A DNA stretch of 64,000 bases, from the NCBI GenBank assembly GCA_035541675.1, contig DATKMW010000063.1, forward strand, positions 1,771-65,770, given 5' to 3'. The stretch is from Anaeromyxobacter sp. GTDB lineage: Bacteria; Myxococcota; Myxococcia; Myxococcales; Anaeromyxobacteraceae. The notes beneath the pieces are model-generated. The model worked only from the letters and a program-made list of their open reading frames with translations, made no database searches and was not told the origin of the DNA. The position numbers were made by a program, and so were the translations under genes. Positions 1 through 64,000 of the stretch are shown here, in pieces (the stretch's first letter is position 1; the number at the start of each line of letters is the position of its first letter).

Positions 1-1
1 G

Positions 2-1000
2 CACCCGCTCCTCTCGCAGTGGGTCATCACCGCCACGCACCGGCAGGAGCGCACCTTCCTGCCCCCCGACGACTATTGCCCGCTCTGCCCCACCAGGCCG
101 GGCGGCTTCCCCACCGAGGTGCCGGCCGAGGACTACGACATCGTGGTCTTCGAGAACAAGTTCCCCTCCCTGCAGGCGGTGCCTCCCGAGCCGGCGGTCG
201 CGGGGAGCGAGCTCACCCCGGTCTCGCCGGCGCGGGGCGTCTGCGAGGTGGTCCTCTATTCCTCGGACCACCGGTCCTCGCTCACCACCATGCCGGTCCG
301 TCGCATCGCCAACCTGGCCCGGGTCTGGAGGGACCGGACCCGGGTCCTGGGCGCACGCGAGGACGTCGACTACGTCTTCGTCTTCGAGAACAAGGGCGAG
401 GCGGTGGGGGTGACCCTCCACCACCCGCACGGCCAGATCTACGGCTTCTCCTTCGTCCCGCCCATCGTGCAGAAGGAGCTGGAGGCTTCCCGGGCGCACC
501 GGGAGCGGCACGGCCGCTGCCTGTTCTGCGACTGCCTCTCGGCCGAGCTGGCCGACGGCCGGCGGGTGGTGCTGGAGGGGGAGCGGTGGGTGGCCTTCAT
601 CCCCTTCTTCGCCCGCTATCCCTACGAGGTCTATCTCGCTCCCCGGGCCCACCAGGGATCGATGGTCGAGTGGAGCGAGGCCGACGTCGAGGACCTCGCC
701 GTGGTGCTGAAGGGGCTCTTGGTCAAGTACGACGCCCTCTTCGACAAGCCCTTCCCCTACCTGATGGTGTGCCACCAGGCACCGGTGGACGGGGCTCTCC
801 ACCCGGAGTTCCACCTGCACTTCGAGTTCTACCCGCCGCTGCGCACCGCCACCAAGCTCAAGTTCCTGGCCGGCTGCGAGGCGGGGGCGGGGAACTTCAT
901 CAACGACAAGCTGGCCGAGGAGAGCGCCGCCGAGCTGCGGCGGGTGGGTCCACAGAGCGCCGCCCAGGTCCGGCGCGAGGAGGCATCCTCCGGGGGCTGA
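2..1000 (+). CDS. galT: Galactose-1-phosphate uridylyltransferase (5'-truncated by window edge)
   Basis: Frame is open from base 2 (HPLLSQWVITATHRQERTF...CPLCP). Contains FENKFPSL, CEVVLYS, FENKG and the active-site HPHGQ. Lies upstream of galK. Confidence 0.93.
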   Translation, partial: HPLLSQWVITATHRQERTFLPPDDYCPLCPTRPGGFPTEVPAEDYDIVVFENKFPSLQAVPPEPAVAGSELTPVSPARGVCEVVLYSSDHRSSLTTMPVRRIANLARVWRDRTRVLGAREDVDYVFVFENKGEAVGVTLHHPHGQIYGFSFVPPIVQKELEASRAHRERHGRCLFCDCLSAELADGRRVVLEGERWVAFIPFFARYPYEVYLAPRAHQGSMVEWSEADVEDLAVVLKGLLVKYDALFDKPFPYLMVCHQAPVDGALHPEFHLHFEFYPPLRTATKLKFLAGCEAGAGNFINDKLAEESAAELRRVGPQSAAQVRREEASSGG

Positions 1001-1034
1001 GATCGGCGTCCACGGAGCGGGAGGGGTGGAAGAG

Positions 1035-2177
<1,143 letters not shown>

Positions 2178-2344
2178 AGGAGCTCGAAGGCAACAGAAAG
2201 AAGTTGTAGATAGCCAGCCTTCGAGCGAAAGTACGCGGCACCGCAGTGGCACCAGCTGTCATCAAGAAACGTTCCTCGCCAGGGCAACCGTGGCTCTCAA
2301 GCCCCTGGCGCTCTCCGTCCCTGCATCATCCGGGAGGCAACGCA

Positions 2345-3340
2345 ATGAAGAAGATCGCAATCCTCGCCGTGGTCGCTGGCGCCGTGCTGGCCGGCCTCGC
2401 CGTCGCCGCCGACCTTCCGACCATCGGCTGCGCCATCTACAAGTTCGACGACACCTTCATGACCGGCGTGCGCAACTCCATCCTGAAGACCGCCGAGGGC
2501 AAGGCCAAGGTCGACATGGTCGACAGCCAGAACTCCCAGGCCACCCAGAACGACAAGGTCGACCTGTTCATCACCAAGAAGGTGAAGGCCCTGGCCATCA
2601 ACCCCGTCGACCGCGCCGCCGCCGCCGTCATCGTCCAGAAGGCCAAGGCCGCGGGCGTCCCGGTGGTGTTCTTCAACCGCGAGCCCTTCAAGGACGACAT
2701 GGCCAAGTACGACAAGGCCTACTACGTCGGCGCCATCGCCGAGCAGTCGGGCACCATGGAGGGCAAGCTGGCGGCGGACTACTGGAAGGCGCACCCCGAG
2801 GCGGACCTGAACAAGGACGGCGTCATGCAGTACGTCATGCTCAAGGGCGAGCCGGGCCACCAGGACGCCGAGCTCCGCACCAAGTTCTCCATCAAGGCCG
2901 TCAACGACGCCGGCATCAAGACCGAGAAGCTGGCCGAGGACACCGGCATGTGGGACCGCGTGAAGGGCCAGGAGAAGATGGCCGCCTTCCTGGCCGCCCA
3001 CCCCAACATCGAGTTCGTGTTCGCCAACAACGACGACATGGCCCTCGGCGCCATCGAGGCCCTCAAGGCCGCCGGCTACTTCAAGGGCGGCAAGTTCATG
3101 CCGGTGGTCGGCGTCGACGCCACCGCCCCGGCGCTCGCTGCGCTCAAGGACGGCACCCTGCTCGGCACCGTGCTGAACGACGCCAAGAACCAGGGCGCCG
3201 CCACCGCCAAGCTGTCCATGGTGCTCGCCGCCGGCCAGGCGCCCTCCAAGGCCAACGTCGGCTACGAGATCAAGGACGGCAAGTACATCTGGGTCGACTA
3301 CAAGCCCATCACCAAGGACAACATGGCCGAGGCGCAGTAG
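2345..3340 (+). CDS. mglB: Galactose/glucose ABC transporter periplasmic binding protein
   Basis: SD ggagg; signal peptide MKKIAIL...AVA; IYKFDDTFMTGVR; Ca-binding loop DLNKDGVMQ; FANNDDMALGA; VVGVDA; LGTVLNDA. Confidence 0.9.
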   Translation: MKKIAILAVVAGAVLAGLAVAADLPTIGCAIYKFDDTFMTGVRNSILKTAEGKAKVDMVDSQNSQATQNDKVDLFITKKVKALAINPVDRAAAAVIVQKAKAAGVPVVFFNREPFKDDMAKYDKAYYVGAIAEQSGTMEGKLAADYWKAHPEADLNKDGVMQYVMLKGEPGHQDAELRTKFSIKAVNDAGIKTEKLAEDTGMWDRVKGQEKMAAFLAAHPNIEFVFANNDDMALGAIEALKAAGYFKGGKFMPVVGVDATAPALAALKDGTLLGTVLNDAKNQGAATAKLSMVLAAGQAPSKANVGYEIKDGKYIWVDYKPITKDNMAEAQ

Positions 3341-3372
3341 CGCTTTACCAGGTTCGCCGAGGGAGTAATCTG

Positions 3373-3403
3373 CAGGGGGGCGATCGATGCGATCGCCCCC
3401 CTG
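3373..3403. terminator. Perfect 14-bp hairpin between mglB and mglA (stabiliser or partial terminator)
   Basis: caggggggcgatcg-atg-cgatcgcccccctg; no U-tract follows. Confidence 0.6.
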
Positions 3404-3438
3404 TCTCGTATCCGCCGCTCGATGGAGGAGCCCACCCC

Positions 3439-4950
3439 GTGAGCCCCAACGGCTTCCTGCTGGAGATGAGGAACGTCTCGAAGGAGTTCCCGGGCGTGAG
3501 GGCCCTCGACGACGTCACGCTCCAGGTCAGGTCCGGGACGGTGCACGCCCTCATGGGCGAGAACGGCGCCGGGAAGTCGACCCTGATGAAGTGCCTGTTC
3601 GGGCTGTACTGGCCGGACAGCGGCGAGATCGTCCTGGAGGGGAAGCCCGTCAAGATCACCGAGCCCAAGGTCGCCCTGGGCCACGGCATCTCGATGATCC
3701 ACCAGGAGCTGCACCCCATCCCTCACCGCAGCGTGATGGAGAACATCTGGCTGGGGCGGTTCCCGCTCCGGAAGATCGGGCCCTTGCCCTTCGTGGATCA
3801 CCGGGCCATGTACCGGGCGACCGAGGCGCTCTTCAAGGACCTGGGGATCTCGATCGACCCTGCCACCCGGCTCGGGAACCTCTCGGTCTCCAAGATCCAG
3901 TCGGTCGAGATCGCCAAGGCGGTCTCCTACAGCTCCAAGGTCATCGTGATGGACGAGCCCACCTCGTCCCTGACCGAGAACGAGGTGGACCACCTCTTCC
4001 GGATCATCCGGGACCTCAAGGGGCGGGGCGTCGCCATCATCTACATCTCCCACAAGATGGAGGAGATCCTGAAGATCTCCGACGAGGTCACCATCATGCG
4101 GGACGGGAAGCGGGTGACCACCTCTCCCGCCAGCGAGCTCACCGAGGACCTCATCATCCGCCACATGGTGGGGCGCGACCTGACCCACCGGTTCCCGGAG
4201 CGCCACAACGAGCCCGGCGAGGTGGTGCTCAAGGTCGAGGGGCTCACGTCGCCCGCGGCCAAGTCCTTCCGGAACGTCTCCTTCGAGCTGCGCAGGGGCG
4301 AGATCCTGGGGATCGGCGGCCTGGTCGGCGCACAGCGGACCGAGCTGGTCGAGGCGCTATTCGGGATGCGGGCGGTCACCGCCGGGACCGTGAAGCTGCG
4401 GGGCGAGGACGCGCTGGTCGAGACGCCCGCCCGCGCCAAGAAGCTGGGGATGGCGCTGCTCACCGAGGATCGGCGGGGCTCGGGCATCTTCCCCGCGCTC
4501 TCGGTCCTCGAGAACAGCCTCATCGCCGACCTGCGTCGCTACGTCCACTTCATGCTCATCGACGACCGGGCGCGGCGCGCCGCCGGGAGCCGGATGGTGG
4601 AGCGGCTGCGGGTCAAGACACCGTCCCTGGCCACTCTGATGCGAGACCTCTCGGGCGGCAACCAGCAGAAGGTGCTCCTGGCCAGGTGGCTGCTGACGGA
4701 GCCGGACATCCTGCTGCTCGACGAGCCGACCCGTGGCATCGACGTCGGTGCGAAGTTCGAGATCTACACGATCATCACCGAGCTGGCGAAGCAGGGGAAG
4801 AGCATCGTCATGATCTCCTCGGAGATGCCCGAGCTGCTCGGGATGTCCGACCGGATCATGGTGATGTGCGAGGGGCGCGTGTCCGGGTTCCTGGAAGGGA
4901 AGAGCGCGAGCCAGGAGGAGATCATGCGGCTCGCTGCCCAGTTCATGTGA
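3439..4950 (+). CDS. mglA: Sugar ABC transporter ATP-binding protein, two ABC domains
   Basis: GTG start with SD ggagga; Walker A GENGAGKST; MDEPTSS; LSGGNQQK; LDEPTRGIDVG. The 886-aa track ORF is a spurious upstream extension. Confidence 0.9.
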   Translation: MSPNGFLLEMRNVSKEFPGVRALDDVTLQVRSGTVHALMGENGAGKSTLMKCLFGLYWPDSGEIVLEGKPVKITEPKVALGHGISMIHQELHPIPHRSVMENIWLGRFPLRKIGPLPFVDHRAMYRATEALFKDLGISIDPATRLGNLSVSKIQSVEIAKAVSYSSKVIVMDEPTSSLTENEVDHLFRIIRDLKGRGVAIIYISHKMEEILKISDEVTIMRDGKRVTTSPASELTEDLIIRHMVGRDLTHRFPERHNEPGEVVLKVEGLTSPAAKSFRNVSFELRRGEILGIGGLVGAQRTELVEALFGMRAVTAGTVKLRGEDALVETPARAKKLGMALLTEDRRGSGIFPALSVLENSLIADLRRYVHFMLIDDRARRAAGSRMVERLRVKTPSLATLMRDLSGGNQQKVLLARWLLTEPDILLLDEPTRGIDVGAKFEIYTIITELAKQGKSIVMISSEMPELLGMSDRIMVMCEGRVSGFLEGKSASQEEIMRLAAQFM

Positions 4951-4970
4951 GTCAGGAGGGCCTCCGATCC

Positions 4971-6059
4971 ATGGCCGTCACCGAGAAGCAGCTCAAGGAA
5001 GGCAAGCCCGAGGGCGCCCCGCTGTCCACGGGTCCCGGGACGGGCAAGAGGGTGCTCCGGGTCCTCTCGGACAACGCCATCCTGGCCGCGCTGATCGCGA
5101 TCGTGCTCCTCATCGCCGCCTACGACATGTGGAAGGGGGAGGGGACGTTCCTCTCGCTGTCCACCCTGCGCAACGTCCTCATCCACAACTCGACCCGCGT
5201 CATCGTGGCCATGGGGGCGGCCTTCGCCATCCTGACGGCGGGCGCCGACCTGTCGGCGGGCCGCATGGTGGGGATCGCGGCGGTGCTCTCGGCCTCGATG
5301 CTGCAGGCGCCCGACTACCTGCGCCTCTTCTACCCCAACCTCCCCCAGCTCCCGCTCTTCCTCCCCATCCTGGCAGCCATCGCCGCCTGCGCCGCGTTCG
5401 GATTCATCAACGGCTGGGTGATCGCCCAGTTCGGCGTGGCCCCGTTCATCGCCACCCTGGGCAGCTACGCGGCCATCTACGGCATCAACTCCAAGTACTT
5501 CAACATGGAGCCCAACAGCTCGCAGCCCATCGGCGGCCTGCGCGCCGACTTCACCGGGCTCGGCACCGGGGCCATCGGGAGCGGCCTCTTCTCGCTCCCC
5601 TACATCGTGCTCATCGCCGCGGCCGTGGCCGTGTTCATGTGGGTCCTCATGAACAAGACGCCCTTCGGCAAGAACGTCTACGCCATCGGCGGCAACGTCA
5701 ACGCGGCCAAGGTGTCCGGCATCAACGTCTACTGGACCATCATCATCATGTACTCCATCGCCGGGTCGCTGTACGGGCTGGCCGGCGTGCTCGAGGCCGG
5801 ACGCACCGGTGGGGCGACCAACAACTACGGCAACATGTACGAGCTCGACGCCATCGCCTCCTGCGTGGTGGGCGGCGTCTCGGTGACCGGAGGCATCGGG
5901 ACCATCCCCGGGATCGTGGTCGGGGTGCTCATCTTCGGCGTCATCAACTACGGCCTGACGTTCATCAACGTCGACCCCTACTGGCAGCAGATCATCAAGG
6001 GCGTCATCATCGTCGCCGCCGTCTCCTTCGACGTGCGCAAGTACGTCGCCAAGAAATGA
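4971..6059 (+). CDS. mglC: Galactoside ABC transporter permease
   Basis: SD aggagg; GADLSAGR, PFIATLG, T-x-FGKNVYAIGGN-x-AA-x-SGI, YELDAIASCVVGG; multiple hydrophobic segments. Confidence 0.88.
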   Translation: MAVTEKQLKEGKPEGAPLSTGPGTGKRVLRVLSDNAILAALIAIVLLIAAYDMWKGEGTFLSLSTLRNVLIHNSTRVIVAMGAAFAILTAGADLSAGRMVGIAAVLSASMLQAPDYLRLFYPNLPQLPLFLPILAAIAACAAFGFINGWVIAQFGVAPFIATLGSYAAIYGINSKYFNMEPNSSQPIGGLRADFTGLGTGAIGSGLFSLPYIVLIAAAVAVFMWVLMNKTPFGKNVYAIGGNVNAAKVSGINVYWTIIIMYSIAGSLYGLAGVLEAGRTGGATNNYGNMYELDAIASCVVGGVSVTGGIGTIPGIVVGVLIFGVINYGLTFINVDPYWQQIIKGVIIVAAVSFDVRKYVAKK

Positions 6060-6107
6060 AGGGGCCGCGGTCAACCGCCGGAAAGCAGGCGAATATCCCG
6101 GTTTCAC

Positions 6108-6136
6108 TTGACTTTTTGGCGAGCCCGGGCTATGCA
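6108..6136 (+). promoter_or_regulatory. Sigma70-type promoter with no downstream CDS
   Basis: TTGACT-N17-TATGCA in the convergent mglC/GGDEF gap. Confidence 0.55.
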
Positions 6137-6139
6137 TCC

Positions 6140-6275
6140 TCGCCGCGACGGGCGGGCGGCTCACCCGTGCCGGCCCGTCGATGACGAGGGCAGCCGCTAC
6201 TACGCGCCAGGGCGGGGCGGAACCCGGCAGTCGTCGTCAGCGGGGCCAGGGGCGATGGCGCCCCTGGCCCCGCGG
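6140..6275 (+). ncRNA. Candidate small RNA with three consecutive stem-loops
   Basis: Follows the promoter at 6108. Stems gacgggc/gcccgtc (6147-6179), gatgacga/tcgtcgtc (6180-6238) and a 15-bp stem (6240-6273). No credible ORF and no family I recognise. Confidence 0.4.
6240..6273. terminator. Perfect 15-bp hairpin between convergent genes
   Basis: gcggggccaggggcg-atgg-cgcccctggccccgc; no clear U-tract. Confidence 0.65.
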
Positions 6276-6280
6276 CCTTC

Positions 6281-7648
6281 TCAGAAGTTCCGCTCGCCCG
6301 CCGGCACGGGCGGCAGATCCCGCGACGCCATGTAGACCACGTTCCGGCTGGACCGCTTGCCGCGGTACATGGCCCGGTCGGCGAGGTCGAGGATCTCCGC
6401 CTTGCTCTGGGCGTGCTCGGGGAAGCTGGCCAGGCCGATCGAGCAGGTGACGCGGACGCGCGAGCCCTCGCGGGAGAGGAAGCGGTGGTCCTCGACGGCC
6501 CGCCGGATCCGCTCCGCGACCTTGAGGCCCCCGCCGGAGTCGATGCCCACGAGCAGCATGACGTACTCGTCCCCGCCGTAGCGGACCAAGACGTCGTCGT
6601 CGCGCACGCAGGAGCGGAGGACGCGAGCCACCTCCACCAGCAGCCGCGATCCCGACAGGTGCCCGTACTCGTCGTTCACCGCCTTGAAGCGGTCGAGGTC
6701 CATGAAGAGGACGGTGAACGGGCGGCCACCCTGCATCTCGCGATCGAGCACCAGGTCGAGGTAGCGGGTGTTGAAGAGGTGGGTGAGATCGTCGAGGTAG
6801 GCGAGGTGCTCGACCTGCTTGAGGCGCCCCAGGTTGCGCAGGGCCAGCCCCAGGTTTCGGCAGAGGAAGGCCGCCGCCTCGGCGCCCGGCCCGTCGAGCT
6901 CGCCCGCCACCAGCGCTGCCACCGCTCCCACCACCCGGCCCTCGTCGGTGACCGGCAGCAGCAGGGCCCGTGGGCCGATCTCGGTGAGGTCGCCGGGCAG
7001 GAGCTCCACCCGCTCCGGCTTCTCTCCCAGCCGGTCCAGCGTGGGCCGGCAGAGGCGCAGCAGGTCGGCGGCCGGCTCGTAGTCGATGCCGTGGGCGCCC
7101 GAGAGCACCCACTCGCCCCCGCTGGCCCGCTCGAAGAGGGCGGCGCCGGCGCTCCGGCAGGATCCGGCCACCGCCGAGAGCGCCACCGGGACCAGCGCGT
7201 CGCGGTCGAGGGTGGCGGCGATGCGCTGGCCCGCCTCGAAGAGCTTGAGGTGGGCGCGCAGGGACTTGTTCTCGTCGAGGAGCGCGCGGGTGGTGAGGCA
7301 GCGCTGCACCGCCAGCTGGAGCCCCTCCGGCGCCACCGGCTTCACCAGGTAGTCGCTGGCGCCCGACTTCATGGCCCGCACCGCCGGGTCGACCTTGTCC
7401 AGGGCGGTGAGGACCACCACCTCGAGGTTGGGATCCAGGCCCTTGGCGATGCCCATGAGGTCGAGCCCGGAGGAGCCCGGCAGGATCACGTCGGTGAGGA
7501 GCACGTCGAAGCGCCGCTGCTGGAGCAGGGCCAGGGCGGCCTCGGCGTCTTGGGCCACCTCGACGTCGTAGCCGGCGGTTCGCAGGTAGTCGGAGTAGAC
7601 GGTCCGCGCCAGGCGCTCGTCGTCGACGAGGAGGACCGACGCGCTCAT
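6281..7648 (-). CDS. Response regulator diguanylate cyclase (REC + GAF-like + GGDEF)
   Basis: VLLVDDE...LLTDVILPG...YLVKP receiver; DDLTHLFN, FMDLDRFKAVNDEYGHLSG, RDDD I-site, RYGGDEY, ADRAMY. Confidence 0.9.
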   Translation of the reverse strand: MSASVLLVDDERLARTVYSDYLRTAGYDVEVAQDAEAALALLQQRRFDVLLTDVILPGSSGLDLMGIAKGLDPNLEVVVLTALDKVDPAVRAMKSGASDYLVKPVAPEGLQLAVQRCLTTRALLDENKSLRAHLKLFEAGQRIAATLDRDALVPVALSAVAGSCRSAGAALFERASGGEWVLSGAHGIDYEPAADLLRLCRPTLDRLGEKPERVELLPGDLTEIGPRALLLPVTDEGRVVGAVAALVAGELDGPGAEAAAFLCRNLGLALRNLGRLKQVEHLAYLDDLTHLFNTRYLDLVLDREMQGGRPFTVLFMDLDRFKAVNDEYGHLSGSRLLVEVARVLRSCVRDDDVLVRYGGDEYVMLLVGIDSGGGLKVAERIRRAVEDHRFLSREGSRVRVTCSIGLASFPEHAQSKAEILDLADRAMYRGKRSSRNVVYMASRDLPPVPAGERNF

Positions 7649-7655
7649 CGCGACC

Positions 7656-7665
7656 TGTATATCAT
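7656..7665. promoter_or_regulatory. Overlapping divergent -10 elements (bidirectional promoter)
   Basis: TGTATATCAT core: TATCAT on + is 6 nt before ATG 7672; TATACA on - is 7 nt before ATG 7648. Confidence 0.55.
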
Positions 7666-7671
7666 GGCCGG

Positions 7672-8442
7672 ATGGACCTCCCCGCGGATCGCAAGGCGCT
7701 CGTCTTCTCGGCGGGCGGCGTCCGACTTGCGCTCCGGCTCTCCCACCTCCGGGAGATCGTGCCCGCACCCACGGAAGGGGGGGAGATCGTTGCCCGGGGC
7801 GAGGTCTACCCCACCGCCTTCGTGTCGACGGTCCTGGGGCTCCCCGGCGGTGCCACGCCGTTCGCTCTGCTCACCGAGGGTACGCCCCGCATGGCCCTGC
7901 GGGTGGAGGCGCTCCACGGGATCGTCGACCTGGCCGGGGCCGAGGTCTTCCAGCTCCCCGTCCCCACGCCGCTCCCCCAGCCGCCCCCCTTCACCGGCGT
8001 GGTGGTGGCCCGAGGAGAGGTGGCCCTGGAGCTGGCCGTGTCCAGCCTGGGCTTCGCACCGCTCGAGCCGGCGGTGGAGAACTCCGAGCCCCCGCCCGAC
8101 CTCGGGCCCTTCGCCGAGCGCGAGCTGCGCTTCTCCCGCGGCGGCGTCTGCTTCGCGGTGCCCCTCTCGCTCCTGGTGCAGGTGCTGGAGGAGCCAAGGC
8201 TCGCGCCGGTCCCGCTCACGCCCCCCTCCCACCGCGGCCTGCTGTACCACGCCCGCTCCCTGCACGCGGTGGTGGATCTCTCGCAGGTGTACGGGGTCGC
8301 CGCGCCAAGAACCGCGCACACCGTGCTCCTGCTCGACGCCGGCGGGACCGGCGTGGGGGTGGTGGCCGACCGGGTGTTCGGGGTCGGGGAGGGCGGCGAG
8401 GGCGTGGTGCGGCCGCCCTGGGACACGCTCTTCGGCGTGTAG
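7672..8442 (+). CDS. Protein with tandem CheW-like domains
   Basis: Two repeats of the F..GG..(L/F)A..L..(L/V)..I/V pattern; the second has PVPLTPP..RGLL...VVDL. Lies directly upstream of romR. Confidence 0.7.
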   Translation: MDLPADRKALVFSAGGVRLALRLSHLREIVPAPTEGGEIVARGEVYPTAFVSTVLGLPGGATPFALLTEGTPRMALRVEALHGIVDLAGAEVFQLPVPTPLPQPPPFTGVVVARGEVALELAVSSLGFAPLEPAVENSEPPPDLGPFAERELRFSRGGVCFAVPLSLLVQVLEEPRLAPVPLTPPSHRGLLYHARSLHAVVDLSQVYGVAAPRTAHTVLLLDAGGTGVGVVADRVFGVGEGGEGVVRPPWDTLFGV

Positions 8443-8490
8443 GCGCGGGCCACCCACAGGCGCCGAACCCCCGGATTGCCTGGGCAAATC

Positions 8491-8520
8491 TTGACACGTG
8501 GGGAAGGGGGGCGTTACTGG
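8491..8520 (+). promoter_or_regulatory. Candidate sigma70 promoter of romR
   Basis: Perfect TTGACA, then TACTGG after 18 nt (weak -10). Confidence 0.45.
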
Positions 8521-8558
8521 ATACGGCCCTCGATCCACCGCTGGGCCCCGGACTGCCC

Positions 8559-9935
8559 ATGCCCAAGAACCTGCTCCTCGCGGACGATTCGATCACCATC
8601 CAGAAGGTCGTGGGCATCACTTTCGCCAGCGAGGACTACCAGGTCGTCGCGGTGGACAACGGCGAGGACGCGGTGGCCAGGGCGCGCGAGCTCAAGCCCG
8701 ATGTGATCCTGGCCGACGTGGTCATGCCCAAGAAGAACGGGTACGAGCTGTGCGAGGCGGTGAAGGCCGACCCCGGCCTGGCCGGAATCCCGGTCCTGCT
8801 CCTGTCCGGCACCTTCGAGGCCTTCGACGAAGGGCGCGCCCAGGCAGCCGGCGCCGATGGCCACATCGCCAAGCCGTTCGAGAGCCAAGCCCTCATCAAC
8901 AAGGTGAAGGAGCTGGTCGAGGGTAAGGGCGCCGCTGCGCCGGCTCGCTCCGCGGCCGCCCCCGCCTCGCCCGCGGCGCGGCCCCCCTCGCCCGTGGCCC
9001 GGCCTGCCACGGCCCCGGCTCCCCGGCCCGCGCCGGCCCCTGCCGCCGGCCGTCCGATCGGGCCCGCCGTGCCTCCCGGGGCGCGTCCCCCCGGCCCGGG
9101 CCTCCCCCCCGGCGCACGTCCGCCGGGCCCCGGGATGTCCCCCGGAGCGCGGCCGGTCGGCGCGCCCAGGCCGGGCCCGTTCCCGCCTGGTGCGGCGGCG
9201 CGACCTCCCGCGGCGGGCATGCCCCCCGGCGCTCGTCCGCCCGCACCGGGGGTGCCTCCGGGCGCCGGCCCGCGCCCCGGGGCGCCGATGCCTCCTTCGG
9301 GCGCTCCGCGCCCGCTCGCGGTGGGCATGCCCCCCGGGCCGCGCCCCGGCCCCGGCCCGCTCCAGCCCGGCGCGCGCCCGCTCCCCGGTGCCGCCTCGCC
9401 GCGCCCGGCCGCCCCGCCGGCCCGGCCGGCCGCGCCGCAGCCGGCCGTGCGCCCGGCCGCCCGCAAGGACCCCTTCGGCCTCGGGGACGCGATCTCGGCG
9501 CCGCCCCCGGCCGGCGCACGGCCCGTGCCGGCCCCGCCCCCGCCGGCGCCCGCCGCGCCGAGCCTGGAGCTGCCCGAGGTCCCGAGCCTCGAGGTGAGCC
9601 TGGAGGAGGAGGTCCCGGCCACGCCGTCCGCGGCCAAGCCGGCCGCCGCCCCGGCGCCTGCCCCGGCCGCCCCTCCGCAGGCAGCTCTCGAGCTCCCCGA
9701 TGCCGGCGAGCTGCCCGAGCTGGCGCCGATGCACGAGTTCGTGCCGCCGGCCGAGTCGACCGGCCACAAGCCCGAGCCGAGGGCGGGCGACGGCGGCGAC
9801 GCCCTGCTGCGCGAGGCGCTGTCCAAGGCCTCCCGCGAGGTCATCGAGCGGGTGGTATGGGAGGTCGTGCCCCAGCTCGCCGAGACCATCATCCGCGAGA
9901 ACCTCGATCGCCTCGTACGGGAGCGGCAGAAGTAG
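8559..9935 (+). CDS. romR: RomR-like polarity response regulator
   Basis: N-terminal receiver (LLADDS, ILADVVMP, IAKPF); long Pro-rich linker; C-terminal LREALSKASREVIERVVWEVVPQLAETIIRENLDRL matches the RomR C-domain as I recall it; adjacent to valS. Confidence 0.85.
   Translation: MPKNLLLADDSITIQKVVGITFASEDYQVVAVDNGEDAVARARELKPDVILADVVMPKKNGYELCEAVKADPGLAGIPVLLLSGTFEAFDEGRAQAAGADGHIAKPFESQALINKVKELVEGKGAAAPARSAAAPASPAARPPSPVARPATAPAPRPAPAPAAGRPIGPAVPPGARPPGPGLPPGARPPGPGMSPGARPVGAPRPGPFPPGAAARPPAAGMPPGARPPAPGVPPGAGPRPGAPMPPSGAPRPLAVGMPPGPRPGPGPLQPGARPLPGAASPRPAAPPARPAAPQPAVRPAARKDPFGLGDAISAPPPAGARPVPAPPPPAPAAPSLELPEVPSLEVSLEEEVPATPSAAKPAAAPAPAPAAPPQAALELPDAGELPELAPMHEFVPPAESTGHKPEPRAGDGGDALLREALSKASREVIERVVWEVVPQLAETIIRENLDRLVRERQK
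9070..9400 (+). repeat. Degenerate PPGARPP(G/A)PG coding repeats in the RomR linker
   Basis: VPPGARPPGPGLPPGARPPGPGMSPGARP...MPPGARPPAPGVPPG. Confidence 0.7.
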
Positions 9936-10017
9936 CGCCGGTCGCGGCGGGAGGCGGCGAGGTCCGGCCAGAGGCTGCGGCCCCTCGGGCTCGCCGACCC
10001 GCTGCTGGCGACCGGCG
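9936..10017. other. Long imperfect hairpin filling the romR-valS gap
   Basis: cgccggtcgc/gcgaccggcg closing stem with nested ggcggg/cccgct, ggcgag/ctcgcc and gagg/cctc. Confidence 0.5.
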
Positions 10018-10052
10018 GACCTACTCGGAACCCCACGTTGGAGAGACGAACA

Positions 10053-13000
10053 GTGAACGACGAAAACCGCACCGCGCTCGCCAAGGGCTACGCGCATCGA
10101 GAGGTGGAGGCGCGCTGGTATGCGTTCTGGAGGGCGCGCGGCTACTTCCACGGCGACGAGCGCGACCAGACCCGGCCGCCGTTCTCCATCGTGCTGCCCC
10201 CGCCCAACGTGACCGGCTCGCTGCACCTCGGCCACGCCCTCACCGCCACCCTCCAGGACGTCCTGATCCGCTGGAAGCGGATGAGCGGCTTCAACACGCT
10301 CTGGCTCCCCGGCACCGACCACGCCGGCATCGCCACCCAGATGATCGTGGAGAAGGAGCTGCAGCGGACCGAGCACAAGAGCCGGCACGACCTGGGCCGC
10401 GAGGAGTTCCTGCGCCGGGTGTGGCAGTGGAAGGAACGCTACGGATCGCGCATCGGCGAGCAGCACCAGGCGCTGGGAGCCTCGCTCGACTGGGAGCGCG
10501 AGCGCTTCACCATGGACGAGGGGCTTTCCCGGGCGGTGCGCGAGGTCTTCGTCCGGCTCCACGAGGAGGGGCTCATCTACCGGGAGATGAAGCTCATCAA
10601 CTGGTGCCCCCGCTGCCAAACCGCCCTCTCCGACCTGGAGGTCAGCTACGAGGAGGCGCACAAGGGTGAGCTGTGGAGCTTCGCCTATCCGCTGGCCGAC
10701 GGCTCCGGGGAGATCGTGGTGGCCACCACCCGGCCGGAGACGATGCTGGGCGACACCGCGGTGGCAGTGCACCCCGAGGACGAGCGCTACCGGGCGCTCC
10801 TCGGGAGGAGCGTCCGGCACCCGCTGGTCGACCGGACCCTCCCCATCATCGGCGATGCCATCCTGGTCGACCCGGCCTTCGGCACCGGCGCCGTCAAGGT
10901 CACGCCGGCCCACGACTTCAACGACTTCGAGGTGGGCAAGCGCCACGGGCTGGGGATGATCACGGTCGTCGGCCCGGACGGGAGCATGACCGCCGAGGCC
11001 GGACCGGTGGCCGGCCTGGACCGGTTCGCCGCGCGCAAGGAGGTGAAGCGCCTCCTGTCCGAGCGGGGGCTGGACCGCGGGTCGCAGCCGCACACCCTGC
11101 CCCTGGGCCGGTGCCAGCGCTGCGAGACGGTGCTCGAGCCGCTCCTCTCCAACCAGTGGTTCGTGCGCATCGAGCCGCTGGCCAGGCCGGCCATCCAGGC
11201 GGTGGAGGAGGGGAAGACCCGGTTCATCCCGGAGCAGTGGACCAACACCTACATGTCCTGGATGCGGAACATCCACGACTGGTGCATCAGCCGCCAGCTC
11301 TGGTGGGGCCACCAGATCCCGGCCTGGTACTGCGCCGACGGCCACGTGACGGTGGCGCGCCAGGCCCCGGAGCAGTGCGGCACCTGCGGGAAGGGCGGCC
11401 TGCGCCAGGACGAGGACGTGCTCGACACCTGGTTCTCCTCGGGCCTGTGGCCCTTCTCGACCATGGGCTGGCCCGACGAGACCGCCACGCTGCGCACCTT
11501 CTACCCGACCGCGGTCATGGAGACCGGGCACGACATCATCTTCTTCTGGGTGGCCCGGATGATGATGATGGGCATCCACTTCATGGGCGAGGTGCCCTTC
11601 CGGACGGTGTACCTGCACCCCATGGTCCGGGACGAGAAGGGCCAGAAGATGTCCAAGACCAAGGGGAACGTCATCGATCCCCTGGTCATCAGCGAGCAGT
11701 ATGGCGCCGACGCCCTGCGCTTCACCCTGGCCGCCCTGACCGCCCAGGGGCGGGACATCAAGCTGGCCAAGGAGCGGATCGAGGGGTACCGGGCTTTCGC
11801 CAACAAGCTCTGGAACGCGAGCCGGTTCGCCCTCATGAACCTGGCCGGGTACGAGGAGGGAGGGGGAGAGCTGGCGGGCCTCGATCTCTCCCCGGCCGAT
11901 CGCTGGATCCTGGCCCGCCTGCAGCGGGCCACCAACGAGGTGGTGCAGGCGCTGGAGGCGTTCCGGTTCAACGACGCGGCCAGCACGCTCTACCAGTTCG
12001 TCTGGCACGAGCTCTGCGATTGGTACATCGAGCTGGCCAAGGAGGCGCTCTCCGGGGACCACGCCGGGCGGCGCCGGGCCGCCCAGGCGGTGCTGGTCCG
12101 CTGCCTGTCGACCTCGTACCGGCTCCTTCACCCGTTCATGCCCTTCATCACCGAGGAGCTCTGGCACGTGCTCCGCGACGAGGTGAAGGCCTGGGCCTGG
12201 CCGGACTCCGCGCTGGCCGCCTCGTACCCCCAGAAGGGTACCGTGGACGAGGACGCGGAGCGGACCTTCGGGCCGGTCATCGGCGTCGTCGACGCGATCC
12301 GCAATGTCCGCGGGGAGATGAACGTCCCGCCCAAGGCCGAGCCCAGGGTCGTCATCGCCGTCCCCGAGCGGCAGGCACTCTCGACAGTCCGGGGGGAGGC
12401 GGCGCGCATCGCCCTGCTCGCCCGGGCCAGGGTGGAGGTGGTCGAAGGCCCCACCGCCCCGGCCGCCCCCCAGACCGCGGTCGCGGTCGGCCCCGGCTTC
12501 GAGCTCCGGCTGTACCTGGCGGGAGTCCTGGACCTCGCGGCCGAGATCGCACGGGTGGAGAAGGAGTTGACCCGGCTCGACCAGGACCTCTCCGGGATCG
12601 AGGGCAAGCTGGCGAACCCGTCCTTCGTCCAGAAGGCGCCCGCCGAGGTGGTGGAGAAGGACCGGGCCCGCGCCGGCGAGCTGCGCGAAAAAAGAGGAAA
12701 GCTCGAGGCCCATCGTGCGATGCTCTCCGGCACCGAGGCGAACACCGCCAGGAGGGACACCATGGAGAACCAGATTCCGCCCATGCCCGTCGCGGAGATG
12801 TCCGCCGCCGAGCCGGCCAAGGTGGAGCCGGCCCCGGCCCCGGTCGCTCCCGTCGTCGAGCCCGCGCCGGCACCTGCTCAACCCGAAGTGAACGCTGCGC
12901 CCCCGGCCCCCAAGAAGAAGGCGGCCAAGAAGGCCAAGAAGCCGGCCCGGAAGGCCAAGAAGGCCACGCGGAAGGCCGCGCCCCGCAAGGCGGCGAAGAA

Positions 13001-13073
13001 GGCGAAGAAGCCGGTCCGCAAGCCGGTCCGGAAGGCCAAGAAGGCCCGCAAGGCCGCCCGGCGGCGGAGGTAG
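10053..13073 (+). CDS. valS: Valine--tRNA ligase with a C-terminal Pro/Ala linker and Lys/Arg-rich tail
   Basis: PPPNVTGSLHLGH (HIGH), PGTDHAGIATQ, WCISRQLWWGH, DTWFSS, KMSKT, C-terminal coiled coil. GTG 10053 has SD ggaga (TTG 10038 is an alternative). Confidence 0.97.
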   Translation: MNDENRTALAKGYAHREVEARWYAFWRARGYFHGDERDQTRPPFSIVLPPPNVTGSLHLGHALTATLQDVLIRWKRMSGFNTLWLPGTDHAGIATQMIVEKELQRTEHKSRHDLGREEFLRRVWQWKERYGSRIGEQHQALGASLDWERERFTMDEGLSRAVREVFVRLHEEGLIYREMKLINWCPRCQTALSDLEVSYEEAHKGELWSFAYPLADGSGEIVVATTRPETMLGDTAVAVHPEDERYRALLGRSVRHPLVDRTLPIIGDAILVDPAFGTGAVKVTPAHDFNDFEVGKRHGLGMITVVGPDGSMTAEAGPVAGLDRFAARKEVKRLLSERGLDRGSQPHTLPLGRCQRCETVLEPLLSNQWFVRIEPLARPAIQAVEEGKTRFIPEQWTNTYMSWMRNIHDWCISRQLWWGHQIPAWYCADGHVTVARQAPEQCGTCGKGGLRQDEDVLDTWFSSGLWPFSTMGWPDETATLRTFYPTAVMETGHDIIFFWVARMMMMGIHFMGEVPFRTVYLHPMVRDEKGQKMSKTKGNVIDPLVISEQYGADALRFTLAALTAQGRDIKLAKERIEGYRAFANKLWNASRFALMNLAGYEEGGGELAGLDLSPADRWILARLQRATNEVVQALEAFRFNDAASTLYQFVWHELCDWYIELAKEALSGDHAGRRRAAQAVLVRCLSTSYRLLHPFMPFITEELWHVLRDEVKAWAWPDSALAASYPQKGTVDEDAERTFGPVIGVVDAIRNVRGEMNVPPKAEPRVVIAVPERQALSTVRGEAARIALLARARVEVVEGPTAPAAPQTAVAVGPGFELRLYLAGVLDLAAEIARVEKELTRLDQDLSGIEGKLANPSFVQKAPAEVVEKDRARAGELREKRGKLEAHRAMLSGTEANTARRDTMENQIPPMPVAEMSAAEPAKVEPAPAPVAPVVEPAPAPAQPEVNAAPPAPKKKAAKKAKKPARKAKKATRKAAPRKAAKKAKKPVRKPVRKAKKARKAARRRR
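12762..13073 (+). CDS. Possible separately initiated 103-aa histone-H1-like protein nested in frame in valS
   Basis: AGGAGG (12750-12755) lies 6 nt before in-frame ATG 12762. The last 53 aa contain 21 K, 10 R and no acidic residue. Confidence 0.4.
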   Translation: MENQIPPMPVAEMSAAEPAKVEPAPAPVAPVVEPAPAPAQPEVNAAPPAPKKKAAKKAKKPARKAKKATRKAAPRKAAKKAKKPVRKPVRKAKKARKAARRRR

Positions 13074-13083
13074 CCCGGGGCCG

Positions 13084-13920
13084 ATGCGGCAGCTGTCCGC
13101 CCAGGTCGAGAGGCTCGTCGAGCTGGCCCTCGAGGAGGACCTCTCGCTGGGGGACGCCACCAGCGAGGCGACCCTCGAGCCGGCGGCGTCGGGGGAGGGC
13201 GTGTTCCTGGCCAAGGAGGACCTGGTGATCGCCGGCACGGCGGTGGCGGCCCGGGTCTTCGAGAGGCTGGGCGCGTCCTGCCGGTTCGAGCGCCGCGATG
13301 GGGAAGGCGTCCGGGCTGGCGAGGTGGTGGGCACGGCCCGGGGGCCGGTCCAGGCCCTCCTCGCTGCCGAGCGCACGGCGCTCAACTTCCTCCAGCGCCT
13401 CTCCGGGGTGGCCACCGCCACCCGCCGCTGCGTGGAGGCCCTGGCGAGGGGCGGCGCGACGACGCGGTTGCTCGACACCCGCAAGACCACTCCCGGCTTC
13501 CGCCTGCTGGAGAAGGCGGCCGTGCGCGCCGGCGGGGGGACCAACCACCGGCTCTCGCTGGGCGACGGCATCCTCATCAAGGACAACCACGTGGCGGCCA
13601 GCGGCGGAGTGGCCGAGGCGGTGCGGCGGGCGCGGGCCAGGGCCGGCGCGCTGCTCCGGATCGAGGTGGAGGTGGTGGACCTGGCCGGCCTCGATGCGGC
13701 CATCGCCGCCGGCGCCGATCTGGTCCTGCTCGACAACATGGACGATGCCGGCATCGCCGAGGCCGTGGCCCGGGCCTCCGGCCGGGTGCGCCTCGAGGCC
13801 AGCGGGAACATGACCCTGGAGCGGCTGCCGCGGGTGGCCGCCACCGGCGTCGACTTCGTGTCCATGGGGGCCATCACCCACAGTGCCAGGGCGGTGGACC
13901 TGTCGTTCGAGCTGCGGTGA
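13084..13920 (+). CDS. nadC: Nicotinate-nucleotide diphosphorylase (carboxylating)
   Basis: ERTALNFLQRLSGVAT, DTRKTTPG, HRLSLGDGILIKDNH, IEVEV, LLDNM, EASGN. Confidence 0.95.
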   Translation: MRQLSAQVERLVELALEEDLSLGDATSEATLEPAASGEGVFLAKEDLVIAGTAVAARVFERLGASCRFERRDGEGVRAGEVVGTARGPVQALLAAERTALNFLQRLSGVATATRRCVEALARGGATTRLLDTRKTTPGFRLLEKAAVRAGGGTNHRLSLGDGILIKDNHVAASGGVAEAVRRARARAGALLRIEVEVVDLAGLDAAIAAGADLVLLDNMDDAGIAEAVARASGRVRLEASGNMTLERLPRVAATGVDFVSMGAITHSARAVDLSFELR

Positions 13921-13975
13921 TCCCCGCGCACCCGGGGTGGGCGGCGGTGGACGAGGGCGACCGCGACGGGGCCCA

Positions 13976-14004
13976 TTGACACGCCCATCCCGGGCTCCCA
14001 GAAT
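13976..14004 (+). promoter_or_regulatory. Sigma70 promoter, leaderless birA
   Basis: TTGACA-N17-CAGAAT, then 7 nt to ATG; no SD. Confidence 0.75.
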
Positions 14005-14011
14005 CCCCTGG

Positions 14012-15028
14012 ATGAACCCCGAGACCGCCAGCTCCGAGGAGTTGGTGCTCGGCTTCCTGGCGGAGGCCGGCGACGAGTTCGTCTCCGGCGAGGCCATCAG
14101 CGACAAGCTGGGGCTGACCCGCGCCGCCGTCTGGAAGCACGTGGAGTCGCTGCGGTCGCGGGGGTACCGGATCGACGCGGTCCCTGCCCGGGGCTACCGG
14201 CTGGGCGGCGTGCCCGATCGGCTCACCCCGCTCGAGCTGCGGCCGCTGCTCAACACCCACGACGTGGGCCAGGTGATCCACCACTTCGAGGTCATCGGCT
14301 CGACCAACGACCGCGCCCGGGAGCTGGCCGACGAGGGGGCGGGCCACGGGGAGGTGGTGGTGGCCGAGGCCCAGACCGGAGGCCGCGGCCGGCGGGGTCG
14401 GGCCTGGGTCTCCCCTCCGGGCTGCAACGCGTACTTCTCGGCGATCCTCCGCCCCGATTTGCCCCCCGGCCGTGCCCCCGAGCTCACCCTGGTGGCCTCG
14501 GTGGCCATCTGCGACGCACTCCGGCACGCGGGCGTTCCCGCCGGGATCAAGTGGCCCAACGATCTCCTGGTCGAGGGGCGGAAGATCGCCGGCATCCTCA
14601 CCGAGATGGCGGCCGAGCCCGAGCGCCTGCAGTGGGCGGTGGTGGGGGTGGGGGTGAACGTCAACGCCGCCCTGGCCGACTTCCCCCCCGAGCTTCGCGA
14701 GGAGGCGACCAGCGTGCTGCTCGTCCGGGGCGAGCCGGCCCCGCGCGCCCTCTTCGTGGCCGCCTGCCTGACCGCGCTGGAGGGCTGGCTGGACCGGCAC
14801 GCCGAGGAGGGGTTCGAGGCGATCCGAAAGGCCTGGCGGGAGCGGAGCGTGACCCTGGGTTGCCAGGTGGTGGTGCGGACCGAGGAGCGGGAGTTCGAGG
14901 GGCTGGCAGAGGACATCGATGCCGGCGGCGCGCTGCTCGTCCGGACCGGCACCCGCCGGCACCGGATCGTCGCCGGCGACGTCCGCCTGCTGCGGGCCCG
15001 CGGCCAGCCGTCGGGCGGCGACCGTTGA
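14012..15028 (+). CDS. birA: Bifunctional biotin--[acetyl-CoA-carboxylase] ligase / repressor
   Basis: N-terminal HTH (SGEAIS..LGLTRAAVWKHV); STND, QTGGRGRRGR.W.SP, IKWPND, KIAGIL. Confidence 0.95.
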   Translation: MNPETASSEELVLGFLAEAGDEFVSGEAISDKLGLTRAAVWKHVESLRSRGYRIDAVPARGYRLGGVPDRLTPLELRPLLNTHDVGQVIHHFEVIGSTNDRARELADEGAGHGEVVVAEAQTGGRGRRGRAWVSPPGCNAYFSAILRPDLPPGRAPELTLVASVAICDALRHAGVPAGIKWPNDLLVEGRKIAGILTEMAAEPERLQWAVVGVGVNVNAALADFPPELREEATSVLLVRGEPAPRALFVAACLTALEGWLDRHAEEGFEAIRKAWRERSVTLGCQVVVRTEEREFEGLAEDIDAGGALLVRTGTRRHRIVAGDVRLLRARGQPSGGDR

Positions 15029-15031
15029 CGT

Positions 15032-15060
15032 TTGACCGGCCCGGGGCCCGAGGCTAGGCT
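15032..15060 (+). promoter_or_regulatory. Sigma70 promoter, leaderless coaX
   Basis: TTGACC-N17-TAGGCT, then 6 nt to GTG 15067; no SD. Confidence 0.8.
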
Positions 15061-15066
15061 CGCGCC

Positions 15067-15864
15067 GTGCTGCTCGCCATCGACGTGGGGAACACCAACA
15101 CCGTGCTGGGCGTCTACCAGGGGGCCGCCCTCCGCGACCACTGGCGCATCGAGACCTCCCACGCCCGCACCGGCGACGAGTACGGGATCCTCATCCGCCA
15201 GCTCTTCGCCGCCGGCGGGATCGACCCGGCGCAGGTGGACGCGGTGGTGGTCTCGAGCGTGGTCCCGCCGCTGGGGAGGACCCTGGAGCACATGTCCCGC
15301 CGCTACTTCGGCCAGGAGCCCCTCTTCGTCGGGCCGGGGGTGAAGACGGGGATCTCCATCCTCTACGAGAACCCCCGGGAGGTGGGGGCCGACCGGGTGG
15401 TCAACGCGGTCGCGGCCTACGAGCGATGGCGGAGCGCCCTGGTGGTGGTGGACTTCGGCACCGCCACCACCTTCGACGCCATCTCGGCGCGGGGAGAGTA
15501 CCTGGGCGGCGCCATCGCCCCCGGGGTGGGCATCTCCATGGAGGCGCTCTTCCGCGCCGCCTCCAAGCTGCCGCGGGTGGAGTTCGCCCGGCCCCCCCAC
15601 GTGATCGGGCGCAACACCGTCTCCTCCATCCAGGCCGGGCTGGTCTACGGCTACGTGGGGCTGGTGGACGGGATCTGCACGCGGATGGCCGAGGAGCTGG
15701 GAGGAGCGCCCAAGGTGGTCGCCACCGGCGGGCTCGCCCCGCTGGTCGCCGGGATCTCGCGGACCATCGCCGAGGTCGACGAGCACCTGACCCTGGACGG
15801 GCTGCGCCTCATCCACGAGCGAAACCGGTCGCCCGCCGCCCCGGATGGCGGGCGCAGGAGCTAG
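15067..15864 (+). CDS. coaX: Type III pantothenate kinase
   Basis: [42 protein letters not shown]. Confidence 0.93.
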
Positions 15865-15869
15865 CGTCC

Positions 15870-17006
15870 ATGTCCGACTGCCCCCTGACGCTCGACGCCC
15901 TGCCCAAGCCGCTGCAGAAGCACGCCGACGGCGCCGCCCCCCTGCCGCTGCGGATGATGGGGGCGAAGGGTCTCGTCCCCGCCGTGGCCCCGCTGGATCT
16001 GACCACGCTCCTCTTCGTCCTCTCCTTCGACGCCGATCCGGGGATCCGCGAGACGGCGCAGAAGACCGCGGAGGGGCTGCCAGACAAGATCTGGGGGGTG
16101 GCGCTGCGCTCCGAGGCGCTCCAGGCCCCGGTGCTGGACTGGCTGACCGACCGGCTCCGGGGCCGCGACGACGCCCTGGAGCTGGTGCTGCTCAACCCCA
16201 GCACCTCCGACGCCACCGTGGCCCGGCTGGCCGCCACGGTCTCCCAGAAGCTGGCCGACATCGTCCGGCAGAACGAGCTCAGGCTCCTGCGCCACGACGA
16301 CATCGTCCGGCGCCTGTGCCAGAACCCCAACGCGCTGGCCTCGACCGTGGACGGCGCCTGCGACTTCTGCGTTCGCAACGGGCTGACCCTGCTCGACGTC
16401 CCGCAGCTGGTCGAGGCGCACCGGCGCATCCACGGCGTCGATCCGGCGGCGGCGCCGGCCGGGGAGACCGCGGCCGCGCTGATGTCCGACTTCGCCAGCG
16501 AGCTGGCCCACGACGGCGGGCCCGAAGGGCCACCGCACGCGGAAACCGACGAGGAGACGCTGAAGAAGGCGACCATCACCCAGCGCGTCCTGAAGATGAG
16601 CGTCTCCGAGAAGATCAAGCTGGCCACCCTGGGCAACAAGGAGGCCCGCACGCTGCTCCTGCGCGACTCCAACCGGCTGGTGTGCATGGCGGCTGCCACC
16701 AGCCCGCGCATCACCGACGGCGAGATCATCGGGCTGGCCAACTCCCGCACCTGCAACGCCGACGTGCTGCGCTACATCTACGACAACCGCGAGTTCGTCC
16801 GGAACTACGCCATCAAGATCTCGCTGGTGAAGAACCCCAAGGTCCCGCTGCCCACGGCCCTGAAGCTGCTCGTCACGCTCCAGGAGAAGGACATCAAGGA
16901 GCTGTCCCGCGATCGCAACGTCCCCCAGACCGTCCAGGCCCAGGCCAAGGCCTACATGATGAAGAAGGAGCAGGCGACCCGCGGGCCGCTCGGGGGAAAG
17001 CATTGA
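15870..17006 (+). CDS. Conserved hypothetical protein, helical-repeat-like C-terminus
   Basis: SD aggag; typical codon usage; C-terminal MSVSEKIKLATLGNKEARTLLLRDSNRLV...SPRIT...KNPKVP block I recognise from other delta/Myxococcota hypotheticals. Confidence 0.8.
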   Translation: MSDCPLTLDALPKPLQKHADGAAPLPLRMMGAKGLVPAVAPLDLTTLLFVLSFDADPGIRETAQKTAEGLPDKIWGVALRSEALQAPVLDWLTDRLRGRDDALELVLLNPSTSDATVARLAATVSQKLADIVRQNELRLLRHDDIVRRLCQNPNALASTVDGACDFCVRNGLTLLDVPQLVEAHRRIHGVDPAAAPAGETAAALMSDFASELAHDGGPEGPPHAETDEETLKKATITQRVLKMSVSEKIKLATLGNKEARTLLLRDSNRLVCMAAATSPRITDGEIIGLANSRTCNADVLRYIYDNREFVRNYAIKISLVKNPKVPLPTALKLLVTLQEKDIKELSRDRNVPQTVQAQAKAYMMKKEQATRGPLGGKH

Positions 17007-17053
17007 GGCAGGCGCCGGGCCGGCCGGCCGGCCCCCCCGGCGAGAAGCTCCGC

Positions 17054-18604
17054 GTGTCCCGGGCCCTGCGGGTCTCGGCCGCGACCATGACCTCCCGGCT
17101 CCTGGGGCTGGTGCGCGACCAGCTCTTCGCGGCCCTGGTCGGAGCCAACCGCTTCTCCGACGCTTTCGTCGTCGCCTTCCGCATCCCCAACCTGCTCCGC
17201 GATCTCTTCGCCGAGGGTGCGCTCTCGGCCGCCCTCGTCCCCTCCTTCGCCGAGGCCCACCGGCACCGGGGCGCCGAGCAGGCCTACCGGCTGGGCAACG
17301 CGGTGGTGGCGGTCGTCCTGCTGCTGGTGGGCACGGTGACGGTCGCCGGCGTCCTGGCGGCGGGCCCGCTCGTGCACCTGGTGGCGCCGGGGCTGGCCGA
17401 GCCCCAGCTGGCCGCGGCGCTGACGCGGGTGATGATGCCCTTCCTCCTGCTGGTGTCGCTGTCGGCCGTGGCCATGGGGATGCTCAACGCGCGGTCCCGC
17501 TTCACCGCACCGGCCCTGGCCCCGGCCCTGTTCAACGTGGGGGCCATCGCCGTCGGCGCCGGCCTGTGGGTGGCCGGCTGGCCGCCCGAGCGGGCGGTGA
17601 CCGGCTGGGCAGCGGGGACGCTCCTGGGCGGCGCGCTGCAGCTCATCGTGCAGCTCCCGGCGCTCCACCGGATGGGATTCCGCTTCCGCCCCCGCCTCTC
17701 CGGGGCGGTTCTGGCCGACCCGGGCCTGATCCGGGTGTTCGGCCTCCTGGGCGGCGCGGTGGTGGGCCTCTCCGCCACCCAGGTGAACATCGTGGTCAAC
17801 ACCTTCTTCGCCGCCCGGGTGGTGGGGGCCAACACCTGGCTGCAGTGCGCCTTCCGCCTCATGCAGCTTCCGCTGGGGGTCTTCGCCGTGGCGGTGGCCA
17901 CCGTGGCCGGGGCCGGGGTGGCACAGCGAGCGGCCGAACGGGACATGCCGGCGATCCAGGCGACCGTGGGGGCCGCGCTCCGCCTGGTCGCCTTCCTCAA
18001 CGTGCCGTCGGCGGTGGGTTTGGCGGTGCTGGCCCGACCCATCATCTCGCTCGTCTACGAGCACGGCCGCTTCGGCGCCGCCGACACCGAGGCCACCGCG
18101 AGGGCGCTCCTCTGGTACGCAGCCGGCCTCTACGCCTACTCGGGGGTGAAGGTGCTGGCACCGGCCTTTTACGCGCTGGGCGCCGCCCGCGTGCCGGCGC
18201 TGGCCGCATGGGCCAGCATGCTGGCCAACGTGGCGCTGAACGCCTTCCTCTTTCCGCTGCTCGGCTTCGAGGGCGTGGCCCTGGGAACGGCGCTGGCGGC
18301 GACCGTGAACTTCGGCGTGCTGCTCCTCGCCTGGAGGCTGGCCCATGGCGGCATGGCCGGGTCCGCCGTGCCCCACCAGCTCGGCCGCGTGCTCCTGGCC
18401 AGCGCCGCGCTGGCGGCGGCGGCGTGGGCGGCCCACTGGGGCCTGGCGGCGGCCCTGCCGCCCGGGAAGAGCGCGGGGAAGCAGCTGTGCCTGGCCTTTG
18501 GCCCCATCGCCGCGGGCGGGGCGGCCTACCTGTGGGCAGCGAGCGTGCTGGGGATCGGCGAGCTGGCCGACCTGCTCCGGGCGCTCCGGGGCGGACGGCG
18601 CTGA
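17054..18604 (+). CDS. murJ: Lipid II flippase MurJ (start uncertain: TTG 17003, GTG 17054 or ATG 17087)
   Basis: SRLLGLVRD, AFRIPNLLRDLFAEGALS, A.RLMQLPLGVF, AFYALG; about 13 hydrophobic segments. Confidence 0.9.
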   Translation: MSRALRVSAATMTSRLLGLVRDQLFAALVGANRFSDAFVVAFRIPNLLRDLFAEGALSAALVPSFAEAHRHRGAEQAYRLGNAVVAVVLLLVGTVTVAGVLAAGPLVHLVAPGLAEPQLAAALTRVMMPFLLLVSLSAVAMGMLNARSRFTAPALAPALFNVGAIAVGAGLWVAGWPPERAVTGWAAGTLLGGALQLIVQLPALHRMGFRFRPRLSGAVLADPGLIRVFGLLGGAVVGLSATQVNIVVNTFFAARVVGANTWLQCAFRLMQLPLGVFAVAVATVAGAGVAQRAAERDMPAIQATVGAALRLVAFLNVPSAVGLAVLARPIISLVYEHGRFGAADTEATARALLWYAAGLYAYSGVKVLAPAFYALGAARVPALAAWASMLANVALNAFLFPLLGFEGVALGTALAATVNFGVLLLAWRLAHGGMAGSAVPHQLGRVLLASAALAAAAWAAHWGLAAALPPGKSAGKQLCLAFGPIAAGGAAYLWAASVLGIGELADLLRALRGGRR

Positions 18605-18781
18605 GACGCCGGGCCTCACACCGTGGGTGCGGGAGCACGAAGGTCCGCGGATGCGGACAAATCTTTCTTGCCGCTTCGCCTCGCGTCGAAAGGCTTCGTT
18701 GGGGTGCTATCTCCATGCGTGAAGGTGCGGTGCGCACATCGCTCCCCGTGGTGTGCCTCCACGCCGCGTTGGGTGGCTTCG

Positions 18782-18810
18782 TTGACTTCGATCCGAGCGG
18801 GGCGCAGGCT
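18782..18810 (+). promoter_or_regulatory. Candidate sigma70 promoter of the STAS gene
   Basis: TTGACT-N17-CAGGCT; SD gaggtg precedes ATG 18836. Confidence 0.55.
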
Positions 18811-18835
18811 ATGAGCCCGAAGACGAGGTGAGTCC

Positions 18836-19147
18836 ATGATGGCAGTGACCCGCGGAGACGGTGAAGCGACGGTCATCCGCGTGGACGGGACCTTCGACCG
18901 CCTCGCCGCCGCCCATCTGGCCAGCCGCCTCGACGAGCTCCCGCCTGCCGCACCATTGGTGATCGACTTCTCGCAGGTCGAGCAGTTCCACGACGTCGGG
19001 GTAGCCGCGGTGGCCAAGGAGATGGCCGACCACCACCGGCTGGTGGTGCGCGGCCTGGCCCGCCACCACCTGCGGCTGCTGCGCTACTGCGGCGTGGAGG
19101 TCGGCACCGCGCGTCCCTCGGTGGACGAGGAGCTGCTCGACGGGTAG
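18836..19147 (+). CDS. Small STAS-domain (anti-anti-sigma-like) protein
   Basis: VIRVDGTFD, LVIDFSQV..F..G, VRGL....RLL..CG follow the STAS pattern. Confidence 0.75.
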   Translation: MMAVTRGDGEATVIRVDGTFDRLAAAHLASRLDELPPAAPLVIDFSQVEQFHDVGVAAVAKEMADHHRLVVRGLARHHLRLLRYCGVEVGTARPSVDEELLDG

Positions 19148-19161
19148 CGGGCCGGATCGGG

Positions 19162-20817
19162 CTAGCTCAGCCGTTCCTTCTCGGTCGACGCGGGGTCGGG
19201 GGGAAGGCCCTCCTCGAGGAGCTGGGCGGCGATGGCGATGGCCTTGCGGATCCGGTCCTTCACCTTCTCGTCGCCCTTGATCTTCTGGTAGGCCTTGAGG
19301 ACCCGCTCCTCGTGCTTGGCGGCCTGGGCCTCGAGCTCGCTCACCCGCTGTCGCAGGTCGGCGGTGCGCGCGTCCATCTCGCCGCGCGCTCCCTCGGCCT
19401 CGTTGCGGGCCACCAGCAGCTCGGTGTTCACCGATCCCAGCTCCCGCTCCAGCTCGTCGATGCGCCCGCGCAGCGCCTCGGCCTGCTCCGCCCGCCGCTC
19501 GGCCTCGGCCTGCCGGGCGCGGAGCGTCTCCAGCTCGTCGGCGGCACGCCGCGCCTCCTCGCGGAGGGCCTTGAGCTCCTGGTCGGCCTTGCGCGCCTGG
19601 TGGCTGACGGCCTCGAGCTTGGCCCGCACCGAGGCCAGGTCGGCCTCCCGCTCGGCGGCGGCGGACTCGGCCGCCTCCGCTCGCTGCATCGCCTCCTCCA
19701 CCCGGCCACGGAGGACCTTGCCCTCGGCGTCGCGGGCCGCTGCGGCCGCGCGCGCATCGGCCAGCTCGCGCTGCAGGCGATCGGCCTGGGCGACGTCGAC
19801 CAGGGCCTCCGCCGGCGAGCGGCCGCCGGGGGCCGGGCCGCGCAGGGCGCTCGAGCCGGCGATCCCGGCCAGGGTGGCGCGGGCCGGGGGAGGGGCAGGA
19901 GGAGCAGGAGCCGCGTGGGCGGCCGGGGCGGGCTCGGCGGGCAGCACCGTCACGCCCGCGGCGCGCAGCGCCTCCAGGCTGGCCCCGCGCACCGCAGGCG
20001 GCTCGGCCGCGGGCGCCGCCGGGGGAGGCGGCGCCGGCTCCGCGGGGGAGGGCAAGTCGGCGCTCTCCAGGCCCGACAGGGCGGCGGCATCGTCGACGTC
20101 CAGGTCGCCCAGGGCGGCGCGGCCGGCGGCCTCGTCCTCGGCCGGCAGGGAGGCGGCGGCGGCCGCGAGCTCCTCGTCCTGCACCGGCCGCTCCGGCTCG
20201 GCCCGGGGCGGTTCGGCCCGGGGCGGCTCGGGTGCGGCGATGCCGTCGAAGGCCTCGTCGAGGAAGGCCAGGTCGTCATCCACGGGAGCCTGGGCGCCTT
20301 CCACGGCGCCGGGAGGCTCGTCGGGGAGCGACTCGAGATCGAGCGAGGGGAGCTCGGCGGCGGGCTCGGCGCCGAGCCCGTCGAGCGCCATGTCCTCCTC
20401 GAGGTGGAGCTCCTCGCCGTCGGCCGCCTCCCCCTGGACCTCGCTGGGGAGGCCGATGGCGGAGAGCTTCTCCAGCAGCGCCGGGGGCGCGAACGGCTTG
20501 AGCAGGTACTCGTCGGCGCGGACCTTGAGCGCCTTGTGCTTCTCGAAGGTGTCGGCGGTGGCCTCGGCGCTGGTCAGCACCAGGGGGATGGCCTTGGTGT
20601 TTTCGTCCTTGCGGAGCTTCTGGCAGACCAGGTAGCCGCTCATGCCCGGGAGCTCGACGCACAGGACGATCCCGTCCGGCCCCCATTCCCGGGCCAGGTC
20701 CAGGCCGCCCTTGCCCTCGGCCGCGGCCCGGACGTCGAAGCCACGGGCCTCCAGCGCCGAGCCGAGCTGGGCGGCGAAGGCGGTGTCGTTCTCGATGAGC
20801 AGGATCTTCTTGGGCAT
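19162..20817 (-). CDS. frzS: FrzS-like pseudo-receiver/coiled-coil protein
   Basis: KKILLIENDTAF..LGSALEARGFDV...PDGIVLCVELP..GYLVC...HKALKVRADEY; acidic/Pro linker; long coiled coil; C-terminal RVLKAYQKIKGDEK..RKAIAIA. Downstream of an ECF/anti-sigma pair, as for M. xanthus frzS (recalled). Confidence 0.75.
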   Translation of the reverse strand: MPKKILLIENDTAFAAQLGSALEARGFDVRAAAEGKGGLDLAREWGPDGIVLCVELPGMSGYLVCQKLRKDENTKAIPLVLTSAEATADTFEKHKALKVRADEYLLKPFAPPALLEKLSAIGLPSEVQGEAADGEELHLEEDMALDGLGAEPAAELPSLDLESLPDEPPGAVEGAQAPVDDDLAFLDEAFDGIAAPEPPRAEPPRAEPERPVQDEELAAAAASLPAEDEAAGRAALGDLDVDDAAALSGLESADLPSPAEPAPPPPAAPAAEPPAVRGASLEALRAAGVTVLPAEPAPAAHAAPAPPAPPPARATLAGIAGSSALRGPAPGGRSPAEALVDVAQADRLQRELADARAAAAARDAEGKVLRGRVEEAMQRAEAAESAAAEREADLASVRAKLEAVSHQARKADQELKALREEARRAADELETLRARQAEAERRAEQAEALRGRIDELERELGSVNTELLVARNEAEGARGEMDARTADLRQRVSELEAQAAKHEERVLKAYQKIKGDEKVKDRIRKAIAIAAQLLEEGLPPDPASTEKERLS

Positions 20818-20884
20818 GGCCGCGATGGACGAGCGCGCCGGAGGCGAGGCCCCGCACGCGAGACGCCCGGAGAAGTCGGACCAA

Positions 20885-20914
20885 ATGTTAACCGTGGGCG
20901 GCCAGAGGTGTCAA
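20885..20914 (-). promoter_or_regulatory. Sigma70 promoter of the frzS-like gene
   Basis: TTGACA-N18-TAACAT on the minus strand. Confidence 0.7.
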
Positions 20915-20954
20915 AAGCGCGGCCGCAGTCGCCGCGGGGTGGTGTGCCCCACAC

Positions 20955-21752
20955 CTACGGCGGCGACGCCTCGCCCTGGGCGGCCCGGACCAGCCGGAAG
21001 AGCGCGTCCTCGTCGAGATCGGACACCAGCGAGTAGACGATCTCGTCCTGGCGCCAGATGGCGACGTTGTAGCCGCGGGCGCTGGCCACCCGCACCACCT
21101 CGCTGCCGACGCGGACGTCGCGCCCGGGGGCGTCGAAGCGACGGCCCGGGTCGTCGACGATGAACAGGCCGGCGTGCCCCCGCGGGAGCTGGTAGCGCAC
21201 GTAGGCGGCGGGCCACTCGCGCAGGTTGGAGAGCCGCGCCCCCTCGACCCGGGCCACGCCACCGCCGAAGTGGGGCAGCGAGGGGTGGAAGTCGAGCTTG
21301 CCGGCGAACCAGCCGGGCATGGCGGCCGCGTCCACCTCCAGCGGCAGGCCCCGGTGGTGGTTGCGGATGGCGTCCTCGAGCAGATCCGGGTTGCCGGAGT
21401 GGGAGGCGAGCACCACCAACACCCCGGCAGCGCAGGCCGCCAGCGTGGCCACGGGCAGGGGGGAGACGGCGCGCCGCCAGAGGGGGCGGCGCTCCCGGGC
21501 CAGCGAGCGCCCCAGCCGCTCGCGCAGCGCGGCCGGGGCCGGCGCGGCCATGGCCTCGCGCAGCCGGGCGCGGATCGAGCTGCGGACGCGCGCTTGCCCG
21601 TCGATCATGGCCCGGCAAGGTGGGCAGGCGGCCAGGTGCGCCTCCGCCTCGGCCCGCTCGCGCTCGTCGAACTCCCCGTCGAGGAAGGCATCGACGGAGC
21701 GCTCGAGCTCCCGGCAGTCCATCTCCTCGGTGAGCGTGGGTTCGAACGACAT
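20955..21752 (-). CDS. Zinc-binding (ZAS) transmembrane anti-sigma factor
   Basis: C.E....DAFLDGE...HLAACPPC (HxxxCxxC); one TM segment; periplasmic domain; SD ggag. Confidence 0.85.
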   Translation of the reverse strand: MSFEPTLTEEMDCRELERSVDAFLDGEFDERERAEAEAHLAACPPCRAMIDGQARVRSSIRARLREAMAAPAPAALRERLGRSLARERRPLWRRAVSPLPVATLAACAAGVLVVLASHSGNPDLLEDAIRNHHRGLPLEVDAAAMPGWFAGKLDFHPSLPHFGGGVARVEGARLSNLREWPAAYVRYQLPRGHAGLFIVDDPGRRFDAPGRDVRVGSEVVRVASARGYNVAIWRQDEIVYSLVSDLDEDALFRLVRAAQGEASPP

Positions 21753-21772
21753 CGTCTCCACCCGTCGGCCGC

Positions 21773-22411
21773 TCAGGCCGACTTGCCGCGACGCTTCCTG
21801 TAGGACTCCAGATCGATGCTCTCCCCATCGCCCGGGTCCGCCAGCACGCCCGAGACCACCGCGTAGCTGGCCAGCGCCTTCTGCAGCAGGCGCCGGCCGC
21901 GGTACAACCGGCTCATCACCGTGCCCACCGGCACGTCCAGGATCTCGGCGATCTCCTTGTAGGAGAACTCCTGCAGGTCGGCCAGGATGACCACCATGCG
22001 GAAGTCCACCGGCAGAGAGTCCACCGCCCGCAGCACGTCGTCGGAGAGCAGCCGGTCGAAGAAGTACTGCTCCGGGTTGGAGGCGTACTCGGCCGCATCC
22101 CGCGACACGAACCGCTCGTGGACCACGTCGCGCTCGGTGCCCTCGACGATGTTGCGCTCCTTCACCGACCGTCGATACCGATTGATGAAGGTGTTGGTGA
22201 GGATCTTGAACAGCCAGGCCTTCATGTTGGTGCCGCGCTCGAACTTCTCGAAGAAGCGGTAGGCCCGCAGGAAGGTGTCCTGGACCAGGTCCTCGGCGTC
22301 GCGGTCGTTCTTGGTGAGCCGGAGCGCCGCCGAGTAGAGCGGGTCGAGGTGCTTGAGCGCGAGCTCCTGGAACTCGTCGCGGGTCAGGTCTGTCTGCCGA
22401 AGGTCGAACAT
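21773..22411 (-). CDS. ECF RNA polymerase sigma factor (SigH/SigR-like; RpoE1-like)
   Basis: [53 protein letters not shown]. Confidence 0.93.
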
Positions 22412-22484
22412 CCTTGCGTCCGCTCTCCTTCACTGCGACCGTCTCGGACCCGCGGGCAACGAACCCTCTTTGGTTTCGGGAGGG

Positions 22485-22512
22485 TAACGGCCCGGTGCCC
22501 CTCGAGATTCCC
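22485..22512 (-). promoter_or_regulatory. Autoregulatory ECF promoter candidate
   Basis: GGGAAT-ctcgaggggcaccgggc-CGTTA, i.e. GGAAT-N18-GTT, the SigR/SigH consensus. Confidence 0.65.
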
Positions 22513-22706
22513 GCCGGGCGGGGCCGCGCCCGGCCGCCCGCCTCGCCACCGGGAAAACACCCGTCAATCTAACAACATTGGGGAATACCGCCCATCGACG
22601 GCAGCGGGTGCGGCAATGTGTCACACCACCCGATCCGCGGCAAGGAGGGGCGCCTGCGCGGCCCGCGGACGGCCCGGGCGCACCGTGCTAAGACCCGGCG
22701 GGATCG

Positions 22707-24029
22707 ATGCCCCTGCGCCTCCTCTTCGCCGACGACCGGGGAAGGGTCTACGACCACCCCACGCTCCTGGCCGCGGCCCGCAGCGGCGACGCCCTCCTGC
22801 GCCCCCGCGGGCGGGCGCTCCCCCTGCCTCGGGGCGGGGCGCTCTGCCGGCTCCCCGGCCGGCGCCCGGTGGGGATCGATCCCGGAACCGGCGCCCTCAC
22901 CGTCCTGCACGAGGTCCGGGTGGGGAGGCGCAGGCTGGTCCCGGACGCGGTGGGGGCGACGCTGCCGCCCGGGTACACGCGGACGCTGCTCCCGGCCGCG
23001 GGCCGGCCCCTGTTGGCCACGCTGGGCGCCGCCCCGGTCCTGCCCCAGTGGGCCTACACCGCCGCGGGCTGGGCCGAGGACGGGCCAGCGGTCCACGCGT
23101 TGCGCACCGATCGCCGCCGGCACTGGGACCCCACCACCCACTCCACCCCCGACCTGCGCCGGCGGGTGGAAGGGCTGGTCGCCACCGGGAACCCCATCTA
23201 CCGGCAGCTGGCCCGCTGCGCCCTGGAGTGGCGCTGCTTCACCGCCCAGAACACCTTCTACCGGAGGGACGAGGGCGCCATCCCCTCCTCGGCGGCCTGC
23301 AACGCGGCCTGCGTCGGCTGCCTCTCCGAGGCCGACCCGGGCCTGCCGCCCGCCTCGCACGAGCGGATCGAGCGCGCCCCCGGCGCCGAGGAGATGGCCG
23401 ACCTGGCGGTGCGCCACCTCGAGACGGCGTCGGGGCGGGTGATGGTCAGCTTCGGCCAGGGGTGCGAGGGCGAGCCGCTGCTGCGCTCCAAGGAGATCGC
23501 GCGGGCCATCCGGCTCATCCGGGCCCGCACCCGGCGCGGCTCCATCCACGTGAACACCAACGGCTCGCTGCCCTGGGCGCTCGCGGAGCTGGTCGCAGCC
23601 GGCCTCGACTCGGTGCGCATCTCGCTGAACAGCGCCTCGCCCGACCTGTACGCCGCCTACTACCGCCCCCGTGGCTACGGCCTGCCCGAGGTGATCGGCT
23701 CCCTCGGCCTGGCCCGCCGCCGCGGGGTCTACCTGGCCCTGAACCTGCTCACCTTCCCGGGGGTCACCGACCGGGCCGGCGAGGTGGAGCGGCTGTGCGC
23801 CCTGGTGGGTCGGGCCGGCGTGGACCAGGTGCAGACCCGGCCCCTGGCCATCGACCCCGACCTCTACATGTCGCTCGCCCGGGAGCGCGGCGCGGGCGGA
23901 GAGCCCATGGGCATCCCCGCGCTGGTCCGGGCGCTGCGGCGCGCACGGCCTGGGCTCGTGGTCGGGAACTTCTCGCGGGCGCGGGGCGAGCGGAGGGGGC
24001 GGGATCCTGGGGCGGGGAGGGAAGGGTGA
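22707..24029 (+). CDS. Radical SAM protein of unknown function
   Basis: CNAACVGC (CxxxCxxC), SFGQGCEGEPLL, VNTNGS, RISLNS. Confidence 0.88.
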   Translation: MPLRLLFADDRGRVYDHPTLLAAARSGDALLRPRGRALPLPRGGALCRLPGRRPVGIDPGTGALTVLHEVRVGRRRLVPDAVGATLPPGYTRTLLPAAGRPLLATLGAAPVLPQWAYTAAGWAEDGPAVHALRTDRRRHWDPTTHSTPDLRRRVEGLVATGNPIYRQLARCALEWRCFTAQNTFYRRDEGAIPSSAACNAACVGCLSEADPGLPPASHERIERAPGAEEMADLAVRHLETASGRVMVSFGQGCEGEPLLRSKEIARAIRLIRARTRRGSIHVNTNGSLPWALAELVAAGLDSVRISLNSASPDLYAAYYRPRGYGLPEVIGSLGLARRRGVYLALNLLTFPGVTDRAGEVERLCALVGRAGVDQVQTRPLAIDPDLYMSLARERGAGGEPMGIPALVRALRRARPGLVVGNFSRARGERRGRDPGAGREG

Positions 24030-25237
24030 GGCCGGGCGTGGAGGCGGAGCTCCCCCTCCGCAAGGACCTGGCCCGCCACCTCCGCGCCGGGCACCCCTGG
24101 GTGTTCCGGCGGGCGGTGGAGAAGGCTCCCTCCCGGCTCCCGGCCGGCGCCATCGTCGACGTCACCGAGGACGGACGCTTCGTGGCCCGCGGCTACTTCG
24201 ACCCGCTCTCGGCCATCTCCGTCCGGATCCTGACCCGCGAGCCGGCCGAGGCCATCGACCCCGCCTTCTGGCGCCGGCGGTTGGCGCGCGCCCTGGCGCT
24301 TCGCAGGGAGCTGGTGGCCGGCACGAGCGCCATGCGGCTCGTCCACGGGGAGGGCGACGGGCTGCCCGGCGTGGTGGTCGACCGCTACGACCGCTTCGCG
24401 GTGCTGAAGCTCTACTCGGCAGGCCTCACGCCCCACCGGACGGCCATCGTGGAGGCGGTGCGCGCCGAGGCGGAGGGGCTGGCCGGCGTGTTCGGGCGGG
24501 ACGAGGTGGGCCGGGACGACGACGAGGAGGGCGGGGAGGCGCCGGGGACCGGGCGGGTGCTGTGGGGGGCGGAGCCGCCCGAGCGGATCGCCGTGGACGA
24601 GCACGGGATGGCGCTGCTCGTGGACGTCCGCCGCGGCCAGAAGACCGGCCACTTCCTCGATCAGCGCGAGAACCGCCTCATGGTCCGCACCCTGGCCCGG
24701 GGCCGGGCCGAGGCGCTGAACCTCTTCGGCTATACCGGGGGCTTCTCGGTGGCGGCGGCCCTGGGCGGCGTGCGCCACGTGGTGACGGTGGACGTGGACC
24801 GGGACGCCATCGCCCTGGCCCGCGAGAACTTCCGGGCCAACGGCAAGGACCCGGCCGACCACGACTTCGCCGCCGAGGACTGCTTCGACCTGCTGGCGCG
24901 CTACCGCAAGGAGGGAAGGCGCTTCGACCTGGTGGTCTGCGACCCGCCCGCCTTCGCCAAGTCGCAGCGGGCGGTGGAGGGGGCCCTGGCCGGCTACGCC
25001 TCGCTCAACCGCGCCGCGCTCGCCGTGCTCGCGCCCGGCGGGCTCCTGGTGACGGCCAGCTGCTCGGCCCGCGTCTCGGCGGAGCAGTTCTCCGACGCCG
25101 TGAAGGAGGCGGCCTTCAAGGCCCGGGTGGACCTGTCGCTGGTCGCCGAGACCCGGCAGCCGCCCGACCACCCCGTGTCGCTGCAGTTCAGGGAGGGGCG
25201 CTACCTCAAGTGCCTGGTGCTGAGGCGGGTCGGCTGA
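24026..25237 (+). CDS. RlmI/RlmK-like class I SAM-dependent rRNA methyltransferase (23S m5C1962 type)
   Basis: GTGA overlap with upstream stop; PUA-like GHPWVF; RLVHGEGDGLPGVVVDRY; GQKTGHFLDQRENR; LNLFGYTGGF; DPPAF; ASCS; YLK. Confidence 0.85.
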   Translation: MRPGVEAELPLRKDLARHLRAGHPWVFRRAVEKAPSRLPAGAIVDVTEDGRFVARGYFDPLSAISVRILTREPAEAIDPAFWRRRLARALALRRELVAGTSAMRLVHGEGDGLPGVVVDRYDRFAVLKLYSAGLTPHRTAIVEAVRAEAEGLAGVFGRDEVGRDDDEEGGEAPGTGRVLWGAEPPERIAVDEHGMALLVDVRRGQKTGHFLDQRENRLMVRTLARGRAEALNLFGYTGGFSVAAALGGVRHVVTVDVDRDAIALARENFRANGKDPADHDFAAEDCFDLLARYRKEGRRFDLVVCDPPAFAKSQRAVEGALAGYASLNRAALAVLAPGGLLVTASCSARVSAEQFSDAVKEAAFKARVDLSLVAETRQPPDHPVSLQFREGRYLKCLVLRRVG

Positions 25238-25256
25238 CGCGCCGGGGGCGCCGGCC

Positions 25257-25793
25257 CTAGATGGCGTCCCCCGGCCCCGGCGGCCGCTCGTCTCCGCAGC
25301 CTTCCATCGTGCTCTCCACGACCTCCTGCAGCCGCCCCTGCCGGTGGGCCTCGACCAGGGAGTCGAGCTCCTCCCAGCGCGCGCCGGGATCGGCCCGCAG
25401 GAGCGCCGCGTAGGCGCGGAGCGTGCTCTCCAGCCCCGCGGTCTGCACCGCCACCCAGTCGTCCTTCTTGTGCGGGTTCTCGATCATGAAGGCGGTCATG
25501 CCGAACATCGCCTGGGCGTAGAGCTCCTTGCCGTGCCGGCTGCCGTCGTCCTGCACCAGGGCGTCGAGGGGCCCGGCGCAGCCGCGGACGTTGATGTCCG
25601 GGATCTCCACGATCCACTTGAGGAGCCACATGCGCGCGGAGCTGGCGCCCGGGGCGAGGGGGTTCTGCTCCAGTTCGCGAGTGGTTGCGACGGCCTTCTT
25701 CCGCTCCGCCGGGGTCGAGGGGCCGCGCGCGGCGGCGAGGGCGGGCGAGGTGGCGAGCGCGAGGGCGAGGGTTCCGGCGGCGAGGCGGTTCAA
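25257..25793 (-). CDS. Hypothetical secreted protein
   Basis: TTG start with strong SD aggagg; signal peptide NRLAAGTLALALATSPALA; typical codon usage. Confidence 0.72.
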   Translation of the reverse strand: MNRLAAGTLALALATSPALAAARGPSTPAERKKAVATTRELEQNPLAPGASSARMWLLKWIVEIPDINVRGCAGPLDALVQDDGSRHGKELYAQAMFGMTAFMIENPHKKDDWVAVQTAGLESTLRAYAALLRADPGARWEELDSLVEAHRQGRLQEVVESTMEGCGDERPPGPGDAI

Positions 25794-25884
25794 GGCGATC
25801 CTCCTGTGCAAGGCCGATCCTAACCGCGGCCACCCCGGGACGGCCAACGGTCGGGCCACCCCTATCAGGTCTCCTCGGCAGGGC

Positions 25885-26811
25885 CTACATCGCGCCTGCC
25901 ACCAGCATCCCGCAAAGGAGCAGGAATCCGGCGAGGGCGGCGAGCGCCATCCAGCGCGGGACCAGCCAGGGCCGGAACCGCACCGAGGGGTCGGCGGGGT
26001 CACGGCGAGGGGGTGGCCTGGGCCACGGCGGCGGCCCCGGCGTGAGCCGGTGGAGCCCGAGCGCAAGCAGGGCCACGGAGGAGCCGCCGACCAGGAGCTG
26101 CGCGAGCGCCTGCCCGGCGGTGGGCGGGACCGGTGCCATGGCAGCCGGCGGCGCGGCCAGGGCCACGGCCGCGGCGAGGAGGTTGTTGGCGGCGTGGGCG
26201 GCCACGGCCGGCCAGACCGATCCGCTCCGCCAGGCGATGAAGCCGAAGAGGGCGCCCAGGGCGACCAGGGCGGGGAAGCGGACCGGGTCGAGGTGCCGGG
26301 CGGCGAAGAGGACCGCCGCCAGGGCGATGGCCGCCGCTGGGCGCCGGCGCAGCCCCAGGGTTCGCAGAAGGTAGCCGCGGAAGGCGATCTCCTCGCACAG
26401 CGGGGCCAGCAGGACCGCCAGGGCGGTGACCAGGGCGCGGGAGAGGGGCGGCCCCTCGAAGATGCGGGCCACGTCGGGGAACCCCTCCAGCATCCGGCGG
26501 GGGATGGCCAGCACCCACAGTGACATGACCCCCTCGGCGGCCACGAACCCCGCTGCGCCGAGGAGCGCGCCCAGCAGGAGAGCCGGCATCCGGGGCCGGA
26601 CCAGGCCCAGCCAGGGGAGGACGAGGAGGTTCGAACCTGCGGTGGCCCACAGCGCCGGCAGGAGGATGGCGAAGAGCTCGCTCCAGGCGAGCCCCGTGCG
26701 CGGGCTGGAGATCTGCGCCGCCAGGTCGGGGAGGACCAGGGCGAAGAGCACGGCGGCGAAGGCCAGTGCGCTCTTGGCGAGCGGCGCGGGCGAGCCTTCC
26801 GGCTGCTCCAT
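25885..26811 (-). CDS. CPBP/Abi family intramembrane glutamic metalloprotease (alternative TTG start at 26829)
   Basis: APLCEEIAFRG (EExxxR), FAARH, HAANN; multiple TM segments. Confidence 0.85.
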   Translation of the reverse strand: MEQPEGSPAPLAKSALAFAAVLFALVLPDLAAQISSPRTGLAWSELFAILLPALWATAGSNLLVLPWLGLVRPRMPALLLGALLGAAGFVAAEGVMSLWVLAIPRRMLEGFPDVARIFEGPPLSRALVTALAVLLAPLCEEIAFRGYLLRTLGLRRRPAAAIALAAVLFAARHLDPVRFPALVALGALFGFIAWRSGSVWPAVAAHAANNLLAAAVALAAPPAAMAPVPPTAGQALAQLLVGGSSVALLALGLHRLTPGPPPWPRPPPRRDPADPSVRFRPWLVPRWMALAALAGFLLLCGMLVAGAM

Positions 26812-26912
26812 GGGGATACCGGGCTCCAAGCGCGCAGATGATAGCGGGGGCCTGGCCCGGGCAGGGAGGGCGCGGCGATGCGCCGGCGGGGGCGGGCCCG
26901 GCGGCGGGGGGG

Positions 26913-26918
26913 TAAGAT
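26913..26918 (+). promoter_or_regulatory. -10 element of leaderless coaBC
   Basis: TAAGAT 6 nt before ATG; no SD and no clear -35. Confidence 0.5.
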
Positions 26919-26924
26919 GCGGTC

Positions 26925-28148
26925 ATGGACTTCCGGAACCAGACGGTGGTGCTGGGCGTCGGGGGAGGGATCGCCGCCTACAAGGCCTGCGAGCTGGCTC
27001 GCCTGGTGGTGAAGGGCGGCGGGCGGGTTCGAGTGGCCATGACCGCGGCCGCCACCCGCTTCGTGACCCCGCTCACCTTCCAGGCGCTCACCGGGGCGCC
27101 GGTGCTGGTCGACCTCCTCGACCCCGCCGCCGAGTCCACCTACGGCCACCTGGCCATGGCCCGCCTGGCCGACCTGGTGGTGGTCGCGCCCGCCACCGCC
27201 GACCTGCTGGCCCGGCTGCGGGCCGGGATGGCCGACGACGCAGTGACCACCACGGTGCTCGCCGCCACCTGCCCGGTGCTGCTCGCCCCGGCCATGAACA
27301 CCCGCATGTGGCGGAACCCGGTCACCCAGGAGAACGTCGCGGCGCTGCGGGGGAGGGGCATGCAGCTGTGCGGGCCGGCAGCCGGCGAGCTGGCCGACGG
27401 GGACGTGGGCGAGGGCCGCCTGGCCGAGCCCGCCGACATCGCCCTGGCGGCGGCGCGCCTGCTGGGGCGGCAGGATCTGGCCGGGCGCCGCGTGCTCGTC
27501 ACCGCCGGGCCCACCCGCGAGCCCATCGACCCGGTGCGGTTCCTGTCCAACCCCTCCTCCGGCAAGATGGGCTACGCGCTGGCCCGGGTCGCGGCCCGCC
27601 GTGGCGCCGAGGTGGTGCTGGTGTCGGGCCCCACCGAGCTCCCCGACCCCGAGGGCGTGCGGGTGATCCGCGTCGTCACCGCCGAGGAGATGGCCGGGGC
27701 GGTGGGCGCGGAGGCGGCGGCCATGGACCTGTTCGTGGGGGCGGCGGCCGTGTCCGACTACCGCCCGGCCCGCCCCGCTCCCCAGAAGATCCGCAAGGGG
27801 CCCGGCGACGAGACCCTGGTCCTGGCGCGGACGCCCGACATCCTCGCCGGGCTGGGGGAGCGGTTCGCCGGCAAGGCCGGAGGCCCGGTGCTGGTGGGGT
27901 TCGCGGCCGAGACCGAGGAGGTCATCGCTCGCGCCCGTGAGAAGCTGCGCCGGAAGCGGTGCGACCTGGTGGTGGCCAACAAGGTGGGCGCGCCCGGGGC
28001 CGGCTTCGGCGGAGACTCGAACCGCGTGGCGCTGGTCTCGGCCTCCGAGCTGGCGGAGATCGAGGGGCCCAAGGAGAAGGTGGCCGAGGCCATCCTCGAC
28101 TGGATCCTGCCGGTGCTCGACGCCCGGCGGCCGGCGAGGCCGCGCTAG
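26925..28148 (+). CDS. coaBC: Phosphopantothenoylcysteine decarboxylase/ligase
   Basis: [61 protein letters not shown]. Confidence 0.96.
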
Positions 28149-29089
28149 GCCGCGAGCCGCCCCACCGACGGCGGCAGCACCAGCTTGCCCTGGATGGCCC
28201 TGCGGAAGCTCTCCCGCGTCTCGGCGGCGATCTCGGCCGCGTCGCGGAAGCTGACCTGGCGCCGCCGGGTCCGCTCCTGGAGCCGCTTGCGCAGGTCCGA
28301 GGCCAGCTTGATGTTGCGCGCGCCGGTGGCGTCTGCCCGGGCCGCCAGGCTGCGCTCGCCCTCGTCGAGGAGGCCGACGATGGCCCAGACCGCCATGCCC
28401 GTGGTCTCGGTCACCAGGTCGGGCTCGAGCACCAGGCTGCGCTCGCGCGCCAGGGCGAAGCGCGAGACCTGGTGGAAGCGGCTCACCCGGGCGCTGGCCA
28501 GGAGCGAGCGGAAGAGCTGCCTGGACACGCCGAAGGGGATCACCGAGGCGCCGCCCAGGGTGCGGGCCAAGAAGTCGTCGTGGCCCCGGATGGCCCGGGT
28601 CGAGACCTGCCGGGCCAGCGCCGAGAGCTCCCGGTCCATGCGCTGGTCGTAGCGCAGCTCCCAGTAGGCGTGGCGGGTGCTGGCCTTGTGGAACGAGGCC
28701 ACGGTCTTGAACGGCACGTAGTAGTTGTGGGCCACGGTGTCGGCGGCCAGGTGGGCCAGGAAGCCGAGGGCGATGGCCTGTTCCGCCCCAGCCCGGGCCT
28801 GGCGGAAGACGTTGAAGCCAACCCGCCAGTTGTGACAGTGGTACAGGTACCTGGCCATGTTCTTGCCGACCACGATGTCCGCGGCCAGCGAGCCGTACAG
28901 GAACTCGTTCCCGAAGTCCTCGAGGAGCGCGCGGACCGGGCTCTGCACCAGCCCCAGGCTCTGCAGGGCCTGGGCGGAGAAGCTCAGGTGGGCGAGCGGG
29001 GCCCAGGCGTGCGCCGGGGTCGGCCAGAGCAGGACGGCGGCGGCCAGGCCGGCCAGGGAGCAGAGGGCGAGGATGCGGGAGAAGGACAT
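28145..29089 (-). CDS. Zinc-dependent phospholipase C / S1-P1 nuclease-fold protein
   Basis: Signal peptide ending AHA|W; W....[27 protein letters not shown] and HAYWE metal-ligand pattern. Confidence 0.78.
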
Positions 29090-29098
29090 CTGGAGAGG

Positions 29099-29128
29099 AT
29101 TCTAGGTTTGCAACGGCAGCGGTCGCAA
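29099..29128 (-). promoter_or_regulatory. Sigma70 promoter, near-leaderless PLC-like gene
   Basis: TTGCGA-N18-TAGAAT, then 9 nt to ATG; no SD. Confidence 0.65.
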
Positions 29129-29158
29129 CGCCAGGAAATGGGCGAATCGGGAGCGGAT

Positions 29159-29968
29159 GTGAGCGACGGCGCACCGGTGTACGACGCGGAGGTCGCCACC
29201 CTCGCGGCCGAGGCCCTCCGGCACCTGGAGTGGCTCGCCGCCGCCGGGGTCCGCGAGCTGCCCGGCGCGCCCCTCCTGGAACAGGTCCGCCCGGCTCCGC
29301 AATCCCGGCCCCGACAGGGCGAGGACGAGGGCCTTGAGGCCCCCCGGACCACGGAGCGACGGGCGCATGACACCCTGCCGCATGACGCACGGTCCGCGGA
29401 CGCGGGGGCGGCGCTGCAGGCCATCCGAGGGGACCTGGGCGACTGCACCCGCTGCAAGCTGTCGGCGGGGCGGCAACGGCTGGTCTTCGGGGTGGGGAAC
29501 CCGCAGGCGGAGCTGGTGTTCGTGGGCGAGGGACCGGGCGAGGAGGAGGACCGCCAGGGGGAACCCTTCGTCGGGCGGGCCGGGCAGCTCCTCACCCGGA
29601 TGATCGAGGCCATGGGCTACGAGCGGGCCGAGGTCTACATCGCCAACGTGGTGAAGTGCCGGCCGCCCGGGAACCGCAACCCCGAGCCGGAGGAGATCGA
29701 GGCCTGCGAGCCCTTTCTGCGGGCCCAGCTGGCCGCCATCCGGCCGCGGGTGATCGTGGCGCTGGGGAAGTTCGCCGCCCAGACCCTGCTCCGCTCTTCC
29801 ACCCCCATCTCCCGGCTGCGCGGGCGATGGCACGAGTACGAGGGCGTGAAGCTCATGCCCACGTTCCACCCTGCCTACCTGTTGCGCAGCCCCGACGAGA
29901 AGAAGAAGGCTTGGGAGGACCTCCAGCTCGTGATGAAGGAGCTGGGCAGGCCCCTCCCGCGGAGGTGA
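29159..29968 (+). CDS. Uracil-DNA glycosylase family 4 (Fe-S); alternative ATG at 29138
   Basis: [36 protein letters not shown]. Confidence 0.92.
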
Positions 29969-29971
29969 ACC

Positions 29972-31318
29972 GTGGCGCGCTTCCCGCCCCTGGCGCTGCT
30001 CGCCGCCCTGGCCGCGGCGGCTTCCCCGGTCGCAACGCCCGCGCCGGACACCACGGGCCCGGTCCGGGTCCTGGAGCTGACCGTGGACGGGGCCATCACC
30101 CTGGGGACCGCCGAGTACCTCCAGGCCGGCCTGGCGCGCGCCCGCGACGAGGGCTTCGGGGCGGTCCTGATCACGCTCGACACCCCCGGCGGAGACCTGG
30201 AGTCCACGCGGAAGATCGTCCGCACCATGCTGGAGAGCCCGGTGCCCGTCCTCCTCTGGGTGGGGCCGGCCGGCGCCCACGCCGGCTCGGCGGGCGTCTT
30301 CGTCACCCTGGCCGCCGACGTGGCGGCCATGGACCCGACCTCCAACATCGGCGCCGCCCATCCGGTGACCGGCGGCGGGCGCGACGTCGAGGCGGAGGCG
30401 GGCAAGGACATGGCCAAGAAGGTGGAGAACGATACCGCCGCCTTCGCCCGGTCCATCGCCGCTGCCCGCGGGCGGAACGCCGACTGGGCCGAGCGCGCGG
30501 TGCGGGAGAGCGTCTCCGTCACCGCCGAGGAGGCGGTCAAGGAGCGGGTGGTGGACCTGGTGGCGCCGGACCCGCAGTCCTTCCTCTCCAAGGCGGACGG
30601 CAGGGTGATCCGGACGAGCACCACCCCCCGCACCCTCCACCTCCGCGGGGCGGTGCTGGTGCGCCACCCCCCGTCGATCCGGCAGCGGGCGCTCATGTTC
30701 ATCGCCGACCCCAACGTGGTGGCCATCCTGAGCCTTCTGGGGCTGCTCGGGCTGGGCATCGAGTTCTACCATCCCGGGGCGCTCTTCCCGGGGATCGCCG
30801 GCGGATTCTGCCTGTTCCTGGTCTTCGTGGCCTCGCAGATCATCCCGGTGAACGTGGCCGCCATCCTCCTCCTGCTGGCCGGGGCCGGGCTCCTGGCCTC
30901 GGAGGCCTTCTTCACCAGCCACGGCCTGGCCGGCGTGGCCGGGGCGGCCTGCGTCATCCTGGCGCTCCTCTTCTTCCTCAACACCTCCGCCCCGGGCCAG
31001 GCCTTCGACCCGGGCGCCTTCGCCATCTCGCCGTGGCTCGTCTGGCCGACGCCCATCGCCCTGGCGGCGGTGTTCGTGTACATGGGCTGGAAGGTGGCGC
31101 GCGGACGCCGCGCGCCGCTCCAGCTCGGGTCCCCGGCGCTCCTGGGGATGGTGGGGCAGGCGCTCTCCGAGGTCGGCCCCCAGGGGGGGGACGTCCTCGT
31201 TCACGGCGAGTACTGGCATGCCCGCAGCGCCGGCCCCATCCCTCCGGGGACACGGGTGAAGGTGGTGGCGGTGGATGGGCTCCTGGTCACGGTTGAGGCC
31301 GAGCGCCCGATGGGGTAG
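29972..31318 (+). CDS. nfeD: NfeD family membrane-bound serine protease (ClpP-like + TM + OB)
   Basis: LDTPGG, AGSAG, NIGAAHP, K..ND, IEFYHPG, GEYW.ARS. Confidence 0.88.
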
Positions 31319-31356
31319 AGGTTCGGCATCGCAGCGGTCCAGAAACGGAGGGGAAC

Positions 31357-32109
31357 ATGCCCGTGCTCGGTCTCGCCATCCCCGTCGCCATCGTCGTCCT
31401 CTGGTTCCTCACCGGCATCCGCATCATCAACGAGTACGAGCAGGGCGTGGTGCTGCGGCTGGGCCGGTTCGCCGGCATCCGCACCGCCGGTCTGCGCTGG
31501 ATCGTCCCCTTCATCGACCGGATGGTCATCATCGACATGCGCATCACCGCCGAGCAGGTCCCGCCGCAGGACGTGATCACCAGGGACAACGTCTCGGTGA
31601 AGGTGAACGCGGTCATCTACTTCCGGGTGATGGCCTCGGACAAGGCCTTCCTCCAGGTGACCGACTTCCTCTTCGCCACCAGCCAGTTCGCCCAGACCAC
31701 GCTCCGGTCCGTGCTCGGGCAGGTGGACCTCGACGACCTCCTCAGCCAGCGCGAGAAGATCAACCGCCAGCTCCAGGAGATCATCGACCGCCACACCGAG
31801 CCCTGGGGCGTGAAGGTCACGGCCGTGGAGGTGAAGCAGGTCGACCTGCCGGAGGAGATGCGCCGGGCCATGGCCAAGCAGGCCGAGGCGGAGCGCGAGC
31901 GGCGCGCCAAGGTGATCGCCGCCGAGGGCGAGTACCAGGCCGCCGAGAAGCTGGGCCAGGCCGCCGACGTCATCGCCCGCTCGCCCGGCGCGCTCCAGCT
32001 CCGCTATCTGCAGACCTGCGTGGAGATCTCGGCCGAGAAGAACTCGACCATCGTCTTCCCGCTCCCGGTCGACCTCCTCAAGCCGTTCCTGGAGCTGGCG
32101 AAGAAGTAG
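31357..32109 (+). CDS. SPFH/stomatin (slipin) family protein
   Basis: [56 protein letters not shown]; standard NfeD partner. Confidence 0.93.
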
Positions 32110-32112
32110 GGC

Positions 32113-33222
32113 TCACGGGCCAGCGGGCTCTTCGGCGACCGGCTCCTCCAGGGCCGCGCCGGAGAGGAGCTCGTCCAGGGCCTCGAGCATCTGCCGGTTC
32201 CCGTCCTGCTGGTATCGCTCCAGCTGCCGCTCGAAGTCGGGCAGGCGCTCCAGGAACTCGCCCAGCCGCCCTGGGTCGAGTTGCTCGTCGGCGGAAAGGC
32301 CGTAGCCCTCGGCCTCCAGGTAGCGGGCGTTGAGCACCTGCTCGAACTGCCTGCGGACCGGGGAGGACAGCACCGGCTTGTGCAGGTAGACGGCCTCGGA
32401 GAGGGTGGTGAAGCCGCCGTTGCACACCAGGCCGGCGGCCGTGCGCATGTCGTCGACGAAGGTCCGCTCGGAGAAGGGCCGGTGGCGGAGGTTGCCCTCG
32501 ACCAGGTCCTCGGTCAGGTCGCGGCGGATGCCGTAGATCCGGCACTCGCGGCCGCAGCGGGAGAGCAGCGCGGGCAGCTCGGCATTGGAGTCGGAGGTCT
32601 GGTAGACGAGCAGGTGCTCCCCCCGCTCGCGCCGGGCGGCCAGGATCTCGGGGCGGATCACCGACGGGTGGAGGCTGGTGCGGGGCTTGCGCACCGGCGG
32701 GTAGAAGAAGGTGGTGACGAGGTAGTGGAGGCAGCCGGGGAGCTTGGCCTGGACGAGCGCCTTGGCCAGCTGGAAGTCGAGCTCGTGGCCGCGCAGGATC
32801 GCGGGGGAGTGGGTGCAGCGGGCCAGCACCTGCATGTTGTCCAGGGAGATGACCGGCAGGCGGTGGGTGCGGGCGAAGAGGTAGCTCCAGCTCTCGAAGT
32901 CGGAGACCACCACGTCGGGGTGGAACTGCTCCGCCAGGTCGAAGTAGGCACGCACGTTCTGGGGCCAGCCGCCGGAGACGGCTCCGGCCACGTTGTGCAG
33001 CACCGTCCGGAAGTTCCGGACCTCGTTGTCCTCGTAGACGATGGTCAAGCCCCAGATCTTGTTCACCCCGAGGCGATCCGACTCCCGGGCCTTGAGGTAG
33101 TCGTGGGCCCGGCCGGAGACCACCACCTGCACGTCGTGGGTGCGGGTGAGGTGGTCGATCACCACCCGGGAACGCATCGCGTGCCCCATCCCCTCGCCCA
33201 CCACGCCGTAGAGGATCCGCAT
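32113..33222 (-). CDS. MJ1255/VC2487-like GT-B glycosyltransferase
   Basis: MRILYGVVGEGMGHAMRS, VSDFE, VCNGGFTTLSEAVYL.KP, QFEQ.LNA. Confidence 0.83.
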   Translation of the reverse strand: MRILYGVVGEGMGHAMRSRVVIDHLTRTHDVQVVVSGRAHDYLKARESDRLGVNKIWGLTIVYEDNEVRNFRTVLHNVAGAVSGGWPQNVRAYFDLAEQFHPDVVVSDFESWSYLFARTHRLPVISLDNMQVLARCTHSPAILRGHELDFQLAKALVQAKLPGCLHYLVTTFFYPPVRKPRTSLHPSVIRPEILAARRERGEHLLVYQTSDSNAELPALLSRCGRECRIYGIRRDLTEDLVEGNLRHRPFSERTFVDDMRTAAGLVCNGGFTTLSEAVYLHKPVLSSPVRRQFEQVLNARYLEAEGYGLSADEQLDPGRLGEFLERLPDFERQLERYQQDGNRQMLEALDELLSGAALEEPVAEEPAGP

Positions 33223-33230
33223 CCGGCGGC

Positions 33231-33259
33231 ATGCTAGCCCAGGCCGCGACGTTCGCGAA
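33231..33259 (-). promoter_or_regulatory. Promoter of the near-leaderless glycosyltransferase
   Basis: TTCGCG-N17-TAGCAT, then 8 nt to ATG. The -35 lies in the perfect palindrome GTTCGCGAAC. Confidence 0.55.
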
Positions 33260-33464
33260 CAGCGGCCTCCCGGGCCGCGGAAGGCCCCGGAATACAAGGC
33301 CCCGCCGCGGTTCGCCGGCCTGGGGCCCGGCGGGGGAGCCCGGGCGACGAAATATCCAGGGCGTCCCCGCGTTACTCCGGTTGTCCGCTCTGGGGAGAGA
33401 GGACTCGGCAGGGGGCGCGCACGGCCGACGCCGGCGCGCCCCCACGCCGACTCCCCACCGGCGG

Positions 33465-33494
33465 TTGACGCCCCGCCACGCTTCTCCCTATCTT
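33465..33494 (+). promoter_or_regulatory. Sigma70 promoter of the CoA-transferase operon
   Basis: TTGACG-N18-TATCTT. Confidence 0.6.
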
Positions 33495-33581
33495 CACCTC
33501 ACCCTCGGGGGGTGCCGGAGCCTGGCGCCGCAGGTCGCCTGCCGATCCTGCCGCGCTACCTCCGGGGGGCGGAGGCGCGCC

Positions 33582-34283
33582 TTGGACAAGCGGGTCGACT
33601 CGGCCGACGCGGCGGTCCGGGACATCGGCGACGGCGCCACGATCATGGTGGGCGGGTTCGGGCTGTGCGGGAACCCGGAGAACCTGATCCTGGCGCTGCA
33701 CCGCAGGGGCGTCCGGGACCTGGTGCTCATCTCCAACAACTGCGGCACCACCGACCTCGGTCTGGGGGTGCTGCTCCAGGCGCGCCAGATCCGGAAGATC
33801 GTCGCCTCCTACGTGGGCGAGAACAAGGTCTTCGAGCGGCAGTTCCTGTCCGGCGAGCTGGAGGTGGAGCTCGTCCCCCAGGGCACGCTGGCCGAGCGGA
33901 TCCGCGCCGGCGGCGCCGGCATCGGCGGATTCTACACCCCCACCGGCGTGGGCACGGCCGTGGCCGAGGGGAAGGAGACGCGCACCCTGTCCGGCCGCGC
34001 CTACCTGCTCGAGCTGCCGCTGCGCGCCGACTTCGCGCTCCTCCGCGCCCGCCGGGCCGACCCGTGGGGCAACCTCCAGTTCCACGCCACCACCCGCAAC
34101 TTCCAGCCCATGATGGCGGCGGCGGCGCGGGTCGCCATCGCCGAGGCCGAGGAGATCGTCCCGCTGGGCGGGATCGACCCCGACGCGGTCCACACCCCAG
34201 GCATCTACGTGCACCGCCTGGTCCGGGGCGAGCGCTACGAGCGCTGGATCGAGCGCCGCACCGTGCGCCCGCGGCCGGCCTGA
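33582..34283 (+). CDS. scoA: 3-oxoacid CoA-transferase subunit A
   Basis: TTG start with SD ggagg; [42 protein letters not shown]. Confidence 0.88.
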
Positions 34284-34293
34284 GGAGGGCCCC

Positions 34294-34980
34294 ATGCCGC
34301 TCAGCCGCGAGCAGATCGCCGCACGCGTGGCCCGGGAGCTGCGCGACGGCTTCTACGTGAACCTCGGCATCGGCATGCCCACCCTGGTGGCCAACTACGT
34401 CCCGCCCGGCGTCGAGGTGGTGCTCCAGTCCGAGAACGGCATCCTGGGGGTGGGACCGTACCCCCGGGACGGCGAGGAGGACCCCGATCTCATCAACGCC
34501 GGCAAGGAGACGGTGACGGTGCTCCCCGGGGCGGCCTTCTTCTCCTCGGCGGAGTCGTTCGACATGATCCGGGGCGGGCACATCGACCTCGCCATCCTGG
34601 GGGCGCTGGAGGTCTCCGAGCACGGGGACCTGGCCAACTGGCTGGTCCCCGGCAGGATGGTCAAGGGGATGGGCGGGGGGATGGACCTGGTGGCCGGGGC
34701 GAGGCGGGTGGTGGTGATGATGGAGCACGCCACGCGCGAGGGGAGGCCCAAGCTCCTCTCGCGCTGCTCGCTGCCGCTCACCGGGATGCGCTGCGTCTCG
34801 GCGGTGTGCACCGATCGCGCCTTCATCGACGTCACCTCCGACGGCCTCCTCCTGCGCGAGCTGGCGCCGGGGGAGACGGTGGCCTCGGTCCAGGCGCTCA
34901 CCGAGCCCCGGCTCATCGTGGGGTCCGAGGTGCGGACCATCGAGGTGGGGGACTGGCCGTGGGACCGCTCTTCACCCTGA
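34294..34980 (+). CDS. scoB: 3-oxoacid CoA-transferase subunit B
   Basis: VNLGIGMPT, catalytic [27 protein letters not shown]. Confidence 0.9.
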
Positions 34981-35747
34981 CCACCGACTTCGGCTCGGCC
35001 TCCGGCTACCCGGCCCAGCTGAAGGGCGTGCTCCTCTCGGCCGTCCCCGAGGCCCGCATCGTGGACGTCACCCACGACGTGCCGGCCTACGATCTGACCG
35101 TCGGCGCCCTCCTGGTGGAGGCGGCGCTGCCCTGGTTCCCGCGCGAGACCATCCACCTGGTGGTGGTCGATCCGGGGGTGGGGACGGCGCGCCGCGGCCT
35201 GGTGGTGACCGACGTGGAGGGTCGGAGGCTCCTGGGGCCGGACAACGGGGTCCTCACCGCCGCGCTGGGGCGGGGGGCCCGGGTACGGGCCCTGGCCGAG
35301 CACGGCGTGCTCCCGCCGCCCCGCAGCACCACGTTCCACGGCCGGGACCTCTTCGCGCCGGCGGCGGCCTACCTGGCCCGAGGCGGGACGGCGGCGGCGC
35401 TGGGTCCGGAGGTGAGCGACCCGGTCCTCCTCGACTGGCCCGCGGCCGTCCGCGAGGGGGACGAGGTCCGGGGAGTGACCCTGGCGGCCGATCCCTTCGG
35501 GAACCTGGCCACCTCGATCCGCGCCGCCGACCTGGTAGGGGCTGCGGTGGTGGAGGTGGATGTGGCCGGGCAGCAGGCCCGGTTCGTCCGCACCTACGGC
35601 GAGGCGGCCCGGGGCGAGCTGGTGGCCCTGGTCGGGAGCGCCGGCCGCGTGGAGGTGGCGGTGCGCGAGGGGAGCGCGGCCCGGTCGCTCGGGGGAGGGC
35701 GCGGCTTGAGCGTCCGACTCGTCCTTGGCCGCGCGCCGGTCGCCTGA
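34959..35747 (+). CDS. SAM hydroxide adenosyltransferase (DUF62, fluorinase/chlorinase superfamily)
   Basis: [42 protein letters not shown]. Confidence 0.88.
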
Positions 35748-35753
35748 TACAGT
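35725..35753 (+). promoter_or_regulatory. Promoter of the near-leaderless PilZ gene
   Basis: TTGGCC-N17-TACAGT, then 9 nt to ATG; no SD. Confidence 0.62.
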
Positions 35754-35762
35754 TTTTCGCCG

Positions 35763-36119
35763 ATGGGCTCGAAGGAGAACAAGCGCCGGGCGGCGCGCCT
35801 CCACCACGCCATCCCGGTCGCCTACAAGAGCGTGGGCAGCTTCCTCTCCGACTGGGCCACCAACATCAGCCACGGCGGGCTGTTCATCAACACCCGCAAG
35901 CCGCTGACGGTGGGGACCGCCGTTAGGATCCTCATCCAGCTCCCCGGCGCCTCCTTCCCCTGCGAGCTGGCCGGCCGGGTCACTCGGGTGGCGGAGTTCG
36001 ACAACCACGCCAACATGGTTCCGGGCATGGGGATCGAGTTCACCGGCCTGGACGAGGCGCGGCGGCAGGAGATCGACTCCTTCGTGGAGCGGCTGCGCGG
36101 GCAGCTCGAGGGCGCCTGA
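35763..36119 (+). CDS. Stand-alone myxobacterial PilZ-domain protein (TIGR02266-type)
   Basis: RRAAR (RxxxR), NISHGG (NxSxxG), GMGIEF. Confidence 0.87.
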   Translation: MGSKENKRRAARLHHAIPVAYKSVGSFLSDWATNISHGGLFINTRKPLTVGTAVRILIQLPGASFPCELAGRVTRVAEFDNHANMVPGMGIEFTGLDEARRQEIDSFVERLRGQLEGA

Positions 36120-36154
36120 CGGCGGGACGCGGCTCCCCCGGCTACCCTCTCCCC

Positions 36155-37456
36155 GTGCGCACCGAGCTCGTCATCGAGGACCTCGCCCCCGGCGGCGAGG
36201 GTGTCGGCCGGCTGGGCGGGCGCCCGGTGTACGTGCCCTTCACCGCCCCGGGGGACCGGGTAGAGGTCGAGATTTCCTCCACGGAGGGGGCGGCGCACGG
36301 CGCGCTCCTGGCGGTGCTCTCCCCGGGAAGGGAGCGGATCCCCGCGCCCTGCCGCCACTTCGGCGCCTGCGGCGGCTGCGAGTGGCTGCACCTCGACTAC
36401 CCCGCCCAGCTCGCCGCCAAGCAGCGCGCGCTCGCCGGGGCGCTCCGCCGCATCGGGCACCTCGAGCCGGGGAGCTACCCGCTCCGGGCCATCCTTCCCT
36501 CGCCCTCGCCGCTGCGATACCGGAGCCGGGCCAAGTTCCACCACGACCGGGAGAGTGGGCGGCTGGTCTTCTTCCGCCGGCGGTCCCACGAGCCGGTCCG
36601 CCTGGAGGAGTGCCACCTGCTCATCCCGCCGCTCGACGCCCTGCGGGAGGCGCTGGGGCCGGTCCTCGCCGCCGCGCGGCTCCCGGCGAGGGAAGTGACG
36701 CTGGAGTGGTCCCTGGCCGAGGGGAGGGGGGCCGCGCTGCTGCGGGTCGCGGACATCGGCCCGGCGGTGCGGGCCCGGGCCGAGGCCGTGCTCGAGGCCG
36801 TGCCGGAGCTGGCCGGGCTCCTGCTGCAGGGAGACGGCGGGGCGCCCGCGGCCGTGGGGACCCCGGTCCTTCGCCAGCCCCGCGACCCGGCCGATCCGGG
36901 TGCCGGGGTGCAGCGCTCCCGGCCAGACGTCTTCCAGCAGGCCAACCGCGGCGCCAACGCGCTGCTCGTGCGGACGGCGCTCGACCTCCTCGCTCCCGAC
37001 GGGGAGGAGGTGCTGGAGCTCTTCTGCGGGGCGGGGAACTTCACCGGCCCGCTGGCCGCCCGGGCCCGGGGAGTCTCCGCGGTGGAGGAGCAGGGGCCGG
37101 CCCTGGAGCTGGCGCGGGCCGACCAGGCCGAGGCCGCCGGGCCGGGCGCGGTTCGCTTCTTCGCCGGCGACGCGCTGCGGCTGGCGCTGGCACTCTCCCG
37201 CGAACGGGGCCCCGCGGCGAGGCGGTTCGGGGCCGTGCTCCTCGACCCTCCGCGCGAGGGGGCGAAGGGGATCGGCCCGGCGCTCCGCGCGCTGGAGGCG
37301 CCGCGCGCCGTGTACGTCTCCTGCGACCCGGCCACCCTGGCGCGCGACGTGCGGGCCTGCGTCGAGTCGGGATATCGGGTGGCGGCGGTGGCCCCGGTGG
37401 ACATGTTCCCGCAGACCCACCACGTGGAGGCCGCGGTCCTCCTCGAGCGCCGCTAG
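36155..37456 (+). CDS. RlmD/TrmA-family RNA m5U methyltransferase
   Basis: TRAM N-terminus; CRHFGACGGC Fe-S; FQQAN; LELFCGAGNF; LDPPREG; YVSCDPATL; DMFPQTHHVE. TACCCT lies 6 nt before GTG. Confidence 0.9.
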   Translation: MRTELVIEDLAPGGEGVGRLGGRPVYVPFTAPGDRVEVEISSTEGAAHGALLAVLSPGRERIPAPCRHFGACGGCEWLHLDYPAQLAAKQRALAGALRRIGHLEPGSYPLRAILPSPSPLRYRSRAKFHHDRESGRLVFFRRRSHEPVRLEECHLLIPPLDALREALGPVLAAARLPAREVTLEWSLAEGRGAALLRVADIGPAVRARAEAVLEAVPELAGLLLQGDGGAPAAVGTPVLRQPRDPADPGAGVQRSRPDVFQQANRGANALLVRTALDLLAPDGEEVLELFCGAGNFTGPLAARARGVSAVEEQGPALELARADQAEAAGPGAVRFFAGDALRLALALSRERGPAARRFGAVLLDPPREGAKGIGPALRALEAPRAVYVSCDPATLARDVRACVESGYRVAAVAPVDMFPQTHHVEAAVLLERR

Positions 37457-37588
37457 CCCGGGTCCTCCCCACGGACCGGGCCCGGCCGGTCGCGACGGGC
37501 AGCCGGAAACCCCGCGGTGCGGCCGGAGTTGCAGGCCGCCGTGACCCGGCCGTGACACTCCGGGGCGACCATCTCGCCGGTCGAACGC

Positions 37589-39379
37589 ATGACCCCCCGG
37601 CAGCTCACCCCGCGCCGCTCCCCCGCCCGCACCGTCCCGGGGCTCCTCCTCGCCACGGCGCGCCGGGCGCCGGACCGGATCTTCATCCGCTTCCTCGACC
37701 CGGAGCGGTCCGAGGCGCCGCCCCGAGAGATCACCTTCCACGGCTTCCTCAGCGGGGTGGCTCGCGCCGCGGCTGCGCTCGCCGGCGCAGGCCTCGGTCC
37801 CGGCAGCCGGCTGCTGCTCGCCGCCGACAACTCGCCGGAGTGGCAGATGCTGGCCCTCGGGGCGCAGGTGCTCCGCGCCGAGCCGGCGGCGGTCTTCGCC
37901 AGCCTGGGGGCCGGTGCGGCCCGCGAGGCGGCGCTGCGGGTCGGGCCCCGGGTGGTCTTCGCCTCCGGCGCGGCACAGTGGGAGAAGCTGGCCCCCGCCG
38001 GGGAGGCGCTGAAGGCCGCCGGGCTGTCCCTGGTCGTCACGCCCCAGCAGCTTCCGGTCGGGGCGCTGCCCTCGGGCGTGCGCGGCCTTTCCCTCGCGGA
38101 GGCCTGCGGCGAGGGGGCGAGGGCCCTCCCCCAGGCCGAGCTGGAGGCCCGGGCGACGGCGGTGGGCGAGGAGGACCCGTACCTTCTCCTCTTCACCTCC
38201 GGCACCACCGGCCGCCCCAAGGGCGTGCGGCTCCCGCAGCGCGCCATCGTCCACGCCATCGAGGGCGGGGAGGCGGCGACGGGGAGCGACGAGGCCGACC
38301 GCGGCCTGCACTTCCTGCCCTTCGCCCACGTGGCCGGCCACGACCAGTTCGTGCTGGCCCTGGCCGAGGGGCACGAGCTGGTGATGTTCGCCCGGCGCGA
38401 GGACCTGCCCCGTGCGCTCTCCCTGGGCCCGACCTACCTGTTCTCGGTGCCGCTGGTGTACGAGCGGGTCCGGCTGGAGGTGGAGGCGCGGCTGGCCCGG
38501 CTCCCCGGCCCGCTGCGGGCTGCGGCCCGCGGCCTGCTGGAGGGCGCCGTCCGGGCGCGGGTGGACGGCTCCCGTCGGGCGGGCGACCGGGCGCGGGCGG
38601 CGCTGGCCGGCGCGTTGCTGGGCCGGGCGGTCCGGCGGCGCCTGGGGGGCAGGGTGCGGGGCCTCTTCTCGGGCGGCGCTCCGGCCTCCCCGGCGCTGTT
38701 CCGCTTCTTCGAGGGGCTGGGCATCCCCTTCGTGGAGCTCTACGGGATGAGCGAGACGGCGGGACTGGTCTCCTCGAACGCCTTCGGCGGCCCGCGCCGG
38801 GCGGGGTGCGCCGGCCTCATCACCGCGGACCACGAGCTGCGCCTGGCCCCGGACGGCGAGCTGCTCCTGCGCGGTCCGCTGCTCTTCTCCGGCTACCTGG
38901 ACGAGGCCGACAACCGCGAGGCCTTCACCGCCGACGGCTTCTTCCGGACCGGCGACGTGGGGCGGGTCGACGAGGAGGGCCTGATCCGGGTGGAGGGAAG
39001 GAAGAAGGCGCTCCTCGTCCTCTCCACCGGGAAGAAGCTCTGCCCCGAGCCCATCGAGGTGGCCATCGCCGGGACGCCGCCATTCCAGGGGGCGGTGCTC
39101 CTGGGCGAGGGGCGGCCCTTCGTGTCGGCGGTGGTGTTCGTGGCGCGGGAGGAGGTCGACCGGCTGCGCGCCGGCGGGTTGGACCCGGCCGAGGCGCTCC
39201 TGCCCCGGGCCCGGGCGGCGCTGGGTGCGTTCAGCGAGTACGAGAAGCCCAAGCGGCTGGTGGTGCTCCGGGGCGGGCCGCAGGAACACCCCGATCTCCT
39301 CACCCCCACGCTCAAGCTGAGGCGCGAGGCGCTGCTGGAGTTCATCGGCTCGCGGCTGTCCGAGCTCTACGCGGCCTGA
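37589..39379 (+). CDS. AMP-dependent (long-chain acyl-CoA) synthetase
   Basis: FTSGTTGRPKG, LPFAH, YGMSE, TGDVG, GRKK, LTPTLKLRR. Confidence 0.88.
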   Translation: MTPRQLTPRRSPARTVPGLLLATARRAPDRIFIRFLDPERSEAPPREITFHGFLSGVARAAAALAGAGLGPGSRLLLAADNSPEWQMLALGAQVLRAEPAAVFASLGAGAAREAALRVGPRVVFASGAAQWEKLAPAGEALKAAGLSLVVTPQQLPVGALPSGVRGLSLAEACGEGARALPQAELEARATAVGEEDPYLLLFTSGTTGRPKGVRLPQRAIVHAIEGGEAATGSDEADRGLHFLPFAHVAGHDQFVLALAEGHELVMFARREDLPRALSLGPTYLFSVPLVYERVRLEVEARLARLPGPLRAAARGLLEGAVRARVDGSRRAGDRARAALAGALLGRAVRRRLGGRVRGLFSGGAPASPALFRFFEGLGIPFVELYGMSETAGLVSSNAFGGPRRAGCAGLITADHELRLAPDGELLLRGPLLFSGYLDEADNREAFTADGFFRTGDVGRVDEEGLIRVEGRKKALLVLSTGKKLCPEPIEVAIAGTPPFQGAVLLGEGRPFVSAVVFVAREEVDRLRAGGLDPAEALLPRARAALGAFSEYEKPKRLVVLRGGPQEHPDLLTPTLKLRREALLEFIGSRLSELYAA

Positions 39380-39384
39380 AGCCC

Positions 39385-40518
39385 TCAGGGGGCCGCGAGC
39401 TCCCCCGCCGTCCAGGCCATCCCGCCGCGCAGGTCGCGCACCACCAGCCACACCACGGTGGTCCCGGATGCAGGCTTCAGCGGGTTGGGCTGGTCGTAGG
39501 ACTGGGTGTGGGCGTTGTCCACGTCGCCCGCGGTCACGAACCAGGAGAAGGCCCAGTCCTCCTGGCGCGTGTCGAGGTAGTGGCCGTCGGTGTCGAAGCG
39601 CTGGTAGGTCTCGCGGAGCGAGTCGAAGGGGCCGGGGAGGATGGGGAGCAGGTCCTGCTTCCTGCCCGCCTGCGCTGCGACCGGCGCGCCGCCGGGGGCG
39701 GGGAGGGGGGTGCCGGCCAGGGTGATGCCGGAGACCTCCGGGTTGTGGTTGGGGGGCGAGGCGGCCGGCATGTCCGGGCCGCGGACGTGGATCCACTTGA
39801 GCGCCGCGAGGTGCGCCCGGGAGGGCCAAAGGTCCTGGAAGCTGGTCAGGACCGCGGAGAGCGCGCTGCAGGGGTCCGCCACCGCCGCGGCCGGCGCCAC
39901 CTCGGCCGGCGAGGCCTCGACGGCCAGGGCCACGTCCACCACGTCGGCGCCCAGCACCCGCTGGGTGTTGGCCGCCGGGAGGGCCGCCAGCGAGTAGTCG
40001 GCGGGGAGGGCGTAGCTCGGGGCGTGCAGCGTCACCCCGGAGAGCGGGTCGGCAGGGTCGAGCAGCACCGTGAGGGGCCCGCAGCCGGCGCGGCTGCAGG
40101 CCTCCAGGCCCGAGAAGGAGATGGCACCGCTCACGCCCAGGCCGGGATCGGAGCAGGCGGTGGCGGCGGAGACGAAGCCGATCAGATCGGAGGGCTGCGA
40201 GAGCTCGGAGATCTGGGTGCAGATCGAGCCGGCCACGTCGCCGGGCGCGGTCGTGCAGGCGAGGTGGAGCACCAGCCCGTGCACCTCGCCGTCGGCAGCG
40301 AAGGCCGGGTGGCCGAGCAGGGTGTGGACCTGCGTCGAGGCCGCCGGCCAGCTCGCCCCGCCGCCGTCGAGGGCGGCGCCGATCTCCGGCGGCTCGGCCT
40401 GGACGGCCAGGATGCGCAGGCCCTTCACCTTCTCGGGCCCCTCGAACTGCGAGGCGCAGCCGGCCGACAGCGCCAGGAGGGAAAGGCCGGCGAGGAGGGC
40501 AACGGGACGGTGGGTCAT
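39385..40518 (-). CDS. Lipoprotein of unknown function, last gene of the TonB operon
   Basis: Lipobox LSAGC; LRILAVQAEPPE; several Cys; directly downstream of the receptor. Confidence 0.75.
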   Translation of the reverse strand: MTHRPVALLAGLSLLALSAGCASQFEGPEKVKGLRILAVQAEPPEIGAALDGGGASWPAASTQVHTLLGHPAFAADGEVHGLVLHLACTTAPGDVAGSICTQISELSQPSDLIGFVSAATACSDPGLGVSGAISFSGLEACSRAGCGPLTVLLDPADPLSGVTLHAPSYALPADYSLAALPAANTQRVLGADVVDVALAVEASPAEVAPAAAVADPCSALSAVLTSFQDLWPSRAHLAALKWIHVRGPDMPAASPPNHNPEVSGITLAGTPLPAPGGAPVAAQAGRKQDLLPILPGPFDSLRETYQRFDTDGHYLDTRQEDWAFSWFVTAGDVDNAHTQSYDQPNPLKPASGTTVVWLVVRDLRGGMAWTAGELAAP

Positions 40519-40531
40519 GGTGGCGTCCTCG

Positions 40532-43129
40532 TCAGTACTCGGCGCGCACGCCGAAGCCGGGGAAGAACGGGATGCCGGTGACCCAGCCCCGCTTGGTGTA
40601 GTCGTAGTTGTAGGCGGGCGCCTCGACGTTCTTGCGGGCGGTGACGTTCTGCACCTCGATGTAGACCGACAGGATCCACAGCCGGTGGGTCCACTTCTTG
40701 TCCACCCGCAGGTCGAGCTGGAGGAAGTCGGGCATGCGGGCGTTGTACCGGCCGGTGGTGATGGGCTGGTAAGCGTCGGAGTCGGCGTCGTAGACCGCCC
40801 CCTGGATTCGCTCGTAGGGGTTGCCGGTGGTGTAGCGGAGCCGGAAGCCGCTGGAGAGGCCGGTCCACAGCTCGGGCAGCTCGAAGGTGCCCAGGGCCAC
40901 GAGGTTGTTCGGCTGGTCGTAGGCGCTCCCCTCCTGCTGGAGCCGGCCCCCGCTCACCGACTGGTCGCGCAGGCTGCGGGAGAGCGAGTAGGCGATCCAG
41001 CCGAAGAAGCGGCCGCCCGGGTCCCAGCGCAGCAGGAACTCGGCTCCGTACGCCTTGCCCGTGCCCGCCGAGACGAAGTGCAGCGGGACCTGCTGGCCGT
41101 CGCGGACCACCACCTCGGAGGTGGGCAGGGCCAGGTCGAAGAGCCGCTTGTAGTAGAGGTCGACATCGAGCGACAGCTGCGGCAGGAACCAGCGCTTGGC
41201 CCCCACCGAGTACTGCCACGACGCCTCGGGGCCGAGGCCCGGGTTCCCCCACTCTGTGGTCAGGTAGCCGAGGGGCGGGGCCTGGTGGTAGAGGCCCACC
41301 GCCGCCCGGACCTGGGTGGCCTCGTCCAGGGTGTACCCGGCGTTGAGGCGAACGTCGGCCCAGGAGAGCGCGGCCAGCGAGTGGTGGGCATCGGCCCGCA
41401 CGCCCGGCACGATCCTGAGCCCCTTCGCTGGCTCGAGGACGGCCTCGGCGAAGGCTCCGGCCTCGTAGCCGGAGATGGCCGTCCGGTAGCGGTTGGGGGA
41501 GACGAACACGCCGGTGCCGGAGGAGACCTGCCCCGGCACATCCAGCGACCCGGCGCTGACGCTCACCGCCGCCCGGGGATCCCACTGGCCGTCGGTGCCG
41601 GCCACCAGCTCCACCGCCGGGGAGAGGCGGTGGTGGACCGTGGCGCGGAAGGTGGTGCTCCAGAGGTCGTCGGTCTCGGTGTAGTAGTCGCCGAACTGGC
41701 CCACCACCTCCTGCCAGCCGCCGCCCAGCGCCAGGAACGTCCGGGTGTCGTCGGAGACGCGGTGATCCCAGCGCAGGTTGGCCTTGTAGAAGGTGTTGCT
41801 GTACTTGAGCTCGTCGAGGTTGGTGAGGCCGCCGGTGTCGACGTGGGTGAAGGCCAGCCGGTCGTCCGATCCGAAGAAGTCGAACCGGACCTTGTCGTCG
41901 GGGGAGGCGCGCCAGGCCACCTTGGCCTGCAGGTCGTAGTAGCGCGGGGCCACCGAGATGCCGGGCGCGTTCTTGCTGCGGCTGAGCTCCTGGCGAATGA
42001 TGAAGTCGGCGTAGGAGCGGCGGAAGGCGAAGGCCATGCCCACGTTCTCCGAGGCCGGCCCCTCCACCATGGCCGTGGCCTGGTAGGTGTTCACGTCGCC
42101 GACCAGGTGCAGCCGGTCCTTGGGGTCGCGGGTGACCAGGTTCACGCGGCCGCCGATGGCCCGGCCGCTGGTGGCCTCGAAGTTCCCCGGCTCGAACTGC
42201 ACCTCGTCGATGAGCTCGGAGGAGTAGATGCTGGTGAGGCCGCCGAAGTGGAAGACCGCCGGCACCGGCAGGTCGTCGACGTAGACCTGGGTGTCGCGCG
42301 GGTTGCCGCCGCGGACCACCAGCTGCCCGATGCCGAAGGGGGAGCGGGCCACGCCGGGCAGGTTCTGCACCACCTTGACCGTGTCCCCCGACACGCCGGC
42401 GATGCGCACGATCTCGGAGGTGGAGATGGCCTGCTGCTCGACCTCGCGCTGCTCGCGCTTGCCGGTGACCACCGTCTCGTTGGCCGAGGAGGTCCGGAGC
42501 AGCCAGTAGGTCACCTCGGTGCGCTTCCCCTCGGCCACCGCCTCGAGGGCCTCGAAGCTGGCGTGCGCGGCGTCGCTGACCACCACCTTCACCTCCCCCA
42601 CCGGTACCGAGAGCCGGAACCGCCCCTCGCGGTCGGTGTAGGCCGACTGGCCGCCCGCCTGCACCAGGGCCGCCACCACCGGCAGCCGCGTGCCCATCTC
42701 CAGCACCCGGCCGCCGAGGTTCAAGGGCGGCGGGGCCGCCTCGCCGGGAGCCGCCGCCGCGCCCGGAGCCGGGGTCGGGGTGAGGGTGAAGGAGAAGCGG
42801 TACTCGATGCGCACCGCCGAGGGCTTCCCATCGATCTCCGCCGGCGAGAAGCGGAGGCGCCAGGCGGCCTCGAGCGCCGCCTCGTCGAAGCCGTGGCCTG
42901 CCGGCCGGGTGACCTCCGCCGCGGTGACCTGGCCCTGCTCGGAGATCTCCAGCTCCAGCGTCACCTGGCCGGTGAGCCCCTGGGCCTTGGCCTCCGGCGG
43001 ATAGGCCGGCTCGGCCGGCTCGACCACCGCCGGCGCCCTGGTCAGGACGCCGGCCGGCTCCTCGGCGGCGGAGTGCCCGGGGAGCGCGCCCGCGCCGAGG
43101 AGCCCGAGCAGGACGAGCGAGGTGCGCAT
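40532..43129 (-). CDS. TonB-dependent receptor with N-terminal TonB-C domain (MxcH-like architecture); alternative GTG at 43138
   Basis: Signal peptide; P.YP.EA...G.V.L.L.I...G.V...FD.AALEAA...RFSPA (TonB-C); carboxypeptidase-regulatory-like domain; plug VQNLPGV...VRGG; barrel ending GVRAEY. Confidence 0.88.
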   Translation of the reverse strand: MRTSLVLLGLLGAGALPGHSAAEEPAGVLTRAPAVVEPAEPAYPPEAKAQGLTGQVTLELEISEQGQVTAAEVTRPAGHGFDEAALEAAWRLRFSPAEIDGKPSAVRIEYRFSFTLTPTPAPGAAAAPGEAAPPPLNLGGRVLEMGTRLPVVAALVQAGGQSAYTDREGRFRLSVPVGEVKVVVSDAAHASFEALEAVAEGKRTEVTYWLLRTSSANETVVTGKREQREVEQQAISTSEIVRIAGVSGDTVKVVQNLPGVARSPFGIGQLVVRGGNPRDTQVYVDDLPVPAVFHFGGLTSIYSSELIDEVQFEPGNFEATSGRAIGGRVNLVTRDPKDRLHLVGDVNTYQATAMVEGPASENVGMAFAFRRSYADFIIRQELSRSKNAPGISVAPRYYDLQAKVAWRASPDDKVRFDFFGSDDRLAFTHVDTGGLTNLDELKYSNTFYKANLRWDHRVSDDTRTFLALGGGWQEVVGQFGDYYTETDDLWSTTFRATVHHRLSPAVELVAGTDGQWDPRAAVSVSAGSLDVPGQVSSGTGVFVSPNRYRTAISGYEAGAFAEAVLEPAKGLRIVPGVRADAHHSLAALSWADVRLNAGYTLDEATQVRAAVGLYHQAPPLGYLTTEWGNPGLGPEASWQYSVGAKRWFLPQLSLDVDLYYKRLFDLALPTSEVVVRDGQQVPLHFVSAGTGKAYGAEFLLRWDPGGRFFGWIAYSLSRSLRDQSVSGGRLQQEGSAYDQPNNLVALGTFELPELWTGLSSGFRLRYTTGNPYERIQGAVYDADSDAYQPITTGRYNARMPDFLQLDLRVDKKWTHRLWILSVYIEVQNVTARKNVEAPAYNYDYTKRGWVTGIPFFPGFGVRAEY

Positions 43130-43134
43130 CACGT

Positions 43135-43923
43135 TCACTCCAGGACGAAGGTGTAGGTGTGCGGGAAGTCGGGGACCTCGACCGGCTCGCCGTCGAGCAG
43201 TCCGGGGGAGAAGCGGAAGCGCAGGGCCGCGGCCCGGGCGGCCTCGCCCAGGCCCCCGCCGGGATCGGACAGGACGCGCACCGAGACCACGCGTCCCTGC
43301 CGATCGATGTGGAGGAGCAGCTTCACCTGGCCTTGCAGGCCGGCGTGCCGGGCCACCTCCGGGTAGGGCGGGACCTCCGGCTGCTCCAGGAGCCTGGGCT
43401 GGGCGGAGAGCCGGACGCTCGGCTGGGGCGGCGGCGGGGCGGTGCCCTCGGCCGAGTACGGCTTCACCTCTCGCGGATCGGCGGCCGCCTCGGGGGCCTT
43501 GCCGTAGAGGGTGTTGCCCACCCCCACCGCGAAGCCGCCGCCGCTGGTGGTGGAGGAGAGGGAGATGCCGACCCGGGGGACCGCCCTGGCCGCGGGCTGC
43601 TCCTCGGGCGGGGGCTCGTTGGGCGGTGGCGGGGGAGGGGGGATCACCGCCCGCGGCGGGGGCGGAGGCAGCTGGGCCATGGCCACCCGGCGGGGCGCGG
43701 GCCTGGGCTCGGGAGGAGGAGGCGGCTCGATCCGGGGCGGCTCGGGCGGCGGCGGGGACGGCTCCACCGCCTCGAAGGCCACCTCCAGCGGCGCCGGCCG
43801 GGCCGGCGGCCGGGGCCCGAGCCGGGCCGCCAGGGCCAGGCCGGAGGCGTGCAGGGCGGCCGAGACGACCGCGGCGCCGGCCAGCCGGCCGGCCCATGAG
43901 CCGAGGCCGGCCCCTGCGCTCAC
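43135..43923 (-). CDS. tonB: Energy transducer TonB
   Basis: N-terminal TM with S...H; Pro-rich linker; C-terminal YPEVAR.AG.QG.V.L...ID..G.V domain. Confidence 0.83.
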   Translation of the reverse strand: MSAGAGLGSWAGRLAGAAVVSAALHASGLALAARLGPRPPARPAPLEVAFEAVEPSPPPPEPPRIEPPPPPEPRPAPRRVAMAQLPPPPPRAVIPPPPPPPNEPPPEEQPAARAVPRVGISLSSTTSGGGFAVGVGNTLYGKAPEAAADPREVKPYSAEGTAPPPPQPSVRLSAQPRLLEQPEVPPYPEVARHAGLQGQVKLLLHIDRQGRVVSVRVLSDPGGGLGEAARAAALRFRFSPGLLDGEPVEVPDFPHTYTFVLE

Positions 43924-44342
43924 CGCGGTGCCCCCGTCTGGTCGTGGGCGATCTGGATGGCGAACTTGGTGAGCCCCTCCGTCTTCACCAGGTCGATGAG
44001 CGAGACCACCTCGCCGTGGGCCACCGCCCGGTCGGCTCCGATGAGGGCCCGTGCGTCCGGGCTCTTGCGCACCGCGGCCCGGACCGCGGCCCGGGCCGCC
44101 TCCCGGGTAACCGGCTGGCCGTCGAGGTAGAGCGCGCCGGCCTTGTCGATGGCGAAGGTGAGGGTGGGCCCCACCGTCTCGCCCCCGGAGGCGGCGCGGG
44201 GCAGGTCCACCTCGATGGCCTCCTTCACGATGTAGGAGGCGGTGACCATGAAGATGATGAGCAGCACCAGGGTGATGTCGACCAGCGGGGTGACGTTGAT
44301 CCCGGTGATGGCTTCGTCGTCGCCGCCCTGCGGGGAGGCCAT
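43920..44342 (-). CDS. exbD: Biopolymer transporter ExbD/TolR
   Basis: INVTPLVDITLVLLIIFMV, VDLPRA, AD..V.HG.VV.LID. Confidence 0.9.
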   Translation of the reverse strand: MASPQGGDDEAITGINVTPLVDITLVLLIIFMVTASYIVKEAIEVDLPRAASGGETVGPTLTFAIDKAGALYLDGQPVTREAARAAVRAAVRKSPDARALIGADRAVAHGEVVSLIDLVKTEGLTKFAIQIAHDQTGAPR

Positions 44343-44358
44343 CTCGATCCCTCCCGCG

Positions 44359-45045
44359 CTAGGCCGCGCCCGGTCGGGCGCGAACACCCGGTTCCGGTCG
44401 CGCCACCCCGGCCAGCGCCGTCGCCCGGACGTCGTCGCGCGAGAGGTGCGATGCCAAGGCGTGGCCGATGGCCTCGCCGCGGGTGGTGAGGGTCCGGAGC
44501 CGCCGCATGTAGGCGTTGAAGCCCACCACCGCCGGGATGGCCACGAAGATGCCGACGGCGGTGGCCACCAACGCCTCGGAGATGCCGGCCATCACCGTCG
44601 AGGCCGCGGCGCCCCTGGGCCCGCCCACCGCCAGGTCGGAGAAGGCGCGGATGATCCCGACCACGGTGCCGAAGAGGCCGAGGAAGGGGGCGTTGTTGCC
44701 GAGGGTGCCCAGGAAGGAGAGCCCGCGCTCGTAGGCCGGCCGCGCCCCGGCGACGGCGCAGGCCACCGCCTCCTGCACCGCGGTGGGGCCGCCCTCCGCG
44801 GCCCCCAGCGCCGCCCGGGCCACCTCCGCCTCGAGCCCCTTGCGGTCCCCGACCCGGGCCCGCGCCTCCTCCAGCCGCCCCTCCTTGAGCAGGTCCAACA
44901 GGCCGTGGATCTCCGTCCCGCGACGCAGGAAGTAGAGCCCGCGCTCGAGGATCACGGCGATGGAGGCGACCGACAGGGCGGCGAGGAGATCCATCACCCA
45001 CTCGGCGCCGGCGCGGGTGAAGAGGTGGAAGATGGCCTGTGTCAT
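44359..45045 (-). CDS. exbB: MotA/TolQ/ExbB proton channel
   Basis: LGTLGNNAPFLGLFGTVVGII.AF, GISEALVATAVG.FVAIPA. Confidence 0.88.
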   Translation of the reverse strand: MTQAIFHLFTRAGAEWVMDLLAALSVASIAVILERGLYFLRRGTEIHGLLDLLKEGRLEEARARVGDRKGLEAEVARAALGAAEGGPTAVQEAVACAVAGARPAYERGLSFLGTLGNNAPFLGLFGTVVGIIRAFSDLAVGGPRGAAASTVMAGISEALVATAVGIFVAIPAVVGFNAYMRRLRTLTTRGEAIGHALASHLSRDDVRATALAGVARPEPGVRARPGAA

Positions 45046-45216
45046 GGGTGCCTTTTCCCCCGGGCCCGGGCGGGCGCTCCTCTGCGCCTGCAGGGGAGGA
45101 ACAACGCCGCGGCGGGCGAACGCCGAGGAAGAGCGCGAGCGAGCGGATCCCGCTCGGGCCCGCGAGAGAATCCGCTGTGGCTACGGACCGTTGACGTCGG
45201 GTCTCCGAGGGGCGCG

Positions 45217-46467
45217 TCATCTTGTCGCAGACGCGCGATCGATGGCGTCGAGCCGCTCGATGAGCGTGGGGTGCCCATGGTGCCAGGCACTGTACCAGGG
45301 GTGCGGATGGAGGTTGCCGAGGTTCTCGCCGTCGAGCCGAAGCAGTGCGCTCTTCAGCGCCTCCGGCGCCCGGGCGAGCTGCACCGCGAACCGGTCGGCC
45401 TCGTACTCCTGGCGGCGGGAAAGGGCTGCGGCCACGGGGGACAGCCAGAACACGAAGGAGCCTCCGCCCAGGGCGAGGAGCGCCACCGCCGCGTGCAGCG
45501 AGGGCGCCCGGAAGCCGAAGGCGGAGTAGAGCGGTGGCCAGGGGACGAGACGGGACAGCGCCAGGAGCACCAGGAACAGCCCCGCCGCGGAGAGGGCCAG
45601 CATCCGGTGGACGTGCCGCCGCCGGAAGTGGCCGATCTCGTGGGCCAGCACGCTCGCCGCCTCGTCGACGGTCATGCGGGCCACCAGGGTGTCGAACAGG
45701 ACGATGCGCGGGCGGAACAGCCCGGTGAAGTAGGCGTTGGAGTGGCCGGAGCGGCGCGAGGCGTCCATGACGTGGAGCCCGCGATTCCTGAAGCCGGCCT
45801 CCTCGGCGAGACCGGCCAGGCGATCCTTCAGCGCGCCCTCGGGCAGGGGCTCGAAGCGGTTGAAGAGGGGCGCGATCAGCACCGGGTAGGCCCAGGTGAG
45901 GAGCACCTGGACGAGGAGCAGGAAGGCGAACAGCCACAGCCACCAGAGCGCGCCGGTGAAGCGCATGAACCCATAGGCGGCGTACAGGAGCGGGATCCCC
46001 AGGACCGCCTGGAGGAGGAGCCCCTTCAGCCGGTCGAGCGCCCAGAGCCGCGGCGTGGTGCGGTTGAAGCCGAAGCGGGCCTCGAGCACGAAGGTGCCGT
46101 ACAGGGCGAGGGGCACCCCAGCCACCTCGCCGGCCAGCGCCAGCGCCGCCAGGTAGGCGGCGAAGAGATGGGCCCCGGTGAGCCCGGCGGCGGCGAGGCT
46201 CCGGTCGAGCCAGGGCAGGACGCCGGAGAGGAGCAGAACCAGCGTCGCCACCGCCGAGGCGAGCAGCGAGACGAGCGCGAAGCGGCCGCGGGCCAGGGCG
46301 TAGGCGCGGCTCCGGTCGGCGGTCTCGGGGCCGACGTGCCCGGCCAGCGCGAGCGGCACGCCACGCGCCCGGTGCGCCTGGCGCAGGTTGAGGACGAGGA
46401 GGCCGGCCTCGATCGAGTGCTCCAGGGCGAAGAAGGCGAGGAAGACGGGGACGACCGCGGATGCCAT
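45217..46467 (-). CDS. M48 family (Ste24-like) membrane metalloprotease
   Basis: MDASRRSGHSNAYFTG, LAHEIGH, QEYEAD, HPTLIERL. Confidence 0.92.
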   Translation of the reverse strand: MASAVVPVFLAFFALEHSIEAGLLVLNLRQAHRARGVPLALAGHVGPETADRSRAYALARGRFALVSLLASAVATLVLLLSGVLPWLDRSLAAAGLTGAHLFAAYLAALALAGEVAGVPLALYGTFVLEARFGFNRTTPRLWALDRLKGLLLQAVLGIPLLYAAYGFMRFTGALWWLWLFAFLLLVQVLLTWAYPVLIAPLFNRFEPLPEGALKDRLAGLAEEAGFRNRGLHVMDASRRSGHSNAYFTGLFRPRIVLFDTLVARMTVDEAASVLAHEIGHFRRRHVHRMLALSAAGLFLVLLALSRLVPWPPLYSAFGFRAPSLHAAVALLALGGGSFVFWLSPVAAALSRRQEYEADRFAVQLARAPEALKSALLRLDGENLGNLHPHPWYSAWHHGHPTLIERLDAIDRASATR

Positions 46468-46474
46468 GGCTGGT

Positions 46475-46537
46475 CTTCTACCGCGGGCCCGGGGAGGGCG
46501 CAGCCGGGAGGTGGCCGGGCCGGATCGCGGGTAAGCT
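46475..46537. promoter_or_regulatory. Back-to-back -10 elements for two leaderless divergent genes
   Basis: TAGAAG on - is 7 nt before ATG 46467; TAAGCT on + is 6 nt before GTG 46544. Confidence 0.45.
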
Positions 46538-46543
46538 GGGGGC

Positions 46544-47941
46544 GTGGATGCCGCCCTCGCCGACCTCGCCGGCCTGCTGCGCCTGAACGGCGTACCCGTC
46601 TCGCCGGCGGAGGTGGCCGACGCCGTGTCGGCGGCGGCGCTGGTCGGCCTCTCGGACCGGGCCGGGCTGCGGGCCGCGCTCCGGGCCACCTTGGTGAAGC
46701 GCGCCGCCGACGTCCCCACCTTCGACGCGCTCTTCGACCACCACTTCGCCGGCGCCGGCCGGCTCCTTTCGAAGGTCGAGCGGGGGGTCGTGGCTGCCCT
46801 GGAGGAGGGGGGGCTGCTGGCGGGGGAGGACCTGGCCCGGCTGGCGGCGGCCCTGGCCGAGCTCGCCCCGCGCCTCTCGCCGCTCGCCCGGGCGGCGCTG
46901 GAGGGCGACGGCCTGCGCCTCTCCCGCCTCCTCTGCCAGGCGGCGCTGCGGCTCGACGTGGCAGGGGCGACGCCGGCCGCATCGGGATTTCTGGCCCGGC
47001 GGCTCCTCTCGGCGGCCGGGGGGGCGGCGCTCTCGGAGGAGCTCTCGCGCCTGGAGGCGGGGATGCGCGAGCGCGGCCTCTCGCCCGAGGCGCTGCGGCT
47101 TCTCTCCGGCCGGCTCGAGGCGGCGCTGCGCGGCGTGGAGGAGGCGGCCCGCCGGGCGGCGGAGGAGCGGATCGGGGCGGCCACGCTGCGGCGGCGCGAG
47201 GAGGAGCGGCGGGGCGGGCTCGGCGCCTTGACCCGGGAGGAGGCGCTGCGGGTGGAGGCCGCGGTGCGCCGGCTGGCGGAGCGGCTCCTCACCCGGCTCA
47301 GGCGGAGGGAGCGGGCCGAGAGGCGGGGCCCGCTGGCGGTGCGCCGCACGCTGCGGCGGAACCTGGGGCTGGGCGGCGTCCCGGCCCGGCTCGTCTTCCG
47401 TCCCCGGCGCCCGCATCGGCCCGAGCTGGTGGTGCTGTGCGACGTCTCGGAGTCGGTCCGTCACGCCACCCGGCTCATGCTGCTCTTCCTCTACACGCTG
47501 CAGACGCTCTTCAGCCGGGTCCGCACCTTCGTCTTCGTCTCCGACCTCGCCGAGGTGACCTCCGCGCTGCGGGCCGAGCACGACCCGTCGCGGGCCGCGG
47601 GCCTGGCGGTGGCGGCCCGGGCGGTGAGCCTCAACCAGAACTCCAACGCCGGCCGGGCCCTGGCCACCCTGGAGCGCCACCATCGCGGGGCGGTGACCCG
47701 TAGGACCACCTTGCTGGTGATCGGCGACGGCCGGAACAATCACCACGCCCCGGAGGCCTGGGCGCTGCGGGAGCTGCGCCGCCGGGCCCGCCGGGTCCTG
47801 TGGATGTGCCCAGAACCGCGCCCGCTGTGGGGGAGCGGCGACAGCGATCTGCTGCTCTACGCGCCGCACTGCGACCGCATCGCCGAGGTCACCACCCTTT
47901 CCGACCTGGATGGGCTCGCCGACGCGCTCCTGCCGAGGTGA
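46544..47941 (+). CDS. CoxE-like VWA domain protein
   Basis: L..L....GVPVS.AE..D N-terminus; VRRTLR.NL; LCDVSESV (MIDAS); RTFVFVS; VIGDGRNN; W.CPEP...WGSGDS. Confidence 0.85.
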   Translation: MDAALADLAGLLRLNGVPVSPAEVADAVSAAALVGLSDRAGLRAALRATLVKRAADVPTFDALFDHHFAGAGRLLSKVERGVVAALEEGGLLAGEDLARLAAALAELAPRLSPLARAALEGDGLRLSRLLCQAALRLDVAGATPAASGFLARRLLSAAGGAALSEELSRLEAGMRERGLSPEALRLLSGRLEAALRGVEEAARRAAEERIGAATLRRREEERRGGLGALTREEALRVEAAVRRLAERLLTRLRRRERAERRGPLAVRRTLRRNLGLGGVPARLVFRPRRPHRPELVVLCDVSESVRHATRLMLLFLYTLQTLFSRVRTFVFVSDLAEVTSALRAEHDPSRAAGLAVAARAVSLNQNSNAGRALATLERHHRGAVTRRTTLLVIGDGRNNHHAPEAWALRELRRRARRVLWMCPEPRPLWGSGDSDLLLYAPHCDRIAEVTTLSDLDGLADALLPR

Positions 47942-47962
47942 GGTGGACGCCGACCGGCCGCC

Positions 47963-47991
47963 TTGCCCGGCGGGCCGCCTTCGCTTAGGTT
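47963..47991 (+). promoter_or_regulatory. Promoter of near-leaderless miaB
   Basis: TTGCCC-N17-TAGGTT, then 8 nt to GTG 48000. Confidence 0.68.
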
Positions 47992-47999
47992 CCGCCCTC

Positions 48000-49385
48000 G
48001 TGTCGGACCTCGTCTCGCTCGAGCGGCGGCGCGCCCCGCCCACCCTGGCCGGCCCTCCCGCCGGGAAGGTGTTCGTCCACACCTTCGGCTGCCAGATGAA
48101 CGAGGTCGACTCGCTGCGCATGACCGAGCTCCTGGCCCGTCACGCCTACGCCCCCGCGGCCACGCCCGAGGAGGCCGATGTCATCCTGGTGAACACCTGC
48201 GCCGTCCGGGAGAAGGCCGAGCAGAAGCTCCTCTCGGCGCTGGGGCGCTACCGCGAGGTGAAGGCGCGGCGCGGGGCGCTCATCGCCGTGGCCGGGTGCG
48301 TGGCCCAGCAGGAGAAGGACCGGCTCCTGGCACGGGTGCCCTACGTCGACTTCGTCTTCGGCCCGGACAACCTCTCCCGCCTCCCCGAGCTCCTGGTGCG
48401 CGCCCGGGCGCGGCAGCGGTTCGCCGAGACCGGCTGGATGCGGTCGGAGGAGTACGTCTTCCCCGCGGCCGAGCCGGAGGCAGCGCGGGGGCGGGCCACC
48501 GCCTTCGTCACCGTCATGAAGGGCTGCGACAACGTCTGCACCTTCTGCGTGGTGCCCCATACCCGTGGGCGAGAGGTCTCGCGGCCAGCGGCCGAGGTCC
48601 TGGCCGAGTGCTCCCGCCTGGCCGGGGTGGGGGTGCGCGAGGTGACCCTCATCGGCCAGAACGTGAACTCCTATCGCGGCGGCTGCACCTTTGCCGTGCT
48701 CCTGCGCCGGGTGGCGGAGGTCCCGGGGATCGCCCGGATCCGCTTCACCACCAGCCACCCGCACGACCTCTCCGACGAGCTGGTCGAGGCCTTCCGCGAC
48801 GAGCCCCGGGTGATGCCGCACTTCCACCTGCCGGTGCAGTCGGGCTCGGACCGGGTGCTGGCGCGGATGCGCCGGGACTACACCGTGGCCGGGTACCTGG
48901 AGCGATTCGATCGGCTGCGCGCGGCCCGGCCGGGCATCGCCGTGACCACCGACTTCATCGTCGGCTTCCCGGGCGAGACCGAGGAGGACTTCGAGGCCTC
49001 GCTGCAGCTCTTGGAGCGGGCCCGCTTCGAGCAGAGCTTCTCCTTCGCCTTCAGCGCCCGGCCCCACACCGCCGCCGCCCTGCGCCTGGGATCGTCGCCG
49101 GACTGGGCCGAGGTCCCGGCGGAGCTGGCCCGGGAGCGGCTGGCCAGGCTCCTCGAGGCCCAGCGCCGCATCGCCGCCGGTCACCTGGCCGGCGAGCGGG
49201 GGAGGGTGGTGGAGGTGCTGGTCGAGGGGCCGTCGGACGAGCCGGGGGAGCGGCTGGGCCGCACCCCGGAGAACCGGGTGGTGCACCTGAGGGCCCGCGA
49301 GGCAGAGGCACCGGCCGGGGCCCTGGTCAGGGTCCGCGTCACCCGCGCCGGCGCGAGCTCGCTCTCCGGCGAGCTCGCCGGCTGA
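48000..49385 (+). CDS. miaB: tRNA-2-methylthio-N6-dimethylallyladenosine synthase
   Basis: TFGCQMN, NTCAVRE, GCVAQ, CDNVCTFC, RFTTSHP, HLPVQSGS, DFIVGFPGETEEDF, TRAM C-terminus. Confidence 0.95.
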   Translation: MSDLVSLERRRAPPTLAGPPAGKVFVHTFGCQMNEVDSLRMTELLARHAYAPAATPEEADVILVNTCAVREKAEQKLLSALGRYREVKARRGALIAVAGCVAQQEKDRLLARVPYVDFVFGPDNLSRLPELLVRARARQRFAETGWMRSEEYVFPAAEPEAARGRATAFVTVMKGCDNVCTFCVVPHTRGREVSRPAAEVLAECSRLAGVGVREVTLIGQNVNSYRGGCTFAVLLRRVAEVPGIARIRFTTSHPHDLSDELVEAFRDEPRVMPHFHLPVQSGSDRVLARMRRDYTVAGYLERFDRLRAARPGIAVTTDFIVGFPGETEEDFEASLQLLERARFEQSFSFAFSARPHTAAALRLGSSPDWAEVPAELARERLARLLEAQRRIAAGHLAGERGRVVEVLVEGPSDEPGERLGRTPENRVVHLRAREAEAPAGALVRVRVTRAGASSLSGELAG

Positions 49386-49432
49386 GGGCCCGGCCCTCGC
49401 CGGGGGCCCCGCGTGGCTTCACCGCCGGCTCC

Positions 49433-49461
49433 TTGTCACCCCCCGGGTCGCGGGCTAGCAT
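49433..49461 (+). promoter_or_regulatory. Promoter of the near-leaderless gamma-CA gene
   Basis: TTGTCA-N17-TAGCAT, then 8 nt to ATG 49470. Confidence 0.72.
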
Positions 49462-49469
49462 CCGCGGCA

Positions 49470-50000
49470 ATGCCGATCGTGGCGAGCTTCGGGGGCGCCT
49501 CGCCCCGCCTGCACGGATCCGTGCTGGTCATGGAGGGGAGCACGGTGATCGGGGACGTGGAGATCGGCGAGGGCTCCTCGCTCTGGCCGGGCGCGGTGGT
49601 CCGGGGCGACGTCCACTCCATCCGCATCGGCGCGCGCACCAACCTCCAGGACCGGTCGGTGGTGCACGTCACCACCGACACCCATCCCACGGTCATCGGG
49701 GACGACGTCACCGTCGGTCACGGGGCCGTCCTCCACGGCTGCACGGTGCGGGAGCGTTGCCTGATCGGCATCGGGGCGGTGGTCCTGGACGGCGCGGTGG
49801 TGGGGCCGGACGCGCTGGTGGCGGCGGGCGCGCTGGTGCCGCCGGGCGCGGTGGTGCCGCCCGGCTCCCTGGCCATGGGCTCGCCCGCCCGGGTGGCGCG
49901 CCAGCTCACCGACAAGGAGCGCGCCCACCTCTTGGAGTCGGCGGCACGCTACGTCGAGCTCTCGGATCGGTATCGCGCCGAGGGATGGGGGAAGCGGTGA
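49470..50000 (+). CDS. Gamma carbonic anhydrase-like (YrdA/PaaY) hexapeptide-repeat protein
   Basis: VIGDVEIG, RGDV..IRIG..TNLQD..VVH, VTVGH.AVLHGC. Confidence 0.92.
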   Translation: MPIVASFGGASPRLHGSVLVMEGSTVIGDVEIGEGSSLWPGAVVRGDVHSIRIGARTNLQDRSVVHVTTDTHPTVIGDDVTVGHGAVLHGCTVRERCLIGIGAVVLDGAVVGPDALVAAGALVPPGAVVPPGSLAMGSPARVARQLTDKERAHLLESAARYVELSDRYRAEGWGKR

Positions 50001-50449
50001 GCGCGCAGGAGGTCCTCGAGCGCTGCGCCCTGTTCAAGGGCTTCACCGAGATCGGCCTGCGGCTCTTCGCCGGCATCGCCCAGGAGAAGTCCATCCCGGC
50101 CGGGGCCCCGCTGTTCGTGGAGAACATGGTGGGCGAGTCGCTCTTCATCGTGAAGAGCGGCACGGTCCGGATCAGCCAGCGGGTCGACGGCGCCGACCGG
50201 GAGATCCTGCTGGTGGGGCCGGGCGAGCACCTGGGTGGCCTGGCCATCCTCAGCAAGACCGTCCGGCTGGCCTCGGCGGTGGCGGTCACCCCCTGCGAGG
50301 TCTTGGAGCTGGCCCACCGCGACTTCATCCGCCTTCAGCCCGAGAAGCCGCAGGCCTGCCTCAAGCTGGCGCTGGCGCTGGCCGCCGACCTCGCGGCCCG
50401 GGCCGCCGAGAGCCGGGACCTGCTGCAACGCCTCGCCGCCCCTCGCTGA
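49997..50449 (+). CDS. Stand-alone cyclic-nucleotide-binding-domain protein
   Basis: LF.G......F, G..LF.E......LFIVKSG.V.I, GEHLGGLA, R.ASAVA; GTGA overlap with upstream stop. Confidence 0.8.
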   Translation: MSAQEVLERCALFKGFTEIGLRLFAGIAQEKSIPAGAPLFVENMVGESLFIVKSGTVRISQRVDGADREILLVGPGEHLGGLAILSKTVRLASAVAVTPCEVLELAHRDFIRLQPEKPQACLKLALALAADLAARAAESRDLLQRLAAPR

Positions 50450-50572
50450 ACCCGGGTGGGGTGGACGCCGCGCCCGGACTCCGGTACGAAGCTCGCCATC
50501 CGGTCCTGGCCGTGCCAGGGCCGCCGGGCGGCCTGGCGCCAGCCCGGCGCGGACGGGAGGCCTGGCGAACGG

Positions 50573-51316
50573 ATGCTCGAGCACCTGGTCGAGATGGTCG
50601 GAGGCCGCTCCCTCCACGTCGGCTACGCGTTCGTGTTCGCCGCCCTGGTGCTGTGCGGCTTCGGCCTGCCCCTCCCCGAGGACATCATCCTCGTGACCGG
50701 CGGGGTGCTGGCCTGGCTGGCTTCGCCCCTCGACGTGGCCACGCTCCGCGGCATGCTCGATGATCACGGGCTCATGGGGATGGCGGCGGTGGGCCTGGCC
50801 GGGATCCTGGCCGGGGACTCGGTCATCTTCCTGGCCGGGCGGCGCTTCGGCTTCCGCGTCGCCGACTTCCCCCCCCTCCGAAGGGTGGTGACTCCGGCCA
50901 AGCTGGAGAAGGTGGAGAAGCTGATGCGCCGGCGGGGCAACATCGTGGTGGTACTGGCCCGCTACCTGCCGGGCATCCGTGCCCCCACCTTCTTCACCGC
51001 CGGGCACGCGCGCCTGCCCTACTGGGAGTTCCTGCTCTTCGACGGCGTGGCCGCCCTGGTCTCGGCGCCGCTCTGGATCTGCCTGGGGTTCTACTTCGGA
51101 TCGGACATCGAGGCGGCGGCCCACCAGGCGCAGCGCTTCAGCCGCATCATCCTGGCGGCCATGGCGCTGGTGGTGGTGCTGCTGGCGGCCCGCTGGCTGC
51201 AGGCCCGCCGCGGCCAGGCCCCCGGCGGTGCCGGGCCCCCGAAGCGCCAGGAGGACGTCTACAGCTCGCGGCCGGAGATCCCGCGGCCGGGCGACGGGGA
51301 CGACCCGCTCGACTAG
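50573..51316 (+). CDS. DedA family membrane protein
   Basis: GLPLPEDIIL, GDSVIF.AGR.FG, ARYLPGIR, AG...L.Y..F. Confidence 0.88.
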   Translation: MLEHLVEMVGGRSLHVGYAFVFAALVLCGFGLPLPEDIILVTGGVLAWLASPLDVATLRGMLDDHGLMGMAAVGLAGILAGDSVIFLAGRRFGFRVADFPPLRRVVTPAKLEKVEKLMRRRGNIVVVLARYLPGIRAPTFFTAGHARLPYWEFLLFDGVAALVSAPLWICLGFYFGSDIEAAAHQAQRFSRIILAAMALVVVLLAARWLQARRGQAPGGAGPPKRQEDVYSSRPEIPRPGDGDDPLD

Positions 51317-53637
51317 CCCAGCTCGGTTCGCCCCAGGAGCCGGCGGAGGAAGCGGCGGACGGGGCCGGCGGCCTTGCCGGCGCGCGCCGGGGCGGGGGCC
51401 GGGGCGGGGAATCCGCCGGGCGGCGTGGTGGCCACCGGCCAGACGCCGGTCGCTCCCCGGGACAGGCCGTCGTCGAGCTTGCGCTTGGCCGCGGCCGGCC
51501 CCTCCTTGGCGGACATGACCACCTGCACCTTGCGGCCGGTGTTCAGCTCGCGGGCGGTCACGGTCAGCAGGCACTCCGCCCCCAGCTCGAAGGAGACGGC
51601 GATCTTCACCATGCCGCGGGGGCCGGAGGGGAGACCGGTGAGGCGCACCGTGCCCAGGTACTCGCACCCGGCCACGCGGGGGCTTTCCCCCTGCAGCACC
51701 ACCAGCTCGAAGTCGGTCTGGCCATCGCGGGTGGTGGTGAGCCCGTACTGCTTGCGCACCGGCAGCGGGGTGTTCCGCTCGATGATGGTCTTCACCCGGT
51801 CGCCAGGCAGGCCGATGCCGATGGACATGGGAAGCACGTCGATGAGCACCACGCCCTCGGCGCTCCCCAGCGAGTGGGCCAGGAGCGCCGCGCCCACCGC
51901 CACCGCCTCGTCGGGGTGGACGGCGCGGGAGGGCGGCCTGCCGAAGAAGGCCGCCACCCGCTCGTGCACCAGCGGCATGCGCGACTGCCCGCCCACCAGG
52001 AGCACCTCGTCGATGTCCTTCGGGGTGAGCCCCTTGGCGGCCAGCACCTCCTGGCAGACCTGGATGGTGCGGTCCACCAGCGGCGCCACCAGCTGCACCA
52101 CCTCGTCGCGGACCAGGGCCGTGTCCAGGGAGAGCGGGCGCCCCTCCTTCATGGCCAGGAAGGGGAGCTGGATGGGGAAGTCGGTGCGCTCGGAGAGGGC
52201 GCACTTGGCCCGCTCGGCGGCGTCGACCAGCCGGGAGAGCGCCACCCGGTCGCCTGAGAAGGGCTCGCCGGTCCTCTCCCGCCAGACCTCCAAGAGCCGC
52301 TCCACGATGCGGGCGTCGAAGTCCACGCCGCCCAAGAAGGTGTCGCCGCCGGTAGAGATCACCTCGAAGACGTTGTCGTTGAGCTCCAGGACCGAGGCGT
52401 CGAAGGTGCCGCCCCCCAGGTCGTAGACCAGGACCCGCTGGTTCACCCGCCGCCCGAAGGCGTAGGCCAGCGCCGCCGCGGTGGGCTCGTTGAGGATCCG
52501 CTCCACCTGGAAGCCGGCCAGGGCGCCGGCGTGGCGGACGGCGGCGCGCTGCCGCTCGTTGTAGTAGGCGGGGACGGTGATGACCGCGCGGTTCACCTCC
52601 TCGCCGACATGGTTCTGCGCCACCTCCTTCACCTCGCGAAGCACCAGCGCCGAGACCTGCTCCAGGGTGAGCACCTCCGGCCCGAGCTTCACCGCCGCCA
52701 GCCCGTCGGGGCCGGCCACGATCTCGTAGGCGAACTTGCTGCGGATGTCCTGCACCACCGGCGAGTCGTAGGCACGCCCCACCAGACGCTTGGCCCCCCA
52801 CACCGTCTGGCGCGGGTTGGTGAGGAGCTGGGCGCGGGCCAGGTGGCCGACCACGATCCTGTTGCGCGTGTTGAGCGCCACGATGGAGGGAACGGTGTTG
52901 TAGCCCTCGCGCGAGGGGATGACGTAGGGCTTGCCGTCCTTGACCACGGCGGCACAGGAGTTGGTGGTGCCGAGGTCGATGCCGACGATGGTCCGGGACG
53001 GCTTGGTCACCGGTACCGGCTCGGGGGGGAGGTCGATGGCCACCCGCGCCGGGCCGGCCGAGAGCTGCTCGATGCGGTGGGGCTGGGACAGGTCCGCCTG
53101 GGCGACCGCGCCCGGCTCGCCGCCGCGCGGGGCCCGCGGCGGCGCCGGGGCGGCGGGCGGGCCGTCCGCCGTGGCCGGGAGCGGGGGCGGCAGGGGCGAG
53201 GGGGCTCGCGTCGGCAGCGGGGTGACGGCGGGGCGGGCGGCCACCGGCGCGGGCGAGGCGACCCCGGGGGCGAGCCCGCGCCGCTCGCGCAGGGCGATCA
53301 TGCGCTCCACCACCCCCTGCGAGGAGGCGTCGAGCCGGGTGAAGTGGACGCCCATCCCGGGCGCCAGCGGAGGGAGCGCGCGCGCCGCGCTGTCCGGGGT
53401 CTGGACCCAGCGGACCTCTCCCTCGCCCCGGATCACCGTCTCGCCGGTGACCAGCCGGAGCTCCAGCGCCAGGGGCGTGCCCACCGGGCGCGGATCGCGG
53501 GTGCGGACGAACAGGCCACCGCGCGACATGTTGACCGCGTACCTCTCGACGAACTCGTCGACGCTGCCGTAGGAGAGCTTCACCAGCAGCCCGACCGGCT
53601 TCCGCTCGCCACCGCGTCTGTCGCCTGTCCCCTCCAC
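51313..53637 (-). CDS. PilZ (TIGR02266-type)-Hsp70/DnaK fusion protein (start uncertain)
   Basis: RGGER and NMSRGG in the PilZ domain; Pro/Ala linker; GIDLGTTNSC, NEPTAAALAY, YDLGGGTFD, LVGGQSRMP, PDEAVAVGAA; ends after the beta substrate-binding domain. Confidence 0.9.
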   Translation of the reverse strand: MEGTGDRRGGERKPVGLLVKLSYGSVDEFVERYAVNMSRGGLFVRTRDPRPVGTPLALELRLVTGETVIRGEGEVRWVQTPDSAARALPPLAPGMGVHFTRLDASSQGVVERMIALRERRGLAPGVASPAPVAARPAVTPLPTRAPSPLPPPLPATADGPPAAPAPPRAPRGGEPGAVAQADLSQPHRIEQLSAGPARVAIDLPPEPVPVTKPSRTIVGIDLGTTNSCAAVVKDGKPYVIPSREGYNTVPSIVALNTRNRIVVGHLARAQLLTNPRQTVWGAKRLVGRAYDSPVVQDIRSKFAYEIVAGPDGLAAVKLGPEVLTLEQVSALVLREVKEVAQNHVGEEVNRAVITVPAYYNERQRAAVRHAGALAGFQVERILNEPTAAALAYAFGRRVNQRVLVYDLGGGTFDASVLELNDNVFEVISTGGDTFLGGVDFDARIVERLLEVWRERTGEPFSGDRVALSRLVDAAERAKCALSERTDFPIQLPFLAMKEGRPLSLDTALVRDEVVQLVAPLVDRTIQVCQEVLAAKGLTPKDIDEVLLVGGQSRMPLVHERVAAFFGRPPSRAVHPDEAVAVGAALLAHSLGSAEGVVLIDVLPMSIGIGLPGDRVKTIIERNTPLPVRKQYGLTTTRDGQTDFELVVLQGESPRVAGCEYLGTVRLTGLPSGPRGMVKIAVSFELGAECLLTVTARELNTGRKVQVVMSAKEGPAAAKRKLDDGLSRGATGVWPVATTPPGGFPAPAPAPARAGKAAGPVRRFLRRLLGRTELG

Positions 53638-53647
53638 TGGTGCGGCG

Positions 53648-53677
53648 ATTATCCCTTCCGGGGTGGAAGGGGAGCAA
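53648..53677 (-). promoter_or_regulatory. Candidate promoter of PilZ-DnaK
   Basis: TTGCTC-N18-GATAAT, then 10 nt to GTG 53637. Confidence 0.5.
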
Positions 53678-53793
53678 GGAGAGCGTTCCCGGGACAGCCT
53701 GCGCCGCGGGCGGGGATCCGGCCCAGATCGCGAGCCCGCTGTCCCCACCTGCCCCACCGCGGCGCGGGTGTGCGCCGGGCGCGCCCACTCGCC

Positions 53794-55291
<1,498 letters not shown>

Positions 55292-55303
55292 GCGCGCCCC
55301 TCC

Positions 55304-56866
55304 ATGAGCGCCGACATCCACGCAGAGAGGATCCTCATCCTCGACTTCGGGTCGCAGTACACCCAGCTCATCGCCCGCCGGCTCCGCGAGCTGGGCGTCT
55401 ACTGCGAGATCCACCCCTGCACCGCGACGGTCGAGGCCATCCAGGCCTTTGCGCCGCGGGGGGTGATCCTCTCCGGCTCGCCCTCCTCGGTGACCGCCGA
55501 GGGCAGCCCCCGGGCCGACCGCTCCGTCTGGGCGCTGGGGGTGCCGGTGCTGGGCATCTGCTACGGTCTGCAGCTCATGGCCCACGAGCTGGGCGGCAAG
55601 GTGGGCGGGGCCGCCCACCGCGAGTACGGGCCGGCCACCGTCGACGTGAAGGGAGGCTCGCCGCTCTTCGCGGGGCTGCCCCCGCGGCTCGAGGTGTGGA
55701 TGAGCCACGGCGACCGGGTCGAGTCCATCCCGCCCGGGTTCGAGCCGGTGGCCTCCACGGCCAGCGCGCCCTTCGCGGCGGTGGAGGACGCGAGGCGGCG
55801 GTTCTACGCGGTCCAGTTCCACCCCGAGGTGGTCCACACCCCGCGGGGCAAGGACGTGCTGTGGAACTTCGCTCACCGGGTGTGCGGCCTCTCCGGCGCC
55901 TGGTCGATGCGGGCCTACGCCGAGGTGGCGGTGGAGCAGATCCGCGCCCAGGTCGGCGACGGCCAGGTGATCTGCGCCCTCTCCGGCGGGGTGGACTCGG
56001 CGGTGGCGGCACTGCTGGTGCACCGGGCCATCGGGGACCGGCTCCGCTGCATCTTCGTGGACAACGGGGTGCTGCGGGCCGGGGAGCGCCAGCAGGTCGA
56101 GGAGGTGTTCGGCAGGATGTTCCACCTGCCGCTGGTCACGGTGGACGCGTCGGCCCGCTTCCTCACCGCGCTGGCCGGGGTCACCGACCCGGAGCGCAAG
56201 CGCAAGATCATCGGGCGCGAGTTCATCGGGGTCTTCGAGGAGGAGGTGGAACGGCTGGCCGCACACGGCCAGCGGGCCCGCTTCCTGGTGCAGGGCACGC
56301 TCTACCCCGACGTGATCGAGTCGGTCTCCTTCAGGGGCCCCTCGGCCACCATCAAGAGCCATCACAACGTGGGGGGGCTGCCCGAGGTGATGAAGCTGGC
56401 CCTGGTGGAGCCGCTCCGCGAGCTCTTCAAGGACGAGGTGCGGCGCCTGGGCCAGGAGCTGGGGCTGCCGCCGGCCATCGTGCAGCGGCAGCCGTTTCCC
56501 GGCCCGGGGCTGGCCATCCGGGTGCTGGGCGAGGTCACCGCCGAGCGGCTGGAGATCCTGCGGCGCGCCGACTCCATCGTCCAGGCCGAGGTGCGCGCCG
56601 CCGGGCTCTACGAGCGGCTCTGGCAGGCGTTCGCGGTGCTCCTGCCGGTGCGGAGCGTCGGGGTGATGGGCGACGAGCGGACCTACGAGTCGGCCTGCGC
56701 CATCCGGGCGGTGGAGTCCACCGACGGCATGACCGGCGACTGGGCCCGGCTTCCCCATGAGCTGCTCGGTCGCCTCAGCTCGCGGATCATCAACGAGGTC
56801 CGCGGGATCAACCGGGTGGTGTACGACATCTCCTCGAAGCCGCCGGCCACCATCGAGTGGGAGTAG
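55304..56866 (+). CDS. guaA: GMP synthase (glutamine-hydrolysing)
   Basis: [57 protein letters not shown]. Confidence 0.97.
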
Positions 56867-56868
56867 GT

Positions 56869-56884
56869 GGGCGGTTCTCCGCCC
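56869..56884 (+). terminator. Short hairpin after guaA
   Basis: gggcgg-ttct-ccgccc; no U-tract. Confidence 0.4.
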
Positions 56885-56930
56885 TGCGCCCCCCGTGAAC
56901 CTCGCCGGCCGCGGGGGTGGGCCGCGTCGT

Positions 56931-56958
56931 TTGCCCGGGGGACGATCGGGGCTATCAT
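56931..56958 (+). promoter_or_regulatory. Promoter of VWA lipoprotein 1
   Basis: TTGCCC-N16-TATCAT; SD ggagg precedes ATG 56981. Confidence 0.5.
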
Positions 56959-56980
56959 TGCCGCCGGAACGGAGGCTCCG

Positions 56981-58864
56981 ATGTCGCGACCGTCCCCTTT
57001 CCGCGCGCTCGCGCTCACTGCGCTCCTGGCCGCGGCGGGGTGCCAGGACTACAACTTCAATCCGGTCGGGCACTGCCTGATCGAGCCCGGCAACGAGCGG
57101 GTGACGCTCTCCGACATCAATACCGCCGACGTGCTCTTCGTGGTCGACGACTCCGGCTCCATGGGCGGGAAGCAGACGAAGCTGGCCGACAACTTCAGCT
57201 CGTTCATCGGCAACCTCGGGACCTACAACTCCAACCGGCAGGCAGCCGGCCAGACCCCGGTCGACTTCCACGTGGCGGTGACCAGCACCTCGATCTTCTA
57301 CAACGCCCCCACCCTGGCCTACTGCCGAAGCGACTGCCCCGGCGTCCCCGCCGGCACGGACGTGTGCTGCAACACCTCGGGGAGCACGCTGCTCGGCCCC
57401 ATGAAGACGGTCCAGAGGTGCAGCGGCGCCTCCGACACCTCCTGCGCGGCCGGCGCCTGCCGGGACGACTGCCTCACGCTCCTCGGCGAGTACGTCTGCT
57501 GCGACCCGAGCACCAAGGTCCCGGCACAGACGCAGGAGGTCCCCTGCGACACGGTGGGGGCGGCCTGCGGTGACCTCGAGACCCACTACTTCTGGGACCC
57601 TGCCAACCCCGGATGCACGCCCGGGGTCGCAGCCGACTACAGCCCTTATCCGGCGGGGACCTTCGTCGCCCTCGGGTCGAACCCCAAGGTCCTGAACTTC
57701 GACAAGAGCCTGTACACCTGCGCCACGCCGCCCTGCACCAACGACTCCGGGCAGACGGAGGCCCAGCTCGAGTCCTTCTTCTCCCAGAACGTGGCGGTGG
57801 GAACCTGTGGCTCGAACGAGGAGCAGGCGCTCCAGGCGAGCCGGCTGGCGCTGGAGAAGGCCGTGGCCGGCACCCAGCCCGAGACCTGGCTGCACGCCAA
57901 CTCCAAGCTGGTGGTGGTGGTGGTCGGCGACGAGGACGACTGCTCCTCGCCGGAGGACGCCAGCAAGGGGATCATCCTCACCGGCAGCCCCGGCGCCGAC
58001 AGCTGCGTGGCCGATCAGGCGCTGCCGGCCGATCAGCAGAAGGAGTACCCGGTCTCTTCGTTCGTGACCTACCTCACCGGGCTGGGGCGGCCGCTGGGCG
58101 CGGCCTTCATCGTCTCGGCCCGCTCCGGCACCTCGGACGTCTGCCAGGACGAGTCCTGCACGCCCGACATCTGCTGCGACACCCTTTGCACCGGCAGCGA
58201 CAGCCTGTGCACCACCGACATCTGCGGCGGGCAGGCCCCGGGGAAGCGCCTGCTCGAGGCTGCCAGCGAGCTGCGCGCCCAGAACGCCGACGTGGTGGCC
58301 GGCTCGATCTGCGATCCCGATTTCGCCAACATCCTCGACCGGATCGCCGACATCGTGAAGCCGCCCTCGGGACTGGTGCTTCCCAGCCAGCCCGCCGACG
58401 GGATCGTGACGGTGCTGCGCATCGCCACCGCCAGCGGAAAGACCCGGAAGACCTGCGACGGCCCGGCCCCGGCCAGCCTGGACGCGGCCGGCGCCGAGGC
58501 GGCCAACTACGACTGGTGGTTCACGGCGTCGCGGGAGCAGCTGACGGACGACCAGCGGCACCCCACCGCTGCCAGCAAGTACATCTATATCAACCACGCC
58601 ACCAAGAACTGCGAGGCGGACATCGGCGAGACCTACTCCGCCGACTACCTGGGCCGGCTTCCCTCCAGCGGCTGCCAGGGCGCCACCGCCGACGAGGCCG
58701 ACGCTGCCTGCGTGGCGACGCTGGGCGGCCGGACCGGCGACTGGACCTGCTTCGCCGGCACCGATGGCGCGGGCGCCTGCGTGATCCCCACCGGCAACGT
58801 GGTCGGCACCTGCATCTGCGGCGCCCGGGGCGGCTCGGGCAGCGGCAACTGCCCGAACGGCTAG
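56981..58864 (+). CDS. Cys-rich VWA-like (MIDAS) lipoprotein
   Basis: Lipobox AAAGC; DVLFVVDDSGSM; GS..EQ; VVGDEDDCS; 37 Cys. Confidence 0.8.
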   Translation: MSRPSPFRALALTALLAAAGCQDYNFNPVGHCLIEPGNERVTLSDINTADVLFVVDDSGSMGGKQTKLADNFSSFIGNLGTYNSNRQAAGQTPVDFHVAVTSTSIFYNAPTLAYCRSDCPGVPAGTDVCCNTSGSTLLGPMKTVQRCSGASDTSCAAGACRDDCLTLLGEYVCCDPSTKVPAQTQEVPCDTVGAACGDLETHYFWDPANPGCTPGVAADYSPYPAGTFVALGSNPKVLNFDKSLYTCATPPCTNDSGQTEAQLESFFSQNVAVGTCGSNEEQALQASRLALEKAVAGTQPETWLHANSKLVVVVVGDEDDCSSPEDASKGIILTGSPGADSCVADQALPADQQKEYPVSSFVTYLTGLGRPLGAAFIVSARSGTSDVCQDESCTPDICCDTLCTGSDSLCTTDICGGQAPGKRLLEAASELRAQNADVVAGSICDPDFANILDRIADIVKPPSGLVLPSQPADGIVTVLRIATASGKTRKTCDGPAPASLDAAGAEAANYDWWFTASREQLTDDQRHPTAASKYIYINHATKNCEADIGETYSADYLGRLPSSGCQGATADEADAACVATLGGRTGDWTCFAGTDGAGACVIPTGNVVGTCICGARGGSGSGNCPNG

Positions 58865-58958
58865 CACGGTGCCTGGGCCCGGGCGCTCCCGACGGGGGCG
58901 ATCGAGGGCGAGCCCGGGACTTGCCTTCCCGCCGGGGACGGGCGACCCTGCGTCCACC

Positions 58959-60170
58959 GTGAGGAGCCTCGCCGCCCTGGCCGCCCTGGGTACCGTGCTG
59001 GTCGCGGGGTGCGATCACGTCCCCAAGGACGCGCTCCGCTCATGCAACGCCGAGGTGCGGGTGCTCCCGGCCCGTACCGACATCCTGGTGGTGGTGGACG
59101 ACTCCGGCTCGATGACGGAGGAGCAGCAGAACCTGCGGGAGAACCTGGCCAGCTTCGTGACCGCGCTGGCGGCGAGCCCCGTCCCCCACGACTTCCAAAT
59201 CGGCGTCACCACCACCGACGTCCTGGACTTCGACGGCCGGACCACCACCTACCCCACCGACGTCCCCCCCTACGCCGGCCTGGGCTACCCGATCCCCTAT
59301 CCCAAGGGGGCGCTGGTGGCGGTGGACCCGGGTGCGCGAACCGATCCCGCCCTGGTGGGCAAGATCCTCTACGACCCCGCCACCGGCTTCGGCGGGCCGC
59401 GGATCCTCCCCACCGGATCGCCCACGCTGGTCCAGGACTTCGAGGCCAACGTGCTCCTCGGGGTGGAGGGCTCCGGAAAGGAGCAGCCCTTTCACGCGGT
59501 GGAGCTGGCCCTCACCGATCGGATCGCCGACGGCACGAACGCCGGCTTCCTCCGCGACGGTGCGCGGCTGGGGGTGGTGATCCTCACCGACGAGGACGAC
59601 TGCTCGGAGTCGACGCTGCCGCTGGCCGGGTACTCGAACCCGCGCTGCCACGACCCGACCGTCAAGGCAGAGCGGCTCTGGCAGGTGTCCGCCTTCGCCG
59701 ACTTCCTGGACGGTCCCATCGCCGGCGAGGCGCGCGCCCCGGTGCTGGCGGTGATCGCCGGCTTCGACCCTTCGACGCTGGCCCCCACCGGCTGCGCGAC
59801 GTCGTACGACACGCCCGACCGGCTGGCCGAGCTGCTCGACCTGTTGGGCCCGGACCGTACCCTGCGTGCCAGCGTCTGCGATCCGAGCTTCGGCCCCGCC
59901 CTGCAAAGGGTCGCCGACCTGCTGGTCCCGCAGACGGTGCCGCTCGACGGCGCCCCGCCGGACTGGCACATGCTGGTGGCGGCCGTCCACCGGGCCGACG
60001 GCACCGCGCAGGCCTGCCCCGTGGCAGGAGAGGGCGACCCCAGCGCCTCCGCTGCCGGCGCGGTGTACGGGCCGCCCCGGTCGGGGCGCCCGCCCACGCT
60101 CACGTTCCAGGGGAGCTGCCGCCTGCACGGCGGCGACTCGGTCTCGCTGGGCGTGATCTGCGCAGGCTGA
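58959..60170 (+). CDS. VWA-like (MIDAS) lipoprotein, paralog of the upstream gene
   Basis: Lipobox VAGC; DILVVVDDSGSM; GSGKEQ; ILTDEDDCS; SVCDPSF. TTGCCT-N17-GACCCT lies 9 nt before GTG. Confidence 0.78.
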   Translation: MRSLAALAALGTVLVAGCDHVPKDALRSCNAEVRVLPARTDILVVVDDSGSMTEEQQNLRENLASFVTALAASPVPHDFQIGVTTTDVLDFDGRTTTYPTDVPPYAGLGYPIPYPKGALVAVDPGARTDPALVGKILYDPATGFGGPRILPTGSPTLVQDFEANVLLGVEGSGKEQPFHAVELALTDRIADGTNAGFLRDGARLGVVILTDEDDCSESTLPLAGYSNPRCHDPTVKAERLWQVSAFADFLDGPIAGEARAPVLAVIAGFDPSTLAPTGCATSYDTPDRLAELLDLLGPDRTLRASVCDPSFGPALQRVADLLVPQTVPLDGAPPDWHMLVAAVHRADGTAQACPVAGEGDPSASAAGAVYGPPRSGRPPTLTFQGSCRLHGGDSVSLGVICAG

Positions 60171-60202
60171 GTGGAAGCGACGAATAGTGAACTGCTTGGC
60201 GC

Positions 60203-60231
60203 TTGCGGTGTGCCGCGGCCTTGCGCACAAT
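60203..60231 (+). promoter_or_regulatory. Promoter of the acyl-CoA ligase
   Basis: TTGCGG-N17-CACAAT; about 125-nt leader. Confidence 0.5.
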
Positions 60232-60361
60232 CCCCGGGTCCCACGTCGTTCAGGAGGTCCCTCACGACGCGCCGCATCAAGTTCCGGTGGCCCCCTCCGC
60301 TGCACCAGCGGGCGGCGCCCGGCCGGGGGACCGCCGTCGACCGAAGGCAGGGAGCACGCCC

Positions 60362-62173
60362 ATGATCGCCGAGCCGGAGCCCATCCGCGAGTCCGTGGCG
60401 CAGAACCTGGTGTCGGTCTTCGAGGCCCAGGCGAGGCGGCGCGGCGAGGCTGCGGCGGTACGGCACAAGAGGAACGGGGGGTGGGAGGACGTGTCCTGGG
60501 CGGAGGTGGCTCGTCGGGCGCGCTGCGTCTCCGACGGGCTGGCGGCGCTGGGCATCCGCCCCGGAGACCGGGTGGCGGTGATCGGCGAAACCCAGCTCGA
60601 GTGGATCCTCGCCGATCTGGGCATCCTGGGGTCCGGGGCCATCACCGTCACCCTCTACCAGTCCAACCTCCCTGCCGAGTGCGCCTACATCCTCTCGAAC
60701 TCCGGGGCGCGCCTCATCTTCTGCGACAGCGACGCCCAGGTGCAGAAGATCCGCGAGGCGCGCGGGCAGCTCCCCGCGCTCCAGGGGATCGTCCGCGCCC
60801 GGGGGGAGGCCGCCGACGGCTTCGAGCGCTCGCTCGCCGAGGTGGAGGCTCTGGGGGCGGACTACCGTCGGGACCACCCCCGGGCCCACGAGGAGCGGCT
60901 GGCGGCCATCGGGCGCGACCACCCGGCCACCTTCATCTACACCTCCGGAACCACCGGGAGCCCCAAGGGTGTGGTCCTCACCCACGGCAACTGGGTCTAC
61001 GAGGCCCGGGCCGTCGAGGAGATCGAGATCATCGGGGCGGACGATCTGGTTCTCATGTTCCTGCCGCTCGCCCACTCCTTCGCCAAGGTGATCGAGGCGG
61101 TGTGGTTCGCCACCGGGGCCACGGCCGCCTTCGTCGAGTCGCTGGAGAAGATCGTCGAGAACGCCGGCGAGGTGCGGCCCACGGTGATCCCCTCGGTGCC
61201 GCGCATCTTCGAGAAGGCCTACAACGCCGTGGTCTCGCGGGGCCTGGCCACGCCGGGCCTCAAGGGCCGGCTCTTCCGGCTGGCCATGGACGCCTTCGAG
61301 GAGTACGCGTCCCAGCGCGACCTGGGGCGAGCCGAGTCCTCGCTCGGTCTCGTGCTGGGCAAGAAGCTGGTCTTCCCCCGGCTCGCCCAGGCGCTGTCGG
61401 CCCGCTTCGGCGGCCGGATGCGGCTCTTCGTCTCCGGCGGCGCTCCGCTCGCCTCCAAGATCGCCTGGTTCTTCGACCTGCTCGGCATCGCCATCCTCGA
61501 GGGGTACGGGCTCACCGAGAGCTCGGCCGCGTCCTTTGTGAACCGGCCCGGGCGCAACCGGATCGGGACGGTCGGTCCGCCCATCCCCGGCACCGAGGTC
61601 CGCATCGCCGAGGACGGCGAGATCCTGGTGAAGGGGCCGGGGGTCATGGCCGGCTACCACGGGGACGCCGCCGCCACCGCCGAGGCGATCCGCGACGGGT
61701 GGCTGGCCACCGGCGACATCGGCACGATCGACGAGGCTGGCTGCCTGAAGATCACCGACCGCAAGAAGGACATCATCGTCACCGCCGGAGGCAAGAACGT
61801 CGCCCCCCAGAACCTGGAGAACGAGCTCAAGACCGATCCGCTCATCTCCCAAGTGATGGTGCACGGGGACCGCCGCAAGTTCCTCTCCGCCCTCCTCACC
61901 CTCAACGAGGAGAACGCCCACCGCTGGGCCGTCGAGAACGGGCTCCCGCAGGGCCAGAGCTTCCGCAACGACCCCCGGTTGCGCGCTCGCCTCCAGCAGA
62001 CCATCGACGCGCTCAACGCTCGGCAGGCAAGCTACGCCACCATCAAGCGCTGGGAGGTGCTGGACCGCGACTTCACCCAGGAGTCGGGCGAGCTGACCCC
62101 CACGATGAAGGTGAGGCGCAAGGTGGTCACCGAGCGCTACCGCGAGCTGCTCGACTCCTTCTACGTGGAGTGA
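60362..62173 (+). CDS. Long-chain fatty acid--CoA ligase (FAA1/COG1022-type)
   Basis: YTSGTTGSPKG, FLPLAH, EGYGLTE, TGDIG, DRKKD, GGKNVAP, GELTPTMKVRR. Confidence 0.92.
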   Translation: MIAEPEPIRESVAQNLVSVFEAQARRRGEAAAVRHKRNGGWEDVSWAEVARRARCVSDGLAALGIRPGDRVAVIGETQLEWILADLGILGSGAITVTLYQSNLPAECAYILSNSGARLIFCDSDAQVQKIREARGQLPALQGIVRARGEAADGFERSLAEVEALGADYRRDHPRAHEERLAAIGRDHPATFIYTSGTTGSPKGVVLTHGNWVYEARAVEEIEIIGADDLVLMFLPLAHSFAKVIEAVWFATGATAAFVESLEKIVENAGEVRPTVIPSVPRIFEKAYNAVVSRGLATPGLKGRLFRLAMDAFEEYASQRDLGRAESSLGLVLGKKLVFPRLAQALSARFGGRMRLFVSGGAPLASKIAWFFDLLGIAILEGYGLTESSAASFVNRPGRNRIGTVGPPIPGTEVRIAEDGEILVKGPGVMAGYHGDAAATAEAIRDGWLATGDIGTIDEAGCLKITDRKKDIIVTAGGKNVAPQNLENELKTDPLISQVMVHGDRRKFLSALLTLNEENAHRWAVENGLPQGQSFRNDPRLRARLQQTIDALNARQASYATIKRWEVLDRDFTQESGELTPTMKVRRKVVTERYRELLDSFYVE

Positions 62174-62181
62174 GGGGCTTG

Positions 62182-62480
62182 GTGGCGGTGCCGGCGTCGC
62201 GGGTCCTGCTGGCCGAGGACGACCCGGAGGCAGGGGACCTCGCGGCCGACGTGCGGGAGGGGACGGCCGGGGCGGCGGTGATCGACTTGGGCCTGCCGGG
62301 ACCGGGCGGGAGGGAGTAGTTGCCGGCGCCGAGGGCGGCCGCCGCGGTGATGGCGGTCAACGGCTGGTCCCGCGAGGAGATCGTCCGCGTGGGCGGTCGC
62401 GAGGCGGAGGCGGCGCTCGAGAAGCCGGAGGCGCCCGAGGCGCTGGCCCTTGCGGCAGCGGGTGAAGTGCGCGGGCGAAG
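62182..62480 (+). pseudogene. Decayed response-regulator receiver domain
   Basis: RVLLAEDDP...VIDLGLPG..G.E*(TAG 62317-62319)...VMAVNG...LEKP..PEAL in one frame; only about 21 aa between EDD and the phospho-Asp instead of about 40. Confidence 0.55.
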
Positions 62481-62487
62481 CACCGTC

Positions 62488-62516
62488 TTGACAGGGCTGG
62501 CCAGGCCCAATACCCA
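62488..62516 (+). promoter_or_regulatory. Promoter of the SCP2 gene
   Basis: TTGACA-N17-TACCCA; SD aggagg precedes ATG 62573. Confidence 0.55.
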
Positions 62517-62572
62517 TGGGCGGCTCGATTCCGGAGTCGGCCGCCGGCCCGGAGGGAGGGCAGGAGGAACCG

Positions 62573-62911
62573 ATGGCCGAGCCCGTGACCACCGTGAAGG
62601 ATGTCTTCGAGCGGCACCTGCCGGCGCGCCTCCAGGCCAAGCCGGACCTGGTGGCCAAGATCAACGCGGTGTACCAGTTCGACATCTCCGGACCGGAGGG
62701 CGGCTCCTGGGCCGTCGACTGCACGGCCCCCGGTGGCAAGGTCGTTCCCGGCAAGGTGCCGGGCGCGCGCTGCACCGTGGCCGCCACCGATCGCGACTTC
62801 ATCGGCATCGTCACCGGCAAGCTGAACCCGCAGATGGCCTTCATGTCCGGCAAGCTCCGCATCCAGGGTGACATGGGTCTGGCCATGAAGCTCCAGCAGA
62901 TCCTGGTGTGA
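62573..62911 (+). CDS. SCP2 sterol/lipid-binding domain protein
   Basis: YQFDI.G..GG.W..D, G.LNPQMAFMSGKLRIQGDMGLAMKL. Confidence 0.9.
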   Translation: MAEPVTTVKDVFERHLPARLQAKPDLVAKINAVYQFDISGPEGGSWAVDCTAPGGKVVPGKVPGARCTVAATDRDFIGIVTGKLNPQMAFMSGKLRIQGDMGLAMKLQQILV

Positions 62912-62969
62912 CGGCGCGGCTTGCTCGCACGGTGAAGTGCTCCCGGTGGGGTCCGGCGCAGGCTTTTCG

Positions 62970-62998
62970 TTGACAGGCGGTCGATCAGGCCGCAAACA
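62970..62998 (+). promoter_or_regulatory. Candidate promoter of the leader-peptide gene
   Basis: Perfect TTGACA, N17, weak -10 CAAACA. Confidence 0.4.
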
Positions 62999-63008
62999 GG
63001 ACCGGATC

Positions 63009-63269
63009 ATGCGCGCCCTCCTCGCCGCCGGCCTGGCTGCCTTCCTGGTGGCCGCGGCGCTGGCGCCCCACGTGCACCACGGCGTTCACGGCGACCACGA
63101 ATGCGCCGCCTGCCTGGCGCGCAACGCCGAGTCCGCCCGGACCGAGATCCCCGATCTGGCCCCGACCCGGGTGCGCTTCGTCGGTGTCGCGGCGGAACTG
63201 GTGGGCGTCCCCGCCATCGGGGCGCCGCTGGGCGCCATCCCCGGTCAGTCACCTCCGCGGAACGGATAG
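63009..63269 (+). CDS. 86-aa DUF2946/CruR-like membrane leader peptide (His-rich, CxxC, C-terminal QSPP)
   Basis: Hydrophobic N-terminus; HVHHGVHGDHECAAC; ends PGQSPPRNG; SD agga. Confidence 0.7.
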   Translation: MRALLAAGLAAFLVAAALAPHVHHGVHGDHECAACLARNAESARTEIPDLAPTRVRFVGVAAELVGVPAIGAPLGAIPGQSPPRNG

Positions 63270-63364
63270 GGCCGCATCTGCCTACCGCTCGGTGCGCCGC
63301 TCTCGGGCGGCCGCCGTCCATCCCGTTCCGTATTCGGGCGCGCACGTTCGCGCGCCGGAGGTGA
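63249..63364 (+). promoter_or_regulatory. Predicted SD-sequestering mRNA structure (translational attenuator)
   Basis: TCACCTCCG (63249-57) pairs with CGGAGGTGA (63356-64); CGGAACGG (63258-65) pairs with CCGTTCCG (63323-30); hairpin ggcgcgc/gcgcgcc (63337-63356). Confidence 0.65.
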
Positions 63365-63370
63365 TCCGCC

Positions 63371-64000
63371 TTGCATCGAGGAATGCTGGCAGCCTGCGCC
63401 CTGGCGGCTCTGGTGCCGCCCTGTGTCCACGCCCAGACGGTCGAGGGGCCTGCCGCCGGCGCGGCCGGAGGGAACCCCCTGGCCCGGCTGATGCTCATGC
63501 CCGACGTATCCGCCATCGGCAGCTTCACCGGCGTCTACGACGGCTATGACGTCCCGGGTCTCTCGCCCGACCGCGGCGATCTCTACGGCAAGAAGGGGCA
63601 GCCGACCTTCGTCTTCCAGGAGGTGGAGCTGGGGCTCCAGGCGGTGGTGGACCCCTACTTCCGCGCCGACGTGTTCGCCTCCTTCAGCCCCGGCGGGGCC
63701 GACGTGGAGGAGGCCTACGCCACCACGCTGGCGCTGCCCGCCGGCTTGCAGCTGCGGGCGGGGAAGTTCTTCAGCCCCTTCGGCCGCATGAACCAGCAGC
63801 ACCCGCACGTCTGGGAGTTCCTGGACGCGCCCTTGGCGCGCGGCCGCCTCCTGGCGGAGGACACCCTCTCCGGCCCGGGCGTGGTCGCCTCCTGGTTGGC
63901 CCCCACGCCCTGGTTCGCGCAGCTGGAGCTGGCGGCGCAGAGCACCGCCCCGTACTCCGGCGAGGACCCGGAGCTCACCGGAGTGGCCCGCTTGCTCCAG
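63371..64000 (+). CDS. Outer-membrane beta-barrel metal-uptake receptor ('zinc-regulated TonB-dependent receptor'-like), 3'-truncated
   Basis: Not in the ORF track. TTG start 7 nt after SD GGAGGTG; signal peptide ...VHA|Q; PDVSAIG, QEVELGLQAVVDPYFRAD, VEEAYATT..LP..LQLRAGKF...FGRMNQQHPH.WEF.D.P. Confidence 0.78.
   Translation, partial: MHRGMLAACALAALVPPCVHAQTVEGPAAGAAGGNPLARLMLMPDVSAIGSFTGVYDGYDVPGLSPDRGDLYGKKGQPTFVFQEVELGLQAVVDPYFRADVFASFSPGGADVEEAYATTLALPAGLQLRAGKFFSPFGRMNQQHPHVWEFLDAPLARGRLLAEDTLSGPGVVASWLAPTPWFAQLELAAQSTAPYSGEDPELTGVARLLQ

Follow-up and report, generated by a model that had tools for sequence, protein, structure and literature searches.

The window, which is the whole 64,000-nt stretch of Anaeromyxobacter DNA analysed here, carries on its forward strand a valS gene for valine--tRNA ligase (ValRS), directly followed by nadC (Table 1). 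Counted from TTG 10038 the valS ORF comprises 1011 codons, and GTG 10053, with GGAGAG 7 nt upstream, may alternatively be the true start. The catalytic, anticodon-binding and coiled-coil domains of ValRS were all found by Pfam (tRNA-synt_1 at residues 27-576, Anticodon_1 at 621-772 and Val_tRNA-synt_C, PF10458, at 832-896), and the protein belongs to NCBIfam NF011492/PRK14900 with 1803.3 bits against a curated cut-off of 1783. Residues 7-1007 were aligned with positions 2-1016 of the 1044 in the NF011492 profile, and this end-to-end match, tail included, indicated that the fused architecture has already been catalogued; the NF011492 annotation gives one product and does not mention an internal start. 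The coiled-coil arm is the last folded element ahead of the internal start described below. AlphaFold confidence (pLDDT) was 94-98 over the coil and about 45-55 or lower from around residue 905 on, which placed the internal start at the exact border between fold and disorder in the predicted structure.

Table 1. Features of the valS-nadC locus, with positions counted from the first nucleotide of the window.
Feature	Position	Strand	Basis
valS ORF, long-form valine--tRNA ligase with C-terminal basic extension	10038..13073	+	ORF list, Pfam, NCBIfam
Part coding for the tRNA-binding coiled-coil arm at the ValRS C terminus (residues 832-896)	12531..12725	+	Pfam PF10458, AlphaFold
Conserved rare-codon block GAA AAA AGA GGA AAG ... 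CAT CGT, within the coiled coil	12687..12716	+	nucleotide conservation
Internal Shine-Dalgarno (SD) sequence AGGAGGG, from rare Arg codons AGG AGG and the G of GAC	12750..12756	+	sequence, duplex energy, orthologues
In-frame internal start ATG, Met909 of ValRS	12762..12764	+	sequence, ORF list, orthologues
Nested in-frame ORF, putative free protein, 103 aa, 10.98 kDa, pI 11.7	12762..13073	+	translation, composition
N-terminal tail half, acidic Pro/Ala-rich linker, 50 aa	12762..12911	+	composition
C-terminal tail half, Lys/Arg/Ala/Pro-rich polycationic segment, 53 aa	12912..13070	+	composition
nadC SD, GGAGG within the terminal CGG AGG codons of the tail, next to TAG	13066..13070	+	sequence
nadC, carboxylating nicotinate-nucleotide diphosphorylase	13084..13920	+	NCBIfam TIGR00078, 309 bits

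Just past the coiled coil the sequence reads ...gcc AGG AGG gac acc ATG gag aac cag..., where AGGAGG (12750-12755) is separated by a spacer of 6 nt from an ATG that is in frame with valS, since (12762-10038)/3 = 908 and the ATG is codon 909. The initial annotation had drawn attention to this pairing of AGGAGG with an in-frame ATG, to its position beyond the ValRS coiled coil and to the unusual arginine codons, and all three points were borne out by the sequence. PF10458 ends at residue 896, and in the 36 high-GC3 ORFs of the window CGG and CGC together made up 1105 of the 1267 arginine codons, with AGG at 80/1267 (6.3%) and AGG-AGG at 2 of the 137 Arg-Arg pairs. The 103-residue product that had been described, MENQIPP...KKAAKKAKK...RRRR, was likewise recovered as the 103 codons from ATG 12762 to the TAG at 13071-13073. 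The duplex of the SD with the 3' end of 16S rRNA was calculated at -10.5 kcal/mol, and the locus thus has an internal in-frame ATG and an SD at functional spacing, as a dual-product gene should. The SD strength of ATG 12762 ranked 5th among the 187 internal in-frame ATGs of the window (equally strong SDs at 5/187, with about 5 such sites expected by chance), and AGGAGG occurs in about 120 copies on both strands, mostly as GAG-GAG or AAG-GAG codons. Given that the signal is within chance expectation for the window, the window alone proves nothing; once orthologues were compared, the SD/ATG pair was far beyond chance.

The two halves of the tail differ in composition. The linker, which opens with a conserved MENQ motif (conserved as ME(N/T)(Q/N)N in Anaeromyxobacteraceae), contains 6 D+E, 1 K+R, 15 P and 13 A. 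The polycationic segment has an H1-like composition with 31 K+R and zero acidic residues, and no second segment of this kind was present in the 64-kb window. The segment is Lys/Ala/Pro-rich, repetitive, highly basic and predicted to be disordered (pLDDT below 50), in the manner of bacterial H1-like proteins. Basic tails were found in all three deep clades of the relatives compared, with internal modules in some of them (many Anaeromyxobacteraceae have a helical segment, and Myxococcaceae a TPR-like motif). The suggestion that the product is histone-like therefore held for composition but not for family membership, since neither Pfam (E <= 0.01) nor NCBIfam placed the window tail itself in any family, and a Pyxidicoccus tail reached 28 bits with HC2 (PF07382), below the cut-off of 40; for one metagenomic relative (P0004) a match to PF07382 had been precomputed. 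A HMMER search with the window tail against 1.84 billion representatives gave 0 matches, probably due to filtering of low complexity or composition bias. For stand-alone homologues, a word-indexed search with the tail of a relative returned only a valS fragment at a contig edge, and a further protein search returned only short ValRS fragments, which are uninformative on length distribution. No description of the tail extension or of an internal valS start was found in the literature.

If valS in fact stopped just past the coiled coil and the tail belonged to a small gene of its own, the fused ORF would be an assembly or annotation artefact. The frame is broken here in several nanopore-derived MAGs (L011, L034, L048), but positions 12435-13264 are matched, with zero differences or gaps, by an 830-nt Logan unitig that comes from an independent run on a wetland metagenome, and the valS-tail ORF is continuous in about 60 related genomes, among them the complete ones of the cultured strains A. 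oryzae (L005) and C. coralloides (L077). No stop codon is present between 12720 and 12762, in agreement with the unitig, and the missed stop that had been suspected there was thus not found; neither the window, the unitig nor the approximately 60 relatives had a stop between coil and tail. Relatives in which a stop does follow the coil had no tail at all and nadC directly next, and a separate downstream tail gene, the other arrangement that had been envisaged, was found in none of the relatives, where valS is followed by nadC with or without a tail. An artefact thus has next to no probability.

The comparison set consisted of 80 Myxococcota genome loci with 52 unique tail-bearing contexts. An SD of -8 kcal/mol or stronger, located 5-8 nt ahead of an in-frame ATG or GTG, was present in 43/52 of these contexts, a count that, like the others given here, overstates the number of independent events because the sequences are related by descent. 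The GGAGG core in the 43 contexts was spread over 30 different 4-residue contexts, and the residues that code for it vary (RRD, EEK, PEG, AED, SEE, VEE and others): RRD(T/S/P) was coded by AGGAGGGAC, EEK by GAGGAGAAG, PEG by CCGGAGGGA and AED by GCGGAGGAT. In a neighbour-joining tree the tail and the Met were present in all three deep clades, the combination of tail, start codon and GGAGG core recurred in all three, and the tail-less lineages (L049; L050/L051) were nested within Anaeromyxobacteraceae. Where the site encodes an Arg-Arg pair it was AGGAGG in 26/26 unique sequences, with AGG constituting 4.6% of the arginine codons in the same genes; other conserved arginine columns nearby contained a mixture of CGG, CGC, CGT and AGG, and arginines at the end of the tail were coded by CGG or CGC in 65 of 81 cases. 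The ATG was kept in nearly all tail-bearing relatives and was replaced by GTG (Val) in two loci (L002, L033), with the SD retained. Among the 36 conserved ATG/GTG columns of the ValRS alignment, that of Met909 was the only one with a strong SD (mean -9.96 kcal/mol, 93% at -8 or stronger), compared with means of -7.4 to +0.4 kcal/mol and at most 30% reaching -8 in the other 35. Three lineages have a basic tail with no Met or SD (L035, L041, L042), and in the cultured Myxococcaceae (Myxococcus, Corallococcus, Pyxidicoccus) the site is no more than a weak CGGAGC at -5.8 kcal/mol.

The SD and start codon were thus found in both close and distant valS orthologues, where the initial annotation had proposed to look for them, and their conservation exceeds what the protein sequence requires. 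The invariant AGGAGG, the GGAGG maintained under changing residues and the exchanges of ATG for GTG argue for ongoing selection on the start signal at the nucleotide level rather than for a neutral fossil. Tail-less relatives provided a further indication: in these (L049; L050/L051) valS ends with ...AEG(S)* and the homologous GCGGAGGG is located 5-8 nt before the nadC start, and all four tail-less lineages have a strong SD directly before nadC. This indicated that the sequence works as a real SD.

It could be argued that only one product is made, the tail being an appended ValRS domain, and that GGAGG and Met are kept either for an elongation pause at the domain boundary, caused by SD-like/anti-SD pairing or by a rare-codon cluster, or for a functional peptide (ARRDxMENQN). 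NF011492 does treat the long form with its tail as one ValRS family, the tail is always in frame and always fused, ME(N/T)(Q/N)N is conserved as a protein motif, and the three lineages with a tail and no Met or SD also fit a single product; in the Anaeromyxobacter clade the rare codons (GAA AAA AGA, CAT CGT, AGG AGG) could slow ribosomes. A pause needs no start codon, however, yet ATG or GTG lies at the optimal distance of 5-8 nt in most contexts. The peptide differs by clade while the nucleotide core is common, so that a peptide motif cannot explain the conservation, and given that the EEK and PEG clades build their SD from common codons, rare-codon pausing is not the common feature. The use of the same sequence as nadC SD in tail-less relatives also speaks against a single product, which we regard as unlikely.

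The proposal that had been made for this locus was either dual translation or a fusion that kept an old start signal. In the latter case an ancestral small basic gene would have lost its upstream separation through loss of a stop, and SD and ATG would persist unused. The tail is indeed a discrete cassette that begins at the Met, what is missing from tail-less relatives is precisely the stretch between that start and the nadC start, and stand-alone Lys-rich genes with SD and ATG occur in the same wetland metagenome. However, the unfused arrangement was present in none of the sampled genomes, and the signal has outlived the divergence of three deep clades within a fast-evolving disordered linker, in which flanking synonymous sites and amino acids have turned over while AGGAGG is invariant. 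A single synonymous A-to-C change would abolish AGGAGG, and neutral decay would have erased the signal. The conserved SD and start, the lack of a stop and the lack of a separate gene therefore favoured the dual-translation half of the proposal, and an unused fossil is very improbable; an ancient fusion is nevertheless possible as the ultimate origin of the tail.

The mRNA around the site was relaxed in the family as a whole. A 50-nt segment at the ATG folded with -9.3 kcal/mol, compared with -17.0 kcal/mol in the gene body (mean z +1.7, n = 49), so that local unfolding was evident across the 49 loci but weak for the window itself, where it was modest (z = 0.6). GC3 dipped upstream of the internal start. 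No conserved RNA structure was detected around the site (consensus fold -1.75 kcal/mol, no covariation), an Rfam search around it gave no match, and no sigma-70-like internal promoter was seen in 11800-13300, in a scan that is low-powered in 70% GC DNA. The rare-codon block is located 46-75 nt upstream of the internal ATG, and in 26 unique relatives it retained GAA in 26/26, AAA in 24/26, CAT in 25/26 and CGT in 26/26, with AGA at the block arginine position in 21/21 arginines. The shares of these codons within their codon families in valS bodies are 4.9% for GAA, 0.4% for AAA, 1.0% for AGA, 5.9% for CAT and 3.8% for CGT, and lineages without the internal start had common codons at the block positions. 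The block may be an unstructured A-rich standby site for ribosomes.

Three other explanations for sequence features near the site were rejected. Frameshifting or slippage at the A6 run (12688-12693) is not accompanied by an in-frame X_XXY_YYZ heptamer, and both other frames are open for hundreds of codons; the pairing that would sequester the SD with an upstream CUCUCC is not conserved in relatives; and the palindrome GCATCG-TG-CGATGC, considered as a reason for CAT CGT, was found to be degenerate in roughly every second sequence. Elongating ribosomes that arrive from upstream may block the internal site. None of the RNA and ribosome-profiling runs in which the window locus was looked for contained its sequence. 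The RNA runs matching Anaeromyxobacter sp. PSR-1 consist of metatranscriptome contigs with a low share, whose coverage cannot show translation.

Synteny of valS and nadC was universal in the sample, and the gap between valS stop and nadC had a median of 5 nt and was <=20 nt in 51/61 unique loci. The window nadC starts 10 nt after the valS stop with an SD of -10.7 kcal/mol, and only 13 of the 61 loci had a strong nadC SD of their own. The mean nadC SD energy over the loci, -4.9 kcal/mol, was much weaker than that of the internal SD of the same loci (about -10 kcal/mol). From this arrangement nadC is probably translationally coupled to the ORF ending at 13073, and given that the nested ORF ends near nadC and the nadC SD is weak, the internal start probably also feeds nadC. 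The short gap, the scarcity of strong nadC SDs, the universal synteny and the strong SD right before nadC in four of four tail-less lineages would even be compatible with an internal start that mainly loads ribosomes for nadC, the nested ORF being a coupling leader and its peptide a functionless by-product. However, ribosomes that have translated the whole of valS already reach the stop codon shared with the nested ORF and could be the ones that couple to nadC, which makes a second entry site unnecessary, and a leader of 100-360 codons would be costly. In addition, the conservation of basic composition across the deep clades, together with the internal modules in some of them, indicated selection on the polypeptide, and a leader with no other function is quite improbable.

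The comparative sequence evidence makes it probable that the site is a selected internal initiation site, which would give rise to a free polycationic protein and deliver ribosomes to nadC, and that valS is, as part of the same joint reading, a two-product gene in the class Myxococcia generally. Ribosomes starting at the 5' end would produce full-length ValRS with a disordered extension of about 100 residues. The second ribosome-binding site, AGGAGGG with ATG 12762, lies at the border of the coiled-coil tRNA arm and the extension, and ribosomes loading there would produce the extension alone as a free 11-kDa protein and probably feed nadC by termination-reinitiation coupling. Both initiation at ATG 12762 and the amount of product are inferred. 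A polycation of this type would be expected to bind polyanions; the fused form could add tRNA affinity to ValRS, and the free form could, by analogy with Anaeromyxobacter CarD, AlgP and PhaF, be an H1-like binder of nucleic acids or polyphosphate. In a more far-reaching and doubtful version, the free polycation would be abundant and bind polyphosphate, tRNA or the nucleoid, its synthesis would be tied to the ValRS mRNA and to translation of nadC, and the A-rich block, as a regulated site of ribosome standby or of processing, would set the product ratio. If this were true, a single ORF would physically connect cofactor synthesis with translation capacity and with the state of chromatin or condensates.

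Several genes are known to yield C-terminal products from internal starts, including infB (IF2-beta), clpB (ClpB-80), cheA (CheA-short) and B. subtilis lysC (beta subunit). Likewise, Cas11 is made from an internal start within cas8/cas10d (PMC11899642), and internal in-frame starts have been mapped in E. coli by retapamulin Ribo-seq (bioRxiv 10.1101/520783). As in those genes, the valS site combines a ribosome-binding site with an in-frame start at a domain boundary, is conserved in orthologues and would give a short product that repeats the C-terminal part of the full-length protein. It differs in that the host gene encodes an aminoacyl-tRNA synthetase, the putative product is a disordered polycation instead of a folded subunit, the position of the nested ORF also suits translational coupling to the next gene, and the case is known from sequence.

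Histone-H1-like proteins of bacteria include the chlamydial Hc1 and Hc2. An H1-like C-terminal domain is used for DNA binding by CarD of Anaeromyxobacter dehalogenans (PMC2919716), which provides a precedent in the genus of the window organism, and H1-like Lys/Ala/Pro-rich domains are present in Pseudomonas AlgP and PhaF (PMC11894788). The ValRS tail resembles such domains in composition, AKKA/PAKK/ARKA repeats, extreme pI and predicted disorder, and differs from them in that it belongs to no sequence family and in that its carrier is a translation enzyme and not a transcription or granule protein.

Among synthetases, the N-terminal appended domain of human LysRS is a lysine-rich disordered extension that interacts with tRNA, and eukaryotic extensions of this type are described as absent from the prokaryotic counterparts (PMC6213541). 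The ValRS tail is similarly a polycationic disordered appendix beside a tRNA-contacting element, but it is C-terminal and bacterial whereas the eukaryotic extensions are N-terminal. To our knowledge no eukaryotic synthetase extension is produced on its own by internal initiation. In Trbp111 and the C-terminal domain of bacterial MetRS, one tRNA-binding module exists both fused to a synthetase and free-standing, and the ValRS tail would share this idea of a nucleic-acid-binding module that acts both as part of a synthetase and apart from it. Trbp111, however, is a folded OB-fold protein with its own gene, whereas a single ORF would encode both forms of the ValRS tail.

Few bacterial genes are as well annotated as those for aminoacyl-tRNA synthetases, and the myxobacterial ValRS tail has been filed within one protein. 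If the internal start is unused, the strict conservation of GGAGG and AUG in the coding region itself needs explaining. If it is used, the locus would provide a nested in-frame product from a bacterial synthetase gene, a case of which we found no report, and a rare example of comparative genomics alone yielding a sharp prediction open to mutational testing. The finding bears on how bacteria acquire eukaryote-like lysine-rich synthetase appendices, on hidden N-terminal proteoforms and on downstream genes fed by coupling, such as nadC. Use of the internal start would mean that a whole bacterial class makes an unannotated and probably abundant H1-like protein from within an essential housekeeping gene.

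The valS ORF of the window encodes a complete valine--tRNA ligase (ValRS) in which three domains are present. The protein scores above the curated cut-off of the long-form ValRS model NCBIfam NF011492/PRK14900 and matches it end to end, so the fused architecture of ValRS and tail is already catalogued as one protein. The genes in this neighbourhood are ordered cheW-like, response regulator, valS, nadC, birA and type III pantothenate kinase. For valS the listed start, TTG at 10038, is probably wrong; a GTG at 10053 has GGAGAG 7 nt before it, and the NCBIfam alignment, which starts at residue 7 of the product, bears on this GTG as the start. The CheW-like ORF (7672-8442) lies upstream of the response regulator (8559-9935), in which about 300 residues of Pro/Gly/Ala-rich repeats (PPGARPPGPG...) come after the receiver domain.

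Features of valS and of its probable internal start in the window
Feature	Position	Strand	Source or remark
valS ORF, 1011 codons	10038..13073	+	ORF list; ATG at 12762 is codon 909
Class-I catalytic domain of ValRS	residues 27-576		Pfam
Anticodon-binding domain of ValRS	residues 621-772		Pfam
ValRS coiled-coil tRNA arm	residues 832-896		Pfam
Rare-codon block in coiled coil, GAA AAA AGA GGA AAG ... CAT CGT	12687-12716		nucleotide-invariant at the homologous positions of loci L001-L032
Internal Shine-Dalgarno site and start, codons AGG AGG GAC ACC ATG	12750-12764	+	sequence

The ORF from Met909 comprises 103 residues with a computed mass of 10.98 kDa and pI of 11.7. Its residues 1-50 form an acidic linker rich in Pro and Ala, and its final 53 residues contain 31 Lys and Arg and no acidic residue; the search of this tail against Pfam and NCBIfam matched no family. 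In the AlphaFold model, built on an alignment of 24 relatives, pLDDT was 94-98 in the coiled coil and 45-55 beyond about residue 905, which places the internal Met at the boundary between fold and disorder.

The initial annotation had taken the AGGAGG and ATG as the cue for an internal start, and this was correct but insufficient by itself. In the window AGG makes up 6.3% of Arg codons and AGG-AGG encodes 2 of 137 Arg-Arg pairs, the AGGAGG hexamer occurs about 120 times on both strands owing to GAG-GAG and AAG-GAG codons, and 5 of the 187 in-frame ATGs internal to 36 high-GC3 ORFs had an equally strong Shine-Dalgarno (SD) site. Within the window alone, the combination of SD and ATG is therefore not beyond chance. 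An assembly artefact was excluded, as was a missed stop codon before the tail, which would have made this an ordinary two-gene arrangement: the window derives from an Anaeromyxobacter-like genome from a wetland metagenome, and an 830-nt Logan unitig from an independent run covered 12435-13264 with zero differences and zero gaps, the only variants seen in another run being C>T changes at 12662 and 12686, both synonymous. In the Lys-rich repeats at 12910-13010, metagenome contigs showed joints skipping 52-54 nt and many loose ends running into other Lys-rich genes, some with their own SD and ATG, which reflect either strain-level variation in repeat length or cross-mapping of other AKKA-repeat genes.

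An alignment of 24 C-terminal fragments was used to retrieve 80 Myxococcota genome loci (L001-L080), nearly all of which showed the same layout of coiled coil, short linker, Met, variable middle and Lys/Arg-rich end. At the DNA level the GGAGG core was kept 5-8 nt before the junction Met while the encoded residues varied by clade: RRD (AGG AGG GAC), EEK (GAG GAG AAG), PEG (CCG GAG GGA), AED (GCG GAG GAT), SEE (TCG GAG GAA), VEE (GTG GAG GAA), GGS (GGA GGG AGT) and EEAE (GAG GAG GCC GAG). Conservation of SD and ATG among Myxococcota valS orthologues, which the initial annotation had named as a check, was borne out: in 43 of 52 unique tail-bearing contexts, representing 30 distinct four-residue contexts, the SD duplex energy was -8 kcal/mol or stronger. 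Two lineages (L002 and L033) have Val at the junction in place of Met; its codon, GTG, can also start translation, and the SD is retained. In three frame-broken nanopore assemblies (L011, L034 and L048) SD and ATG were present in the shifted frame. In five long-read-derived genomes (L011, L017, L034, L044 and L048) the frame breaks at the 3' end of valS and the tail resumes in another frame, most likely through homopolymer sequencing errors and not because the genes are really split.

The junction is one of 36 columns of a 43-sequence ValRS alignment that hold ATG or GTG in at least 60% of the sequences, and it was compared with the others. The junction column had a mean SD energy of -9.96 kcal/mol, with 93% of sequences at -8 or stronger; in the other columns the mean lay between -7.4 and +0.4 kcal/mol and at most 30% reached -8. 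The Arg-Arg pair was encoded by AGGAGG in 26 of 26 unique sequences, AGG accounting for 4.6% of the Arg codons of these genes. Elsewhere in the coiled coil, Arg positions that are also invariant show CGG, CGC, CGT and AGG among these 26 sequences, so there was enough time for synonymous turnover; the Arg residues at the end of the tail are CGG or CGC in 65 of 81 cases. At the level of sequence, these comparisons demonstrate an internal start signal and selection on it. In an approximate, midpoint-rooted neighbour-joining tree of ValRS bodies, the extension and its Met were found in all three deep clades (two uncultured 'Myxococcales' groups, Myxococcaceae and Anaeromyxobacteraceae). The idea that the site is the neutral fossil of a gene fusion is contradicted by the persistence of the signal in a fast-evolving linker across this deep divergence.

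Upstream of the start, the codons CGC GAA AAA AGA GGN AAG ... CAT CGT were fixed 46-75 nt before the ATG among the 26 RR-type sequences from Anaeromyxobacter. The codons of this block, each found in 21-26 of 26 related sequences, make up 0.4-5.9% of their families (compared with the gene body, AAA 24/26 versus 0.4% of Lys codons, AGA 21/21 versus 1.0%, CGT 26/26 versus 3.8%), and common codons specify these coiled-coil residues in lineages that lack the internal start. Candidate roles for the block are those of an unstructured, A-rich standby site, of a processing site or of a pause cluster. GC content falls from 0.69 to 0.62 around the ATG, and GC3, 0.936 in the gene body, is lowered at several codons upstream. 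The 50-nt segment centred on the ATG folded at -9.3 kcal/mol versus -17.0 kcal/mol for gene-body segments (mean z +1.7, n = 49), the relaxation at the window's own locus being small (z 0.6). No conserved structure emerged from RNAalifold over this region (-1.75 kcal/mol, covariation absent), and an Rfam search around the internal start gave no match.

The sub-clade of L035, L041 and L042 keeps the basic tail at a junction without in-frame Met or SD. The junction Met persists in Myxococcus, Pyxidicoccus and Corallococcus, where CGGAGC (-5.8 kcal/mol) is the only SD, and L067 and L069 have weak internal sites. Given these exceptions, internal initiation is not obligatory for having the tail; the sub-clade of L035, L041 and L042 is a natural control lineage for functional tests. 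The tails themselves differ. Many Anaeromyxobacteraceae loci (e.g. L005, L019 and L038) have, in the middle of the tail after the N-terminal motif and ahead of the basic end, an Ala/Val/Glu-rich segment of about 30 residues (e.g. MEQVVSTAVEVGKAAVSAVMAGAEAALEKV), likely helical by its composition, and the window and its nearest relatives have the Pro/Ala linker in its place. In Myxococcus, Corallococcus and Pyxidicoccus the extension is far longer (240-360 aa). Ten Myxococcaceae loci (L060, L069, L071, L073 and L075-L080) carry, about 80-130 residues past the junction Met and before the AKKA repeats, the conserved motif LxKLREGTKEGLSxxDHHDLGVAYMxMGLVDDAMREF, a TPR-like helix pair for which Pfam gave nothing above threshold.

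A separate downstream gene for the tail, the other arrangement considered initially, was absent between valS and nadC in every sampled genome. Four loci (L047, L049, L050 and L051), from metagenome-assembled genomes related to Anaeromyxobacteraceae, lack the tail and resemble secondary deletions of the entire tail cassette. Of these, L049, L050 and L051 could be assigned a position in the tree; they were nested within Anaeromyxobacteraceae, indicating that the tail was lost secondarily at least twice. In the tail-less loci valS terminates at ...AHRAMLAEG(S)* with nadC immediately next, and GCG GAG GGG, which places GGAGGGG in the last valS codons, lies 5-8 nt upstream of the nadC start (SD energy -10 to -14.4 kcal/mol). 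This sequence is homologous to the GCG GAG GGA before the internal ATG of a tail-bearing neighbour (L031), and the same sequence therefore acts as a true SD when the tail cassette is absent. If valS gave a single product and the site were a pause site or a peptide motif, this reuse for nadC would be left unexplained, as would the start codon at SD spacing and the changing peptide. In tail-bearing loci the median distance from the tail stop to the nadC start is 5 nt (at most 20 nt in 51/61), and a strong SD belonging to nadC itself was found in only 13/61 (mean -4.9 kcal/mol). Most relatives, with or without the tail, have the nadC start 0-16 nt past the stop of valS. This is the signature of coupled translation between nadC and the ORF before it; in the window AGG, the last codon of the tail, contributes to the nadC SD (GGAGG, 13066-13070). 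That the internal start serves only as ribosome entry for nadC is compatible with the initiation data, but it gives no account of why ribosomes translating full-length valS would not suffice, nor of the conservation of the polypeptide.

We consider it fairly probable that the internal site is a selected and used initiation site, with one frame giving two products. Full-length ValRS would hold the polycation beside the coiled coil with which it binds the tRNA elbow, ribosomes loading at AGGAGGG/AUG 12762 would make a free 103-residue polycation, and the same ribosomes, terminating at 13071-13073, could reinitiate at nadC (ATG 13084). Initiation at 12762 and the ratio of the products are what we infer from these data. 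The polycation might bind tRNA, DNA or polyphosphate, by analogy with three precedents. In Anaeromyxobacter dehalogenans the C-terminal domain of CarD is histone H1-like and can functionally substitute for the HMGA-like domain with which M. xanthus CarD binds DNA (PMC2919716), similar tails in AlgP and PhaF act on DNA and polyphosphate or PHA granules (PMC11894788), and a disordered lysine-rich appendix of eukaryotic LysRS serves tRNA (PMC6213541).

The literature search found nothing on the function of the extension or on an internal start in valS. An in-frame nested product is a known phenomenon: Cas11 is made as a separate C-terminal product from a conserved internal in-frame start within cas8 (PMC11899642), and many E. 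coli genes have internal in-frame starts (bioRxiv 10.1101/520783). What is new here, as read from the genomes, is the host gene, the nature of the putative product and its putative coupling to nadC.

Follow-up and report, generated by a model that had tools for sequence, protein, structure and literature searches.

Lysine-rich tRNA-binding domains appended to aminoacyl-tRNA synthetases are regarded as a eukaryotic innovation. Yeast valyl-tRNA synthetase (ValRS) is said to carry one, which Chang et al. reportedly described in 2008 in JBC (283:30699). The appended domains of yeast and human ValRS (both N-terminal), yeast GlnRS, mammalian LysRS and class IIb AspRS are terminal, Lys-rich and mostly disordered or helix-prone, sit on a complete synthetase and are missing from typical bacterial enzymes. 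Such extensions bind RNA nonspecifically and increase the affinity for tRNA (PMC2992532, PMC6213541). A second group, comprising Trbp111, the MetRS C-terminal domain, Arc1p and EMAPII, consists of folded OB-fold domains that are free or fused to a synthetase depending on the lineage, with a presumed action in cis or in trans.

Two further kinds of system resemble the locus considered here. Chlamydia Hc2, AlgP, PhaF, Anaeromyxobacter CarD, mycobacterial HupB and the PAKKA repeats of Ku are similar to it in composition and repeat style. In Anaeromyxobacter CarD, an H1-like domain takes the place of the HMGA-type domain with which M. xanthus CarD binds DNA (PMC2919716). The tail of AlgP, built of KPAA repeats, is found at polyphosphate granules (PMC9239181), and both AlgP and PhaF join a helical N-terminal part to a K-rich tail (PMC9239181, PMC3553676). 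In nested genes, internal in-frame starts yield a full-length and a C-terminal product (PMC9430671; bioRxiv 10.1101/520783); examples are found in phage endolysins, in IF2 alpha/beta, ClpB and CheA, and among the starts seen by retapamulin Ribo-seq.

The valS gene analysed here lies in a 64,000-nucleotide stretch of Anaeromyxobacter DNA (the window). The C-terminal extension of its ValRS is encoded by a short, rapidly evolving gene whose product is a polycation and which, in this order of the Myxococcota, lies after valS and before nadC. Here and in most of the order no stop codon separates this gene from valS, so that the two are joined in frame, and the small gene has retained its own ribosome-binding site and ATG. 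The encoded module resembles the eukaryotic appended domains as a Lys-rich terminal extension of a complete synthetase, but it is bacterial, C-terminal rather than N-terminal and without sequence homology to them, with H1-like AKK/ARK repeats behind a Pro/Ala spacer, an internal start of its own and a separate gene in some lineages; RNA binding would be a property assigned to it by analogy. It differs from the OB-fold group in being a low-complexity polycation without a Pfam match, and from the bacterial H1-like proteins, which it resembles in composition only, in its fusion or coupling to a synthetase gene. With nested genes it shares an in-frame Shine-Dalgarno (SD) motif and start in a linker and a common stop, whereas its two products are predicted from sequence, the short one would be a disordered polycation, and the arrangement arose by fusion of two neighbouring genes.

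Organization of the extended ValRS

The valS core (10053..12725, plus strand) encodes class Ia catalytic, editing and anticodon-binding domains followed by a terminal coiled coil. Its likely start is the GTG at 10053, with GGAGAG upstream at 10040–10045 and an in-frame TTG at 10038; the whole reading frame occupies 10053–13073 of the window and ends with TAG at 13071–13073, and the public gene call is 1006 aa long. Pfam matches on a 1011-aa reading (PF00133, 3e-152; PF08264, 1e-41; PF10458, 9e-20) identify the tRNA-synt_1 domain, the anticodon-binding domain and the C-terminal coiled-coil arm of a class Ia ValRS, the final one being the Val_tRNA-synt_C coiled coil (PF10458) at residues 832–896. 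The Pfam search gave zero matches in residues 897–1011, and the tRNA_bind OB-fold domain is absent both from these residues and from the modules of relatives. The long form of ValRS is already covered by a curated NCBI HMM, NCBIfam NF011492 (PRK14900.1; valine--tRNA ligase), which scored 1803.3 bits against a cut-off of 1783 and aligned ValRS residues 7–1007 with model positions 2–1016 of 1044, through the extension. Our literature search found no paper on the ValRS extension of Myxococcus or Anaeromyxobacter.

The protein continues for 115 aa beyond the coiled coil. A spacer of 50 aa rich in Pro, Ala, Glu and Val (12762..12911, plus strand; residues 909–958; net charge −5 by composition), for which AF2 predicts no secondary structure (pLDDT 54–61), precedes a Lys/Ala/Arg/Pro tail of 53 aa (12912..13073 including the TAG stop, plus strand; net charge +31), for which a helix is predicted (pLDDT 70–94). 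Translation of 12912–13070 in the valS frame gives 21 K, 10 R, 15 A, 4 P, 2 V, 1 T and neither D nor E, and all 21 lysines are encoded by AAG. The gene nadC (quinolinate phosphoribosyltransferase; Pfam QRPTase_N and QRPTase_C; 13084..13920, plus strand) begins 10 nt 3' of valS.

The lysine richness of the extension is far from chance. The ratio K/(K+R) is 0.69 in the extension, compared to 0.27 in the ValRS core and ∼0.155 in 2385 long high-GC3 ORFs, and the composition of the tail opposes the bias of a genome with 73% GC. When the whole 5.0-Mb assembly was scanned in all six frames, only three ORFs passed the filter and the tail was the densest lysine stretch (17 K in 40 aa). One contig from a wetland metagenome run spans 12500–13200 without differences, and contigs from two more runs span the tail and downstream DNA, again without differences; these runs may include the source sample. 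As there is no stop codon between the coiled coil and the tail, the ORF is not over-extended. The Lys-rich 53-aa tail behind a Pro/Ala/Glu spacer reported in the initial annotation is therefore real, with translation, composition, reading frame and metagenome contigs in agreement. Its description there as histone-H1-like holds for composition but does not extend to family membership: the window's module gave zero matches to Hc2 (PF07382) and NF038053, and the modules of relatives stayed below threshold, with 14–31 bits for PF07382 (cut-off 40) and 14–23 bits for NF038053 (cut-off 80).

A putative internal start at the junction

At the valS/extension junction, AGGAGG (12750..12755, plus strand), read as Arg-Arg, is followed after 6 nt by an in-frame ATG (12762..12764, plus strand; Met909 of the 1011-aa reading), from which a putative free protein of 103 aa would be translated to the stop codon of valS. 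AGGAGG-N6-ATG (12750–12764) is invariant within the genus, AGG AGG being found in 19/19 loci, and a conserved peptide, MENQ, begins at the ATG; in Myxococcus the predicted N terminus is MSET. The residues around the junction vary while AGG AGG and ATG do not, and 38/38 junction Arg codons are AGG, which accounts for 2.9% of the Arg codons in valS cores. Other families keep GGAGG and ATG in different codon phases, where the motif is read as S-G-G, P-E-x or V-E-D. An SD core of at least 5 nt, located 3–11 nt upstream, accompanies 45 of 51 junction ATGs, the corresponding figure for internal ATGs within valS cores being 2 of 623. The locus combines the conserved SD, proper spacing, in-frame start and common stop of an in-frame nested gene, and its internal ribosome-binding site is nearer to consensus than valS's own GGAGAG-N7-GTG. 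The long ORFs of the window's own genome contain 48 cases of in-frame AGGAGG-N-ATG, so the arrangement is not rare and the case rests on conservation, not on occurrence. The junction ATG is missing from 20 fused loci, some of which have GTG in its place; as Glu/Gly-rich linkers yield GGAGG by chance, an SD in these fusions is not readable as SD retention. The 3' end of 16S rRNA, with the anti-SD, is absent from the assembly. Judged by its pattern of conservation, the AGG AGG/ATG junction is under nucleotide-level selection on a start signal.

The 60 nt around the internal ATG are among the least structured of valS (mean percentile 4%), and no conserved RNA structure was found at the junction (−3 kcal/mol, zero covariation). 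A conserved block of rare A/T-ending codons lies at the end of the coiled coil (12687..12724, plus strand; GAA AAA AGA GGA AAG ... CAT CGT GCG ATG CT). Across the genus, GC3 drops here from ∼0.95 to 0.56–0.67 with low third-position entropy, and the block may serve the internal start as a standby or expression signal. A reading of the conserved A-run as a canonical −1 slippery site was rejected because the frame reads GAA AAA AGA. No sigma-70 promoter or terminator in the valS 3' end exceeded shuffled controls.

Distribution, split forms and loss

Every one of the 19 same-genus loci in which the region is available carries the module and, order-wide, fusion is seen in 71 of 88 assessable valS loci, spread over 8 of 9 families; the relatives behind these counts are not independent samples. 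The fused form was found in 0/36 loci from 23 families of other Myxococcota orders, in all of which ValRS stops 0–12 aa past the coiled coil. This bears out the initial annotation in stating that a typical bacterial ValRS ends there, and the tail, whose lack of conservation across Myxococcota would have counted against it, proved conserved in kind among relatives.

Separate-gene forms occur in sister lineages, two with an in-frame TGA and two with an ATGA overlap. In L064 and L077, valS ends with TGA and is followed by GGAGG-N4-ATG and the protein that the sister genus (L063 and L068) has fused. In L093 an ATGA stop/start overlap is preceded by GGAGGAGG, and L026 of the same genus is fused. 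In L102, from a sister order, an ATGA overlap leads into a separate K-rich ORF of 148 aa, then nadC. The split-gene homologues begin at the position of the internal ATG, and the order valS-[module]-nadC is kept, with nadC directly after valS or the module in relatives. Reading the extension simply as a tail was thus correct in that the tail is real and conserved, but it missed the formerly separate, now fused gene revealed by the internal SD/ATG and the split forms. The module has been lost altogether in at least 11 genomes; given this loss and that of the ATG in 20 fused loci, neither the module nor its free form is essential.

The length and sequence of the module vary while its net charge is near-constant, +29.5 (sd 3.6) across lengths of 95–260 aa, a constancy that indicates selection on charge. 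Some relatives' modules have a helical N-terminal part and a K-rich tail, as in AlgP and PhaF. Neither the net charge of the ValRS core nor the charge of its coiled coil was related to the presence of the module. No free paralogue was found in the window's own genome, and a search for stand-alone homologues among the shorter proteins of a 5.8-billion protein set yielded nothing but C-terminal fragments of ValRS; with the split ORF of L102 as query against the protein set, all matches were compositional. The same architecture is seen in single-contig genomes of the genus and in named strains such as A. dehalogenans 2CP-1, and frameshifted tails occur in some draft genomes (L023, L027, L050, L094 and L072); a complete genome has a poly-C frameshift.

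Discussion

Our results are best explained by a fusion origin, a dual product and an RNA-binding arm, a reading to which, taken as a whole, we assign a probability of about 0.6. A separate valS-linked gene for a polycation would have been joined in frame to valS. Ribosomes starting at the valS GTG would then produce ValRS with a Lys/Ala tail (+31) held by a flexible spacer of ∼50 aa, and initiation at the internal AGGAGG-ATG would produce the free basic protein. From the retention of its own ribosome-binding site and ATG by the fused gene, we infer that one gene probably gives rise to both the tailed ValRS (+31) and the 103-aa protein; a literature search for myxobacterial ribosome profiling or N-terminal proteomics found none, and the sequencing runs found to contain the stretch are DNA metagenomes, with no RNA run among them. 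The ValRS coiled coil is said to contact the tRNA elbow (Fukai et al., 2000 and 2003, reportedly). Tethered beside it, the module may capture tRNA or RNA in cis, and the free form possibly acts in trans. By analogy with the eukaryotic extensions, the module may bind polyanions without regard to sequence, capturing tRNA or RNA for the synthetase, at slightly less than even odds; polycations also bind DNA, polyphosphate and membranes, which speaks against a specific tRNA reading. More tentatively, it could be the bacterial equivalent, in the Myxococcales, of a eukaryote-style synthetase cofactor: a disordered polycation coupled to valS which, depending on the lineage, is a separate subunit, a tethered tail or, as in the window, both from one gene by way of the conserved internal start. 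The free and fused forms would then cooperate to capture tRNA or to position ValRS on a scaffold of polyanions.

It is unlikely that the fused protein alone functions, with no free protein made, and that the internal SD and ATG are a relic of the former gene start or act as a pause site. The 20 fused loci without the ATG imply that a tethered tail alone can suffice, and ribosomes elongating along valS could occlude internal initiation. However, a relic should decay at synonymous sites, yet 38/38 junction Arg codons are the rare AGG, the SD motif persists in different codon phases between families, the junction is kept unstructured and the split forms use exactly the same start.

The linkage to valS, which spans the whole order and reaches a sister order with translational coupling, bears on another improbable alternative, that the module is an H1-like DNA-binding nucleoid protein whose position after valS is historical, the fusions being near-neutral accidents eased by the ATGA overlap. 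This would account for the H1-like composition, the sub-threshold matches to Hc2 and NF038053 and the loss of the module in at least 11 genomes, and the window's genome encodes a CarD homologue that has an H1-like tail. It is harder to reconcile with a fused state that is dominant and family-deep, even where the free start was dropped, and with the lack of a free paralogue elsewhere in the genome.

It is distinctly less probable that the tail is directed at a different polyanion or promotes condensation, bringing ValRS to polyphosphate granules, ribosomes or a condensate instead of helping it to bind tRNA as such. AlgP offers a precedent (PMC9239181), and charge-driven assemblies typically hold net charge nearly constant while their sequence is free to vary. 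None of the results ties the module to polyphosphate or ribosomes, though, and the specific linkage to valS would be left unexplained.

Within the genus, the tandem rare AGG AGG might instead be a stalling or +1 frameshift site yielding a tail-less ValRS, which we consider very unlikely. Tandem AGG codons are reportedly shift-prone in E. coli (Spanjaard and van Duin are said to have found this in 1988), and the +1 frame terminates before the K-rich tail; in other families, however, the SD lies in phases without an AGG codon, the ATG is kept at SD spacing and the split forms mark the motif as a start signal. An artefact of assembly, frameshift or ORF over-extension, as the frameshifted tails of the five drafts might suggest, is scarcely credible given a continuous frame, identical contigs from three runs, and the same architecture in single-contig genomes, in A. 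dehalogenans 2CP-1 and in the 1044-position NCBI HMM.

Under the reading preferred here, of a fused gene with a start of its own, a whole bacterial order carries a Lys-rich appended domain on ValRS, with a tRNA-binding role proposed by analogy. The annotation of such genes as plain "valine--tRNA ligase" conceals a probable second product, and the locus is a deeply conserved candidate for the small set of bacterial genes known to yield two proteins by means of an internal start in the same frame. The lineage has kept the stages of this history, from a coupled separate gene to a fusion with its own start, a fusion without it and loss. With several stages preserved, the gain of an appended domain by fusion of neighbouring genes becomes directly testable in culturable models such as Myxococcus xanthus and Anaeromyxobacter dehalogenans.

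RESULTS

The initial annotation described a valyl-tRNA synthetase (ValRS) with a histone-H1-like Lys/Ala/Pro tail at 12912–13073. This lysine-rich tail is real, as judged by translation, composition, the open frame and contigs from three wetland metagenome runs, some possibly the source sample, that match the DNA here without differences. The valS ORF (10038–13073, forward strand) encodes 1011 aa from TTG 10038, the first codon in our residue numbering; the probable start is GTG 10053 after GGAGAG, in agreement with the public gene call (1006 aa). Pfam recognises three regions of this protein, class I catalytic, anticodon-binding and, at residues 832–896, the terminal coiled-coil arm; past residue 896 it matches nothing, and the frame stays open for another 115 residues. 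This extension opens with a brief linker and goes on as the module, made up of a Pro/Ala/Glu/Val spacer of 50 aa (net charge −5) and the tail (12912–13070, forward strand). Among its 53 aa the tail counts 21 Lys, 10 Arg, 15 Ala and 4 Pro and lacks Asp and Glu, for a net charge of +31. AlphaFold2 (AF2) predicts the coiled coil confidently, the spacer as coil (pLDDT 54–61) and the tail as helix-prone (pLDDT 70–94). K/(K+R) is 0.69 in the extension versus 0.27 in the ValRS core and ∼0.155 in long ORFs of this 73% GC genome, and all Lys codons of the extension are AAG. When all six frames of the 5.0-Mb assembly were scanned, the tail region ranked first for lysine density, and ValRS was the sole aminoacyl-tRNA synthetase to pass a lysine filter over the genome.

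Other lysine-rich segments in the same genome are the C-terminal tail of a CarD homologue (C121:16155-17228, L038), the N-terminal regions of RpoD (C34:1518-4079, L035) and topoisomerase I (C152:6817-9348, L040), the K/A-rich C-tail of a TPR protein (C104:3335-4726, L032) and a short K/A/P-rich C-terminal tail on pyruvate phosphate dikinase (G000:C49:7-2928, minus strand, L033). A 458-aa response-regulator receiver protein (8559–9935) lies directly 5′ of valS on the same strand. The module ends with TAG at 32 of the 36 loci inspected (13071–13073 in the window), and nadC starts 3–40 nt past the stop; in the window the final module codons, CGG AGG, give GGAGG 13 nt upstream of the nadC ATG.

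By the names of its close hits the protein belongs to the genus Anaeromyxobacter. An extension of like kind is found in 19/19 same-genus valS loci covering the region (95–177 aa from the junction Met, where core meets module), with constant composition and free sequence; two draft assemblies carry frameshifts (L023, L027). Across the order, an extension of at least 40 aa that closes in a K/A/P-rich tail is present at 71 of the 88 assessable loci, and fused extensions occur in 8/9 families; among these is the large-genome family, where the modules additionally contain a conserved TPR-like block. In eleven loci of the order valS stops at the coiled coil with nadC immediately behind, and two loci look broken. 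The first supposition, that a typical ValRS ends at the coiled coil, is borne out in 23 further families of the phylum, where all 36 assessable loci stop 0–12 aa past it. Since the module is fused in most of the order and those families have no extension, the trait, on this distribution, is old, spans the order and has been lost secondarily. Net charge is near-constant at +29.5 (sd 3.6) over lengths of 95–260 aa, which points to selection acting on module charge rather than sequence. In L072, a valS locus on a single-contig genome (G080), the reading frame of the extension shifts within a 10-C run, after which the module is encoded in another frame; the cause is a sequencing error or else a homopolymer of truly variable length.

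The window module has no Pfam match and no family model accounts for it; matches of relatives' modules to Hc2 and NF038053 were all sub-threshold. The block in the modules of the large-genome families (∼60 aa, motif DHHDLGVAYMSMGLVDDAMREF, ahead of the AKK repeats; loci L062, L069, L073, L060, L065, L096 and L099) is weakly similar to a TPR part of SgmX (NF052243, E about 1e-6). Modules also weakly match the basic tail region (∼190–293) of the 335-position curated adenylate kinase model NF010381 (PRK13808.1), which suggests that some lineage has adenylate kinases with lysine tails.

DISCUSSION

The extension is most probably (about 0.9), from comparison of loci, a formerly separate small gene fused to valS. 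In L064 and L077 valS closes with TGA, followed by ccTGGAGGaacgATG and a separate 131–136-aa ORF in the valS frame (N-terminus MSERTPEEM), and in the sister genus (L063, L068) the same protein is fused behind valS. In L093, after GGAGGAGG, the valS stop and an ATG overlap as ATGA and a 181-aa protein with Pro/Ala and AKK repeats follows, while same-genus L026 is fused. L102 belongs to a sister order within the same class; there valS overlaps a 148-aa K-rich ORF, annotated as hypothetical, through ATGA, and nadC comes next. The ancestral state was likely a small translationally coupled gene between valS and nadC, and a small indel where the two genes overlap, or one substitution in the in-frame TGA, would be enough to fuse them. 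Split and lost states show that neither fusion nor module is essential. Some 250 nt downstream of a ValRS ending at the coiled coil, L019 carries a 342-aa ORF of TTKRAAAG repeats (4398–5423), whose homology to the module is uncertain.

The junction retains what is probably a functional internal start, which would yield a putative free protein besides the tailed ValRS. In the window an in-frame Shine-Dalgarno (SD) motif, AGGAGG (12750–12755, forward strand), precedes an ATG (12762–12764, forward strand) by a 6-nt spacer, and the junction reads Arg-Arg-Asp-Thr-Met. Both Arg codons are AGG in 19/19 genus loci; AGG accounts for only 43/1490 Arg codons (2.9%) in genus valS cores. Within the genus the flanking linker residues vary, but AGG AGG and ATG never do. 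In other families the motif persists in different phases, as tcAGGAGGgcacATG (S-G-G-H-M), ccGGAGG..ATG (P-E-x) or gtGGAGG..ATG (V-E-D), so it is constrained as nucleotides, not amino acids. An in-frame ATG lies at most 31 codons from the coiled coil in 51 fused loci; in 45 of these an SD core of at least 5 nt sits 3–11 nt upstream of it, versus 2/623 internal ATGs of valS cores. For RNA structure, the 60 nt around the junction ATG rank near the bottom of each gene (mean percentile 4%; 12% in the window's copy), RNAalifold found no conserved RNA structure there, downstream codons are A-rich, and the internal site is nearer consensus than valS's own GGAGAG-N7-GTG. Because in-frame AGGAGG-N-ATG is not rare in this genome (48 cases in long ORFs), the argument rests on conservation, not occurrence. 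The junction ATG is lost in twenty fused loci (GTG in some), so the tethered tail alone is viable. By analogy, the closest precedent for such dual expression would be in-frame two-polypeptide endolysin genes and internal starts mapped in E. coli (PMC9430671; bioRxiv 10.1101/520783).

Just upstream, the last turn of the coiled coil (12687–12724) has conserved rare A/T-ending codons (GAA AAA AGA GGA AAG ... CAT CGT GCG ATG CT), with GC3 down to about 0.6 throughout the genus and partial retention in another family (L026); neither RNA structure nor a promoter match accounts for this block.

In the T. thermophilus complex the ValRS coiled coil touches the tRNA elbow. The module may, tentatively, serve as a nonspecific tRNA/RNA-binding arm, a reading favoured by how persistently the module is coupled to valS, by its having fused repeatedly and by its place beside the coiled coil; eukaryotic synthetases likewise bear Lys-rich extensions, a precedent for such an arm (PMC2992532, PMC6213541). 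The main rival, binding to DNA or the nucleoid, has its precedent in H1-like CarD (PMC2919716), and the same coupling to valS weighs towards the tRNA/RNA arm. Targeting to polyphosphate or a condensate is another rival, with AlgP as precedent (PMC9239181). ValRS core charge showed no relation to module presence.

Long ValRS proteins are already in public databases, annotated only as valine--tRNA ligase, and the window protein scores 1803 bits against the NCBI HMM for long ValRS (cut-off 1783); full-text literature searches turned up no published account of the ValRS tail, of the internal start, or of valS and the module occurring both split and fused. As an order-wide trait that is directly testable in culturable models, the finding is of moderately high interest.
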